Of a DNA stretch of 32,000 nt, positions 1 to 32,000 are shown one piece after another. The stretch spans positions 2,550,001 to 2,582,000 of the forward strand of contig FP565575.1 of the NCBI GenBank assembly GCA_000091165.1, written 5' to 3'. The notes beneath the pieces are model-generated. The model was not told where the DNA came from. It saw only the letters and a program-made list of their open reading frames with translations, and did no database searches. Numbering within the stretch: position 1 is the first letter of the stretch; each line of letters opens with the position of its first letter. Source of the stretch: Candidatus Methylomirabilis oxygeniifera. GTDB taxonomy: Bacteria > Methylomirabilota > Methylomirabilia > Methylomirabilales > Methylomirabilaceae. The position numbers were made by a program, and so were the translations under genes.

Positions 1-1
1 C

Positions 2-496
2 CTTATCGGGGCGGAGGTAGAGTTGGCGCTCAGCCCGCATCGAGAGGCTCGCTTGAAGGAGGCGATGGGGACAGGAACAGATGCCTACGCCTTCGTCTTG
101 ATCGACTGCCCGCCTTCCCTTGGTCTGCTGACCGTCAATGCCCTGGCGGCAGCCCACTCTGTTCTGATCCCGCTTCAATGCGAGTACTATGCCCTGGAAG
201 GCCTGGCCAGGATCATGGAGGCTATTACCCTTTGTCGGGGGAAGCTGAACCCGGACCTTCAGGTCGAGGGAATCGTCCTAACCATGTACGACATGAGGCT
301 GAATATTTGCGAACAGGTAGAACAGGAAGTGCGGCGCCACTTCCCGCGAGGTGTCCTCAGAACGGTGATCCCCAGAAATGTGCGACTGAGTGAAGCGCCA
401 AGCTTCGGGAAGCCGGTTCTGCTGTATGACGGCCGCTCGTCAGGAGCCGAGAGCTATCTTCGCTTAGCCAAGGAGATCATCGATGGCGCAACGTAG
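2..496 (+). CDS. parA: ParA/Soj-type chromosome partitioning ATPase (5' end outside window)
   Basis: The open frame runs in from the window edge (frame of nt 2). Translation ...AYAFVLIDCPPSLGLLTVNALAAAHSVLIPLQCEYYALEGL...IPRNVRLSEAPSFGKPVLLYD is the conserved C-terminal part of Soj/ParA. TAG stop at 494-496; parB overlaps its end. Confidence 0.9.
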   Translation, partial: LIGAEVELALSPHREARLKEAMGTGTDAYAFVLIDCPPSLGLLTVNALAAAHSVLIPLQCEYYALEGLARIMEAITLCRGKLNPDLQVEGIVLTMYDMRLNICEQVEQEVRRHFPRGVLRTVIPRNVRLSEAPSFGKPVLLYDGRSSGAESYLRLAKEIIDGAT

Positions 497-1325
497 AGCC
501 CTCGGGAGAGGGCTGGAGACACTGATCCCCGCGGGCGATCCCTCCGGGGTGCTACAGATTCGGGTGGAAGAGATCGCGCTAGGCTCATCTCAGCCTCGCC
601 GTTCCATGAACGACTCCAAGCTTAACGAGTTGGCGTCTTCCATCAAGGCGCATGGGGTGCTGTTGCCTATCCTGCTTCGCCGGGAGGGCGGTCGGCTGGA
701 GGTGGTAGCCGGGGAGCGACGCCTCAGAGCTGCGCGAATGGCGGGGCTTGACACAGTTCCAGCCTTGGTCAAAGAGCTCTCCAGCAGCCAGGCGCTGGAA
801 GTGGCGTTAATAGAGAACCTGCAGCGGGAGGACCTGAATCCGATCGAGCAAGCCGAGGCGTACTTGAGGCTGCAGGACGAGTTTGGGTTGACTCAGGAAG
901 AGGTGGCTCGTCGGGTCGGTCGCGATCGTTCCTCCGTCGCGAACGCGCTGCGGCTGCTCAAGCTGCCAAAGCCGATCCAGGCCGACTTGGTGGAGGGCGT
1001 CCTATCTGAAGGGCATGCCCGCGCCCTACTGGGGCTGGACCGGACAGTCGACCAGATCAAGGTGCGCGACGAGGCGATTCGTCGGGGTCTGTCCGTGCGC
1101 ACCACCGAAGTATTGGTCCGACGGCTGAAACAGACCGATAGCGCTCCTCAACGACGTCAAACAGCGAGCGAGCCGGCGATTCTGGCTGCCGAAGACGCCC
1201 TTCGGCAGGCGCTCGGAACTAAGGTTCAAATTTGTAGAAAGGGCAAAGGGGGAACGATCGAGGTGGAGTTCTACTCGACGGGGGACCTCGACAGGATCTA
1301 CGAGCGGATATGCAGGCACGATTGA
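483..1325 (+). CDS. parB: ParB/Spo0J chromosome partitioning protein
   Basis: ATG 483 overlaps parA by 14 nt. N-terminal LGRGLETLIP, GERRLRAA ParB-box, HTH segment QEEVARRVGRDRSSVANALRLL; 280 aa. Confidence 0.92.
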   Translation: MAQRRALGRGLETLIPAGDPSGVLQIRVEEIALGSSQPRRSMNDSKLNELASSIKAHGVLLPILLRREGGRLEVVAGERRLRAARMAGLDTVPALVKELSSSQALEVALIENLQREDLNPIEQAEAYLRLQDEFGLTQEEVARRVGRDRSSVANALRLLKLPKPIQADLVEGVLSEGHARALLGLDRTVDQIKVRDEAIRRGLSVRTTEVLVRRLKQTDSAPQRRQTASEPAILAAEDALRQALGTKVQICRKGKGGTIEVEFYSTGDLDRIYERICRHD

Positions 1326-1333
1326 ATGGTGGG

Positions 1334-1349
1334 TGTTGCACGTGAAACA
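1334..1349. promoter_or_regulatory. parS centromere-like site
   Basis: TGTTGCACGTGAAACA matches the canonical palindromic parS TGTTTCACGTGAAACA at 15 of 16 positions. It lies 8 nt after the parB stop. Confidence 0.8.
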
Positions 1350-1363
1350 CTACAGAGGCGGGT

Positions 1364-2062
1364 TTGCTTAACCGAGCGGCGCAGGCGCTGGCCTTCCCCT
1401 TGGAAGATCGCAGGTGGCTGTCAAAGATCGCGATTGGCGGCAGCGTTGGACTCATCCTCGAAGCCCTCTTTGTGGCTGTTGGCTTTCTGCTCACACGAGA
1501 ATTCGCCCTTGCGGGATCTCTGCTGGCGCCGGCGGTCAACTTTCCCGTGCTGGGGTTTGCGCTGGCGACCTTTCAGGGCGCCCTGGCAGTCCCGCAGGCC
1601 GACTCACTGCCGCCGTGGAGCCGATGGTCGACCTTGTGTGCGAAGGGGTTGCTGCTGTTTATGCTCGCCCTGGCTTACGAGATCGTTCCGTTTCTCTTTG
1701 TGATTTCCGGCTTTGGCCTGTTGGTACGAGGGGGTGTAGCGCTGAACCTTGGCCTCGTCCTAATGCTGCTAGGAACGCTCACTGGAATCACTGCCGGTTT
1801 CTTTTTGCCGATGGGTGTTGCGTATTACCTGAAGGAACAGCGGCTTGAGGCCGTACTGCACCCGGCGGTGGTCTGGTTGCGGATCCGCAAGGTCCTGACC
1901 GAGTACGTAGAGGCCTACCTACTCTGTCTTGGGTCGTTCATTGTTGCAGGCCTGATCGGGGCCATCCCGATTCTGGGTCTCCTGGTGTGGCCGTTTCTGA
2001 CGTTTTATCTTTTGGTGGCGGGAGCCCGCCTTTTTGGAGCGATCTGCTCAGACGCGGGTTAG
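1364..2062 (+). CDS. Polytopic membrane protein, DUF4013-like
   Basis: 232-aa ORF with a TTG start per the ORF track and several long hydrophobic segments. The N-terminus AFPLEDRRWLSKIAIGG resembles DUF4013-type proteins (from memory, not searched). Start codon uncertain. Confidence 0.65.
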   Translation: MLNRAAQALAFPLEDRRWLSKIAIGGSVGLILEALFVAVGFLLTREFALAGSLLAPAVNFPVLGFALATFQGALAVPQADSLPPWSRWSTLCAKGLLLFMLALAYEIVPFLFVISGFGLLVRGGVALNLGLVLMLLGTLTGITAGFFLPMGVAYYLKEQRLEAVLHPAVVWLRIRKVLTEYVEAYLLCLGSFIVAGLIGAIPILGLLVWPFLTFYLLVAGARLFGAICSDAG

Positions 2063-2154
2063 CAACTGCGGCACCATCATACGTGGGGCGGGCGGCGGCC
2101 CGCTTGCCTACACCCTACATCCCAACTCCCATATCCTGAGTGTTTGGAGAATCC

Positions 2155-3330
2155 ATGGGCGTCTACCTTGACTATAACGCTACGACACCGATGCGGTTCG
2201 AAGCGGTGGAGGCCATGCGGCCCTATCTCGAATCGCATTTTGGTAATGCCAGTTCGGGTCACAGCCGGGGCAGAGAAGCCAAGCGAGCCCTCGAGGAGGC
2301 GCGTGAGGCCCTCGCATCGGCTCTCGTGGTGCGGGAGAAGGCGAGCGTGGTTTTTGTATCCGGGGGCACGGAGGCGGACAATCTGGCCGTCAAGGGCGCC
2401 GCATGGGCCGCCCGAGAGCGCGGACGCCACATCGTAACCTCGGTGGTCGAGCATCACGCCGTACTCGGCGCCTGCCGCACCCTGGAGACGCAAGGATTCG
2501 ATGTCACCTATCTGCCGGTCGATACCGAGGGCCTCATCGATCCGGAGGGGGTCAAGCAGAGCCTCCGGGCCGATACTACAGTGATCTCTCTTATGCACGC
2601 CAACAATGAGACCGGGGTTATCTGTCCGGTTGCTGAAATCGGACAGCTCGCGCGGGAGCGCGGGATTATCTTTCACACAGACGCTGTCCAGGCTTTCGGC
2701 CGCCTGCCGATCGATGTCGAAGCCCTGGGGGTCGATCTGCTGACGATTTCAGGGCACAAGATCTACGGACCGAAGGGAATCGGGGCCCTGTATGTCCGCC
2801 CAGGTGTTGAGGTCCTCCCCCAGATACACGGGGGTGGACAGGAACATGGCGTGAGGGCCGGGACGGAAAATGTTGCGGCAGCCGTCGGCATGGCCTGCGC
2901 GACGAGGCTCACGCTCGAATCGATGCCGACCGAGAACCGACGCCTGCGGGCGCTCCGGGATCGCCTCGAAGACGGCATTCTCGGTCGAATCCCTGGCGCG
3001 CGGCGGAATGGCGATCGGGATCAGCGGTTGCCCAACACCACCAATATCTCATTTCGGGGGATTCAGGCGGACGCTTTGATGGTCGCCCTGGATCTCGAGG
3101 GGGTGGAGGTGTCCGCTGGTGCCGCCTGCGCTGCCGGCTCGATCGAGATATCACATGTTCTGCGAGCGATGGGCCGAAGGCCGGAGATTGACGGGGGCGG
3201 GATCCGGTTTTCCTTAGGCGCCGGGACGACGGAGGCTGAAATCGAGCGCGTCCTTACGCTCTTGCCGCCACTGGTTGAGCAGATTCACGGGGCAACACTA
3301 CAGAGTGCAGGGGATAGGGTGCGGGCATAA
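2155..3330 (+). CDS. Cysteine desulfurase (NifS/IscS family, class V aminotransferase)
   Basis: YLDYNATTP near the N-terminus, PLP-lysine motif SGHKIYGPKGIGALY, Cys loop SAGAACAAGS. The ORF track starts at GTG 2140. ATG 2155, preceded by GGAGA (2146-2150), is the more likely start. Confidence 0.9.
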   Translation: MGVYLDYNATTPMRFEAVEAMRPYLESHFGNASSGHSRGREAKRALEEAREALASALVVREKASVVFVSGGTEADNLAVKGAAWAARERGRHIVTSVVEHHAVLGACRTLETQGFDVTYLPVDTEGLIDPEGVKQSLRADTTVISLMHANNETGVICPVAEIGQLARERGIIFHTDAVQAFGRLPIDVEALGVDLLTISGHKIYGPKGIGALYVRPGVEVLPQIHGGGQEHGVRAGTENVAAAVGMACATRLTLESMPTENRRLRALRDRLEDGILGRIPGARRNGDRDQRLPNTTNISFRGIQADALMVALDLEGVEVSAGAACAAGSIEISHVLRAMGRRPEIDGGGIRFSLGAGTTEAEIERVLTLLPPLVEQIHGATLQSAGDRVRA

Positions 3331-3340
3331 GGGGCAAGGG
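3310..3340 (+). repeat. G-tract heptamer-periodic repeat (G-quadruplex-type motif) spanning the desulfurase stop
   Basis: GGGG-ata-GGG-tgc-GGG-cataa-GGGG-caa-GGG: five G3+ tracts with loops of 5 nt or less. The first 12 nt, GGGGATAGGGTG, are identical to 7700-7711. Confidence 0.8.
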
Positions 3341-3348
3341 TACAATCC

Positions 3349-4452
3349 GTGGGTCGCAAATCGAGAGTCGTTGTGGCGATGAGCGGCGGGGTTGACAGCG
3401 CCGTGGCTGCCGCCTTGCTGATCGAGCAGGGGTATGAGGTTGTTGGGATCAGCCTGAAACTGTTGCCTGAAGGAGCGGGAAACGGCTCCGAGCGGGCCGA
3501 TCGCTGCTGTTCTGTCAAAGACGCTGAGGATGCGCGGCTCGTCGCCGCACAACTCGGCATTCCCTATTACATCCTGAATTACGAGTCGCAATTTCAGCGC
3601 GAGGTCATCCGAGAGTTTACCGAGGCCTATCTTGGCGGCCTCACTCCGAACCCCTGCGTGCGCTGTAATGAGCTAATCAAGTTCGGCTCGCTGCTGCAGC
3701 AGGCGCTGGGGCTGGGGGCTAAGCGCCTGGCGACGGGTCATTATGCGAGGGTTGAGCGGGAGGACATGCGCGGCCGCTACCTGCTGCGCCGCGGGGTCGA
3801 CGAGGAGCGGGACCAAAGCTACTTCCTGTACAGTCTGACCCAGGAGCAGCTTGCTGGAATCTGCTTTCCTGTTGGTCATATGACTAAGGATCAGGTTCGA
3901 GAACGGGCTGCCGCCTACGGTCTTCGGATCGCCGCTAAGGCCGATAGTCAGGACCTCTGCTTTGTCGGCCACGATTACCGGACCTTCCTCCAGGAGCGGT
4001 GTGGAGACCGTCTGAGGCCGGGCCCGATTACAGATCGTACCGGTCGGATCCTCGGGCAGCACGAGGGCGTGGCGCTCTATACCGTAGGTCAGCGTAACGG
4101 TCTAAGGCTGGCCAGCGGCCCTTTTTACGTGATCCGGCTTGATCCGCAGACCAACGCGGTCGTTGTAGGCAGACGAGATGAGCTGCTGCGACGCGAATTT
4201 GTGGCCGAGAGGCTCAACCTCGTAGCGTATGATCGCTTGACCGCTGAGCGTCCTGTTCTGGTAAAGGTTCGCTCCCGCCAAGCCGCAATGCCGGCCACAA
4301 TCTTACCCCTCGGTGATAGTCGGATACGAGTCCGATGGCACCAGGCCCAGCCCGCTGCTGCGCCGGGTCAGGCGGCCGTGTTCTATGATGCGGCAGAACC
4401 CGACCTCCTTGTGGGTGGCGCCACTGTTGCGGCGGACCAGGAGACGCAGTAA
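3349..4452 (+). CDS. mnmA: tRNA 2-thiouridine(34) synthase MnmA
   Basis: PP-loop VVAMSGGVDSAVAA and conserved Cys-containing segments (RCCSVKD, PCVRCN); 367 aa; GTG start. It is adjacent to a cysteine desulfurase, as in the Bacillus yrvO-mnmA pair. Confidence 0.92.
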   Translation: MGRKSRVVVAMSGGVDSAVAAALLIEQGYEVVGISLKLLPEGAGNGSERADRCCSVKDAEDARLVAAQLGIPYYILNYESQFQREVIREFTEAYLGGLTPNPCVRCNELIKFGSLLQQALGLGAKRLATGHYARVEREDMRGRYLLRRGVDEERDQSYFLYSLTQEQLAGICFPVGHMTKDQVRERAAAYGLRIAAKADSQDLCFVGHDYRTFLQERCGDRLRPGPITDRTGRILGQHEGVALYTVGQRNGLRLASGPFYVIRLDPQTNAVVVGRRDELLRREFVAERLNLVAYDRLTAERPVLVKVRSRQAAMPATILPLGDSRIRVRWHQAQPAAAPGQAAVFYDAAEPDLLVGGATVAADQETQ

Positions 4453-4470
4453 GCGGTGGGCAAAAAAGGC

Positions 4471-4499
4471 TTGACAAATCTCAATCGGTAGGGCAAGCT
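4471..4499 (+). promoter_or_regulatory. Possible sigma70-type promoter of the atp operon
   Basis: Perfect -35 TTGACA (4471-4476), 17-nt spacer, weak -10 CAAGCT (4494-4499; only the A2 and T6 positions fit). Confidence 0.3.
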
Positions 4500-4984
4500 T
4501 GAGCGAGTTTTCACGATCTTCAGAGCTGCCAGGTCCGTTTCAAGGGATCCGGCAGCGCTTTTTTGCCGGTGGTATGAACGAGCGGGAGCAGTTCGTCAGA
4601 GGTACGCTGGTAGGCGCGCTCGGCCTCGTTATGGCCGGGCTCGTCGGTTTTGGGCTGTTCGGGAAGTGGGATTGGGCCTTGGGTCTCGCCGCCGGCGCTC
4701 TCGTCAGCTTGTTTAGCTTTCGGCTCATTGTCCAAACCGTGGTCCGTCTCACCGAGCGCCAGGCGCCTCGGTCGCGTGGTCAACAGTACTGGTGGATCCG
4801 ATCTATCCTGAGACTCCTCGGGGTCGCCGTCATCGTCTTCTTCGCGATCGTTTACCTGCCCGTAAATCTGATCGGGATGGCGCTCGGCCTGCTGGCGGTT
4901 CAGCTTGGGATGGGTGGGTATTTCGTCGTTCGTTCGTCGCTTTCGGACAGCAGCAATACTGGGATGGAGGATCAGCAGTTATGA
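4499..4984 (+). CDS. Small membrane protein at the head of the atp operon (AtpI/AtpZ-like by position)
   Basis: 161-aa ORF (TTG 4499; alternative in-frame ATG 4574) with 3-4 hydrophobic segments. Its stop overlaps the atpF start (ATGA at 4981-4984). The family call rests on position and topology only. Confidence 0.5.
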   Translation: MSEFSRSSELPGPFQGIRQRFFAGGMNEREQFVRGTLVGALGLVMAGLVGFGLFGKWDWALGLAAGALVSLFSFRLIVQTVVRLTERQAPRSRGQQYWWIRSILRLLGVAVIVFFAIVYLPVNLIGMALGLLAVQLGMGGYFVVRSSLSDSSNTGMEDQQL

Positions 4985-5586
4985 CGAAGGATCGCATGCG
5001 GCTTGTCGCAACTGCGGCCTGCTTCCTTGGCCTGGCGTTTCTCGCGGCTTTCCCTGTTTGGGCCGCCGAGGAGGCCCATGGCGGAGGGGAGCAGCCCGGG
5101 ATCATCAACCTGAACATGACGCTGCTCGTTCAGGTTGTGAACTTTCTCATTTTGATCGCTGTGTTGTACAAATTTCTGTTCACGCCGCTTACCCAGTTCC
5201 TGGCGACGCGGGCCGATGGCATTAAGCGTTCGCTGGAAGAGGCGAAGGCAGCCAGAGAGGCCGCCGCCCAGACCCAGAAGGAGTACGAAGCACAGATTCT
5301 CGCGACCCGGCGGGAGGCTGCCGCTATGCGGGAGTCGGCGATCCGTGAGGTCGAGGAGGAGCGACAGCGACTGCTCAAGGTGTCGCGCGAAGAGGCTACC
5401 CGTCTTGTGACCGAGGCCAAGGCGCAGATCGAGCAGGAGGTCAAAAGGGCGAAGGCCGAGCTTCGTGCGGAGGTGGTCGGTCTCTCGCTTGGGGTTGCGG
5501 AGCGCGTCATCGCCCGTAGCCTGACGACCGATGATCATCGCCGTCTGGCGGAGCAGGTGGTGGCCGAGATTGGGAGTGGCCGGTGA
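4981..5586 (+). CDS. atpF: F-type ATP synthase subunit b
   Basis: ATG 4981 is Met64 of the 4792 ORF-track entry; the upstream part overlaps the previous gene in another frame. The protein has an N-terminal signal/TM-like segment, a TM helix LLVQVVNFLILIAVLYKFLF, then a long charged helix (EEAKAAREAAAQTQKEYEAQILATRREAAAMRE...). Confidence 0.85.
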   Translation: MTKDRMRLVATAACFLGLAFLAAFPVWAAEEAHGGGEQPGIINLNMTLLVQVVNFLILIAVLYKFLFTPLTQFLATRADGIKRSLEEAKAAREAAAQTQKEYEAQILATRREAAAMRESAIREVEEERQRLLKVSREEATRLVTEAKAQIEQEVKRAKAELRAEVVGLSLGVAERVIARSLTTDDHRRLAEQVVAEIGSGR

Positions 5587-6134
5587 GAGCCGGCGGTCTC
5601 GCCAGAAGGTACGCCAAGGCGCTGGCAGACGTTGCGGCCGAGCAGCAACTGCTGGAGACGGTCGGATCTGACCTCCGCGCGGTTGTAGAGACGATGAAAC
5701 GAACCCGCGAGGTGGCTACTTTCTTTGCGAGTCCCGCCGTCCCGCTGACCGATAAACGGCGCATCCTGCACACGATCGCGGAAGGGGTGGGGGTGAAGCC
5801 GCTGACCACGAACTTTCTGAATCTGATCCTGGAGAAACGACGACTCCCGCACCTCGGAGAGATGGCCCTCGCCTATGAGGAACTGACCGATGAGCGGCTG
5901 GGTCGCGGGAAGGCCACAGTGACTTCAGCGATCCCACTGTCCGAGCCGATCATTCACGGGCTCCAGGAGCGCCTGCGAATGGCGACGGGGAAAGAGATCT
6001 ATCTGGAGACTCGAGTCGACCCTTCCATCGTGGGCGGGTTTGTTGCGCAGATCGGCAGCACCATCTACGATGGGTCCGTACGGACACAACTGAAAAAGGT
6101 GCGCGAGCACCTGCTGAAGAGCGAGTATCGCTGA
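5583..6134 (+). CDS. atpH: F-type ATP synthase subunit delta (OSCP)
   Basis: GTG 5583 overlaps the atpF stop (GTGA). 183 aa, lying between b and alpha; the C-terminal IVGGFVAQIGSTIYDGSVRTQLKKV is typical of delta. Confidence 0.88.
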   Translation: MRAGGLARRYAKALADVAAEQQLLETVGSDLRAVVETMKRTREVATFFASPAVPLTDKRRILHTIAEGVGVKPLTTNFLNLILEKRRLPHLGEMALAYEELTDERLGRGKATVTSAIPLSEPIIHGLQERLRMATGKEIYLETRVDPSIVGGFVAQIGSTIYDGSVRTQLKKVREHLLKSEYR

Positions 6135-6152
6135 TACTGAAAGGGCACCGGA

Positions 6153-7679
6153 ATGGCGCAGATCAAAGCGGAAGAGATCACCGAAATTATCAAGCAGCAA
6201 CTGGCCGGGTACGAGGCGCTTGTTGATGTCGCGGAGGTCGGCACCGTCATCGAGGCGGGCGACGGGATCGCTCGCATCTATGGTCTGGAAAAGGCCATGG
6301 CCGGCGAGCTTCTGGAGTTTCCGCACGACGTCTTCGGCATGGTGCTGAACCTTGAGGAGGATAACGTCGGCGCGGTCCTGCTGGGCGAGGCCGAAGCGAT
6401 CAGGGAGGGTGATCTGGTCAAGCGGACGGGCCGGATCGCCTCTGTGCCGGTGGGCGAGGCGCTGGTGGGGAGGGTGGTGAACGCTCTGGGCCTGCCGATC
6501 GACGGCAAGGGACCGATTGACGCCACAGAGCTTCGACCCATTGAGCGGTTGGCCCCCGGGGTCGTGGACCGCCGACCGGTCAAGGAGGCGCTTCAGACCG
6601 GTATCAAGGCTATCGATGCCATGATCCCGATCGGTCGGGGACAGCGCGAGTTGATCATCGGCGACCGGCAGACCGGTAAGACCGCCGTCGCTATTGACGC
6701 CATCATCAACCAGAAGGGCAAAGACGTCTTCTGTGTCTACGTGGCTGTCGGTCAGAAGCGGTCCACCGTCGCCCAGGTGGTGAAGACGCTGGAAGAGGCC
6801 GGGGCTATGGCCTACACCACGGTTGTTGCGGCCACTGCCTCCGAACTGGCGCCGCTCCAGTATATCGCCCCCTATGCCGGCTGCGCGATAGGCGAGTATT
6901 TCCGGGACTCCGGGCGTCACTCCCTTTGCATCTACGACGACCTGTCCAAGCATGCCCAGGCCTACCGCCAACTCTCACTGCTGCTGCGCCGGCCGCCGGG
7001 CCGCGAGGCCTATCCGGGCGATGTCTTCTACCTGCACTCGCGCCTTCTGGAGCGGGGGGCTAAGCTGAATGACGATCTGGGCGGGGGGTCGCTGACCGCA
7101 CTGCCGATCATCGAAACCCAGCTTGGCGACGTCTCGGCCTACATCCCGACCAACGTGATCTCGATCACCGATGGTCAGATCTATCTGGAAACCGATCTGT
7201 TCTTCGCCGGCATCCGGCCAGCCATCAACGTCGGCCTGTCGGTCTCCCGGGTCGGCGGCTCGGCCCAGATCAAGGCGATGCGGCAGGTGGCCGGTAAACT
7301 TCGACTGGACCTGGCGCAGTATCGGGAGATGGCCGCATTTGCCCAATTCGGGAGCGAATTGGACAAGGCCACCCAGGCCCAGCTCAATCGGGGCGCGCGA
7401 ATGGTCGAGGTGCTGAAGCAGGGACAGTATGTGCCCCTCGAGGTCGAACGGCAGATCCTGATTATCTACGCGGGGACGGCGGGCCACCTGGACGAGCTGC
7501 CGGTTGACGCGGTGTTACAATTCGAAGGGATGTTGCACAAATCCGTCGAGGGGCGGTATCCGGGCATCTTTCAGGAGATCAAGGAAAAGCGCGAGCTTAG
7601 CGATGCCCTCCGCGCCCAGATGGATCAAGCGATTACCGAGTGCAAGGCGGAGTTTCTGGCGGCCCGAAAGGCGGCATAA
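6153..7679 (+). CDS. atpA: F-type ATP synthase subunit alpha
   Basis: 508 aa; Walker A GDRQTGKT; canonical ...[45 protein letters not shown]. Confidence 0.97.
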
Positions 7680-7684
7680 GAACA

Positions 7685-7717
7685 GGGTTTAGGGTATATG
7701 GGGATAGGGTGTAGGGG
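7685..7717 (+). repeat. G-tract heptamer-periodic repeat (G-quadruplex-type motif) in the atpA-atpG spacer
   Basis: GGG-ttta-GGG-tatat-GGGG-ata-GGG-tgta-GGGG: five G3+ tracts with loops of 5 nt or less, filling most of the 44-nt spacer. It shares GGGGATAGGGTG with 3310-3321. Confidence 0.8.
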
Positions 7718-7723
7718 TTAGAA

Positions 7724-8596
7724 TTGGCGACATTACGCGATATTAAGCGGCGCATTACGTCAGTCAAAAGCACGCAGCAGATCACCAAGGCGATGAAGCT
7801 GGTGGCGGCAGCCAAGCTGCGCCGCGCCCAGGAGCGTATCCTGGAGGCCCGCCCCTATGCCTTTAAGATGCAGGAGGTGCTGGCCAGCCTCGCCCTGAGG
7901 GCCGATCCCCAGTATCATCCGCTGCTGTGCCGACGCGAAACCGGCAAAAAGATCATAGTGGTCATCGCTGCCGACAAGGGACTCTGTGGCGGGTTTAACA
8001 GCAATATCATGCGCCGGTCGCTGGAGGTGCTCCGCACAACACCCGGCGAAACGACCGTCACGCTGGTCGTAGTCGGGCGCAAGACGCGCGATTTCTATCG
8101 GCGCCGCCCCTATGCGATCCGGTCGGAACAGATCGGTTTTTTCGATCGGTTGGCGTATGACCATGCGGCCGCGTTGGGCCGCGACCTGGCGAATGCCTAC
8201 GTGGCTGAAGAGGCGGACGAGATCCATCTGATCTATAATGAGTTCAAGTCGGTCGCGACGCAGCGGGTTGTGGTGGAGCGATTACTCCCGATCGAGCCGT
8301 TGCAAGCCCCTGAGGAGCTGGCCGCCATCGACTTTATTTACGAACCATCGCCGCAGGTGATCCTGGAGGGTCTGCTGCCCAAACATGTTGAGGTGCAGGT
8401 GTACAGGGCGCTCATGGAATCGTTGGCTGGTGAGTACGGCGCCCGGATGACCGCTATGGATGCGGCGAGCAAGAACGCCTCAGAGATGATCGACCTGCTG
8501 ACGTTGCAGTTCAACAAGGCGCGGCAGGAACGAATCACCAGGGAGCTGCTCGAGGTTGTCGGTGGGGCCGAGGCGTTGCGGGCGGCTAAGGGATAG
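7724..8596 (+). CDS. atpG: F-type ATP synthase subunit gamma
   Basis: TTG start gives the canonical gamma N-terminus MATLRDIKRRITSVKSTQQITKAMKLVAAAKL; 290 aa. Confidence 0.93.
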   Translation: MATLRDIKRRITSVKSTQQITKAMKLVAAAKLRRAQERILEARPYAFKMQEVLASLALRADPQYHPLLCRRETGKKIIVVIAADKGLCGGFNSNIMRRSLEVLRTTPGETTVTLVVVGRKTRDFYRRRPYAIRSEQIGFFDRLAYDHAAALGRDLANAYVAEEADEIHLIYNEFKSVATQRVVVERLLPIEPLQAPEELAAIDFIYEPSPQVILEGLLPKHVEVQVYRALMESLAGEYGARMTAMDAASKNASEMIDLLTLQFNKARQERITRELLEVVGGAEALRAAKG

Positions 8597-8610
8597 AGGC
8601 AGCCGCCTTT

Positions 8611-10072
<1,462 letters not shown>

Positions 10073-10127
10073 GCCGCCTATAACGCAACAGACGCAAGAG
10101 ACTCAATAGACGTTTTTCGGGAAAGTT

Positions 10128-10559
10128 ATGGCAGAACAGCATAGTCCGACTTTTATGCTCGAGGTGGTGACGCCTCAACGGCTGATCATCAGCGAAGAGG
10201 TCGAAGAGCTGATGGCCCCCGGCCAGGAGGGGTATTTCGGCGTCTGGCCCGGCCACACCCCCTTTATGACGACGCTGAAGATTGGCGAGCTGTCCTATAC
10301 GCGAGGGCGGAAAGAGCGGTTTCTGGCCGTTGACTGGGGGTATGCGGAGGTTCGTTCCGACAAGGTGATTATCCTGGTGGAGTCGGCGGAGCGGCCGGAG
10401 GAGATCGACCTGGCCAGGGCTCAACAAGCAAAGGTGCGAGCCGAGGAGCGGCTACGTCAGTTTGCGGACGAAGCCATCGATCATGCCAGAGCCCAGGCCG
10501 CCCTTGAGCGAGCGCTTGCCAGAATGGCGGTCGCCGCCAAGGGGCGACCATCGGAATGA
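10128..10559 (+). CDS. atpC: F-type ATP synthase subunit epsilon
   Basis: 143 aa directly after atpD, with a beta-sandwich N-terminal half and a helical Ala/Arg/Glu-rich C-terminal half typical of epsilon. Confidence 0.88.
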
Positions 10560-10566
10560 GGCGGGC

Positions 10567-11583
10567 ATGATTATCGTCATGAAAACCGGGGCCTCCGAGA
10601 GCCAGATCCGGGACGTCATTCGGCGGATCGAGGAGCTTGGCTACCAGGCGCATATCATTGAGGGGGCGCAGCGGACCGTCATTGGAGCTGTAGGGGATGA
10701 GCGGGGCAAAGACCGCCTCCAGTCGCTGGAGGTGATGCCGGGCGTAGACACCGTCGTCCCGATTCTGCAGCCGTTCAAGCTGGCCAGCCGGGAGGTCAAG
10801 GGCGGCAAGAGTATCGTCCGGGTGGGCGATCTGGAGATTGGCGGACCGGCGATCGTCGTCATGGCCGGTCCCTGCTCGGTGGAAAGTGAGACGCAGATGG
10901 TGCAGACCGCCCAGGCAGTCAAGGCGGCCGGCGCGACGGTTCTCCGGGGCGGGGCGTTCAAGCCGCGCACCTCACCCTACGCCTTTCAAGGCCTGGCCGA
11001 GGAGGGACTCAAGTACCTGGATGCCGCTCGGGCGGCGACTGGCCTGAAGATCATCACCGAGGTCGTCAACCCGATGGACGTCGAGCTGGTCGCCGAGTAC
11101 GCCGATATTCTGCAGATCGGTGCCCGCAACGTCCAGAACTTCGCTCTGCTCAAGCGGGCCGGCGAGGTCGGCAAGCCGGTCCTGCTCAAGCGCGGGATGG
11201 CGACCACCATCAAGGAGTTCCTGATGGCGGCCGAATATATCCTGTCGGAGGGCAACTACAACGTCGCCCTGTGCGAGCGCGGGATTCGGACCTTCGAAAC
11301 CGCCACTCGCTTCACCCTCGACCTGAGCGCGGTCCCGGTTCTCAACAAACTGACCCACCTGCCGGTCGTGATCGACCCCAGTCACGGCACCGGCCACTGG
11401 GAGTATGTAGCGTCGATGGCCAAGGCCTCGGTCGCCTGCGGCGCCGACGGCCTCCTGATCGAGGTCCACCCCACTCCCGAGACGGCTCAGTCGGACGGCC
11501 TGCAATCGCTCAAGCTCACCACGTTCCAGCAGCTCATGGACGAGCTGCGCCCCATCGCCCTCGCCGTCGGCCGCCGAATCTAG
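10567..11583 (+). CDS. aroF: 3-deoxy-7-phosphoheptulonate (DAHP) synthase, type I-beta with N-terminal regulatory domain
   Basis: ATG 10567 is Met36 of ORF-track entry 10462, whose first 35 codons overlap atpC. 338 aa. The N-terminal ACT/ferredoxin-like domain ([26 protein letters not shown]) is followed by a KDO8PS-like barrel (GPCSVES, KPRTSPY, IDPSHG), as in the Thermotoga-type enzyme. Confidence 0.9.
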
Positions 11584-11633
11584 GCTCGCACTCCCGACAC
11601 ACATCAGTCTACCCCCTCGCGCCTTCTCTTTGA

Positions 11634-11804
11634 CATCCAGGTCTTCAATTCAAGCAAGTTCACCCACATCGGCCGATCTTCGCCGTACGCATCGGCTTGG
11701 GACATAGAGCGCTCGGCGTCCGCCAGAGCGAAGAGATCGTGTGGTTCTGGGTCGGCACGCATGCGGAGTATAACCACATTCTGTCGCAGATGCGTCGTGG
11801 TTAA
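11634..11804 (+). pseudogene. Remnant of a RelE/ParE-superfamily (ParE-like) toxin gene, lacking start codon and N-terminus
   Basis: The frame after the TGA at 11631-11633 reads HPGLQFKQVHPHRPIFAVRIGLGHRALGVRQSEEIVWFWVGTHAEYNHILSQMRRG*. The pattern HP(S/G)LxFKx...(S/A)VRI...YRALG...(I/V)WxWIG(T/S)HxEY is one I recall from small ParE-like toxins. There is no ATG/GTG/TTG giving more than 35 codons. A possible LLFD piece lies in another frame just upstream, and only about 45 nt separate it from the aroF stop. Confidence 0.4.
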
Positions 11805-11903
11805 TAACTACCTGACGGACAATCCTGCCTGGAGCCGGAGGATTGTTATGTGCATGGCGCCTTATTCTTCCCCGCACCTTTGGATCGCATGCGTGATCGA
11901 CGC

Positions 11904-12287
11904 TTACAGTGTTGTAGCCACCAGATCGATCTCGACGGCGGCGCCGCGGGGGAGGGTGGCGACACCGACCGTGGAGCGGGCCGGCTTCGCGTGTCCCAGA
12001 TATTCGGCGTAGACCTCATTCATCTTAGCGAAATTGCTCAGATCGGTGAGGTACACGGTGGCCTTGATGACGTGGTCGAGCGAACTTCCCCCCGCCTCCA
12101 GGACCGCCTTGAGATTCTCCAGGGCTCGGTGCGTCTGGGCCGATACGTCGCCCTCGATCAGCGTCCCGGTGGCCGGGTCCAGCGCGATCTGACCGGAGGT
12201 GAAGAGCAATCCATTACATCTGATAGCCTGCTCATATGGTCCGATTGCCTGTGGTGCCTTGTCAGTGCTCACGACTTCACGCAACAT
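11904..12287 (-). CDS. ridA: RidA/YjgF-family reactive-intermediate deaminase
   Basis: ATG 12287 is preceded by GGGAGGAG. 127 aa; APQAIGPYEQAI, GQIALDPATG, VYLTDLSNFAKMNEVYAEY, PARSTVGVATLPRGAAVEID. The longer ORF-track start (12377) falls inside the hairpin repeat. Confidence 0.9.
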   Translation of the reverse strand: MLREVVSTDKAPQAIGPYEQAIRCNGLLFTSGQIALDPATGTLIEGDVSAQTHRALENLKAVLEAGGSSLDHVIKATVYLTDLSNFAKMNEVYAEYLGHAKPARSTVGVATLPRGAAVEIDLVATTL

Positions 12288-12345
12288 TTGCTCCTCCCAC
12301 CTCCAATTCGTTGTCCGTTCGCACTCCAAACCCCTTGTCGCGCGC

Positions 12346-12443
12346 GTCATTGCGAGCCGAGGGCGAAGCAATCTCACCGTTCTTCAAGACCAGAGAAACA
12401 AAACCGTTGGATTGCCGCGCTCCCGCTGGTCGCTCACAACGAC
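12346..12443 (-). repeat. Long imperfect inverted repeat (98 nt) between uvrC and ridA; folds best as minus-strand RNA
   Basis: The arms are GTCATTGCGAGCCGAGGGCGAAGCAATC (12346-12373) and GATTGCCGCGCTCCCGCTGGTCGCTCACAACGAC (12410-12443), with a 36-nt loop. The outer 12 positions have two mismatches that are A.C on the + strand but G.U wobbles on the - strand. Confidence 0.75.
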
Positions 12444-12470
12444 AGAACGCGGGCATCGATGAAGGCTGCT

Positions 12471-14276
12471 CTATGCACTGACGGCGCCGACAACATCATG
12501 AATGGTTGTAGCCAGTGACTCTGAAATCCCGCCGGCGCGTCGGAGCTCATCGATACTGGCCTCCCGCAGCCGGCGGAGGCTCCCGAGCTGGGTGAGCAGC
12601 GCGCGCCGCCGCTTGGCGCCGATCCCGGGGACGTCGTCCAGCAGGGAGCGGATAGCCGACTTGCCCCGCAGCGCCCGGTGGTAGGTGATGGCAAACCGGT
12701 GCGACTCGTCGCGGATCTGTTGAAGCAGTTGCCTGGCCCGTGACCGCTCCGGGAGCGCGATCGGCGTGGACCTGGATGGGTGGAAGACCAACTCCTCCTC
12801 CTTGGCCAGGCTCACCATCGGCAGCGCGTGTAGCCCGAGCTCCCTCGCCACGCCCAGCGCGGCGTTGAGCTGACCGCGACCGCCATCGAGTAGCATCAGG
12901 TCCGGAAGCGGCATCTCCTCGGCCTTGCGCAACCGCCGCTGTACCACCTCGGCTAGCATGGCAAAGTCGTCCGGCCCCTCCACCGTCTTGATCTTGTAGC
13001 GCCTATAGGCCGATTTTTTGGGCTTGCCATCCTCCCAGACCACCTGGGAGCCGACCGCCAGCGCCCCCGAGAGGTTCGAGATGTCGTAGGCCTCGATCCG
13101 CCTGGGCGGGGCCGGGAGGTCCAGTACCGTTTGCAACTCCTTCAGGGCTGCCTCGCGACTCTGTGAGGATCGGAGGCTGAGCGCGAGGGCCTCCTGGGCG
13201 TTCCTCAGCGCCATCTGGATCAGCCGCATCTTACGTCCGCGCCGTGGGACCAGCAGGTTCACCCGTCGATTCGCCCGGGATGTCAGCCATGCCGCGATAA
13301 GCGGGGCGTCTTCCAGGGGCTCAGACAGCAAGATCTCGCGCGGAATGTCCCGTGCGCCGAGGTAGAACTGCTTCAGCACGGCTGACAACAGCTCGCTCAT
13401 TGTCTCAGTCTTCAACTCGAAGGTAAAGGTCTCCCGGCCGATCAGTCGGCCTCGCCGGATCAGGAAGAGTTGGACCTGGGCCTCTCCCCCTTCCGCCGCC
13501 AGGCCAAAGACATCCTGATCTTCACCCCTTGGCGAGATGATGCGCTGACGCTCGAATACCTGGCGCAATGACGCAATCTGGTCGCGATGCTTGGCAGCGC
13601 GCTCATATTCAAGCGTTTCAGCCGCCTGCTGCATCTGCGCCTCAAGGCGCTTCATCAACTCCTGATCCTTCCCGTCCAGCAGCAGTCGTGCCTGGTCCAC
13701 CAGTTCACCGTAGGCCTGTTGGCTGATGAGCCCTTCGCAGGGCCCTAGGCAGCGGCCCAAGTGGTATTCGAGGCAAAGCCGTCGTCCCTTGATTGACCGG
13801 CACTTGCGGAGGGGGATCGTTTTGTTCACGAGAGCCAGGACGTCCCACATTGCGGTGGTAGGGACATACGGGCCGTAATAGAGCGCGCCGTCATCCTTGA
13901 TCCGGCGGACCACCTGTACCCAGGGGAACGGGTCGTTCAGATCAAGCTTCAGGAAGGGGTAATGTTTATCGTCCTTGAGGGCAATGTTATAGCGTGGCTT
14001 GTGGCTCTTGATCAGGTTGCTTTCTAGGATGAGCGCCTCCAGCTCATTGTCGGTCAGGATGAACTCCAGATCGGCGATCTGCTCCACCATCGGTCGGATC
14101 AGGGGCCGCTCGGGTGTGTCCGGCGCCTCCGTGAAGTAAGAGCCGACTCGCTTCCTTAGCGACAGCGCCTTACCGATATACAACACGTGGCCTCGCGCGT
14201 CACGGAACAGATAGACGCCCGGCGCATCCGCTAAGCCCTTGACCTTTTCCTGAAGCCGCTCGATCTGTTGCATCAT
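12471..14276 (-). CDS. uvrC: Excinuclease ABC subunit C
   Basis: 601 aa; GIY-YIG N-terminus (GVYLFRDARGHVLYIGKA), UVR-like segment, C-terminal helix-hairpin-helix (VPGIGAKRRRALL). Confidence 0.95.
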   Translation of the reverse strand: MMQQIERLQEKVKGLADAPGVYLFRDARGHVLYIGKALSLRKRVGSYFTEAPDTPERPLIRPMVEQIADLEFILTDNELEALILESNLIKSHKPRYNIALKDDKHYPFLKLDLNDPFPWVQVVRRIKDDGALYYGPYVPTTAMWDVLALVNKTIPLRKCRSIKGRRLCLEYHLGRCLGPCEGLISQQAYGELVDQARLLLDGKDQELMKRLEAQMQQAAETLEYERAAKHRDQIASLRQVFERQRIISPRGEDQDVFGLAAEGGEAQVQLFLIRRGRLIGRETFTFELKTETMSELLSAVLKQFYLGARDIPREILLSEPLEDAPLIAAWLTSRANRRVNLLVPRRGRKMRLIQMALRNAQEALALSLRSSQSREAALKELQTVLDLPAPPRRIEAYDISNLSGALAVGSQVVWEDGKPKKSAYRRYKIKTVEGPDDFAMLAEVVQRRLRKAEEMPLPDLMLLDGGRGQLNAALGVARELGLHALPMVSLAKEEELVFHPSRSTPIALPERSRARQLLQQIRDESHRFAITYHRALRGKSAIRSLLDDVPGIGAKRRRALLTQLGSLRRLREASIDELRRAGGISESLATTIHDVVGAVSA

Positions 14277-14343
14277 AGCTAGAAAATGTCATAGGCCGGC
14301 GAGCCTGTCAAGGAGCGCCGCCACTTGCCGTTACGTAAGCCCC

Positions 14344-14384
14344 CCTGTCAAGCCACTTGACAGCGTTATCCCGAGGGCGTACGC
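14344..14384 (+). promoter_or_regulatory. Perfect palindrome CTGTCAAG-cca-CTTGACAG embedding a sigma70-type promoter
   Basis: The palindrome spans 14344-14362. Promoter: -35 TTGACA (14356-14361), 17-nt spacer, -10 TACGCT (14379-14384). A degenerate second copy, CTGTCAAG-N9-CCACTTGCC, lies at 14305-14328. Confidence 0.45.
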
Positions 14385-14455
14385 TGTTGCAGGGTTCTTA
14401 CGGCCTGGCCGAGGCCGCACGCGAGAAGGAAACAATTGCAGAAAGGAGAGCATAG

Positions 14456-14641
14456 ATGGCGGGAAAGTTCCAACCATACCGAGGTGAGAAGCGGCGAAAA
14501 GAGACCGCGCGCAAGGCCAAGCAGGAGGAGAAGCTCCGAAAGAAACTGGAGAGAAAAGAGAGTGTTTTGCCGACCGTGGAGGGCGAACCCGAAGAGGATG
14601 TACCTTCCGCTGAAGAGCCGCCACCCCACCCGAGTTCATAG
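14456..14641 (+). CDS. Small highly charged hypothetical protein (61 aa; basic N-half, acidic/Pro-rich C-half)
   Basis: ATG is preceded by AAAGGAGAG at 6-nt spacing. Sequence MAGKFQPYRGEKRRKETARKAKQEEKLRKKLERKESVLPTVEGEPEEDVPSAEEPPPHPSS. A candidate promoter lies about 70 nt upstream. No family recognised. Confidence 0.45.
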   Translation: MAGKFQPYRGEKRRKETARKAKQEEKLRKKLERKESVLPTVEGEPEEDVPSAEEPPPHPSS

Positions 14642-14659
14642 TGCCGGCGGGGCGACGCG

Positions 14660-16489
14660 TTAGTGCCTCGCGACCCTTCCCCGCTTGCGCTCGTGCCGGT
14701 CCAGTAGCTTCTTGCGCAGTCGCAGACTTTTCGGCGTGACTTCCAGCAGCTCGTCTTCTGCCAGATATTCGACGCAATTGTCGAGACTCATCTGTCTCGG
14801 CGGCGTGAGACGCACTGCAACATCGGAGGTGGAGGATCGCATATTCGTCAGGTGCTTCCGCTTCGCGACATTGACCTCCAGATCTCGCTCCTTGGCCGCC
14901 TCGCCCACGACCATCCCTTCATACGCCTCGGTCCCTGGTCCGATGAAGAGAATCCCGCTTCCCTCCGCACTCGCCAGGCCGTACGCCGTGGCCACCCCAG
15001 CCTCCCACGCGACCAGCGACCCACGGTCACGTGCGCGGATCTCGCCGACCATAGGTTCATAGGCGTAAAACAGGCTGTTGAGCAATCCGGTCCCGCGTGT
15101 TGCGGTCAGGAACGCCTGCCGAAATCCCAGTAATCCTCGCGTGGGGACTATGAACTCATAGTGTACGAACCCCTGTTCACCCGTCCGCATATCCATCAGA
15201 CGCCCTCGCCGCACCCCCAACATCTCCATCACCAACCCTGCCTGCTCCTCCGGCACCTCGATGCTGACCCGCTCGAACGGCTCCAGCCGCGCCCCGGTCT
15301 CCGGATCGGTCTGAAAGATGACCTCTGGCCTCGAGACCTGCAGTTCATACCCCTCACGCCGCATCGTTTCGATCAGGACGACCAGATGTAACTCGCCTCG
15401 TCCGGCCACCAGGAAGCTGTCGGGGCTCTCCGTGTCATGGACTCGCAGGCTGACATTGTGCTCGAGCTCCTTAAACAGGCGCTCGCGGAGACTACGGCTC
15501 GAGCTCCACCGTCCCTCCCGCCCCGCGAAGGGGCTGGTGTTGACGCTGAAGGTCATCTGCACGGTCGGCTCGTCTACCAGGATCGGGGGAAGGGCCTGAG
15601 GGTTGTCCTTGTCGGCAATCGTCTCCCCAATCCCAACCTCCTCCAGGCCCGCCACCGCCACGATCTCGCCTGCCCCTGCCTCCTCGACCTCGATTCGATC
15701 CAATCCCTGATGTACAAAGACCTGCGCGACCTTATCGGGGTGGTAGGTTCCATCCTTCGCGATCCGGATGACCTCCTGGGCTCGGCGCAGACGGCCGGCG
15801 CACAGGCGACCGATGGCGATCCGACCCTTATAATCGTCATAGGCCAGCAGGTTGACCAGCATCTGCGTGGGACCATCCGGCTCCACCACGGGAGGAGGCA
15901 GGGAGCTGAGGATAGTTTCGAACAGGGGCTGCAGGTCAGGGGCCAGTGAGGTTGGCGTGTGGCCGGCCCGTCCACGGAGGCCGTCCGTATACACGATCGG
16001 GAAATCCGCTTGCTCTTCTGTTGCGCCAAGATCGATGAACAGATCGAAGGTGGCGTTGGCTGCGTAGTCGGCTCGGGCGTTCGCGCGGTCGATCTTGTTA
16101 ACAACCACGACAACCCTGTGCTGGAGCTCCAGAGCCTTGCGCAGCACGAACCGGGTCTGGGGCATCGGCCCCTCCACGGCGTCCACCAGCAGCAACACCC
16201 CGTCCACCATGTTCAAAACCCGCTCGACCTCGCCCCCGAAGTCGGCGTGTCCCGGCGTGTCTACGATATTGATTTTCACGCTTCCGTAGGTCACGGCTGT
16301 ATTCTTGGCCAGGATAGTGATGCCGCGCTCCCGCTCGAGAGGATTTGAATCCATGATCCGCATCATTACCGCCTGATTGTCCCTGAAGATGTGGCTCTGC
16401 TTCAGCATGGCATCTACGAGCGTCGTCTTGCCATGGTCCACGTGCGCGATGATGGCCAGATTCCTGAGATCGGTGCGCTGCTGTACCAT
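14660..16489 (-). CDS. typA: Translational GTPase TypA/BipA
   Basis: ATG 16489 (GAAAGG SD) gives [26 protein letters not shown], collinear with the BipA N-terminus; 609 aa. G-domain motifs [20 protein letters not shown]. The ORF track extends to GTG 16540. Confidence 0.93.
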
Positions 16490-16699
16490 AAAGCCTTTCG
16501 ATGCGGTTATCGATTTCGCCGTACCGGCGGTAGGCGACACGACCGCGGAAATACGTTTTACGCTGAAATCCAGTGTGGAGAGGCGCGAGAAAGGTCAGAG
16601 CCTGAAGGTCAACCGGCTGCGGACCTGCTGGGGCCGTTCGAACAGATGTGGTGCTTCACGTTGCAACGGCACGAGTCAATCACCTCATGAATATACAAC

Positions 16700-16728
16700 A
16701 CTATATCGCAAAGAAGCGGATTCGTCAA
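16700..16728 (-). promoter_or_regulatory. Sigma70-type promoter for typA
   Basis: On the minus strand: TTGACG (16728-16723), 17-nt spacer, TATAGT (16705-16700). This implies a roughly 200-nt typA leader. Confidence 0.5.
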
Positions 16729-16764
16729 ACAGGTTCCTACGCCGGGACCGGGTAGACTTTTTGA

Positions 16765-16793
16765 TTGCGTCGCGGGCGTGCGAGGCGTACTAT
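16765..16793 (+). promoter_or_regulatory. Sigma70-type promoter for the FKBP lipoprotein gene
   Basis: TTGCGT (16765-16770), 17-nt spacer, TACTAT (16788-16793). It lies back-to-back with the typA promoter. Confidence 0.4.
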
Positions 16794-16849
16794 GCGCCAG
16801 TACACATGAACGGCTCATCTGGCGCTGTGTCACGCATGGAGGAAGACGG

Positions 16850-17413
16850 ATGAAGAGGATTCACTACGCATCAATACTCGCAACGGCCGCGGGGATGATC
16901 TTTGCCCTGGCAGCTTGTCAGGGCTTGCGCCAGGCACCCGATAAGACCCCGACCCCGGTCAAACTAGACGGCCCCGGAATTCAGAATGGCTCCACCGTAC
17001 AGCTTGAATATAAGCTGACAGACGAAAAAGGGGCGATTCTGGATACCAACGAAGGAAAGGAGCCCTTGGTCTACACACATGGGCAGGGGCAGATCATTCC
17101 TGGACTGGAAAAGGCGTTGGGCGGTCTGCGCGCAGGCGATACCAAGCACGTCGTCGTCCCATCCGACGAGGCCTATGGACCGATCAGGCCTGATGCGTTT
17201 GTTGAGATCCCTAAAGAACGCATTCCGGACAAATTTCAGACAGTCGGAGCCCATCTTGTCGCCCAAGGCAAGAACGGACAGCCCCTCCATGCCTTCGTAA
17301 AAGAGATCAAGGAAAAGACAATCGTCCTTGATACGAATCATCCCCTGGCGGGTCAGGCTCTGACCTTTGACGTCAAGGTGGTCGGCATCGAGGCAGCGCA
17401 AGAGAAGAAGTAA
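16850..17413 (+). CDS. FKBP-type peptidyl-prolyl cis-trans isomerase, lipoprotein (SlyD-like with insert-in-flap)
   Basis: ATG 16850 after GGAGGAAG. Signal peptide with lipobox MKRIHYASILATAAGMIFALAAC. FKBP core VQLEYKLTDEKG...GQGQIIPGLEKAL..., and HPLAGQALTFDVKVVGIE at the C-terminus. Confidence 0.88.
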   Translation: MKRIHYASILATAAGMIFALAACQGLRQAPDKTPTPVKLDGPGIQNGSTVQLEYKLTDEKGAILDTNEGKEPLVYTHGQGQIIPGLEKALGGLRAGDTKHVVVPSDEAYGPIRPDAFVEIPKERIPDKFQTVGAHLVAQGKNGQPLHAFVKEIKEKTIVLDTNHPLAGQALTFDVKVVGIEAAQEKK

Positions 17414-17481
17414 GGACTGGCGGGATACCCCGATTTCGAAGCGGCACCCTCGTAGTGAGGGGAAATAGGAGGAAAGAGTGA

Positions 17482-17775
17482 ATGAATCCGGAATCGCTGG
17501 AAGTCTATTGCAGCAACGAGACGTGCAGCGACCCTGGAGCAGTGGATACGGGCATTTCCGTTTCCGCTGCACAGTCGAGAAGATATCGTCGCATGAACTA
17601 CAAGGGCAAGCGTCGAATCGGCGCCGCTCGAGCCTTTCTTTCGAGTCTCGTCATGTTCCAGTTTGACCCCGGCCTCCATTCTCTTCCGCCAGGAAAGTAC
17701 CACATCTTTCAGTGCTCCGCGTGCAACCGCGAGCGCATCTACTGCGAGCAGGGCGACCAGCTTACGGAGGTGTAA
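17482..17775 (+). CDS. Hypothetical Cys-rich small protein (possible zinc ribbon)
   Basis: AGGAGG lies 8 nt upstream of ATG 17482. 97 aa with CSNETC near the N-terminus and CSACNRERIYC near the C-terminus. Third codon positions look GC-rich like the neighbouring genes. No family recognised. Confidence 0.4.
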   Translation: MNPESLEVYCSNETCSDPGAVDTGISVSAAQSRRYRRMNYKGKRRIGAARAFLSSLVMFQFDPGLHSLPPGKYHIFQCSACNRERIYCEQGDQLTEV

Positions 17776-17787
17776 CCGTGGGTTTCC

Positions 17788-18696
17788 TCACTCAAGGTAG
17801 ACGAGGCCCTGGCGGTCGATCTCCAGAAGCTGCACGCGGTTCTCGATCCCGAATTCGTGTCGCCAGCGCTCTCCCATGCGTCGGCCGATCTCCTCGCCAT
17901 CTCCGCTGACCAGCGCGAGGAGTGAGGAGCCTGCGCCGCTTAGGCATGTGGCTAATGCGCCCGCTTGCCGCCCTTCCTCCAGGATTGCCTCCAGCCCGGG
18001 GAGTAGCTCGGCCCGGTACGGTTGGTGAAGACGGTCCTCCATCCCTGGTGCGAGCAGTTCGGGGCGATCGGTGACGAGGCCCGTGAGCAGGAGGGCCAGG
18101 CGGGTCAGGTTGAAGACGGCGTCGGCAAACGGGACCTGCTTAGGGAGCACCTCCCGCGCGCGCTTGGTAGGCAGCTTGAGGTCCGGGATCACGACGACGG
18201 CCTTCAAATACGCGGGAACGGGGACCCTGGCGGCCACGACGCGGCCCGCGACGATGGCGGAAGTCGTGAGACCTCCCATCAAGGCCGGCGTCACGTTGTC
18301 TGGGTGGCCTTCGAACGGCAGCGCTCTGGCGAGAAGCTCATCCGTCGAGAGTTCGACGCGAGCGAGACGACAGGCAGCAGCGATCCCGGCGAGGCAGGCT
18401 GCAGCGCTGCTCCCCAAGCCGCGCCCCAGCGGGATCCGGTTGATCTGACGCACCCGAAGTCCGGACGGCTGATGACCAAAGTCTCGGAGCGTCTCTTGTG
18501 CCGCTCGAACCGACAGGTTACGCCGCCCCGCCTGCTCCAGTTCGACCTTTCCCTCACCCTCGACCTGCAGTTGAAGTCCCTCGCCTTCGTCGGTCAGCTC
18601 TACCTCGTTATAGAGGCTGAGCGCCATCCCCAACGTATCAAATCCTGGTCCAAGGTTGGCCGTTGAGGCCGGCACTCTCACTCTTACCCGTCGCAT
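17788..18696 (-). CDS. thrB: Homoserine kinase
   Basis: 302 aa; VRVPASTANLGPGFDTLG and GHMP-kinase motif PLGRGLGSSAAA. Confidence 0.93.
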   Translation of the reverse strand: MRRVRVRVPASTANLGPGFDTLGMALSLYNEVELTDEGEGLQLQVEGEGKVELEQAGRRNLSVRAAQETLRDFGHQPSGLRVRQINRIPLGRGLGSSAAACLAGIAAACRLARVELSTDELLARALPFEGHPDNVTPALMGGLTTSAIVAGRVVAARVPVPAYLKAVVVIPDLKLPTKRAREVLPKQVPFADAVFNLTRLALLLTGLVTDRPELLAPGMEDRLHQPYRAELLPGLEAILEEGRQAGALATCLSGAGSSLLALVSGDGEEIGRRMGERWRHEFGIENRVQLLEIDRQGLVYLE

Positions 18697-18718
18697 CGAT
18701 CACCCTTTCTCCAAAAAT

Positions 18719-18753
18719 AGCTTTCAGCAGTCAGCGGTCAGCAATCAGCTTCA
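18719..18753 (-). repeat. Heptamer array (5 units), AGCNNTC on + strand = GANNGCT in thrB sense
   Basis: AGCTTTC AGCAGTC AGCGGTC AGCAATC AGCTTCA. In the thrB orientation it ends 22 nt upstream of the thrB ATG. Confidence 0.85.
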
Positions 18754-18759
18754 AACAAA

Positions 18760-18867
18760 CCCCCCTGACCCCCCTTTCCTAAAAAAGGGGGGGATTTTTC
18801 AGGTGTGCCTTTCTCAAAAAGGGGGATATTTTTCACCTCCCCCTTTCGTAAAGGGGGATTGCGGGGG
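18760..18867. repeat. C-run/G-run hairpin cluster (three hairpins of one design)
   Basis: C6-tga, then three hairpins: CCCCCCTTT-cctaaa-AAAGGGGGG (18769-18792), CCTTT-ctcaa-AAAGG (18808-18822, degenerate) and CCCCCTTT-cgt-AAAGGGGG (18839-18857). Each is followed by a T-run on the + strand. No gene ends here on either strand. Confidence 0.85.
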
Positions 18868-18878
18868 TTTTCGTACAC

Positions 18879-18929
18879 CGGGATGCGGCATGGCCTCATG
18901 GGGCGTTCCACCAAGACTTCCGCATCCCG
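18879..18929. repeat. 10-bp perfect inverted repeat CGGGATGCGG / CCGCATCCCG with 31-nt loop
   Basis: Read directly from the sequence. It lies 70-120 nt upstream of the proC -35 box. Function unknown. Confidence 0.5.
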
Positions 18930-18998
18930 CATCGGTGGTCCCCACCATATACCGTAATTTGCCGATCCTCGCAAGGAGTAGTTGGGGGGCGAATCCCC

Positions 18999-19027
18999 TT
19001 GACTCGCTCCGGGTTTGACGCTATAAG
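18999..19027 (+). promoter_or_regulatory. Sigma70-type promoter for proC-yggT-yggU
   Basis: TTGACT (18999-19004), 17-nt spacer, TATAAG (19022-19027), about 32 nt upstream of the proC ATG. Confidence 0.5.
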
Positions 19028-19059
19028 ACGAAAGGCCATTAGGACAGAAGGAGCACAGC

Positions 19060-19875
19060 ATGCTGCAAGGTCGGACCATTGGGTTCATCGGGGCGGGCAA
19101 TATGGCCGAGGCGATGATCCGCGGCCTGCTTGAAGCGAAGCTGGTAACGGCGGACCAGCTTATCGCCTCGGATATCGTCGAGGCGAAGCGACAGCAGATC
19201 CATCTTCGCTATGGCATCCGGACCGTGGCCGAGGGCCGCGATGCAGGGCTGAAGGCATCGATCCTGATCTTGGCCGTCAAGCCACAGGACATGGAGGCGG
19301 CGCTGCAGGGGATCGCCGCGTCTGTGGATGAGACCAGGACGATTATCTCGGTTGCGGCCGGCATTACGATCGCCTTCATCGCCGAGCGCCTGCCCGCCAG
19401 GACGCGGATCGTGCGCGCCATGCCCAATGCGCCTGCCCTGGTTCTGGCAGGCGCCGCCGGTATTGCGAAGGGTGAGCATGCGACAGCCGAAGACCTGCAG
19501 ATTGCAGAGGCGATCTTCGCCGCGGTCGGGAAAGCGGTCGTGGTCGAGGAAAAGCACCTGGATGCCGTGACGGGACTGAGCGGTAGCGGTCCTGCCTACG
19601 TATTTCTGTTCATTGAAGCGCTGGCGGATGCCGGTGTGAAGGTGGGGCTTACACGGGATGTCGCCGGACTACTGGCCGCTCAAACTGTCCTCGGTGCCGC
19701 CAGGATGGTTCTTGAGAGCGGGCGCCATCCGGCGGAGCTGAAGGATATCGTTGCATCTCCAGGCGGAACGACCATTGCCGGGCTGTATGCCCTGGAACGC
19801 GGCGGATTACGTGGGACCCTCATGGAGGCGGTAGAAGCAGCCACGATTCGATCTCGGGAACTAGGCAGGAGATAG
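19060..19875 (+). CDS. proC: Pyrroline-5-carboxylate reductase
   Basis: 271 aa; N-terminal Rossmann GFIGAGNMAEAMIRGL; C-terminal SPGGTTIAGL motif. Confidence 0.94.
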   Translation: MLQGRTIGFIGAGNMAEAMIRGLLEAKLVTADQLIASDIVEAKRQQIHLRYGIRTVAEGRDAGLKASILILAVKPQDMEAALQGIAASVDETRTIISVAAGITIAFIAERLPARTRIVRAMPNAPALVLAGAAGIAKGEHATAEDLQIAEAIFAAVGKAVVVEEKHLDAVTGLSGSGPAYVFLFIEALADAGVKVGLTRDVAGLLAAQTVLGAARMVLESGRHPAELKDIVASPGGTTIAGLYALERGGLRGTLMEAVEAATIRSRELGRR

Positions 19876-19880
19876 TCACG

Positions 19881-20183
19881 ATGCCGTTTGTCGCTAACTT
19901 CATCGCTGCATTTGCGTCTATCCTGAGTACGGTGTTGACGGTCTATACATGGATGTTTATCATCCGGGCGCTGCTCTCCTGGGTCAACCCTGACCCCTGG
20001 AACCCGATCGTTCAGTTCCTTGCTCGTGCGACCGACCCGGTGCTGCGGCCGATTCAACAACTGATACCGATGTGGCGATTAGGCATAGATATTTCCCCCA
20101 TCATTGCGATTCTGGCGCTCCAGTTCGTCCAGCGGTGGTTTATCCCTTCCCTCCAGGAGATCGCCTGGAACCTTAGCCAATGA
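19881..20183 (+). CDS. yggT: YggT-family membrane protein
   Basis: 100 aa with two TM segments; IIRALLSWVNPDPWNPIVQFLARATDPVLRPIQ is the YggT signature. Conserved proC-yggT linkage. Confidence 0.85.
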   Translation: MPFVANFIAAFASILSTVLTVYTWMFIIRALLSWVNPDPWNPIVQFLARATDPVLRPIQQLIPMWRLGIDISPIIAILALQFVQRWFIPSLQEIAWNLSQ

Positions 20184-20488
20184 TTCTGGTTCGGCAGGAG
20201 GGCGCGGCTGCCTCCTTTCGTGTCCGCCTGCAGCCGAAGGCATCCCGTGAAGCGATTGACGGAGAGGTTGACGGTGTTCTGCGGCTTCGAGTGAACGCGC
20301 CGCCGGTGGAAGGACAGGCCAACGACGCCTGTCTCCGCCTGCTGGCCAAGACGCTTGATCTGCCGATCTCTCGTCTTGGAATTGTCGCCGGTCAGCAGGC
20401 CCGCGTGAAAACCATCCGGGTGACCGATGCCTCCGCCGATCTCCTGCGCACTGCACTCAACAACCTGCTCGAGCACCCTCACGACTAG
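20180..20488 (+). CDS. DUF167 (YggU-family) protein
   Basis: The start overlaps the yggT stop (ATGA). 102 aa; LRLRVNAPPVEGQANDACLRLLAKTL is typical of DUF167. Confidence 0.85.
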   Translation: MILVRQEGAAASFRVRLQPKASREAIDGEVDGVLRLRVNAPPVEGQANDACLRLLAKTLDLPISRLGIVAGQQARVKTIRVTDASADLLRTALNNLLEHPHD

Positions 20489-20641
20489 CTCCTCAGCAAA
20501 GGTTCTGGCACAAAACGATACTTTGTAGCCGCAAGGTTCGGGATAATTTGAGGGACTTCTGCGGTAACGCTGTCAGGTAAACTACCCATCCGATCAACAC
20601 ATCGTTGATCATACGCCCAGGTTGGGCGGTTGACGCGGGAC

Positions 20642-21910
20642 CTAATTTTTGGAGATATGAAACGCCCCATGTATTCTTCGCCAGGTTCCATCCCTCCACA
20701 GCAACTGGAGACGCCGGTTGAGGTATCTCAGGGGACGATACACGTAGTAGAAAGGCAACAACCATGAACGATTCACGTGGTAGACCGAACGTAAGTAGCT
20801 GGGCGAGGGGCACAATATCCACTTGACAATAAGTGCCCGAGAGCGCCAACCTCCACCGATCTGAATCAGGCGATTCAGATCAAGCCGGGAACCTGCGAGG
20901 GCTGCCGACAAAGCGGTCTCGCATCCAATCGCGTCGGTTTGTGAGGCGGCGTCCCAAAGGCGATCCAGAGCGGCTTGAGGGACCGGGGCGTTGAGTTCTT
21001 CGACTAAATAGTCCAGCGTGACTGACAGAGGCAGCGCGAGGCGGCTCTGGACCGCGCTCTCCGTCACGACTTGCCAGTCCAGATTCGGATATCGAGCCAC
21101 GAGATTCCAAGCGTCCGGAACCCAGCGCAGCGACTCACGACTGGCCGGACAAGAAGCAGCCTGGATACACACGTGCACAAGATTGTCGGCCGGAGAAAGG
21201 ACGTGGGCAGGAACCCCTGCGATGGACTGCCTCCGTCTGCGTCTCCACAGGTGTTCGAACGGCGCATCATACTGCGGCACACGAAACAGACGCCGGTGCA
21301 GCAGAAGCGGAAGCCCTGAATCGTGTATCCATGTGGCCGGTCTCGTCTCGGGATCTTCTGCCTCTCCGGAGCGGCGATATCCCATGGGAGGCAGGAGCGA
21401 CGCCGCACGCATGAGGTCGTCATCGGTCGGCAAGAGGATGTCGATATCGTGGCAGTGTCGAAGCACGGGATCAGCGTAAACCGTATCGGCAAGCGCAGCC
21501 CCCTTGCACACGATATATGACACATCGTGAGCGTTTAACGTGGAAAGGACGTCTCGAAGGATACGACGATAGATGTTGCTGCGCAGTTCTTCTCTGACAT
21601 ATGCGGTTCGAAAATGGGTGCGAAGTGCCGTGTCTACCGCAATGTCGTTGCGGCGAAGCGCCGCTAGGAGCAGCGGAACCAGCGTCTTCAGCCCTTGTTT
21701 ACTCTTGAGCAGCGCGTGGACCGGATCGTCTACCAGCGTACGGTACACATCCCAGCCCCGGCGTCCCGATTCACCCGAGTACAGACAGGCGCGCAATAAC
21801 CATGTGTGCTCCGGCGCCGGCAGGATGACTGAGAGCGCATGCGACAGGGCTGACTTCAAGACGGGTGTCTTCCCTCCTATGACCGTGGCCGGCCTCTCAT
21901 CGGTCCGCAC
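20642..21910 (-). CDS. Nucleotidyltransferase-family protein (NTP_transf_5 / PF14907-like), last gene of accessory operon
   Basis: 422 aa; GTG start overlaps the GT2 gene end by 14 nt. The motif GAALADTVYADPVLRHCHDIDILLPTDDDL resembles the 'uncharacterised nucleotidyltransferase' family (from memory). Paralogue of 25718-26794. Confidence 0.75.
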   Translation of the reverse strand: MRTDERPATVIGGKTPVLKSALSHALSVILPAPEHTWLLRACLYSGESGRRGWDVYRTLVDDPVHALLKSKQGLKTLVPLLLAALRRNDIAVDTALRTHFRTAYVREELRSNIYRRILRDVLSTLNAHDVSYIVCKGAALADTVYADPVLRHCHDIDILLPTDDDLMRAASLLPPMGYRRSGEAEDPETRPATWIHDSGLPLLLHRRLFRVPQYDAPFEHLWRRRRRQSIAGVPAHVLSPADNLVHVCIQAASCPASRESLRWVPDAWNLVARYPNLDWQVVTESAVQSRLALPLSVTLDYLVEELNAPVPQAALDRLWDAASQTDAIGCETALSAALAGSRLDLNRLIQIGGGWRSRALIVKWILCPSPSYLRSVYHVNRSWLLPFYYVYRPLRYLNRRLQLLWRDGTWRRIHGAFHISKN

Positions 21911-22682
21911 AACCCGACGAGCCGTTCTCAGCGTCCTGGACTGACGGTTGCGCGTGTGACCCTTTGACCTCGGGCTGAGAAGGCGCTGCCCTCATGGGAC
22001 GACGCCGGCGATCAAGGGCGGCCTTCAGGATATGCAGGTATTCCTCTCGACTGTCGGTGGCTTGGCGGCGACTGATGTTAGAGCGATGGATGCGGTGATA
22101 CGCGAGCACGTCGGGCAACAACTCGACGACTGCCCGATGCTCAATCGCACGGATAAACCATTCCGTGTCGTCTGCATGCCATAACGTCGCATTGAACCGA
22201 CCCACCGCATTAAAGAGGGCGGATCGCACCAAAAGTGAGCCGGTGAAATACCCGGGCATCGGCTGACTACGACGGTGGTTCCTGTAACGTGCGGCCTCTT
22301 CGATGAGTTCAGGAATCCAGAAATTCTGTACATACGTGATACACAGGTCAAGGTCTGGACGAGCCTGGAATCGAGACATCTGGCGGGTCAACTTCTCCGG
22401 GTGCCACAGGTCATCCGCATCGAGAAAGCCCACAAACTCACCATGCGCCGCACGCAGTCCAAGATTCCGCGCGGCTGCGGGTCCCGAGTTGGCCTGCCAC
22501 AGATAATGGACCTGATCACCGAAGCCGGCCACGATCGCCGCTGTCCCGTCGGTCGAGCCATCGTCAGCGACGATAATCTCCAGTGGCCGGTAGGTCTGCG
22601 CCCGGATACTCTCTAACGCCTCGCGCAAGTAGCGTTCGCCGTTGAGGACGGGGATGATGCAACTCACCAAACTCGGTGTCAT
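21897..22682 (-). CDS. Family 2 glycosyltransferase
   Basis: 261 aa; VSCIIPVLNGERYLREALESIRAQTY...IIVADDGSTDGT...FLDADD (DxD). ATG overlaps the kinase stop (ATGA). Confidence 0.88.
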   Translation of the reverse strand: MTPSLVSCIIPVLNGERYLREALESIRAQTYRPLEIIVADDGSTDGTAAIVAGFGDQVHYLWQANSGPAAARNLGLRAAHGEFVGFLDADDLWHPEKLTRQMSRFQARPDLDLCITYVQNFWIPELIEEAARYRNHRRSQPMPGYFTGSLLVRSALFNAVGRFNATLWHADDTEWFIRAIEHRAVVELLPDVLAYHRIHRSNISRRQATDSREEYLHILKAALDRRRRPMRAAPSQPEVKGSHAQPSVQDAENGSSGCADR

Positions 22683-23821
22683 ATCCGCGTTACTTCAGCC
22701 AACAGGTCGTCGACACGATGGGGGATCTCGGTAAGATCACGCCCCAGCTCCAGCCAGTAACTTGGCACGCGCTCGACCAATCGAGCCAGCATCTGGAGGT
22801 CGCGCACTCCAGGCCGTGGCGCCAGCGTCAGAAGAGAGCTGGGTGCAAGCCGCAGCAGGGCATCGACCTTGGACGCAGGACGGCATCGCGTCGTATGGGC
22901 ATCCACGATGCGGGGAATCGCCAGGACGCGGATGGGGACACTACGCGGGAGTTGCTTTGGAAAAAGAGGTGCAAGCAGAACGAGACATTTGTTTTCCTCG
23001 GGACGACTACTGCGAATGGCATGCGGAGGAAGGAGTGGGAAGTGTGCCATATGGTCCGGCTCCAACCAGGTAGAATTGTACAGGCTGTGACCTATGAAAG
23101 AGCCGTCCGCCAGAACCTGCAAGCCGGTATAGTCATCGCCAAGGTAATCAAAGCCGCCAACCAGACAGGCCAATGTCGAGGTGGACTTGCCCGATCCACC
23201 CATGCCGGGAAAGAGCACGCCGCGGCCGTTTCGGGAAACCAGGCCGGAATGGATCACCCGCATATCTCGGTCGTGATACCACAAGGATAAAAGCAGGAGC
23301 AGCGGTTTCCCACGTTCGTAGAGCGAGAGAGCCTTGCTGGATACCGTCCAACCCACTACGTGCTGAGCCTTCCTATCAAGCCATGTTCTTGATTGCCGAA
23401 GTCCATGTCCGACAAAGCGACCATCGGCAGAGGCCGTCAAGATCCCGTTTCCCACATCCCATGTCGACCCGATATGATCATGTGCCGGAACAACCGGACA
23501 AGGGATACCCGAGTCCTGCTCATCCCACAGGTCAATGGCAAGCTGCGTGGCGGACGGCGGCGCCCCACTGGCCTCCAGATGGGCAATTGGGCGACGGAAA
23601 TGTTGAGCGAGTTCGCGCCCGACAATACGAACGCGCACCTTCAGGTCGGCGAAGCGATACTGGGCTTCGCAGACATCATTCGGATTGTTGAAGGCGGCCT
23701 TCGCAAATGCCGTCTCCATGGCGGCAAACGCGCCCTTACCGTGTTGCGCAATCGATAAGTCCGGCGCCCCCGTACCGCCGATGCGTCCCGGTTGCCCTGT
23801 TGTCTCCTTCATGCCCGACAT
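22679..23821 (-). CDS. HPr-kinase-related P-loop kinase (HprK-related kinase A-like)
   Basis: 380 aa. The C-terminal half carries VIHSGLVSRNGRGVLFPGMGGSGKSTSTLA, that is beta-strand, Gly-rich turn and Walker A as in the HprK/P catalytic domain. The N-terminal 190 aa or so are unassigned. It starts 11 nt after the PqqD-like gene. Confidence 0.75.
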   Translation of the reverse strand: MSGMKETTGQPGRIGGTGAPDLSIAQHGKGAFAAMETAFAKAAFNNPNDVCEAQYRFADLKVRVRIVGRELAQHFRRPIAHLEASGAPPSATQLAIDLWDEQDSGIPCPVVPAHDHIGSTWDVGNGILTASADGRFVGHGLRQSRTWLDRKAQHVVGWTVSSKALSLYERGKPLLLLLSLWYHDRDMRVIHSGLVSRNGRGVLFPGMGGSGKSTSTLACLVGGFDYLGDDYTGLQVLADGSFIGHSLYNSTWLEPDHMAHFPLLPPHAIRSSRPEENKCLVLLAPLFPKQLPRSVPIRVLAIPRIVDAHTTRCRPASKVDALLRLAPSSLLTLAPRPGVRDLQMLARLVERVPSYWLELGRDLTEIPHRVDDLLAEVTRI

Positions 23822-23832
23822 ACTGTCCGTGG

Positions 23833-24285
23833 TTAACCTGTTGACCTATCGGTAGATTCTTTCCAGGGGATTTCATTGAAGCTCGGCATGGGTGGATCAA
23901 GCGCAAGAAGCTCGCTCATATCACGATAGATGTTGAGCTGTGGCGATTCATAGACTAGTCTCGACTCGGGGTGTCTTTCCTCACTGACCTGAGGCGGCCG
24001 CACATCATCCGCAACGGTGATCAAGCCTTCCGAAATGAGCTCCTCCACCACCCGCTTGACATCGGCCTGTACCTGTTCTGCCGAAACATCATAGCGCGCG
24101 CTTGCGGCAGCGGCAGCCTCTGCAAGACTATGACCCCCTGTGATTATCGCCCACAGAAAACCTCCAACCTTATCCATACTGTAATACACCCCGGTGGACA
24201 GGTTGATCATAATCGCCTCTCCATCGAGGACCTGAGCAGTGACCTCTGTATCATTGAGGCGAAAGCGACTTTGCAACGTCAACAT
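23833..24285 (-). CDS. PqqD-family (RRE-type) protein with 59-aa C-terminal extension
   Basis: ATG 24285 is preceded by GGGAGG at 6-nt spacing; the ORF-track start 24411 would run 160 nt into the GT4 gene. Residues 1-91 look like PqqD: FRLNDTEVTAQVLDGEAIMINLSTGVYYSMDKVGGFLWAII..SLAEAAAAASARYDVSAEQVQADVKRVVEELISEGLI. 150 aa. Confidence 0.75.
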   Translation of the reverse strand: MLTLQSRFRLNDTEVTAQVLDGEAIMINLSTGVYYSMDKVGGFLWAIITGGHSLAEAAAAASARYDVSAEQVQADVKRVVEELISEGLITVADDVRPPQVSEERHPESRLVYESPQLNIYRDMSELLALDPPMPSFNEIPWKESTDRSTG

Positions 24286-25396
24286 GAATAGCCTCCCGAG
24301 TGAGTTCCCCGTAAAGCGCGGCATAGGCATCCACACAGCGTTCCCAGCAGAACATCTTGCGCGCCCAACGACGCCCCGCTTGGCCCATCTGAGCAGCCAT
24401 GTTCCGGTCAATAATCAGAGCTGAAATCGCCTCAGCGAGGGCCTTACTATCGTCTGGCTCGACAAGCAGTCCGGTCTCGTTGTGCGCCACGACCTCCGGA
24501 AGTCCGCCGACGCGTGTGGCCACGATAGGGCGAGCCATTAGGGCCGCCTCCAGGGCCACCAGTCCGAATCCCTCACGCCGAGACGGCATCACGACAACCG
24601 TGGTGGTGTTCATCAGACCCGGCACCTTGTGCGGAGCTACCCATCCAATGAAATCGACGGACTCAGCAAGCCCAAGTTCGGCTGTCTGCCGCTCCAATGC
24701 GGGTCGTGCAGGCCCATTCCCCGCAATGATGAGACGAGCACGAGGGAAAGCATCGCGTAACAACGCAAAAGCCTCTAACGCTAAATCAAATCCTTTTTCT
24801 TCAGAGAGTCGCCCCAGACACAGTAATCGTGGGGCGCCATGCGGCAGGGGCTCCGGAGAGACGGCAGGCACGTCCATGGCGTTATAAATAAGGGAGGAGC
24901 GGGGGATGATCTCCGGCACCTGCCGGCGGGATTCCGCAAGAACGGCTGCCGAGTTGGCGGTGACCCAATCGGCATTACGTAGCGCCTGTTCTACTAACGT
25001 ATCACGCCCGGTAACGTGAATCGGAAAGGATGCGTGTTTGGTCAGCAGTACCGGCGCTGAGTATGTCGTAGCGGTAGCCAAGTGAAAGAACACGGTTGGT
25101 CCGCTGAAGTTGATATGAATCACATCCGGCTTGAAGTGTTGCTTGAGGCTGGCGACTCGTTGCCGCACCTCTATCAACTGACGCAGGCCGCTTGGCGCCA
25201 GCGCTTCAAAGAAGGGGAAGCGGAACACGGGAATCCCCTTGTAGTGATCTTCGTCCGGCAGACTCAAGCCATCGTGGGCCGTCACGACAATAACCTCATG
25301 GCCGCGCGTCCGAAACGCCTGAACTAATCTTGTGGCTATAACCTCGACTCCCCCAATGTAGGGCCAAAACTTTTCCGACCAGTACATGACGCGCAT
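24251..25396 (-). CDS. Family 4 (GT-B, GT1-superfamily) glycosyltransferase, first gene of accessory operon
   Basis: 381 aa; ATG 25396 after GGAGAAAGA. C-terminal domain VVMPSRREGFGLVALEAALMARPIVATRVGGLPEVV...GLLVEPDD is the classic GT4 E-x7-E region. Confidence 0.88.
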   Translation of the reverse strand: MRVMYWSEKFWPYIGGVEVIATRLVQAFRTRGHEVIVVTAHDGLSLPDEDHYKGIPVFRFPFFEALAPSGLRQLIEVRQRVASLKQHFKPDVIHINFSGPTVFFHLATATTYSAPVLLTKHASFPIHVTGRDTLVEQALRNADWVTANSAAVLAESRRQVPEIIPRSSLIYNAMDVPAVSPEPLPHGAPRLLCLGRLSEEKGFDLALEAFALLRDAFPRARLIIAGNGPARPALERQTAELGLAESVDFIGWVAPHKVPGLMNTTTVVVMPSRREGFGLVALEAALMARPIVATRVGGLPEVVAHNETGLLVEPDDSKALAEAISALIIDRNMAAQMGQAGRRWARKMFCWERCVDAYAALYGELTREAIHVDVAKSLSPQ

Positions 25397-25717
25397 TCTT
25401 TCTCCGGGCTTCCCCGCATCGCTACACCGGTTCCGGTTCCGTCATCCGGCGCCGGCGCTCACTGCATGCCCACCCCGTCCGATACCGCCGAGGCGATCAG
25501 GCGTAAACGTATCATAGTGATCATGATGCCACAAGCCCAGCTTTCTCAATCATGCGGCAGGACTTGAACCTCTCTTGCGGATTCCGGTTGACGGGCGTAT
25601 TGGCGGCGGAGTACCTTCAGTTACGGATAATCGTGAGCTATACCCGTGCCGGATAGGCGCCTTCTCGACGAACGCGCTTGATCTCCACGGTGTTGAGGGG
25701 ACTCACCCGCTGACTCA

Positions 25718-26794
25718 ATGTTATCGAGGATGAATGTCTCGCCAGAGGGAACCGCACTATTAACCTTAGTAAGGGCCGCCCTGTCGGAATCTCCCCTCGA
25801 GACGGAAAGTTTACCCTCTGCTCTCGATTGGAATACTGTTCTACAATTGGCTCGTCACCATCGACTTGAGCCGTTGCTCCATTACGGTCTCCGGCATACC
25901 GGGTTCACGGACATCCCGAACAGGGTTCGCGCAGAGTGGGAGATGCGGCGTCGCATGTCGATCGTCAGTAGCATGTATCATCAGGCGGCCCTCAACGACA
26001 TCGCGGCGGCGTTCGGGGATCGCGGCGTCCCGTTTGTTCTCTTGAAGGGCGAAGGGCTTTCAAGGGCGCTATATCCCCAAGAGGGTTTGCGCCCCTATGG
26101 TGACATCGATCTGCTCGTTCGACCGGAAACCTACGAGATGGCAAAGGTGATTCTGATGGGGCTGGGATTTCGGCTCCGACGGGCTGCCAAGGAGGCGGAA
26201 AGGCTCCGTCTGTTCGGAGAAATTGAGTTCGATAGAGAGGGTCCCATAACCGTAACGGTGGACCTCCACTGGAACACGTTGATGACCTCCTGGGAGCCTC
26301 GATCTCTGCTCACCGATAACGAGACGTGGGCCTCCCTTGGTCACGTTCGTCTGGGGAATCGTACCATACCGATTCTCAAAGGAGAAGCCCTCCTGATCTA
26401 CCTCTGCGTTCATTTCGCCTTTCATCACGTATTTGATGGGTTGTTGCTGCTTTGCGATCTCTATCTGATTCTCAGGCGCTATGCTGAAAGGACCGACTGG
26501 GATCGCCTCATTGCGATGACCGACCGATATCAATGTCGGCATGCGCTCTATTATTCCCTCTTCTTTGTCAAATCGCTCATGGAGGCCCCTGTGCCGAATC
26601 CCATTCTCGATTCGTTGCGGCCAAACGCGATGATCCGGGTCCTTATGCCGACCACTCGGATGCTCCTTCGAGATAGCTTGACCCCACAGATGCTGGAACG
26701 GTATGTGAAGCTTCTCTTGATCGATACTCAGAGGGGGCGTTGGCGGGCGCTACAGGCCTGGCTTCGATCCAGCAAACAACTGTTCGGTAGGTGA
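25718..26794 (+). CDS. Nucleotidyltransferase-family protein (NTP_transf_5 / PF14907-like), divergent paralogue
   Basis: 358 aa; VLLKGEGLSRALYPQEGLRPYGDIDLLVRPETYEMAKVILMGLGF matches the motif and layout of 20642-21910. Confidence 0.78.
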   Translation: MLSRMNVSPEGTALLTLVRAALSESPLETESLPSALDWNTVLQLARHHRLEPLLHYGLRHTGFTDIPNRVRAEWEMRRRMSIVSSMYHQAALNDIAAAFGDRGVPFVLLKGEGLSRALYPQEGLRPYGDIDLLVRPETYEMAKVILMGLGFRLRRAAKEAERLRLFGEIEFDREGPITVTVDLHWNTLMTSWEPRSLLTDNETWASLGHVRLGNRTIPILKGEALLIYLCVHFAFHHVFDGLLLLCDLYLILRRYAERTDWDRLIAMTDRYQCRHALYYSLFFVKSLMEAPVPNPILDSLRPNAMIRVLMPTTRMLLRDSLTPQMLERYVKLLLIDTQRGRWRALQAWLRSSKQLFGR

Positions 26795-26899
26795 CAGAAG
26801 CCCCGTATCCGACTCATCCCGCAACAACAGAATAGGTTTGGAATGGTTCGGAGTAGGCAGGCAGGCGTTGTGCTGTCCGGAACACTGCAGAGGTTGGGC

Positions 26900-26928
26900 T
26901 TGACTCGAATCCGCGTATTTCCTATACT
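26900..26928 (+). promoter_or_regulatory. Strong sigma70-type promoter 220 nt upstream of glpX
   Basis: TTGACT (26900-26905), 17-nt spacer, TATACT (26923-26928). Confidence 0.55.
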
Positions 26929-26933
26929 TCTGT

Positions 26934-26956
26934 GGGTTTTACGGGTGTGGGGCGGG
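26934..26956 (+). repeat. G-quadruplex-type motif at the predicted 5' end of the glpX leader
   Basis: GGG-ttttac-GGG-tgt-GGGG-c-GGG, starting 6 nt after the -10 box. Confidence 0.7.
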
Positions 26957-27031
26957 AGTGAACAGAAACGAGCGACTCGCGGCTTCGGACTAGCACCCCC
27001 CATGCGCCGCCGCCACTCCACGGCATACAAA

Positions 27032-27117
27032 CCCCCCCAACCCCCCTTTAGCAAAGGGGGGGACCAGAGCGGGGGATTTCTCTGAAGCTGACGGCTGAGT
27101 GCTGATAGCTGACTGCT
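27032..27117 (+). repeat. Composite leader element: C-run, C6TTT/AAAG6 hairpin, G5-T-rich tract, heptamer array
   Basis: C7 (27032-27038), CCCCCCTTT-agc-AAAGGGGGG (27041-27061), GGGGGATTTCTCT (27071-27083), then GAAGCT GACGGCT GAGTGCT GATAGCT GACTGCT (27084-27117). It is collinear with the thrB-sense element at 18719-18793. Confidence 0.85.
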
Positions 27118-27147
27118 ATTCCCCGAGCAGCAGAGAAGAGAGAGACG

Positions 27148-28110
27148 ATGGACCGGAACCTGGCGCTTGAGTTGGTGCGGGCGACTGAGATGGCTGCCAT
27201 TTCGTCGGCTCGCTGGATGGGACTGGGTAATCCGAGCGCGGCTGAACAGGCTGCGATTGACGCCATGCGCCACGCGTTCGACAATGTGAGCTTCAGGGGT
27301 TCCATCGTGATCGGAAAGGGCGAGCGCGGTACGGCCCCAACTCTCTATGTCGGAGAGGTCCTTGGCCAGGGCGACGCCCCCGAGGTGGACATAGCACTTG
27401 ACGCCGTTGAAAGCGGGGCGATCGTGGCTCATGGCCGTCCGAATGCCATCTCAGTCATTGCCGCCGCCGAGAAGGGATTGCTGCGCCAAGTGCCGGATGC
27501 CCACATGGAAAAGATCGCGGTTGGGCCCAAGGCGGCCGGCGCGATCGATATCACTGCTCCCCCCGAGAAGAATCTTCGGGCCATTGCTGAAGCGATGAAC
27601 TGTTCTGTCGAAGATATTACGGTGGTCATCCTTGACCGACCCCGTCATGCCGACCTGGTGAGACAGATCCGTGGAATCGGTGCGCGCATTAAACTGATTC
27701 AGGATGGCGACCTCGCTGCCACCGTGGCTGTGGCATTTGAAGGAACAGGTGTCGATGTCCTTATGGGGGTCGGAGGGGCGCGAGAAGGTGCGCTTGCGGC
27801 GACGGCGCTTCAGTGTATTGGAGGCGACATGCAGGGTCGCCTGAAGCCGCTGACGGAGGAGGAGGCGGAGCAAGCGCTGAGAATGGGGATCCGGGATCTG
27901 GACCGGGTCTTTACGATCTCCGATCTGACCGGAGGGGGAGATCTCGACATCATGTTTGCCGCAACCGGGGTGACCGATGGTGATCTCCTGAAGGGAGTTC
28001 GTTTCTTCGGTGGGGGCGCCCAGACCCACTCCCTCGTCATGCGCTCGAGGTCCGCAACCGTCCGCTTCATCGAATCAACCCACCGTTTCGACCGGAAGAC
28101 GGTTTCATAG
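27148..28110 (+). CDS. glpX: Class II fructose-1,6-bisphosphatase (GlpX family)
   Basis: 320 aa; LALELVRATEMAAISSARWMGLG, DIALDAVEG-like metal site, GVGGAREGALAA, all typical of GlpX. Confidence 0.93.
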   Translation: MDRNLALELVRATEMAAISSARWMGLGNPSAAEQAAIDAMRHAFDNVSFRGSIVIGKGERGTAPTLYVGEVLGQGDAPEVDIALDAVESGAIVAHGRPNAISVIAAAEKGLLRQVPDAHMEKIAVGPKAAGAIDITAPPEKNLRAIAEAMNCSVEDITVVILDRPRHADLVRQIRGIGARIKLIQDGDLAATVAVAFEGTGVDVLMGVGGAREGALAATALQCIGGDMQGRLKPLTEEEAEQALRMGIRDLDRVFTISDLTGGGDLDIMFAATGVTDGDLLKGVRFFGGGAQTHSLVMRSRSATVRFIESTHRFDRKTVS

Positions 28111-28135
28111 GCCCGCATTGAGCATCGCGTTAATT

Positions 28136-28170
28136 AGCCTTCAGCCTTCAGCCTTCAACCTTCAGCTCTC
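28136..28170 (+). repeat. Heptamer array AGCCTTC x3, AACCTTC, AGCTCTC abutting the hisS start
   Basis: Five exact-period 7-nt units ending 3 nt before ATG 28174. They are in the opposite orientation to the GCTGANN arrays. Confidence 0.9.
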
Positions 28171-28173
28171 CGC

Positions 28174-29433
28174 ATGAAACTAAAGGGTGTACGAGGGGCG
28201 CCGGATCTCTTACCTCAGGAGTCCGCAAGATGGCAGCGCGCAGAAGCGACAACCCGCTCGCTGCTGCAACGGTACGGCTACGCGGAAATCCGGACCCCTG
28301 CCTTCGAACGAACAGAGCTGTTTGTTCGCGGTATCGGTGAAGGAACCGACATTGTTGAGAAAGAGATGTATACCTTTACCGACCAGGGTGACGTCAGCCT
28401 CACGCTCCGGCCCGAAGGAACCGCACCGGTTGTCAGAGCCTACCTCGAACATCAAATAGCCGCTCAGTGTCCCCTGGTCAAGGTCTACTACCTGGGCCCG
28501 ATGTTCCGTCGGGAACGGCCGCAATCCGGACGATACCGGCAGTTCCACCAGATCGGCGTCGAGGCGATCGGCTCCGACCAGCCGACGGTGGATGCGGAGG
28601 TGATCGATCTCCTGTGGGCGCTCATGGTGCAGGAGTTCCGGATTCCCGATCTACAGCTTCGCCTCAACTCAATCGGCGATGCCGCCTGTCGGCCCACGAT
28701 CCGGGATCGCCTCTCTCGCTATATGGCGGATCGGTCGTCGGAGCTCTGTCCGGATTGTCAGGGGAGGCTGAAGCGCAATCCGCTCCGGATTATGGACTGC
28801 AAGCAGGAGGGCTGTCAGCGCCTGGTCGCGGAGGCGCCGAAGCCGCTTGAGAGCCTCTGTGAAGCCTGCGCCGCGCATTTTGCTGAGGTTCGGGGTCTGC
28901 TGGATCTTCTGAAGATCCCCTATACCATCGATGAGCGACTGGTCCGCGGCCTTGAATATTATACGAAAACGGCCTTCGAGATGATCAACCCTCGCCTCGG
29001 CGCTCAGAATGCCTTGGCCGGCGGCGGACGCTATGACGGCCTGATCGAATCGATGGGTGGACCCTCTACCCCGGCGATGGGGTTCGCAGTGGGGTTGGAG
29101 CGAGTCATGGCCTCGCTTCCGGAGACCTCGGAGGAGAGCGCCCTGCATGGGGTCTACGTTGCTACTATAGGGCAGGCGGCGCAGCGGACCGGGATGGGGC
29201 TCCTGCAGGAACTGCGTCGTCGCGGCATACGGGGTCTGATGGACCTCGAGGCGCGCAGCCTCAAGGGCCAGATGCGCCAGGCCAATAAGGAGCGGGTTCG
29301 CTACTGCCTGATCATGGGCGATGAAGAGCTCGGGCGAGGCCAGACGACGCTGCGGGATATGGTCAAGGCCGACCAGACTTCCGTGGCGCTGGATCGGATT
29401 GTCGAATGCCTGATTGGACTGGAGGGGATATGA
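28174..29433 (+). CDS. hisS: Histidine--tRNA ligase
   Basis: 419 aa; GVRGAPDLLPQESARWQ...YGYAEIRTPAFERTELF, class II motifs (YYLGPMFRRERPQSGRYRQFHQIG, GGGRYDGL). Confidence 0.95.
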   Translation: MKLKGVRGAPDLLPQESARWQRAEATTRSLLQRYGYAEIRTPAFERTELFVRGIGEGTDIVEKEMYTFTDQGDVSLTLRPEGTAPVVRAYLEHQIAAQCPLVKVYYLGPMFRRERPQSGRYRQFHQIGVEAIGSDQPTVDAEVIDLLWALMVQEFRIPDLQLRLNSIGDAACRPTIRDRLSRYMADRSSELCPDCQGRLKRNPLRIMDCKQEGCQRLVAEAPKPLESLCEACAAHFAEVRGLLDLLKIPYTIDERLVRGLEYYTKTAFEMINPRLGAQNALAGGGRYDGLIESMGGPSTPAMGFAVGLERVMASLPETSEESALHGVYVATIGQAAQRTGMGLLQELRRRGIRGLMDLEARSLKGQMRQANKERVRYCLIMGDEELGRGQTTLRDMVKADQTSVALDRIVECLIGLEGI

Positions 29434-31211
29434 GCGCGAGCGTGGGGCGCCTCAAACGGACGGGGCACTGCGGTCTGTTGCGATCGCCTGATGTGGGGAA
29501 GTCTGTTGTGCTGATGGGCTGGGTGCATCGGCGACGTGACCATGGCGGCCTCGTCTTTATCGATCTTCGGGATCGCGAAGGGATTACCCAGACGGTCTTT
29601 AACCCCGAGTTTCATCCGGAGGCCCACGAGGTGGCCCGACGGATGCGTGCCGAATTTGTGGTAGCGATCAGCGGCAGGGTTCAGCTACGTCCGCCGGGAA
29701 CCGAGAATACTCTGCTGCCCACCGGGGCGATTGAGATCGTTGCGGAAGAGGCGCAGATTCTGAACGAAGCCAAGCCGCCGGTCTTCCCGATTGAGGAGCA
29801 GACAGATGTGGCTGAGGAGATTCGGCTGACATATCGATACTTGGATCTCCGTCGCCCGTCGATGCTGTACAATCTGCGCCTGCGTCACAAGGTGACCCAG
29901 GCGGCCCACAGCTATCTGGACCGACACGGATTTATAGAGGTAGAAACCCCTATGCTGACCCGGAGTACGCCGGAAGGGGCCAGAGACTATCTCGTGCCAA
30001 GCCGACTGAACCCCGGGGAGTTCTACGCCCTGCCGCAGTCGCCCCAGCTCTTCAAGCAGCTTCTCATGGTCGCGGGGATCGATCGGTACTATCAGATCGT
30101 CAAATGCTTTCGGGATGAGGATCTGCGAGCCGACCGGCAACCGGAGTTTACGCAGATCGACCTTGAGATGTCGTTTGTCGATCGGGACGATGTGCTCGAG
30201 GTAACGGAAGGGCTGGTAGTGGCGCTCTTTGAAGCGGCCGGCAAATCTTCTCTGCCCCGGCCCTTCCCGCGACTGACGTATGCCGAGGCGATCGACCGGT
30301 TCGGTCTCGATACGCCGGACACTCGATTCGGGATGGAGCTTGCCGATCTGACCGAGCTATTGTGCGGGGTCGAGGCTAAGGCGTTCGCCGAGCCGATTGC
30401 GCAAGGCGGTGTGGTGAGGGGGATGAACGTTAAAGGGTGCGGCGCATTCTCCAGGACGCAGATCGATGGACTGGTCGACTACGCCAAGGGAGTTGGAGCG
30501 AAAGGCCTGGCCTGGTTCAAGGTGTCCGCGGATGGGCTTCAATCGCCGTTGGCCAAATTCCTCGGGCCGATCATCCTCGAACGCCTGGCTGAGCGACTGA
30601 AAGGGGAGGAGGGGGATCTGCTGTTGCTGGTCGCTGATCAGGCCAAGACGGCGGCTGAGACACTGGGTCGTCTTCGAGTGAAATTGGGCCACGAACTGAA
30701 GCTGATCGACGAGAGCGCGCTGGCGGTCACGTGGGTCATCGACTTCCCGCTCCTTGAATATGATCGCGAGCAAGGGCGGTGGCAGGCGATGCATCACCCC
30801 TTTACGGCGCCGATGGACGAGGATCTGCCGCTCTTTGACACCGATCCCGGACGAATCCGCGCCAAGGCCTATGACCTGGTTGTCAACGGGCAGGAGCTGG
30901 GTGGTGGCAGCATCAGGATCCACCGCCGGGACGTGCAGAGCCGGATGTTCGCCGCGCTGGGAATCGGCGCGGAAGAGGCAAGGGCGAAGTTCGGGTTTCT
31001 CATGGACGCACTCGAGTACGGCGCTCCACCCCATGGCGGGCTGGCCTTCGGGTTCGATCGAGTCATCGCGCTGCTCGCGGGGGCTGCCTCGATCCGGGAT
31101 GTTATCGCCTTCCCCAAGACCCAAAAAGCGGTGGACCTGATGACGCAAGCCCCCTCGCCGGTCGACGCAAGGCAGTTGAGGGAGCTGAGCATCAAATTGG
31201 ATCTGGACTGA
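29430..31211 (+). CDS. aspS: Aspartate--tRNA ligase (bacterial type)
   Basis: ATG 29430 overlaps the hisS stop (ATGA) and follows GGAGGGG; the ORF track begins at 29406. 593 aa; OB fold VVLMGWVHRRRDHGGLVFIDLRDREG, QSPQLFKQLLM, FRDEDLRADRQPEFTQID, GGGSIRIH, GLAFGFDR. Confidence 0.95.
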   Translation: MSASVGRLKRTGHCGLLRSPDVGKSVVLMGWVHRRRDHGGLVFIDLRDREGITQTVFNPEFHPEAHEVARRMRAEFVVAISGRVQLRPPGTENTLLPTGAIEIVAEEAQILNEAKPPVFPIEEQTDVAEEIRLTYRYLDLRRPSMLYNLRLRHKVTQAAHSYLDRHGFIEVETPMLTRSTPEGARDYLVPSRLNPGEFYALPQSPQLFKQLLMVAGIDRYYQIVKCFRDEDLRADRQPEFTQIDLEMSFVDRDDVLEVTEGLVVALFEAAGKSSLPRPFPRLTYAEAIDRFGLDTPDTRFGMELADLTELLCGVEAKAFAEPIAQGGVVRGMNVKGCGAFSRTQIDGLVDYAKGVGAKGLAWFKVSADGLQSPLAKFLGPIILERLAERLKGEEGDLLLLVADQAKTAAETLGRLRVKLGHELKLIDESALAVTWVIDFPLLEYDREQGRWQAMHHPFTAPMDEDLPLFDTDPGRIRAKAYDLVVNGQELGGGSIRIHRRDVQSRMFAALGIGAEEARAKFGFLMDALEYGAPPHGGLAFGFDRVIALLAGAASIRDVIAFPKTQKAVDLMTQAPSPVDARQLRELSIKLDLD

Positions 31212-31230
31212 AAAGCAGCGTTGAACTGTT

Positions 31231-31258
31231 AGCCTTCAGCTTTCAGCAATAAGCCGAT
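31231..31258 (+). repeat. Heptamer array AGCCTTC AGCTTTC AGCAATA AGCCGAT after aspS
   Basis: Four 7-nt units starting 20 nt after the aspS stop, decaying into GCT-rich sequence. Confidence 0.7.
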
Positions 31259-31290
31259 CGCTGGCTGCCGGCGGCTCACTGCTGTCGCTG

Positions 31291-31319
31291 TTGACAGGGC
31301 TACGTGACCGGCATATGCT
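31291..31319 (+). promoter_or_regulatory. Sigma70-type promoter for phoH
   Basis: TTGACA (31291-31296), 17-nt spacer, TATGCT (31314-31319). Confidence 0.55.
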
Positions 31320-31344
31320 GAATGTAGATCAAGGAGCGGCTTAT

Positions 31345-31415
31345 AGCTGTCAGCCTTCAGCGGCAAGAGGGTTGTATGTTGCTGATCGCTGAGAGCTGAA
31401 CGCTGAATGATGAGT
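31345..31415 (+). repeat. Inverted pair of heptamer arrays in the phoH leader
   Basis: AGCTGTC AGCCTTC AGCGGCA (31345-31365) faces GCTGATC GCTGAGA GCTGAAC GCTGAAT GATGAGT (31381-31415). UCAGCCUUCAGC can pair with GCUGAUCGCUGA as 5+5 bp around a 2x2 internal loop. Confidence 0.75.
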
Positions 31416-31429
31416 AGCGAAGTGGGGAG

Positions 31430-32000
31430 ATGATAAGGGAGCAGATTCGACCGGAAAAGAAGGTCTCCCTGCCTATCGGGGAAGAGATCCAACAACTGTT
31501 TGGGCGTAAGGATGAGGTCAGGAAGCTCATCGAAGAGGCGTTACAGGTCAAGTTGGTTGCGCGAGACGGCCTCGTCAGCATCCAGGGCGAGGCGGCAGAT
31601 GTGACGGTGGGGGAGCAGGTTGTATCGGAGCTGATCTCACAACTGACGCGCGGCGAGCGCGTGACACCGCAGGACGTCAAACTGGTCCTTCGGCTCTTTA
31701 TGAGGAAAGACGAGGAGGAGTTCAAGCGAATCCAGGGTGAGGTGATCGAGGTTTCGTCAAAAAAGCGGCCGGTCCGGCCAAAAGGTCCCGGCCAGCGATG
31801 GTACATCGAGGCAATCCGCCATCACGACATTGTCTTCGCCATCGGGCCGGCCGGGACCGGCAAGACCTATCTGGCGATGGCGATGGCTGTGTCGGCGCTC
31901 TTAAAACACGAGGTCAATCGGATTATCCTGACCAGGCCCGCCGTAGAAGCGGGGGAAAAATTAGGTTTTCTTCCCGGCACGCTCTACGAAAAGATTAACC
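31430..32000 (+). CDS. phoH: PhoH-family ATPase (3' end outside window)
   Basis: Open to the window end. Contains LFGRKDEVRKLIEEALQVKLVARDG..., Walker A GPAGTGKTYLAMAMAV and RIILTRPAVEAGEKLGFLPG. ATG 31430 is the only in-frame start after the TAG at 31415-31417. Confidence 0.9.
   Translation, partial: MIREQIRPEKKVSLPIGEEIQQLFGRKDEVRKLIEEALQVKLVARDGLVSIQGEAADVTVGEQVVSELISQLTRGERVTPQDVKLVLRLFMRKDEEEFKRIQGEVIEVSSKKRPVRPKGPGQRWYIEAIRHHDIVFAIGPAGTGKTYLAMAMAVSALLKHEVNRIILTRPAVEAGEKLGFLPGTLYEKIN

Follow-up and report, generated by a model that had tools for sequence, protein, structure and literature searches.

The hairpins and heptamer array in the thrB leader of Methylomirabilis oxyfera probably form the core of a single copy of an intergenic repeat that is dispersed and lineage-specific

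Examination of the spacer between the divergent thrB and proC genes of Candidatus Methylomirabilis oxygeniifera (M. oxyfera below), within the 32,000-nucleotide stretch of DNA analyzed here (the window), confirmed that the thrB leader contains a genuine, non-random copy of a repeat. The sequence is probably the core of one copy of a dispersed intergenic repeat that is lineage-specific and, as DNA, REP/BIME- or MITE-like. The heptamer array that it includes is itself a member of a little-studied class spread over many phyla. The spacer comprises the following features, beginning with the gene directly downstream of the element.

17788-18696, minus strand: thrB, encoding homoserine kinase (TIGR00191, E = 5.8e-85)
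18697-18723, minus strand: 3' motif and ribosome-binding site, in the thrB sense GCTATTTTTGGAGAAAGGGTGATCG, then ATG
18717-18721, minus strand: terminal partial unit GCTAT, the end of the thrB heptamer array
18724-18753, minus strand: heptamer array, in the thrB sense TGAA GCTGATT GCTGACC GCTGACT GCTGAAA
18754-18768, minus strand: T-rich tract and second G-run, in the thrB sense TCA GGGGGG TTTGTTTG
18760-18768, as read on the plus strand: C6-TGA
18769-18793: hairpin 1, C6TTT-cctaaa-AAAG7; with the ATTTTT that follows on the plus strand (18769-18799), a match to the terminator consensus
18808-18825: hairpin 2, a degenerate tandem copy, followed on the plus strand by ATATTTTT, to 18833
18839-18857: hairpin 3, C5TTT-cgt-AAAG5, followed on the plus strand by ATTGCGGGGGTTTT
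18839-18879: hairpin 3 with a G5 run and TTTTCGTACACC, this last block being, in the thrB sense, the 5' motif GGTGTACGAAAA common to other copies
18880-18930, minus strand: locus-specific upstream hairpin, GGGATGCGG ... CCGCATCCC, obtained by RNA folding of the leader and containing the shared CCCCATG
18946-18974, minus strand: thrB promoter-like site, TTGCGA-17-TATATG, conserved in all five orthologous loci
18999-19027, plus strand: proC promoter-like site, TTGACT-17-TATAAG, outside the element and unflagged by the consensus scan

The plus-strand heptamers AGCTTTC, AGCAGTC, AGCGGTC, AGCAATC and AGCTTCA fill 18719-18753, and these, together with C6-TGA, the hairpins and the T-runs, were all found where the preliminary description had placed them. 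The extent given there, 18719-18867, corresponds to the core of the element, which nonetheless runs on to about 18915. Near this position the 5' insertion junction is inferred from the boundary with three orthologous loci (L253, L254 and L255), such that the thrB copy spans about 18713-18915 (~200 nt), reads in the thrB sense and lies with the conserved thrB promoter on one side and the ribosome-binding site on the other. Tandem Repeats Finder reported the three hairpins as a 34-nt tandem unit present in 2.4 copies with 71% matches, and reported the 7-nt array as well. The array contains four exact GCTGA cores, placing TGA in all three reading frames. The upstream hairpin (18880-18930) differs by one compensatory change (C:G to T:A) from that of the relative L252, yet is not a general component of the element, being clear only in the thrB copy and in one orthologous pair of loci (L141/L223).

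Further copies and arrays were found elsewhere in the window, as were associated promoter-like sites.

8611-8629, plus strand: three-unit array in the atpG-atpD spacer, in sense orientation, 22 nt ahead of the atpD ATG
26900-26928, plus strand: promoter-like site TTGACT-17-TATACT upstream of the glpX copy (10/12 matches, 0.0 expected), kept in L252
26994-27125, plus strand: second full copy, ahead of glpX (nhmmer E = 1e-35), comprising CCCCCCATG, ACGGCATACAAA, C7-AA-C6TTT-agc-AAAG7, G5ATTT, TGAA, (GCTGANN)4 and GCTATTCCCCGAG
28134-28173, minus strand: six-unit, near-homogeneous (GCTGAAG)n array in the spacer running from the glpX stop codon to the hisS ATG
31229-31413: three-array cluster in the aspS-phoH spacer (31229-31254, minus; 31343-31361, minus; 31381-31413, plus)

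All of the arrays in the window are intergenic and comprise 3-6 units each; the arrays at 31343-31361 and 31381-31413 form an inverted pair downstream of a promoter-like TTGACA-17-TATGCT. At least four full copies exist in 49 kb of the M. oxyfera genome, namely, those at thrB and glpX and two in tandem before parA, while in related metagenomic contigs copies precede pyrG and parA, as well as genes for a HAD hydrolase, a TetR regulator, mop and a small membrane protein. The earlier proposal of a dispersed composite placed before unrelated genes thus holds for thrB, glpX and parA here, and for pyrG, HAD hydrolase, TetR and mop in the metagenomic contigs. A full copy opens with the motif ..CCCCATG..CACGGYGTACGAAAA, continues with one to three palindromic C5-7TTT-short loop-AAAG5-8 units and a second G-run with ATTT, and contains an outward-facing array of 3-5 degenerate GCTGANN heptamers that is followed by GCTATTTTCTGAGGA, running into the ribosome-binding site. 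The recurring order is accordingly hairpin, second G-run, T-rich tract, TGAAGCTGA, (GCTGANN)n, 3' motif GCTATTTTCTGAGGA and start codon. In addition to the thrB copy, those ahead of glpX, parA, pyrG, the HAD hydrolase gene and the TetR gene terminate in GCTAT(T/C)TTC(T/C)GAGGA. Across 30 aligned composites, some of them without a partner C-run, every column of the GGGGG(A)TTT block is conserved to at least 70% (at least 90% at the G-run positions).

That these similarities do not reflect chance was addressed in several ways. With up to two mismatches allowed, GCTGANNGCTGANNGCTGA matched the window 17 times, as compared to 0.07 matches expected from shuffles, while CCCCCTTT-N2-8-AAAGGGGG matched three times, twice in the thrB spacer and once before glpX, as compared to 0.00 expected. 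In the window as a whole, C5TTT..AAAG5 hairpins likewise numbered three. In 49 kb of genome, exact arrays of a 5-mer repeated at least three times occurred at period 7 alone, at eight loci, seven of these being of the GCTGA type; none were found at periods 5, 6 or 8-11 in the same 49 kb, nor in shuffles. The preliminary description held that the thrB and glpX leaders share blocks in the same order and stated that a likeness no better than that of shuffled controls would count against its reading. The two leaders indeed align collinearly, with a local alignment score of 58, as compared to 17.5 +/- 2.6 (maximum 33) for dinucleotide shuffles, that is, z = 15.7. On a wider scale, exact (GCTGANN)3GCTGA was found at no fewer than 120 loci, where about one would be expected by chance in 596 Gb.

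Comparison with orthologous loci points to recent entry of the repeat into the thrB leader, by insertion or expansion in the M. oxyfera lineage. The thrB promoter, CCTTGCG(A/G)GGATCGGCAAATTACGGTATATGG, is common to all five orthologous thrB loci. In L253, L254 and L255, from more distant Methylomirabilis relatives (ThrB identity 87-80%), the promoter-to-ATG distance is only about 45 nt, with neither hairpin nor array; in L255, the proC-thrB gene order is as in the window. In L252, from a closer relative (ThrB identity 91%), the 5' part is shared, with the hairpins and array being replaced by a different repeat. As L253-L255 retain the promoter without the element and L252 carries another repeat, the element appears to be a lineage-specific insertion rather than an ancestral attenuator, and the suggestion that it is an ancestral control element of thrB is contradicted by the element-free leaders of the three relatives. 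The glpX copy, on the other hand, is kept in L252 with a single change, at an NN position, and its upstream promoter is conserved too. The array at 28134-28173 is likewise conserved in L252. The aspS-phoH arrays are mostly absent from the orthologous L252 spacer, being down to two units, while one whole array unit separates the orthologous loci L141 and L223; arrays were thus shown to gain or lose units between close relatives. No array was found in the 21 kb considered for each of L254 and L255. Between orthologous pairs, 4-5 changes were seen at NN and none in the GCTGA core. Two M. oxyfera assemblies (L249 and L250) are identical over 21 kb, array included, such that changes in unit number were seen between species but not between these assemblies.

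Arrays of the form (GCTGANN)4 are present in many bacterial phyla, where the terminal motif is NAGCT(T/A) and the ATG often lies within 2-10 nt. In a sample restricted to arrays of at least four units, most have 4-5, with a sharp 5' boundary and a defined 3' GCT(A/T); homogeneous (GCTGAGT)n and (GCTGAAG)n microsatellites exist as well. At 120 genome loci from other phyla, covering 860 kb, no G/C hairpin was found beside the arrays, indicating that the composite is lineage-restricted and that the array is not. Composites of G/C-run hairpin and array were found in NC10 and Nitrospirota.

The 3' end of the array faces the nearest gene boundary, be it a start or a stop, and is not strictly leader-specific. 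In the window, four arrays point toward a start codon (atpD, thrB, glpX, phoH), two toward a stop codon (glpX, aspS) and one toward neither. The 47 metagenomic hairpin-array composites comprise 16 directed at a start codon, 16 directed at a convergent stop codon and 15 directed at neither. For 102 arrays from other phyla, with genes approximated as greedily called ORFs of at least 150 aa, the 3' neighbor is a gene start in 50 cases and a gene end in 52; in spacers between same-direction genes, 36 arrays are co-oriented with the genes and 33 are anti-oriented. As such, the description of the element as an orientation-specific leader was not borne out in general, given that the array at 28134-28173 faces the glpX stop codon, antisense to hisS, that the one at 31229-31254 comes after the stop codon of aspS, and that the two orientations are almost equally represented elsewhere.

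On the plus strand of the spacer, three matches to the intrinsic terminator consensus were found, as compared to 0.6 expected; in the rest of the window, 10 were found and 11.3 expected, that is, no excess. The plus-strand stems matching the consensus include hairpin 1 (9 pairs, 6 of them G-C, then ATTTTT) and an alternative stem at 18843-18867, which takes in the 3' arm of hairpin 3 together with the G-run after it, then TTTTCG. No terminator-like site was detected on the plus strand between the genes converging on thrB and the spacer. The argument that the hairpins are not terminators because no gene ends here is therefore weak, since two plus-strand stems match the consensus and the converging genes have no earlier site. 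As predicted from sequence alone, the plus-strand hairpins with their U-runs may serve as intrinsic terminators and would then stop transcripts running antisense through thrB before proC is reached. On the thrB strand, the U-tracts after the hairpins are poor, such that these hairpins would mostly be read through. Because TGA recurs at a 7-nt period, stops occur in all three frames; as these immediately precede the ribosome-binding site, any translation coming from upstream would terminate ahead of thrB. A Rho-loading site on the plus strand was also considered. There, C outnumbers G in the array (17 vs 9 in 50 nt), but the period is 7 nt, whereas the usual quoted spacing of C residues in Rho sites is about 12 nt, and this candidate was set aside.

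Searches for known RNA families gave no match to any Rfam family over the whole window at the gathering threshold, and permissive scans of both leaders returned only sub-threshold noise; in 18 related loci, only a tRNA and an unrelated Acido-Lenti-1 RNA were detected. This agrees with the earlier statement that the composite is not a recognized architecture. When 30 composites were submitted to RNAalifold, eight of the nine inner-stem pairs proved invariant and one switched from C:G to U:A; as the inner stem is almost invariant, the covariation test says nothing for or against RNA structure. The internal-loop segments between the C-runs and G-runs are complementary in few copies only. With no Rfam match, absence from orthologous thrB leaders and one of nine stem pairs covarying, the element would not be classed with curated cis-regulatory RNAs.

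The preferred reading is that of a REP/BIME- or MITE-like repeat with hairpins akin to bidirectional terminators and an array that stops all three frames; as DNA, it would be self-propagating, with effects on expression that are probably by-products or only mildly selected. Like MITEs, it is non-coding, 50-500 nt long, present in multiple copies and present or absent at orthologous loci. Against this reading, it has no terminal inverted repeats, as the 5' AACNCCCCATG.. and the 3' ..GCTATTTTCTGAGGA are not complementary, and no target-site duplication was found at the thrB junctions, as approximately placed by comparing the empty L253-L255 loci with the filled window; it accordingly falls outside the classical MITE definition. 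Moreover, that the GCTGA core stays intact while NN changes, and recurs in many phyla, argues for selection on the core, which a purely selfish repeat does not explain. Conservation of the glpX copy in two species, downstream of a conserved promoter, also counts against the repeat reading.

Several known systems offer partial parallels. REP/BIME elements are similarly short (20-40 nt), extragenic, imperfect palindromes found in tandem clusters, here as three units at a 34-nt period; they are also transcribed with neighboring genes, may act as terminators or mRNA stabilizers and are patchily distributed between relatives. The present element, however, lacks a GTAG-type motif, while REPs lack a heptamer array and usually lie downstream of genes, whereas the thrB copy occupies a 5' leader flanked by divergent genes. 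REPs number in the hundreds per genome and go together with a REP-associated (RAYT) transposase. The Correia/NEMIS MITEs of Neisseria resemble it in being ~150-200 nt long, non-coding, dispersed, inserted between promoter and start codon, able to form mRNA hairpins and present or absent at orthologous sites, but differ in that the thrB junctions show no terminal inverted repeats or target-site duplication. Among heptamer arrays, the STRR units of heterocystous cyanobacteria are CCCCAGT, TTGGTCA and CAACAGT, and these are homogeneous. Kinship with STRR elements, as previously raised, is a reasonable comparison inasmuch as both are tandem heptanucleotide arrays dispersed in intergenic DNA, STRRs being of high copy number, but the host here belongs to NC10 rather than the cyanobacteria, exact protein matches placing the window on an M. 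oxyfera contig, and the unit is GCTGANN with variable NN rather than the identical units described for STRRs. To our knowledge, no hairpin composite has been described for STRRs. As for proteins that read such registers, UAG-N4 repeats in RNA are bound by HutP, and 7-bp heptads in DNA by the omega ribbon-helix-helix repressor of pSM19035. These provide precedents for recognition of a 5-nt (or 3-nt) core at an exact 7-nt period, in direct and inverted orientation; they nevertheless involve other sequences and are single-operon or plasmid systems, as opposed to what may be hundreds of chromosomal sites.

Closer still are the TAACTGA direct repeats of marine Beggiatoaceae, some cyanobacteria and Bacteroidetes (MacGregor 2015, PMC4679880). 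These occur in 2-6 copies, are almost all intergenic, create stops in all three frames in forward orientation, lie mostly a few nt upstream of start codons, with a minority directed toward stops, change in 7-nt steps between strains and precede genes whose functions show no pattern (PMC4679880). The two families thus have in common tandem intergenic heptamers, a CTGA core, all-frame stops, 7-nt-step changes and unrelated downstream genes. They differ in that TAACTGA is one exact heptamer, whereas the present unit combines a fixed GCTGA with two variable positions, has a defined terminal GCT(A/T), is joined in M. oxyfera to G/C-run hairpins and conserved 5' and 3' motifs, and has a different and much wider taxonomic range. 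Orientation may be a further difference, the sampled GCTGANN arrays facing stops as often as starts. Upstream of hmw1A in Haemophilus influenzae, a heptanucleotide SSR between promoter and start codon alters expression (PMC8262952, PMC12721329). That repeat is homogeneous, long and hypermutable, giving phase variation, in contrast to the array here, which is short, heterogeneous and identical in L249 and L250. A phase-variable SSR (contingency locus) was accordingly rejected as a candidate, as units differ at NN and the two M. oxyfera assemblies are identical over 21 kb.

Other explanations were weighed against that of a dispersed repeat. The element could be a functional cis-regulatory leader of a regulon, in which an oligomeric RNA- or DNA-binding protein reads the 7-nt-spaced GCTGA cores and sets downstream expression, the hairpin being an attenuator; the same idea was proposed for the TAACTGA repeats (MacGregor 2015, PMC4679880). 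A fixed 5-nt core with a variable 2-nt spacer, both within arrays and between orthologues, would be expected of such a leader, as would the narrow array size (mostly 4-5 in a sample of at least four), the sharp 5' boundary and defined 3' GCT(A/T), the fixed short distance between M. oxyfera subfamily arrays and the ribosome-binding site or ATG of nine different genes, and conservation of the glpX copy in L252. We nonetheless consider this rather unlikely, because the element is missing from the orthologous thrB leaders of three relatives, because arrays face stop codons as often as starts with no net bias relative to transcription direction, and because the downstream genes share no common function. 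Moreover, the array lies downstream of the hairpin, such that protein binding could not pre-empt terminator folding, and we know of no protein that binds (GCTGANN)n arrays. An improbable alternative is a portable promoter module, with -35-like cTGACn every 7 bp, a -10-like TATTTT in the terminal GCTATTTT and the hairpin terminating the upstream unit. The geometry is suggestive, in that TATTTT lies 16 nt from the third unit upstream in the GCTGACN series, TGCTATTTT in several copies resembles an extended -10 element, and the hairpin-array-ATG arrangement leaves no room for another promoter in many metagenomic copies. Yet the consensus promoter scan gave no match in the thrB element, and the thrB and glpX copies are each preceded by a conserved promoter-like site, that of thrB being missed by the scan because its second hexamer ends in G. 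In addition, a start 7 nt past TATTTT would put GAGGA at or before the 5' end of the transcript, and in other phyla NAGCT(T/A) gives 12- or 19-nt spacers, with the ATG often 2-10 nt on.

Still less credible is neutral slippage of simple sequence together with chance palindromes, the copies being unrelated. Heptanucleotide SSRs are, according to PMC4679880, citing Mrazek 2007, the commonest long SSR class in many bacteria, and their abundance there would favor slippage, as would the existence of homogeneous (GCTGAGT)n and (GCTGAAG)n microsatellites (in the window, 28134-28173). Slippage, however, does not yield units that are heterogeneous at NN yet exact at the core, does not account for 5' and 3' motifs common to the copies, and is contradicted by the counts given above (17 vs 0.07, 3 vs 0.00, z = 15.7, and at least 120 exact loci vs about one by chance in 596 Gb). 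Comparably far-fetched is a small protein or leader peptide, encoded by a 64-aa ORF (18738-18932, minus strand), whose translation would govern hairpin folding as in classical attenuation. The ORF starts near CCCCATG, stops in the array and is called as a gene in an ENA assembly, and ATG ORFs run from CCCCATG into or through the hairpin in six of nine inspected copies. According to the preliminary description, no annotated gene accounts for these features; given this one public assembly, that is not quite correct, although the ORF is not conserved. L252 carries a frameshift relative to the window, its own ORF being 22 aa long, the frame varies among copies, three copies have no ATG, the ATG is not preceded by a ribosome-binding site, and no Pfam match is on record for the 64-aa ORF, the peptide of which is of low complexity as a consequence of the runs of C and G.

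Knowledge of dispersed heptamer arrays goes back to about 1990 for cyanobacteria and to 2015 for Beggiatoaceae, and, as far as we know, no function has been accepted for them. New here are the degenerate unit, in which a 5-nt core is kept while two positions drift, arguing for selection on the core and providing a clean design for mutational tests; the physical link of heptamer arrays to terminator-like G/C-run hairpins in NC10 and Nitrospirota; and, in a sample of public genomes, polar arrays abutting gene boundaries in many phyla that have been little studied experimentally. Tentatively, (GCTGANN)n and its sister arrays (TAACTGA, TAGGGNN) may form a widespread, unnamed class of gene-boundary element that is polar, has a selected 5-nt core in a 7-nt register and abuts the nearest start or stop with its 3' end. 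Such elements could be recognized by a conserved, oligomeric factor that binds DNA or RNA, or could act as an all-frame stop that insulates genes from ribosomes on either strand, with the M. oxyfera composite being one lineage's packaging with a bidirectional terminator. Should either the binding factor or the insulating role be real, it would define a common form of gene-boundary architecture that model organisms lack. Even as nothing more than a selfish repeat, the element would remain useful as a marker of recent genome change in Methylomirabilis. The element also accounts for assembly breaks at such sites and, in annotation, for small ORFs that are called there spuriously. Finally, a second heptamer family, containing TAG, was observed just before atpG and likewise closes all three frames.

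Re-reading of the spacer between thrB and proC matched the sequence given in the preliminary description base for base, and the flanking genes proved to be those assumed there, namely thrB, proC, glpX, hisS, aspS and atpG/atpD. The host is an NC10 bacterium and not a cyanobacterium, and the window adjoins the dnaN-gyrB/rpmH-yidC-gidB-parAB cluster. Read in the sense of thrB (i.e., on the minus strand), the heptamers are TGAA GCTGATT GCTGACC GCTGACT GCTGAAA GCTAT, such that the array comprises four exact GCTGA cores with a period of 7 nt, each followed by two variable bases (NN), and a terminal partial unit. The three accompanying hairpins correspond to a 34-nt tandem unit repeated 2.4 times (Tandem Repeats Finder). 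The features of the spacer are as follows:

18719-18753, + strand: five heptamers
18769-18793, 18808-18825 and 18839-18857: three palindromic units preceded by a G6 run, with a T-run after each on the + strand
18738-18932, minus strand: 64-aa ORF, annotated as a gene in the ENA assembly; no Pfam match on record
18946-18974, minus strand: TTGCGA-17-TATATG, within CCTTGCG(A/G)GGATCGGCAAATTACGGTATATGG

The heptamer array and hairpins are not the product of chance. A three-unit heptamer pattern with up to two mismatches was matched 17 times in the window, as compared to 0.07 expected matches, and the hairpin pattern three times, as compared to 0.00. When the genome sequence was extended by 9.5 kb to the left and 7.4 kb to the right of the window, three or more repeats of an exact 5-mer were found at eight loci in 49 kb, all with a period of 7 and seven of the GCTGA type; no such arrays with periods of 5, 6 or 8-11 were found in the same 49 kb, nor in shuffled sequences. 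The thrB leader as a whole is predicted to fold well, with an energy of -101 kcal/mol (z = -3.2). Independent short-read assemblies (L002-L005 and L251, position 1) all have their break inside hairpin 1, 78 nt from the thrB ATG on its upstream side, or begin within the spacer; palindromes or repeats fragment assemblies there.

The thrB leader is collinear with that of glpX (26994-27125, + strand), both presenting the hairpin, a second G-run, a T-rich tract, TGAAGCTGA, four units and GCTATT in this order. The preliminary description had allowed that this similarity might be no better than that of shuffled sequences, a doubt that was dispelled by a score of 58 as compared to 17.5 +/- 2.6 (maximum 33) for 500 dinucleotide shuffles (z = 15.7). 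Using a profile built from six copies, two further full copies were identified in tandem, directly upstream of parA:

-617 to -248, left of the window (8901-9270 of L246, the leftward extension): two full elements, head to tail

In the first of these, an inverted pair of heptamer arrays replaces the G/C hairpins, and the second contains a degenerate G/C hairpin and an additional hairpin. The first copy's 3' motif is joined without a gap to the 5' motif of the second, which fixes both ends of the element. All copies share the same order of parts, namely a 5' motif (..AACNCCCCATG..CACGGYGTACGAAAA), one or more G/C-run hairpins (replaced in one copy by the inverted array pair), the second G-run and ATTT, three to five GCTGANN units and a 3' motif, GCTAT(T/C)TTC(T/C)GAGGA, with the start codon lying 7-22 nt further on in most copies and up to 47 nt in two.

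Scanning of metagenomes with the pattern AAAGGGGG-N8-38-(GCTGANN)2GCTGA yielded at least 120 loci. Among the loci listed, 48 of 122 matches also contain the partner CCCCCTTT arm, which was not part of the query. A subset carries 5' and 3' motifs of the M. oxyfera type, and these copies precede genes encoding CTP synthase, a HAD hydrolase (two orthologous contigs), a TetR regulator (two), a mop-like protein and a small membrane protein. One contig bearing the hairpin-plus-array composite (L127; 39% G+C) belongs to Nitrospirota or Thermodesulfovibrionales, judging by 84-85% NuoF identity to named proteins, and the composite is thus not confined to NC10. In this Nitrospirota contig (L127 842-1990, minus strand; see also L238), the composite lies inside a 382-aa FdhA/NuoG-like ORF with a truncated molybdopterin domain, which could reflect insertion into a gene, or else a selenocysteine or pseudogene artefact.

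The contigs encoding ThrB homologues with 91, 87, 85 and 80% identity were located (L252-L255, L252 being the closest). The sequence CCTTGCG(A/G)GGATCGGCAAATTACGGTATATGG is common to all five thrB loci, and we take the TTGCGA-17-TATATG within it to be the putative thrB promoter. In L253, L254 and L255, this promoter-like sequence is followed by some 45 nt of ordinary leader with a GGAG ribosome-binding site; hairpin and array are missing from these three thrB leaders. In L255, proC and thrB are divergent as in the window. The window leader, by comparison, holds some 200 additional nucleotides (roughly 18713-18915). L252 contains the first part of this extra DNA, with one compensatory C:G to T:A change in an upstream hairpin, and rejoins the window sequence at ATTTTCT..GGAG..GTGATCGATG. 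The 5' and 3' flanks of the repeats are the same in both, with different content in between:

9700-10000 of L252 (GCA_002634395.1), thrB leader: four TGGTCTATN 9-mers, then inverted AGACC units, replacing the G/C hairpins and GCTGA array

These alignments are most simply read as a recent event of insertion or expansion in the M. oxyfera lineage, the site being one that takes up different repeat cargo. Judged from the orthologous leaders, the element does not belong to ancestral thrB control. The leader element proposed earlier is partly supported, in that the composite is dispersed and ordered and found ahead of unrelated genes; it is a recent, lineage-specific repeat rather than an ancestral or gene-specific attenuator.

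Orthologous comparisons reveal that arrays appear, disappear and change in size between close relatives, with no hits to their GCTGA cores. The glpX copy is kept in L252, with one NN change, no core changes and one stem mismatch, as are the antisense array between glpX and hisS and a near-consensus promoter-like sequence upstream of the glpX copy (TTGACT-17-TATACT, 26900-26928). The three aspS-phoH arrays are nearly missing there, with two units only, and the promoter-like TTGACA-17-TATGCT beside them is conserved. No arrays were detected in the 21 kb considered in each of L254 and L255. Between the orthologous pair L141 and L223, one whole unit differs, and between L226 and L241, one NN base. 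In total, four to five substitutions fall at NN and none in the core, a small sample; were substitutions spread evenly, 20 of 28 array positions would be core. This is suggestive of the core being spared while NN drifts. Around their first hexamer, the promoter-like sites of proC (18999-19027) and glpX have an extended CTTGACTCG motif in common.

The heptamer module reaches well beyond these lineages. For the exact pattern (GCTGANN)3GCTGA, about one chance match was calculated for a 596-Gb genome collection, as compared to the at least 120 loci found. Among the matches listed are Acidobacteriota (the commonest), Chloroflexota, Planctomycetota, Verrucomicrobiota, Cyanobacteriota, Nitrospirota, Desulfobacterota, Omnitrophota, Poribacteria, Gemmatimonadota, Bacteroidota and others. 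Part of the matches are plain microsatellites, such as (GCTGAGT)n, and of the 186 arrays in the loci listed, 146 have units that differ at NN (147 with one at a locus edge, which was dropped). Most arrays comprise four to five units (at least four being required for sampling), end in the 3' consensus GCTGA-(C/T)A-GCT-(A/T) and, in this sample of listed loci, mostly present no conserved 5' flank in other phyla. Inverted pairs, i.e., (NNTCAGC)n, spacer, (GCTGANN)n, are common. The C5TTT..AAAG5 hairpin was not found in 860 kb of array loci listed from other phyla.

Orientation was considered for 102 heterogeneous arrays, relying on approximate gene calls made greedily from the longest ORF down, with a minimum of 150 aa. 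In the GCTGA sense, the 3' end lies a median of 17.5 nt from the nearest gene boundary and the 5' end 132 nt, the 3' end being the nearer in 70 arrays vs. 32 (p = 2e-4). Start codons are the 3' neighbor of 50 arrays and convergent stop codons of the other 52, and in spacers between same-direction genes, 36 arrays are co-oriented vs. 33 anti-oriented. Likewise, of 47 evaluable metagenomic composites, 16 are directed at a start codon, another 16 at a stop codon and 15 at neither. In the window, arrays approach atpD, thrB, glpX and phoH in the sense direction, and the stop codons of glpX and aspS have arrays facing them from the downstream side. The heptamer module is a polar gene-boundary array of many phyla that faces stops as often as starts. 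The orientation-specific leader envisaged earlier holds for the M. oxyfera subfamily with the GCTATTTTCTGAGGA end, the only one consistently preceding start codons, and not for arrays in general.

Several identities were considered for the element. Rfam returned no family match. A classical MITE was ruled out by the missing terminal inverted repeats and target-site duplication at the thrB junctions. The 64-aa ORF crosses all three hairpins and ends at a TGA in the array; as a conserved small protein it was rejected, being frameshifted in L252, such that the gene call is probably spurious. A phase-variable simple-sequence repeat was also rejected, given that the units vary in sequence and that no difference was seen between the two assemblies compared. 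With respect to structure, eight of nine stem pairs never vary and one switches from C:G to U:A; the second G-run and ATTT are conserved even without a pairing partner, which points to conservation at the level of sequence rather than structure.

On the + strand, hairpin 1 with ATTTTT fits the intrinsic-terminator consensus, as does an alternative stem (18843-18867) spanning the 3' arm of hairpin 3 and the next G-run, with TTTTCG. Three such matches occur in the thrB-proC spacer as compared to 0.6 expected, with no excess in the rest of the window (10 vs. 11.3). Only 12 nt separate thrB from a converging + strand 97-aa ORF (17775-17788), and no terminator-like site beyond chance was found where + strand genes converge on thrB, such that transcripts running antisense through thrB would meet their first terminator in the spacer, just before proC. 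On the thrB strand, A-rich or interrupted tracts come after the hairpins, such that read-through would be expected. The array, in turn, supplies TGA in every reading frame directly before the ribosome-binding site. Terminator and all-frame-stop roles would fit the boundary-facing polarity, and they leave the conserved GC and A of GCTGA unexplained. That the arrays are a selected, widespread boundary element with a dedicated reader seems to us rather unlikely.

Literature searches turned up no account of GCTGANN arrays, nor of any repeats in Methylomirabilis. The nearest published phenomenon is that of the TAACTGA repeats of Beggiatoaceae, cyanobacteria and Bacteroidetes, which occur in two to six copies, mostly directly upstream of start codons, differ between strains in steps of 7 nt and were proposed as binding sites of S1, Csp or CsrA-like proteins (PMC4679880). 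A functional example, with a different mechanism, is that of the heptanucleotide repeats in the leader of H. influenzae hmw1A. All-frame stops are common to the GCTGANN array, the TAACTGA repeats (MacGregor, PMC4679880) and a second heptamer family before atpG, in which TAG at 7690, 7704, 7711 and 7718 covers all three frames ahead of the TTG start at 7724. This family and other repeats in and near the window are as follows:

7690-7721, + strand: TAGggta TATgggga TAGggtg TAGgggt TAGaat, atpA-atpG spacer
about -8043 (in L246): reverse-complement relatives ACCCTAC ACCCTAT ACCCTGT, gyrB-gyrA spacer
10083-10112: 9-nt tandem repeat ACGCAACAG x3.3, atpD-atpC spacer, another repeat type in the same operon

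Among the array loci of other phyla (L006-L125), terminal units are often GCTTA, GCTCA or GCTAA, three position-4 variants of GCTGA whose reverse complements (TAAGC, TGAGC and TTAGC) all carry a stop codon as read on the convergent gene's strand. TGA-bearing heptamer arrays of other types (ACTGANN, CCTGANN and GGACTGA) also lie beside the GCTGA arrays there. In one such locus, L087 (6385-6415 and 6435-6480), an (AGCTTCT)3 array, corresponding to (GCTAGAA)n of the TAG type on the opposite strand, adjoins a bona fide Acido-Lenti-1 RNA (46.5 bits).

Follow-up and report, generated by a model that had tools for sequence, protein, structure and literature searches.

A recognition protein fused to its own predicted ligand in a widespread kinase-like and glycosyltransferase cassette with a minimal member in Candidatus Methylomirabilis oxyfera

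Linear polyphosphorylated peptides (LPP) are the closest characterized system to the gene cassette described here. LPP precursors are separate genes of 35–200 aa, and the kinase LppK polyphosphorylates Ser3 of the precursor while it is bound to a RiPP recognition element (RRE); the LppA variants S3T and S3Y escape phosphorylation, in keeping with the strict Ser specificity of the characterized relatives, and the final LPP product itself is not known (Popov et al. 2026, Nat Commun, PMC13381572). In these clusters the RRE is a discrete PqqD-type protein, accompanied by an HprK-like kinase and the NTP_transf_5 transferase LppN but by no macrolactam cyclase, and they sit in glycosyltransferase- or capsule-rich loci. 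In phospho-lasso tailoring (paeninodin, PadeK; pseudomycoidin, PsmK/PsmN), a B1-type RRE works with an HprK-family kinase, which adds one or several phosphates to Ser, and with an 'uncharacterised NTP transferase'; gains of +162 and +324 Da (1–2 hexoses) on the phosphate depend on PsmN (Zyubko et al. 2019, PMC6993621). An HprK-like P-loop protein likewise occurs with a PqqD-like partner in HprK-related kinase A (TIGR04352, TIGR04353) and SynChlorMet (ScmC TIGR04249, ScmD TIGR04248), two systems defined by gene neighborhood only. We analyzed a 32-kb stretch of DNA (hereafter the window) from Ca. Methylomirabilis oxyfera, a methane oxidizer, which carries a six-gene cassette combining such parts.

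The cassette comprises N-b, transcribed divergently at one end, and a minus-strand operon of five genes in the order GT4-P-K-GT2-N-a. When the junctions were re-read, the six ORFs, their coordinates and their overlaps were all as the earlier note on this DNA had described. The start codon of the PqqD-like protein P (ATG at 24285) is preceded by GGGAGG 7 nt upstream and lies within a 35-nt overlap with the GT4 gene; an 11-nt gap separates the P stop codon from the ATG of the kinase-like protein K at 23821; an ATGA overlap joins K and GT2 at 22682–22679; and N-a starts with GTG at 21910, overlapping the GT2 stop by 14 nt. Judged by these junctions, the genes appear to be translationally coupled. 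The 321 nt that separate the divergent GT4 and N-b genes (25397–25717) form the presumed promoter region, which contains a single weak minus-strand match of sigma-70-like type (25549–25520); its small-ORF listing gave no conserved small ORF, and an Rfam search gave no match. Outside the cassette, the window holds housekeeping genes, among them the flanking thrB, proC, DUF167/yggU gene, glpX, hisS and aspS, and GC content is 0.56–0.60 in the cassette vs 0.61–0.63 in the flanks. The 32-kb window encodes no lasso cyclase, leader peptidase, exporter or mobile element, and tRNA and Rfam searches gave zero matches. Its small-ORF listing shows no separate precursor peptide gene, and a priming phosphoglycosyl transferase, Wzx and Wzy are absent from it.

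P (150 aa) consists of an RRE, a variable linker and a conserved tail, a layout shared by all 67 PqqD-like partners found. Residues 1–92 (24010–24285, minus strand) form a lasso-B1-type RRE, a winged helix of the PqqD family (PF05402, 5e-16; NCBIfam lasso_PqqD_Bac, 4.8e-13, under its cut-off), modeled by AF2 with a pLDDT of 91–97. Its best Foldseek matches, at a TM-score of about 0.9, are TbiB1 (5v1v, 5v1u) and 6jx3, leader-bound lasso B1 proteins. The linker (residues 93–111, 23953–24009, minus strand; pLDDT 68–79) is rich in Ala, Pro, Ser and Glu and varies in length and sequence among the 67 homologs. Beyond it, always C-terminal to the RRE, the 67 proteins share the consensus [Y/F/W]xxPxLxx[Y/F]xDMx[D/E]LLxLDP. 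Its first part, YESPQL in M. oxyfera (residues 112–117, 23935–23952, minus strand), is a leader-like [Y/F/W]xxPx[L] motif and predicted binder of the protein's own RRE, with the Pro in 67/67, the aromatic in 66/67 and the Leu in 56/67 sequences. Its second part (residues 120–131, YRDMSELLALDP, 23893–23928, minus strand) is a nearly invariant [Y/F]xDMx[D/E]LLxLDP segment and a candidate enzyme-recognition or acceptor segment, in which D0, L7, D8 and P9 occur in 67/67 and Met in 62/67 proteins; AF2 predicts a short helix at residues 123–127 (pLDDT about 61). D130 of this segment lies 15 residues past P115, the spacing found between P-13 and the phosphorylated Ser3 in LppA. By contrast with the LPP counterpart, the segment differs in sequence and lacks that Ser. 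The remainder, residues 132–150 plus the stop codon (23833–23892, minus strand), is a clade-specific tail end of type B (PMPxLxEIPWKE...), after which comes an acidic C-terminus rich in Ser; C-terminal sequences were read in 56 close homologs, and among the 67 proteins 16 tail ends are of type B and 51 of type A (IHxVDxxGWP). No tail position carries a universally conserved Ser or Thr in the 67 sequences. The ORFs inspected from a tail-only profile search were all truncated or frameshift-split gene calls, with no genuine stand-alone tail peptide among them.

The first six residues of the tail correspond to the leader sequence recognized by lasso and LPP RREs; in LPP this is [Y/W]xxPx[V/L], whose Tyr forms a hydrogen bond with an Asp in helix 3 of the RRE. 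Modeling strongly indicates that the tail motif is bound in the canonical leader groove of the RRE: AF2 docks it with a pLDDT of 96 for residues 111–120 (the YESPQLNIY region) and a strand at 118–120, in a monomer model that does not distinguish cis from P-to-P binding. The tail aromatic also co-varies with the RRE helix-3 residue (D75 here) in the pairs Y-D/E, W-Q and F-A/S; counted by sequence cluster, Y occurs with D/E in 9/13 and F with D/E in 1/23 (Fisher p = 6.6e-5 at cluster level). These pairs match hydrogen-bonding crystal contacts in characterized systems, LppA Y-16/LppB D70 and PbaA W-15/PbaB1 Q79. Because the RRE pocket co-varies with the aromatic of its own tail, the tail is marked as a selected ligand. 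The earlier note had left two options for the substrate, one encoded elsewhere and the tail of P itself; motif, AF2 model and co-variation favor the tail as RRE ligand over a substrate elsewhere.

K (380 aa, 22679–23821, minus strand) belongs to the HprK/PEPCK superfamily and is a P-loop phosphotransferase-like protein with two domains. A local Pfam copy gave no match to K, and precomputed Pfam assigns weak matches to PF27840 'ScmC' and PF07475 Hpr_kinase_C. A profile built from 65 K homologs, however, aligns with HprK/P sequences of solved structure (1jb1, E = 3e-7), in exact agreement over H-x9-G-x4-G-x2-G-x-GKS/T ... DD. This alignment of the catalytic-type His, GxxGxGKS/T P-loop and Asp-Asp pair strongly indicates that the catalytic-type residues known from HprK-type phosphotransferases are retained in K (H191, G209-x-GKST214 and D229-D230; 23132–23251, minus strand), which are invariant among its homologs. 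The AF2 model (pLDDT 92, pTM 0.90) has ATP-dependent PEP carboxykinase as top whole-chain Foldseek matches (E = 2e-10), the two-domain folds superposing over about 400 columns. K also differs from both groups: sequence identity to HprK/P and PEPCK is only 10–15%, the HprK/P model TIGR00679 scores 18.7 bits vs a cut-off of 240, the N-terminal domain is specific to the family and contains an IDLWDE motif with invariant residues, and the genomic context is unrelated to carbon catabolite control or gluconeogenesis. Membership in 'HprK-related kinase A', which had been expected, is not supported (TIGR04352, 39 bits vs a cut-off of 200; TIGR04353, no match), and three distant members (Spirosoma, Phormidium, Bryobacteraceae) also score far below the cut-offs. 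As for SynChlorMet, the match of PF27840 'ScmC' to K is weak, K reaches 16 bits against ScmC (cut-off 125), and the window contains no ScmE or ScmF radical-SAM genes.

The remaining four genes encode putative nucleotidyl- and glycosyltransferases. N-b (358 aa, 25718–26794, plus strand) and N-a (422 aa, 20642–21910, minus strand), the last gene of the operon, have the NTP_transf_5 nucleotidyltransferase fold (PF14907, 4.8e-54 and 5.7e-38) with the motifs GDIDLL (metal motif) and HDIDIL, respectively. With an identity of only 23%, they are ancient paralogs rather than products of a recent duplication. Expanded versions of the cluster in NC10-type genomes are bounded by orthologs of both: those of N-b (65% identity) keep the same divergent end position in loci L001 and L004, and those of N-a (55% identity) close the clusters in both. 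The GT4-family glycosyltransferase (GT-B fold, 381 aa, 24251–25396, minus strand) is encoded by the first gene of the operon (Pfam Glycos_transf_1, 1e-44; Glyco_transf_4, 2.6e-22), and the GT2-family glycosyltransferase (GT-A fold, 261 aa, 21897–22682, minus strand; PF00535, 8e-35) carries a DADD motif. The domain assignments proposed earlier (RRE, HprK-like, two NTP_transf_5, GT2 and GT4) are thus borne out, by Pfam and, for K, by the profile match to 1jb1.

Rather than the one-off orphan locus that had been implied, the M. oxyfera cassette represents the minimal form within a very large family. With a cut-off of E ≤ 1e-30, searches with K recovered 2,307 representatives, or about 2,300 sequence clusters (50% identity), from more than 15 phyla, spanning bacteria and one archaeal genome. 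P is encoded in 67 of the 75 sources (of 83) that have at least 600 nt upstream of K. Among the 51 well-flanked loci (at least 5 kb on both sides), GT2 was present in 51/51, NTP_transf_5 in 49/51 and GT4 in 31/51, and all three partners of K (P, GT2 and NTP_transf_5) occurred together in 45/51. GT2 lies immediately downstream of K in 46/78 loci, and natural fusions link K to GT2 (L058), GT2 to K (L019, L020 and L021) and GT4 to NTP_transf_5 (L009). These distributions strongly indicate that the genes for P, K, GT2 and NTP_transf_5 are an obligate set. The loci of relatives contain many glycosyltransferases, sulfotransferases, epimerases, SDRs and polysaccharide deacetylases, together with ABC-2 (Wzm/Wzt-like) or MsbA-type exporters; ABC exporters are the most frequent accessory genes, and Amj, a lipid-II-type flippase, is found in Cytophagales loci. 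The possibility that homologous cassettes always lie inside polysaccharide loci therefore holds in part for these relatives (glycosyltransferases, exporters, sulfotransferases, Amj) and not for the M. oxyfera window. Each locus has one P gene, and the recurrent neighbors include no conserved peptidase, priming phosphoglycosyl transferase, Wzx or Wzy; no recurrent small-ORF family was found across 83 loci.

By its gene content, the cassette appears to represent a glyco-modification system related to the tailoring half of phospho-lasso clusters and to LPP. The link to PsmK/PsmN drawn in the earlier note is real. Like the cassette, the published LPP family has members of the Pfam families PqqD and NTP_transf_5 alongside an HprK-like kinase. 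The cassette RRE is structurally closest to lasso B1 proteins; unlike phospho-lasso systems, however, the cassette lacks a lasso cyclase, B2 peptidase, precursor gene and conserved C-terminal Ser and has dedicated GT2 and GT4 enzymes. A homologous cassette had already been characterized in part, as LPP (Popov et al. 2026); yet LPP has a separate precursor gene where the cassette has the leader fused to the RRE in cis, a signal-peptidase-like leader peptidase where the cassette has none, and no obligate GT2, whereas GT2 in the cassette family is obligate and in some members joined to the kinase in one protein. LPP is also confined to Bacillota, whereas the cassette family spans >15 phyla.

We tentatively favor, at somewhat less than even probability, a reading of the cassette as a minimal form of a widespread RiPP-like glyco-modification system in which P itself is the scaffold or substrate, as the filling of the RRE groove by its own tail would suggest; the "missing substrate" is probably this tail. 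The bound motif would bring either the conserved downstream segment or the flexible C-terminus into K's active site for phosphorylation, by analogy with LppK, PsmK and PadeK, which polyphosphorylate Ser in RRE-bound precursors. The NTP_transf_5 enzymes and GT2/GT4 could then build a phosphate-linked glycan on P, as PsmN suggests. In other taxa, neighboring MsbA-type or ABC-2 transporters would probably export the product; the M. oxyfera cassette has no linked exporter. Several observations count against P as substrate: the tail lacks a conserved Ser/Thr although characterized relatives are strictly Ser-specific, the conserved segment resembles a protein-protein docking helix more than a typical variable RiPP core, each locus has a single P gene and no conserved peptidase, the neighborhood (glycosyltransferases, sulfotransferases, epimerases, ABC-2, Amj) is equally typical of lipid-linked glycan pathways, and the whole-chain fold of K is nearest PEPCK, a small-molecule kinase.

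The same observations on acceptor, helix, neighborhood (SDRs and polysaccharide deacetylases included) and kinase fold would fit P as an adaptor, an explanation that we consider rather unlikely. Here the cis motif would permanently lock the RRE in its leader-bound state, as lasso and LPP partner enzymes need for activation, and the DMxDLLxLDP helix would dock onto K, GT2 or N, the complex phosphorylating and glycosylating a non-peptide acceptor (such as a lipid-linked or soluble glycan); the cassette would then have evolved from a RiPP tailoring set into a modification module of exopolysaccharide or capsule type, and capsule loci do also house LPP and paeninodin clusters. However, neither the window nor the recurrent neighbors provide the priming transferase, Wzx or Wzy, every experimentally studied relative of K and N acts on RRE-bound peptides, and a full RRE, linker and motif with tuned Y/D, W/Q and F/A pairing over >15 phyla would be a costly docking subunit. 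The option that the earlier note put first, a substrate peptide or protein encoded elsewhere, is improbable; a stronger [Y/W]xxPxL leader on that substrate would displace an autoinhibitory tail before phospho-glycosylation. The lack of a separate precursor in the window, the separate precursor genes of LPP and the low AF2 confidence past the docked motif, as a displaceable tail would give, agree with it; against it stand the co-variation of the RRE pocket with P's own tail aromatic, the 83 loci without a recurrent small-ORF family, the tail-only search, with no genuine stand-alone peptide among the inspected ORFs, and the consideration that an unlinked substrate would be unusual for a module moving between phyla as a unit. 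Decay of a lasso or LPP cluster into a non-functional remnant, with loss of cyclase or peptidase, precursor and exporter, is very improbable: the core lasso and LPP genes are missing and cassette GC is slightly below that of the flanks, but the six ORFs are intact and tightly coupled, their catalytic-type motifs are preserved, about 2,300 sequence clusters, from bacteria and one archaeal genome, show the same gene set, and N-b and N-a orthologs bound expanded clusters in other NC10-type genomes.

The cassette at 20642–26794 comprises the plus-strand gene N-b (25718–26794) and a divergent minus-strand operon, GT4-P-K-GT2-N-a, and all six ORFs of the earlier note were recovered with unchanged boundaries. 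P is a 150-aa PqqD-like protein, K a 380-aa HprK/PEPCK-type P-loop protein, and the N proteins (N-a, 20642–21910, and N-b) belong to the NTP_transf_5 family (PF14907). The tight packing proposed for the operon was borne out. The P ORF has its ATG at 24285, 7 nt downstream of GGGAGG, and shares 35 nt with GT4; K begins with the ATG at 23821, 11 nt beyond the stop codon of P; the K-GT2 junction is an ATGA overlap; and N-a opens with a GTG at 21910, giving a 14-nt overlap with the end of GT2. Pfam confirmed the expected GT4, PqqD (5e-16), GT2, and two NTP_transf_5 domains. As also claimed, no cyclase, peptidase, or exporter accompanies the cassette anywhere in the 32-kb window, and neither its borders nor the rest of the window contain a tRNA, integrase, or transposase; no Rfam families were found in the window. 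The cassette (GC 0.557–0.605 vs 0.61–0.63 in the flanks) is flanked by thrB, proC, a DUF167 gene, glpX, hisS, and aspS, and the remainder of the window encodes housekeeping functions (parB, mnmA, ATP synthase, DAHP synthase, uvrC, typA). None of the flanking genes was common to any other locus compared, and the intergenic regions at 25397–25717 and 26795–27147 contained no conserved small precursor ORF. Two copies (77% identical) of a GC-rich element, CAAACAAACCCCCC...CCCCCCTTT...AAAGGGGGG, occur at 18752–18790 and 27024–27062, in the thrB-proC and N-b-glpX intergenic regions, where they create spurious ORFs translating to "PPFLKGG...". These repeats do not bracket the cassette exactly and are probably a genome-wide REP-like intergenic repeat.

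The view of the cassette as an orphan was refuted by its family distribution. A search at E ≤ 1e-30 of a library clustered at 50% identity retrieved 2,307 K representatives, and a scan with one genome per species identified 80 K loci in NC10, Rokubacteria, Binatia, Gemmatimonadota, Nitrospirota, Planctomycetota, Actinomycetota, Chloroflexota, Acidobacteriota, Cyanobacteria, Cytophagales, Bacteroidales, Alpha-, Beta-, and Gammaproteobacteria, Desulfobacterota, Verrucomicrobia, and one Woesearchaeote. Gene maps of 83 sources, built as six-frame jackhmmer profile maps, revealed a recurring set of P, K, one to five GT2, and N, usually in the order P>K>GT2(n)>N. P was present in 67 of the 75 loci having at least 600 nt upstream of K. 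Where at least 5 kb was available on both sides (n = 51), GT2 occurred in 51 loci, N in 49, GT4 in 31, and P, GT2, and N together in 45. Computationally, P, K, GT2, and N thus form an obligate gene set. The enzymes K, GT2, GT4, and N are further tied together by natural fusions: K to GT2 in Rudanella (L058:9977–11824), GT2 to K in Burkholderiales and Phycisphaerales (L019:3255–5003, L020:9263–11011, L021:9218–10543), and GT4 to NTP_transf_5 in a 1,145-aa protein of a deltaproteobacterial MAG (L009:11993–15430). K-containing proteins of 591–832 aa also occur among the K representatives (P0242, P0258, P0346, P0369). No recurrent small-ORF family was found across the 83 loci.

N-a and N-b are only 23% identical, and separate orthologues of the two occupy the corresponding cluster ends in other NC10-type genomes. 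Since these orthologues bound expanded clusters with 7–9 intervening glycosyltransferases, the M. oxyfera locus represents a minimal version. Gene order varies elsewhere. Cyanobacterial loci of Anabaena/Dolichospermum (L035, L040, L041, L043) are arranged N-GT2-GT2-N-ABC2 permease-ABC ATPase-K-sulfotransferases ... P, and loci of Sphingomonadales/Gammaproteobacteria (L057, L059, L074, L081) N-P-GT2-N-ABC2 permease ... K; where P does not adjoin K, all four core components still lie within ~10 kb. In a sub-group (L002, L006, L007, L013, and L014), two K paralogues stand in tandem, and the loci also encode a radical SAM/SPASM protein, an asparagine synthase of the AsnB type, and HD-domain and SGL-family proteins. 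P is absent from the available sequence of L002, L006, and L007, and that of L013 stops at K on the upstream side; this sub-group may be a different variant of the system.

RiPP recognition elements (RREs) are usually viewed as adaptors that catch a separate precursor peptide. P proteins are ~140–190 aa long, roughly 60 aa beyond a bare RRE, and alignment together with a motif scan of every source resolved 67/67 P sequences into an RRE, a variable Ala/Pro/Ser/Glu-rich linker, and a conserved tail. The tail consensus is [F/Y/W]-x-x-P-x-L-x-x-[Y/F]-x-D-M-x-[D/E]-L-L-x-L-D-P, with the Pro, both Asp, the last Leu, and the final Pro kept in 67/67; it ends in IHxVDxxGWP in 51 sequences and in PMPxLxEIPW in 16, the window P among them. 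Its first six residues correspond to the leader motif [Y/W]xxPx[L/V/I/F/A] that discrete RREs of lasso peptides and linear polyphosphorylated peptides (LPPs) recognize (Popov et al. 2026, PMC13381572). The RRE model of P was closest to the leader-bound lasso B1 structures of TbiB1 (5v1v, 5v1u) and 6jx3 (Foldseek, TM-score ~0.9), and AlphaFold gave residues 111–120 (YESPQLNIY), which include a short strand, a pLDDT of 96, compared with 68–79 for the preceding linker and 40–61 for the residues after the docked motif. Among all P alignment columns, the tail aromatic had the highest mutual information with an RRE helix-3 position, D75 in the window protein, four residues before the hydrophobic residue equivalent to the pocket-dividing Phe. 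Tyr is paired there with Asp/Glu in 21/25 sequences (9/13 sequence clusters) and Trp with Gln in 4/7, whereas Phe is paired with an acidic residue in only 1/32 (1/23 clusters), its other partners being Ala, Ser, Gly, or Pro. The pairing is significant at cluster level (Fisher p = 6.6e-5, a statistic without tree correction) and recurs in unrelated clades. The same residue pairs form crystal contacts in known complexes: LppA Tyr-16 hydrogen-bonds LppB Asp70, with Phe74 four residues on, and PbaA Trp-15 hydrogen-bonds PbaB1 Gln79, with Phe83 four residues on (PMC13381572). Three independent lines (B1 fold, AlphaFold prediction, and covariation) indicate that the RRE of P binds its own tail motif, and a leader motif appears to be naturally fused to its own RRE throughout the P family. 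We found no description of such a fusion, or of the P-K-GT2-N gene set, in the literature searched; to our knowledge, leader-to-RRE fusion is otherwise familiar only from protein engineering.

The HprK-like identity suggested for the P-loop protein was supported: K had no match in the Pfam copy used, but a profile of 65 K homologues matched solved HprK/P sequences (E = 3e-7). The match spans exactly the catalytic-type His, the GxxGxGKS/T loop, and the Asp-Asp pair, residues that are invariant across the K family. The AlphaFold model of K is confident (pLDDT 92, pTM 0.90), and its best whole-chain superposition, covering both domains, was with ATP-dependent PEP carboxykinase, a P-loop kinase. 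By this computational evidence, K retains phosphotransferase-type residues. It differs from bona fide HPr kinase/phosphorylase (TIGR00679, 18.7 bits vs a cut-off of 240) in its N-terminal domain and genomic context.

Membership of the TIGRFAM families that had been expected was rejected on score. K reached 39 bits against TIGR04352 (HprK-related kinase A; cut-off 200), over residues 181–240 only, and its relatives in Spirosoma, Phormidium, and Bryobacteraceae scored 20–48 bits; the window P had no match to TIGR04353 at E ≤ 0.01 (cut-off 35 bits), the best relative reaching 26.9. The window proteins and the same Spirosoma, Phormidium, and Bryobacteraceae members also missed the cut-offs of TIGR04355, ScmC, and ScmD. 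Assignment to SynChlorMet was rejected (ScmC 16 bits vs 125, ScmD 28.7 vs 100); that system has its own radical SAM/SPASM genes, ScmE/ScmF, whereas the window has no radical-SAM gene. None of the curated NCBIfam models reached its cut-off on the family members tested.

The nearest characterized systems are LPP and the phospho-lasso tailoring enzymes. The LPP core consists of a discrete RRE, the HprK-like LppK, the NTP_transf_5 protein LppN (so assigned by the supplementary data), an archaeal-type signal peptidase, and an MsbA-like exporter, and LPP clusters lie in capsule or GT-rich loci, their final product being unknown (Popov 2026, PMC13381572). The separate LPP precursor carries YxxPxVLxHQxIxFETxxS, and LppK, which is strictly Ser-specific, polyphosphorylates its Ser3 (PMC13381572). 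The window shares with LPP a discrete PqqD-type RRE (by Pfam and B1-type fold), the HprK-like kinase type (by HprK/P profile match), and NTP_transf_5, here as two PF14907 proteins. It lacks the MsbA-like exporter and the SipW-like archaeal-type signal peptidase I, and no recurrent peptidase appeared among the 130 neighbors of related loci (25 most frequent of 100 families). The separate precursor is absent as well; instead, P carries the motif in the same chain as its RRE, followed by xx[Y/F]xDMx[D/E]LLxLDP without a conserved Ser. Lasso clusters share the B1-type RRE (lasso_PqqD_Bac 49 bits vs a cut-off of 80), yet their Asn-synthetase-like cyclase (C protein), B2 transglutaminase-like peptidase, and short YxxPxL...T precursor are absent from the window, where YxxPxL occurs only inside P; Asn_synthase was found in only three related loci. 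In pseudomycoidin, the C-terminal Ser is phosphorylated by PsmK, and attachment of one or two hexoses to this phosphate depends on PsmN (Zyubko 2019, PMC6993621). Unlike Wzx/Wzy or ABC-dependent polysaccharide loci, the window contains no priming transferase, flippase/polymerase, or Wzm/Wzt exporter. PF14907 received only a passing mention, in a phosphonate survey, in the literature searched. We place the locus with the RRE/HprK-like/NTP_transf_5 systems, among which a natural RRE-leader fusion sets it apart.

A Pfam census of 130 non-core neighbors from 77 related loci ranked ABC_tran (10), ABC_membrane (7), sulfotransferase (6), Amj (5), SDR (5), epimerase (4), and HD domain (4) highest. The 25 commonest of the 100 matched families, a list extending to families with two members each, included neither a priming transferase nor Wzx, Wzy, any lasso enzyme, or a peptidase. 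MsbA-like exporters occurred in 12/83 related loci, ABC-2 permease/ATPase pairs in 12, and Amj in 5–6. In Cytophagales, the core P-K-GT2-GT2-N is followed directly by the Amj gene (Pfam 1.6e-80; L024:13522–14328, L029:13521–14324, L032:13519–14325, and also in L027, L058, and L063). Amj, "alternate to MurJ", is a lipid II flippase family, and its presence may point to a lipid-linked intermediate or to the reuse of a flippase in this group.

The earlier reading, in which an RRE guides phospho-glycosylation, pointed in the right direction. Of its two substrate options, the one listed second, the tail of the PqqD-like protein itself, is favored; covariation of the RRE pocket with the tail of P makes a substrate encoded elsewhere in the genome the less likely option. 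We infer that P itself is the scaffold. The bound motif would set the register of the downstream tail segment in the K active site, K would phosphorylate the positioned segment, and N, with GT2 and GT4, would extend a phosphate-linked glycan on P; in other taxa the product would probably be exported. The weak point of this scaffold model is the acceptor: the tail has no conserved Ser/Thr, whether across the 67 sequences or within the NC10-type clade, in contrast to the strictly Ser-specific LppK. The invariant Asp of LDP (D130; D130-P131 at window 23893–23898) follows the motif Pro at a distance of 15 residues, just as phospho-Ser3 follows Pro-13 in LppA, and no Ser/Thr is conserved at or near D130. 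The shared spacing may be coincidence or may reflect differing chemistry.

In the main rival model, P would serve as an adaptor, permanently "leader-loaded", for a complex whose target is a non-peptide glycan. This model is favored by the accessory genes of polysaccharide type, by the PEPCK-like fold of K, and by the resemblance of the conserved tail segment to a docking helix. That the cassette is a decayed remnant is very unlikely, because its genes are intact and widely conserved. An elaboration of the scaffold model, which we consider improbable, would cast P as a "glycogenin-like" RiPP scaffold, a carrier protein that primes glycan assembly on itself. By holding its own leader, the RRE would place one fixed tail position in the kinase active site. 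On this view, the register that D130 shares with LppA Ser3 could mean that the family has replaced Ser-O-phosphate with carboxylate activation (acyl phosphate) or another non-canonical acceptor, and NTP_transf_5 with GT2/GT4 would build a phosphate- or ester-linked, sometimes sulfated, glycan for export. If true, it would constitute the first natural RRE-leader fusion and a protein-primed route to surface or secreted glycoconjugates without a lipid carrier.

Across thousands of genomes, including those of cyanobacteria and one archaeon, the P fusion is conserved alongside a kinase-like enzyme, GT2, and an uncharacterized nucleotidyltransferase, and many "polysaccharide-looking" loci may instead make protein-linked phosphoglycans. 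The products of NTP_transf_5 and glycosyltransferase partners, a point left open by the pseudomycoidin and LPP studies, can now be tested cheaply and concretely: a candidate substrate is defined, the 150-aa P, and the M. oxyfera operon offers a compact six-gene minimal test system.

A profile search with the tail only returned no genuine stand-alone peptide among the short ORF matches inspected. These short tail ORFs were rejected as precursors and are artefacts that start inside RRE helix 3 or adjoin a PqqD fragment in frameshift-broken contigs. In two long-read metagenome contigs (L083:5756–6141 and L084:5768–6210), whose neighboring genes are also fragmented, P is split by frameshift into a PqqD fragment and a 46–69-aa "tail" ORF, and such split copies could pass for precursor peptides in automated RiPP mining.
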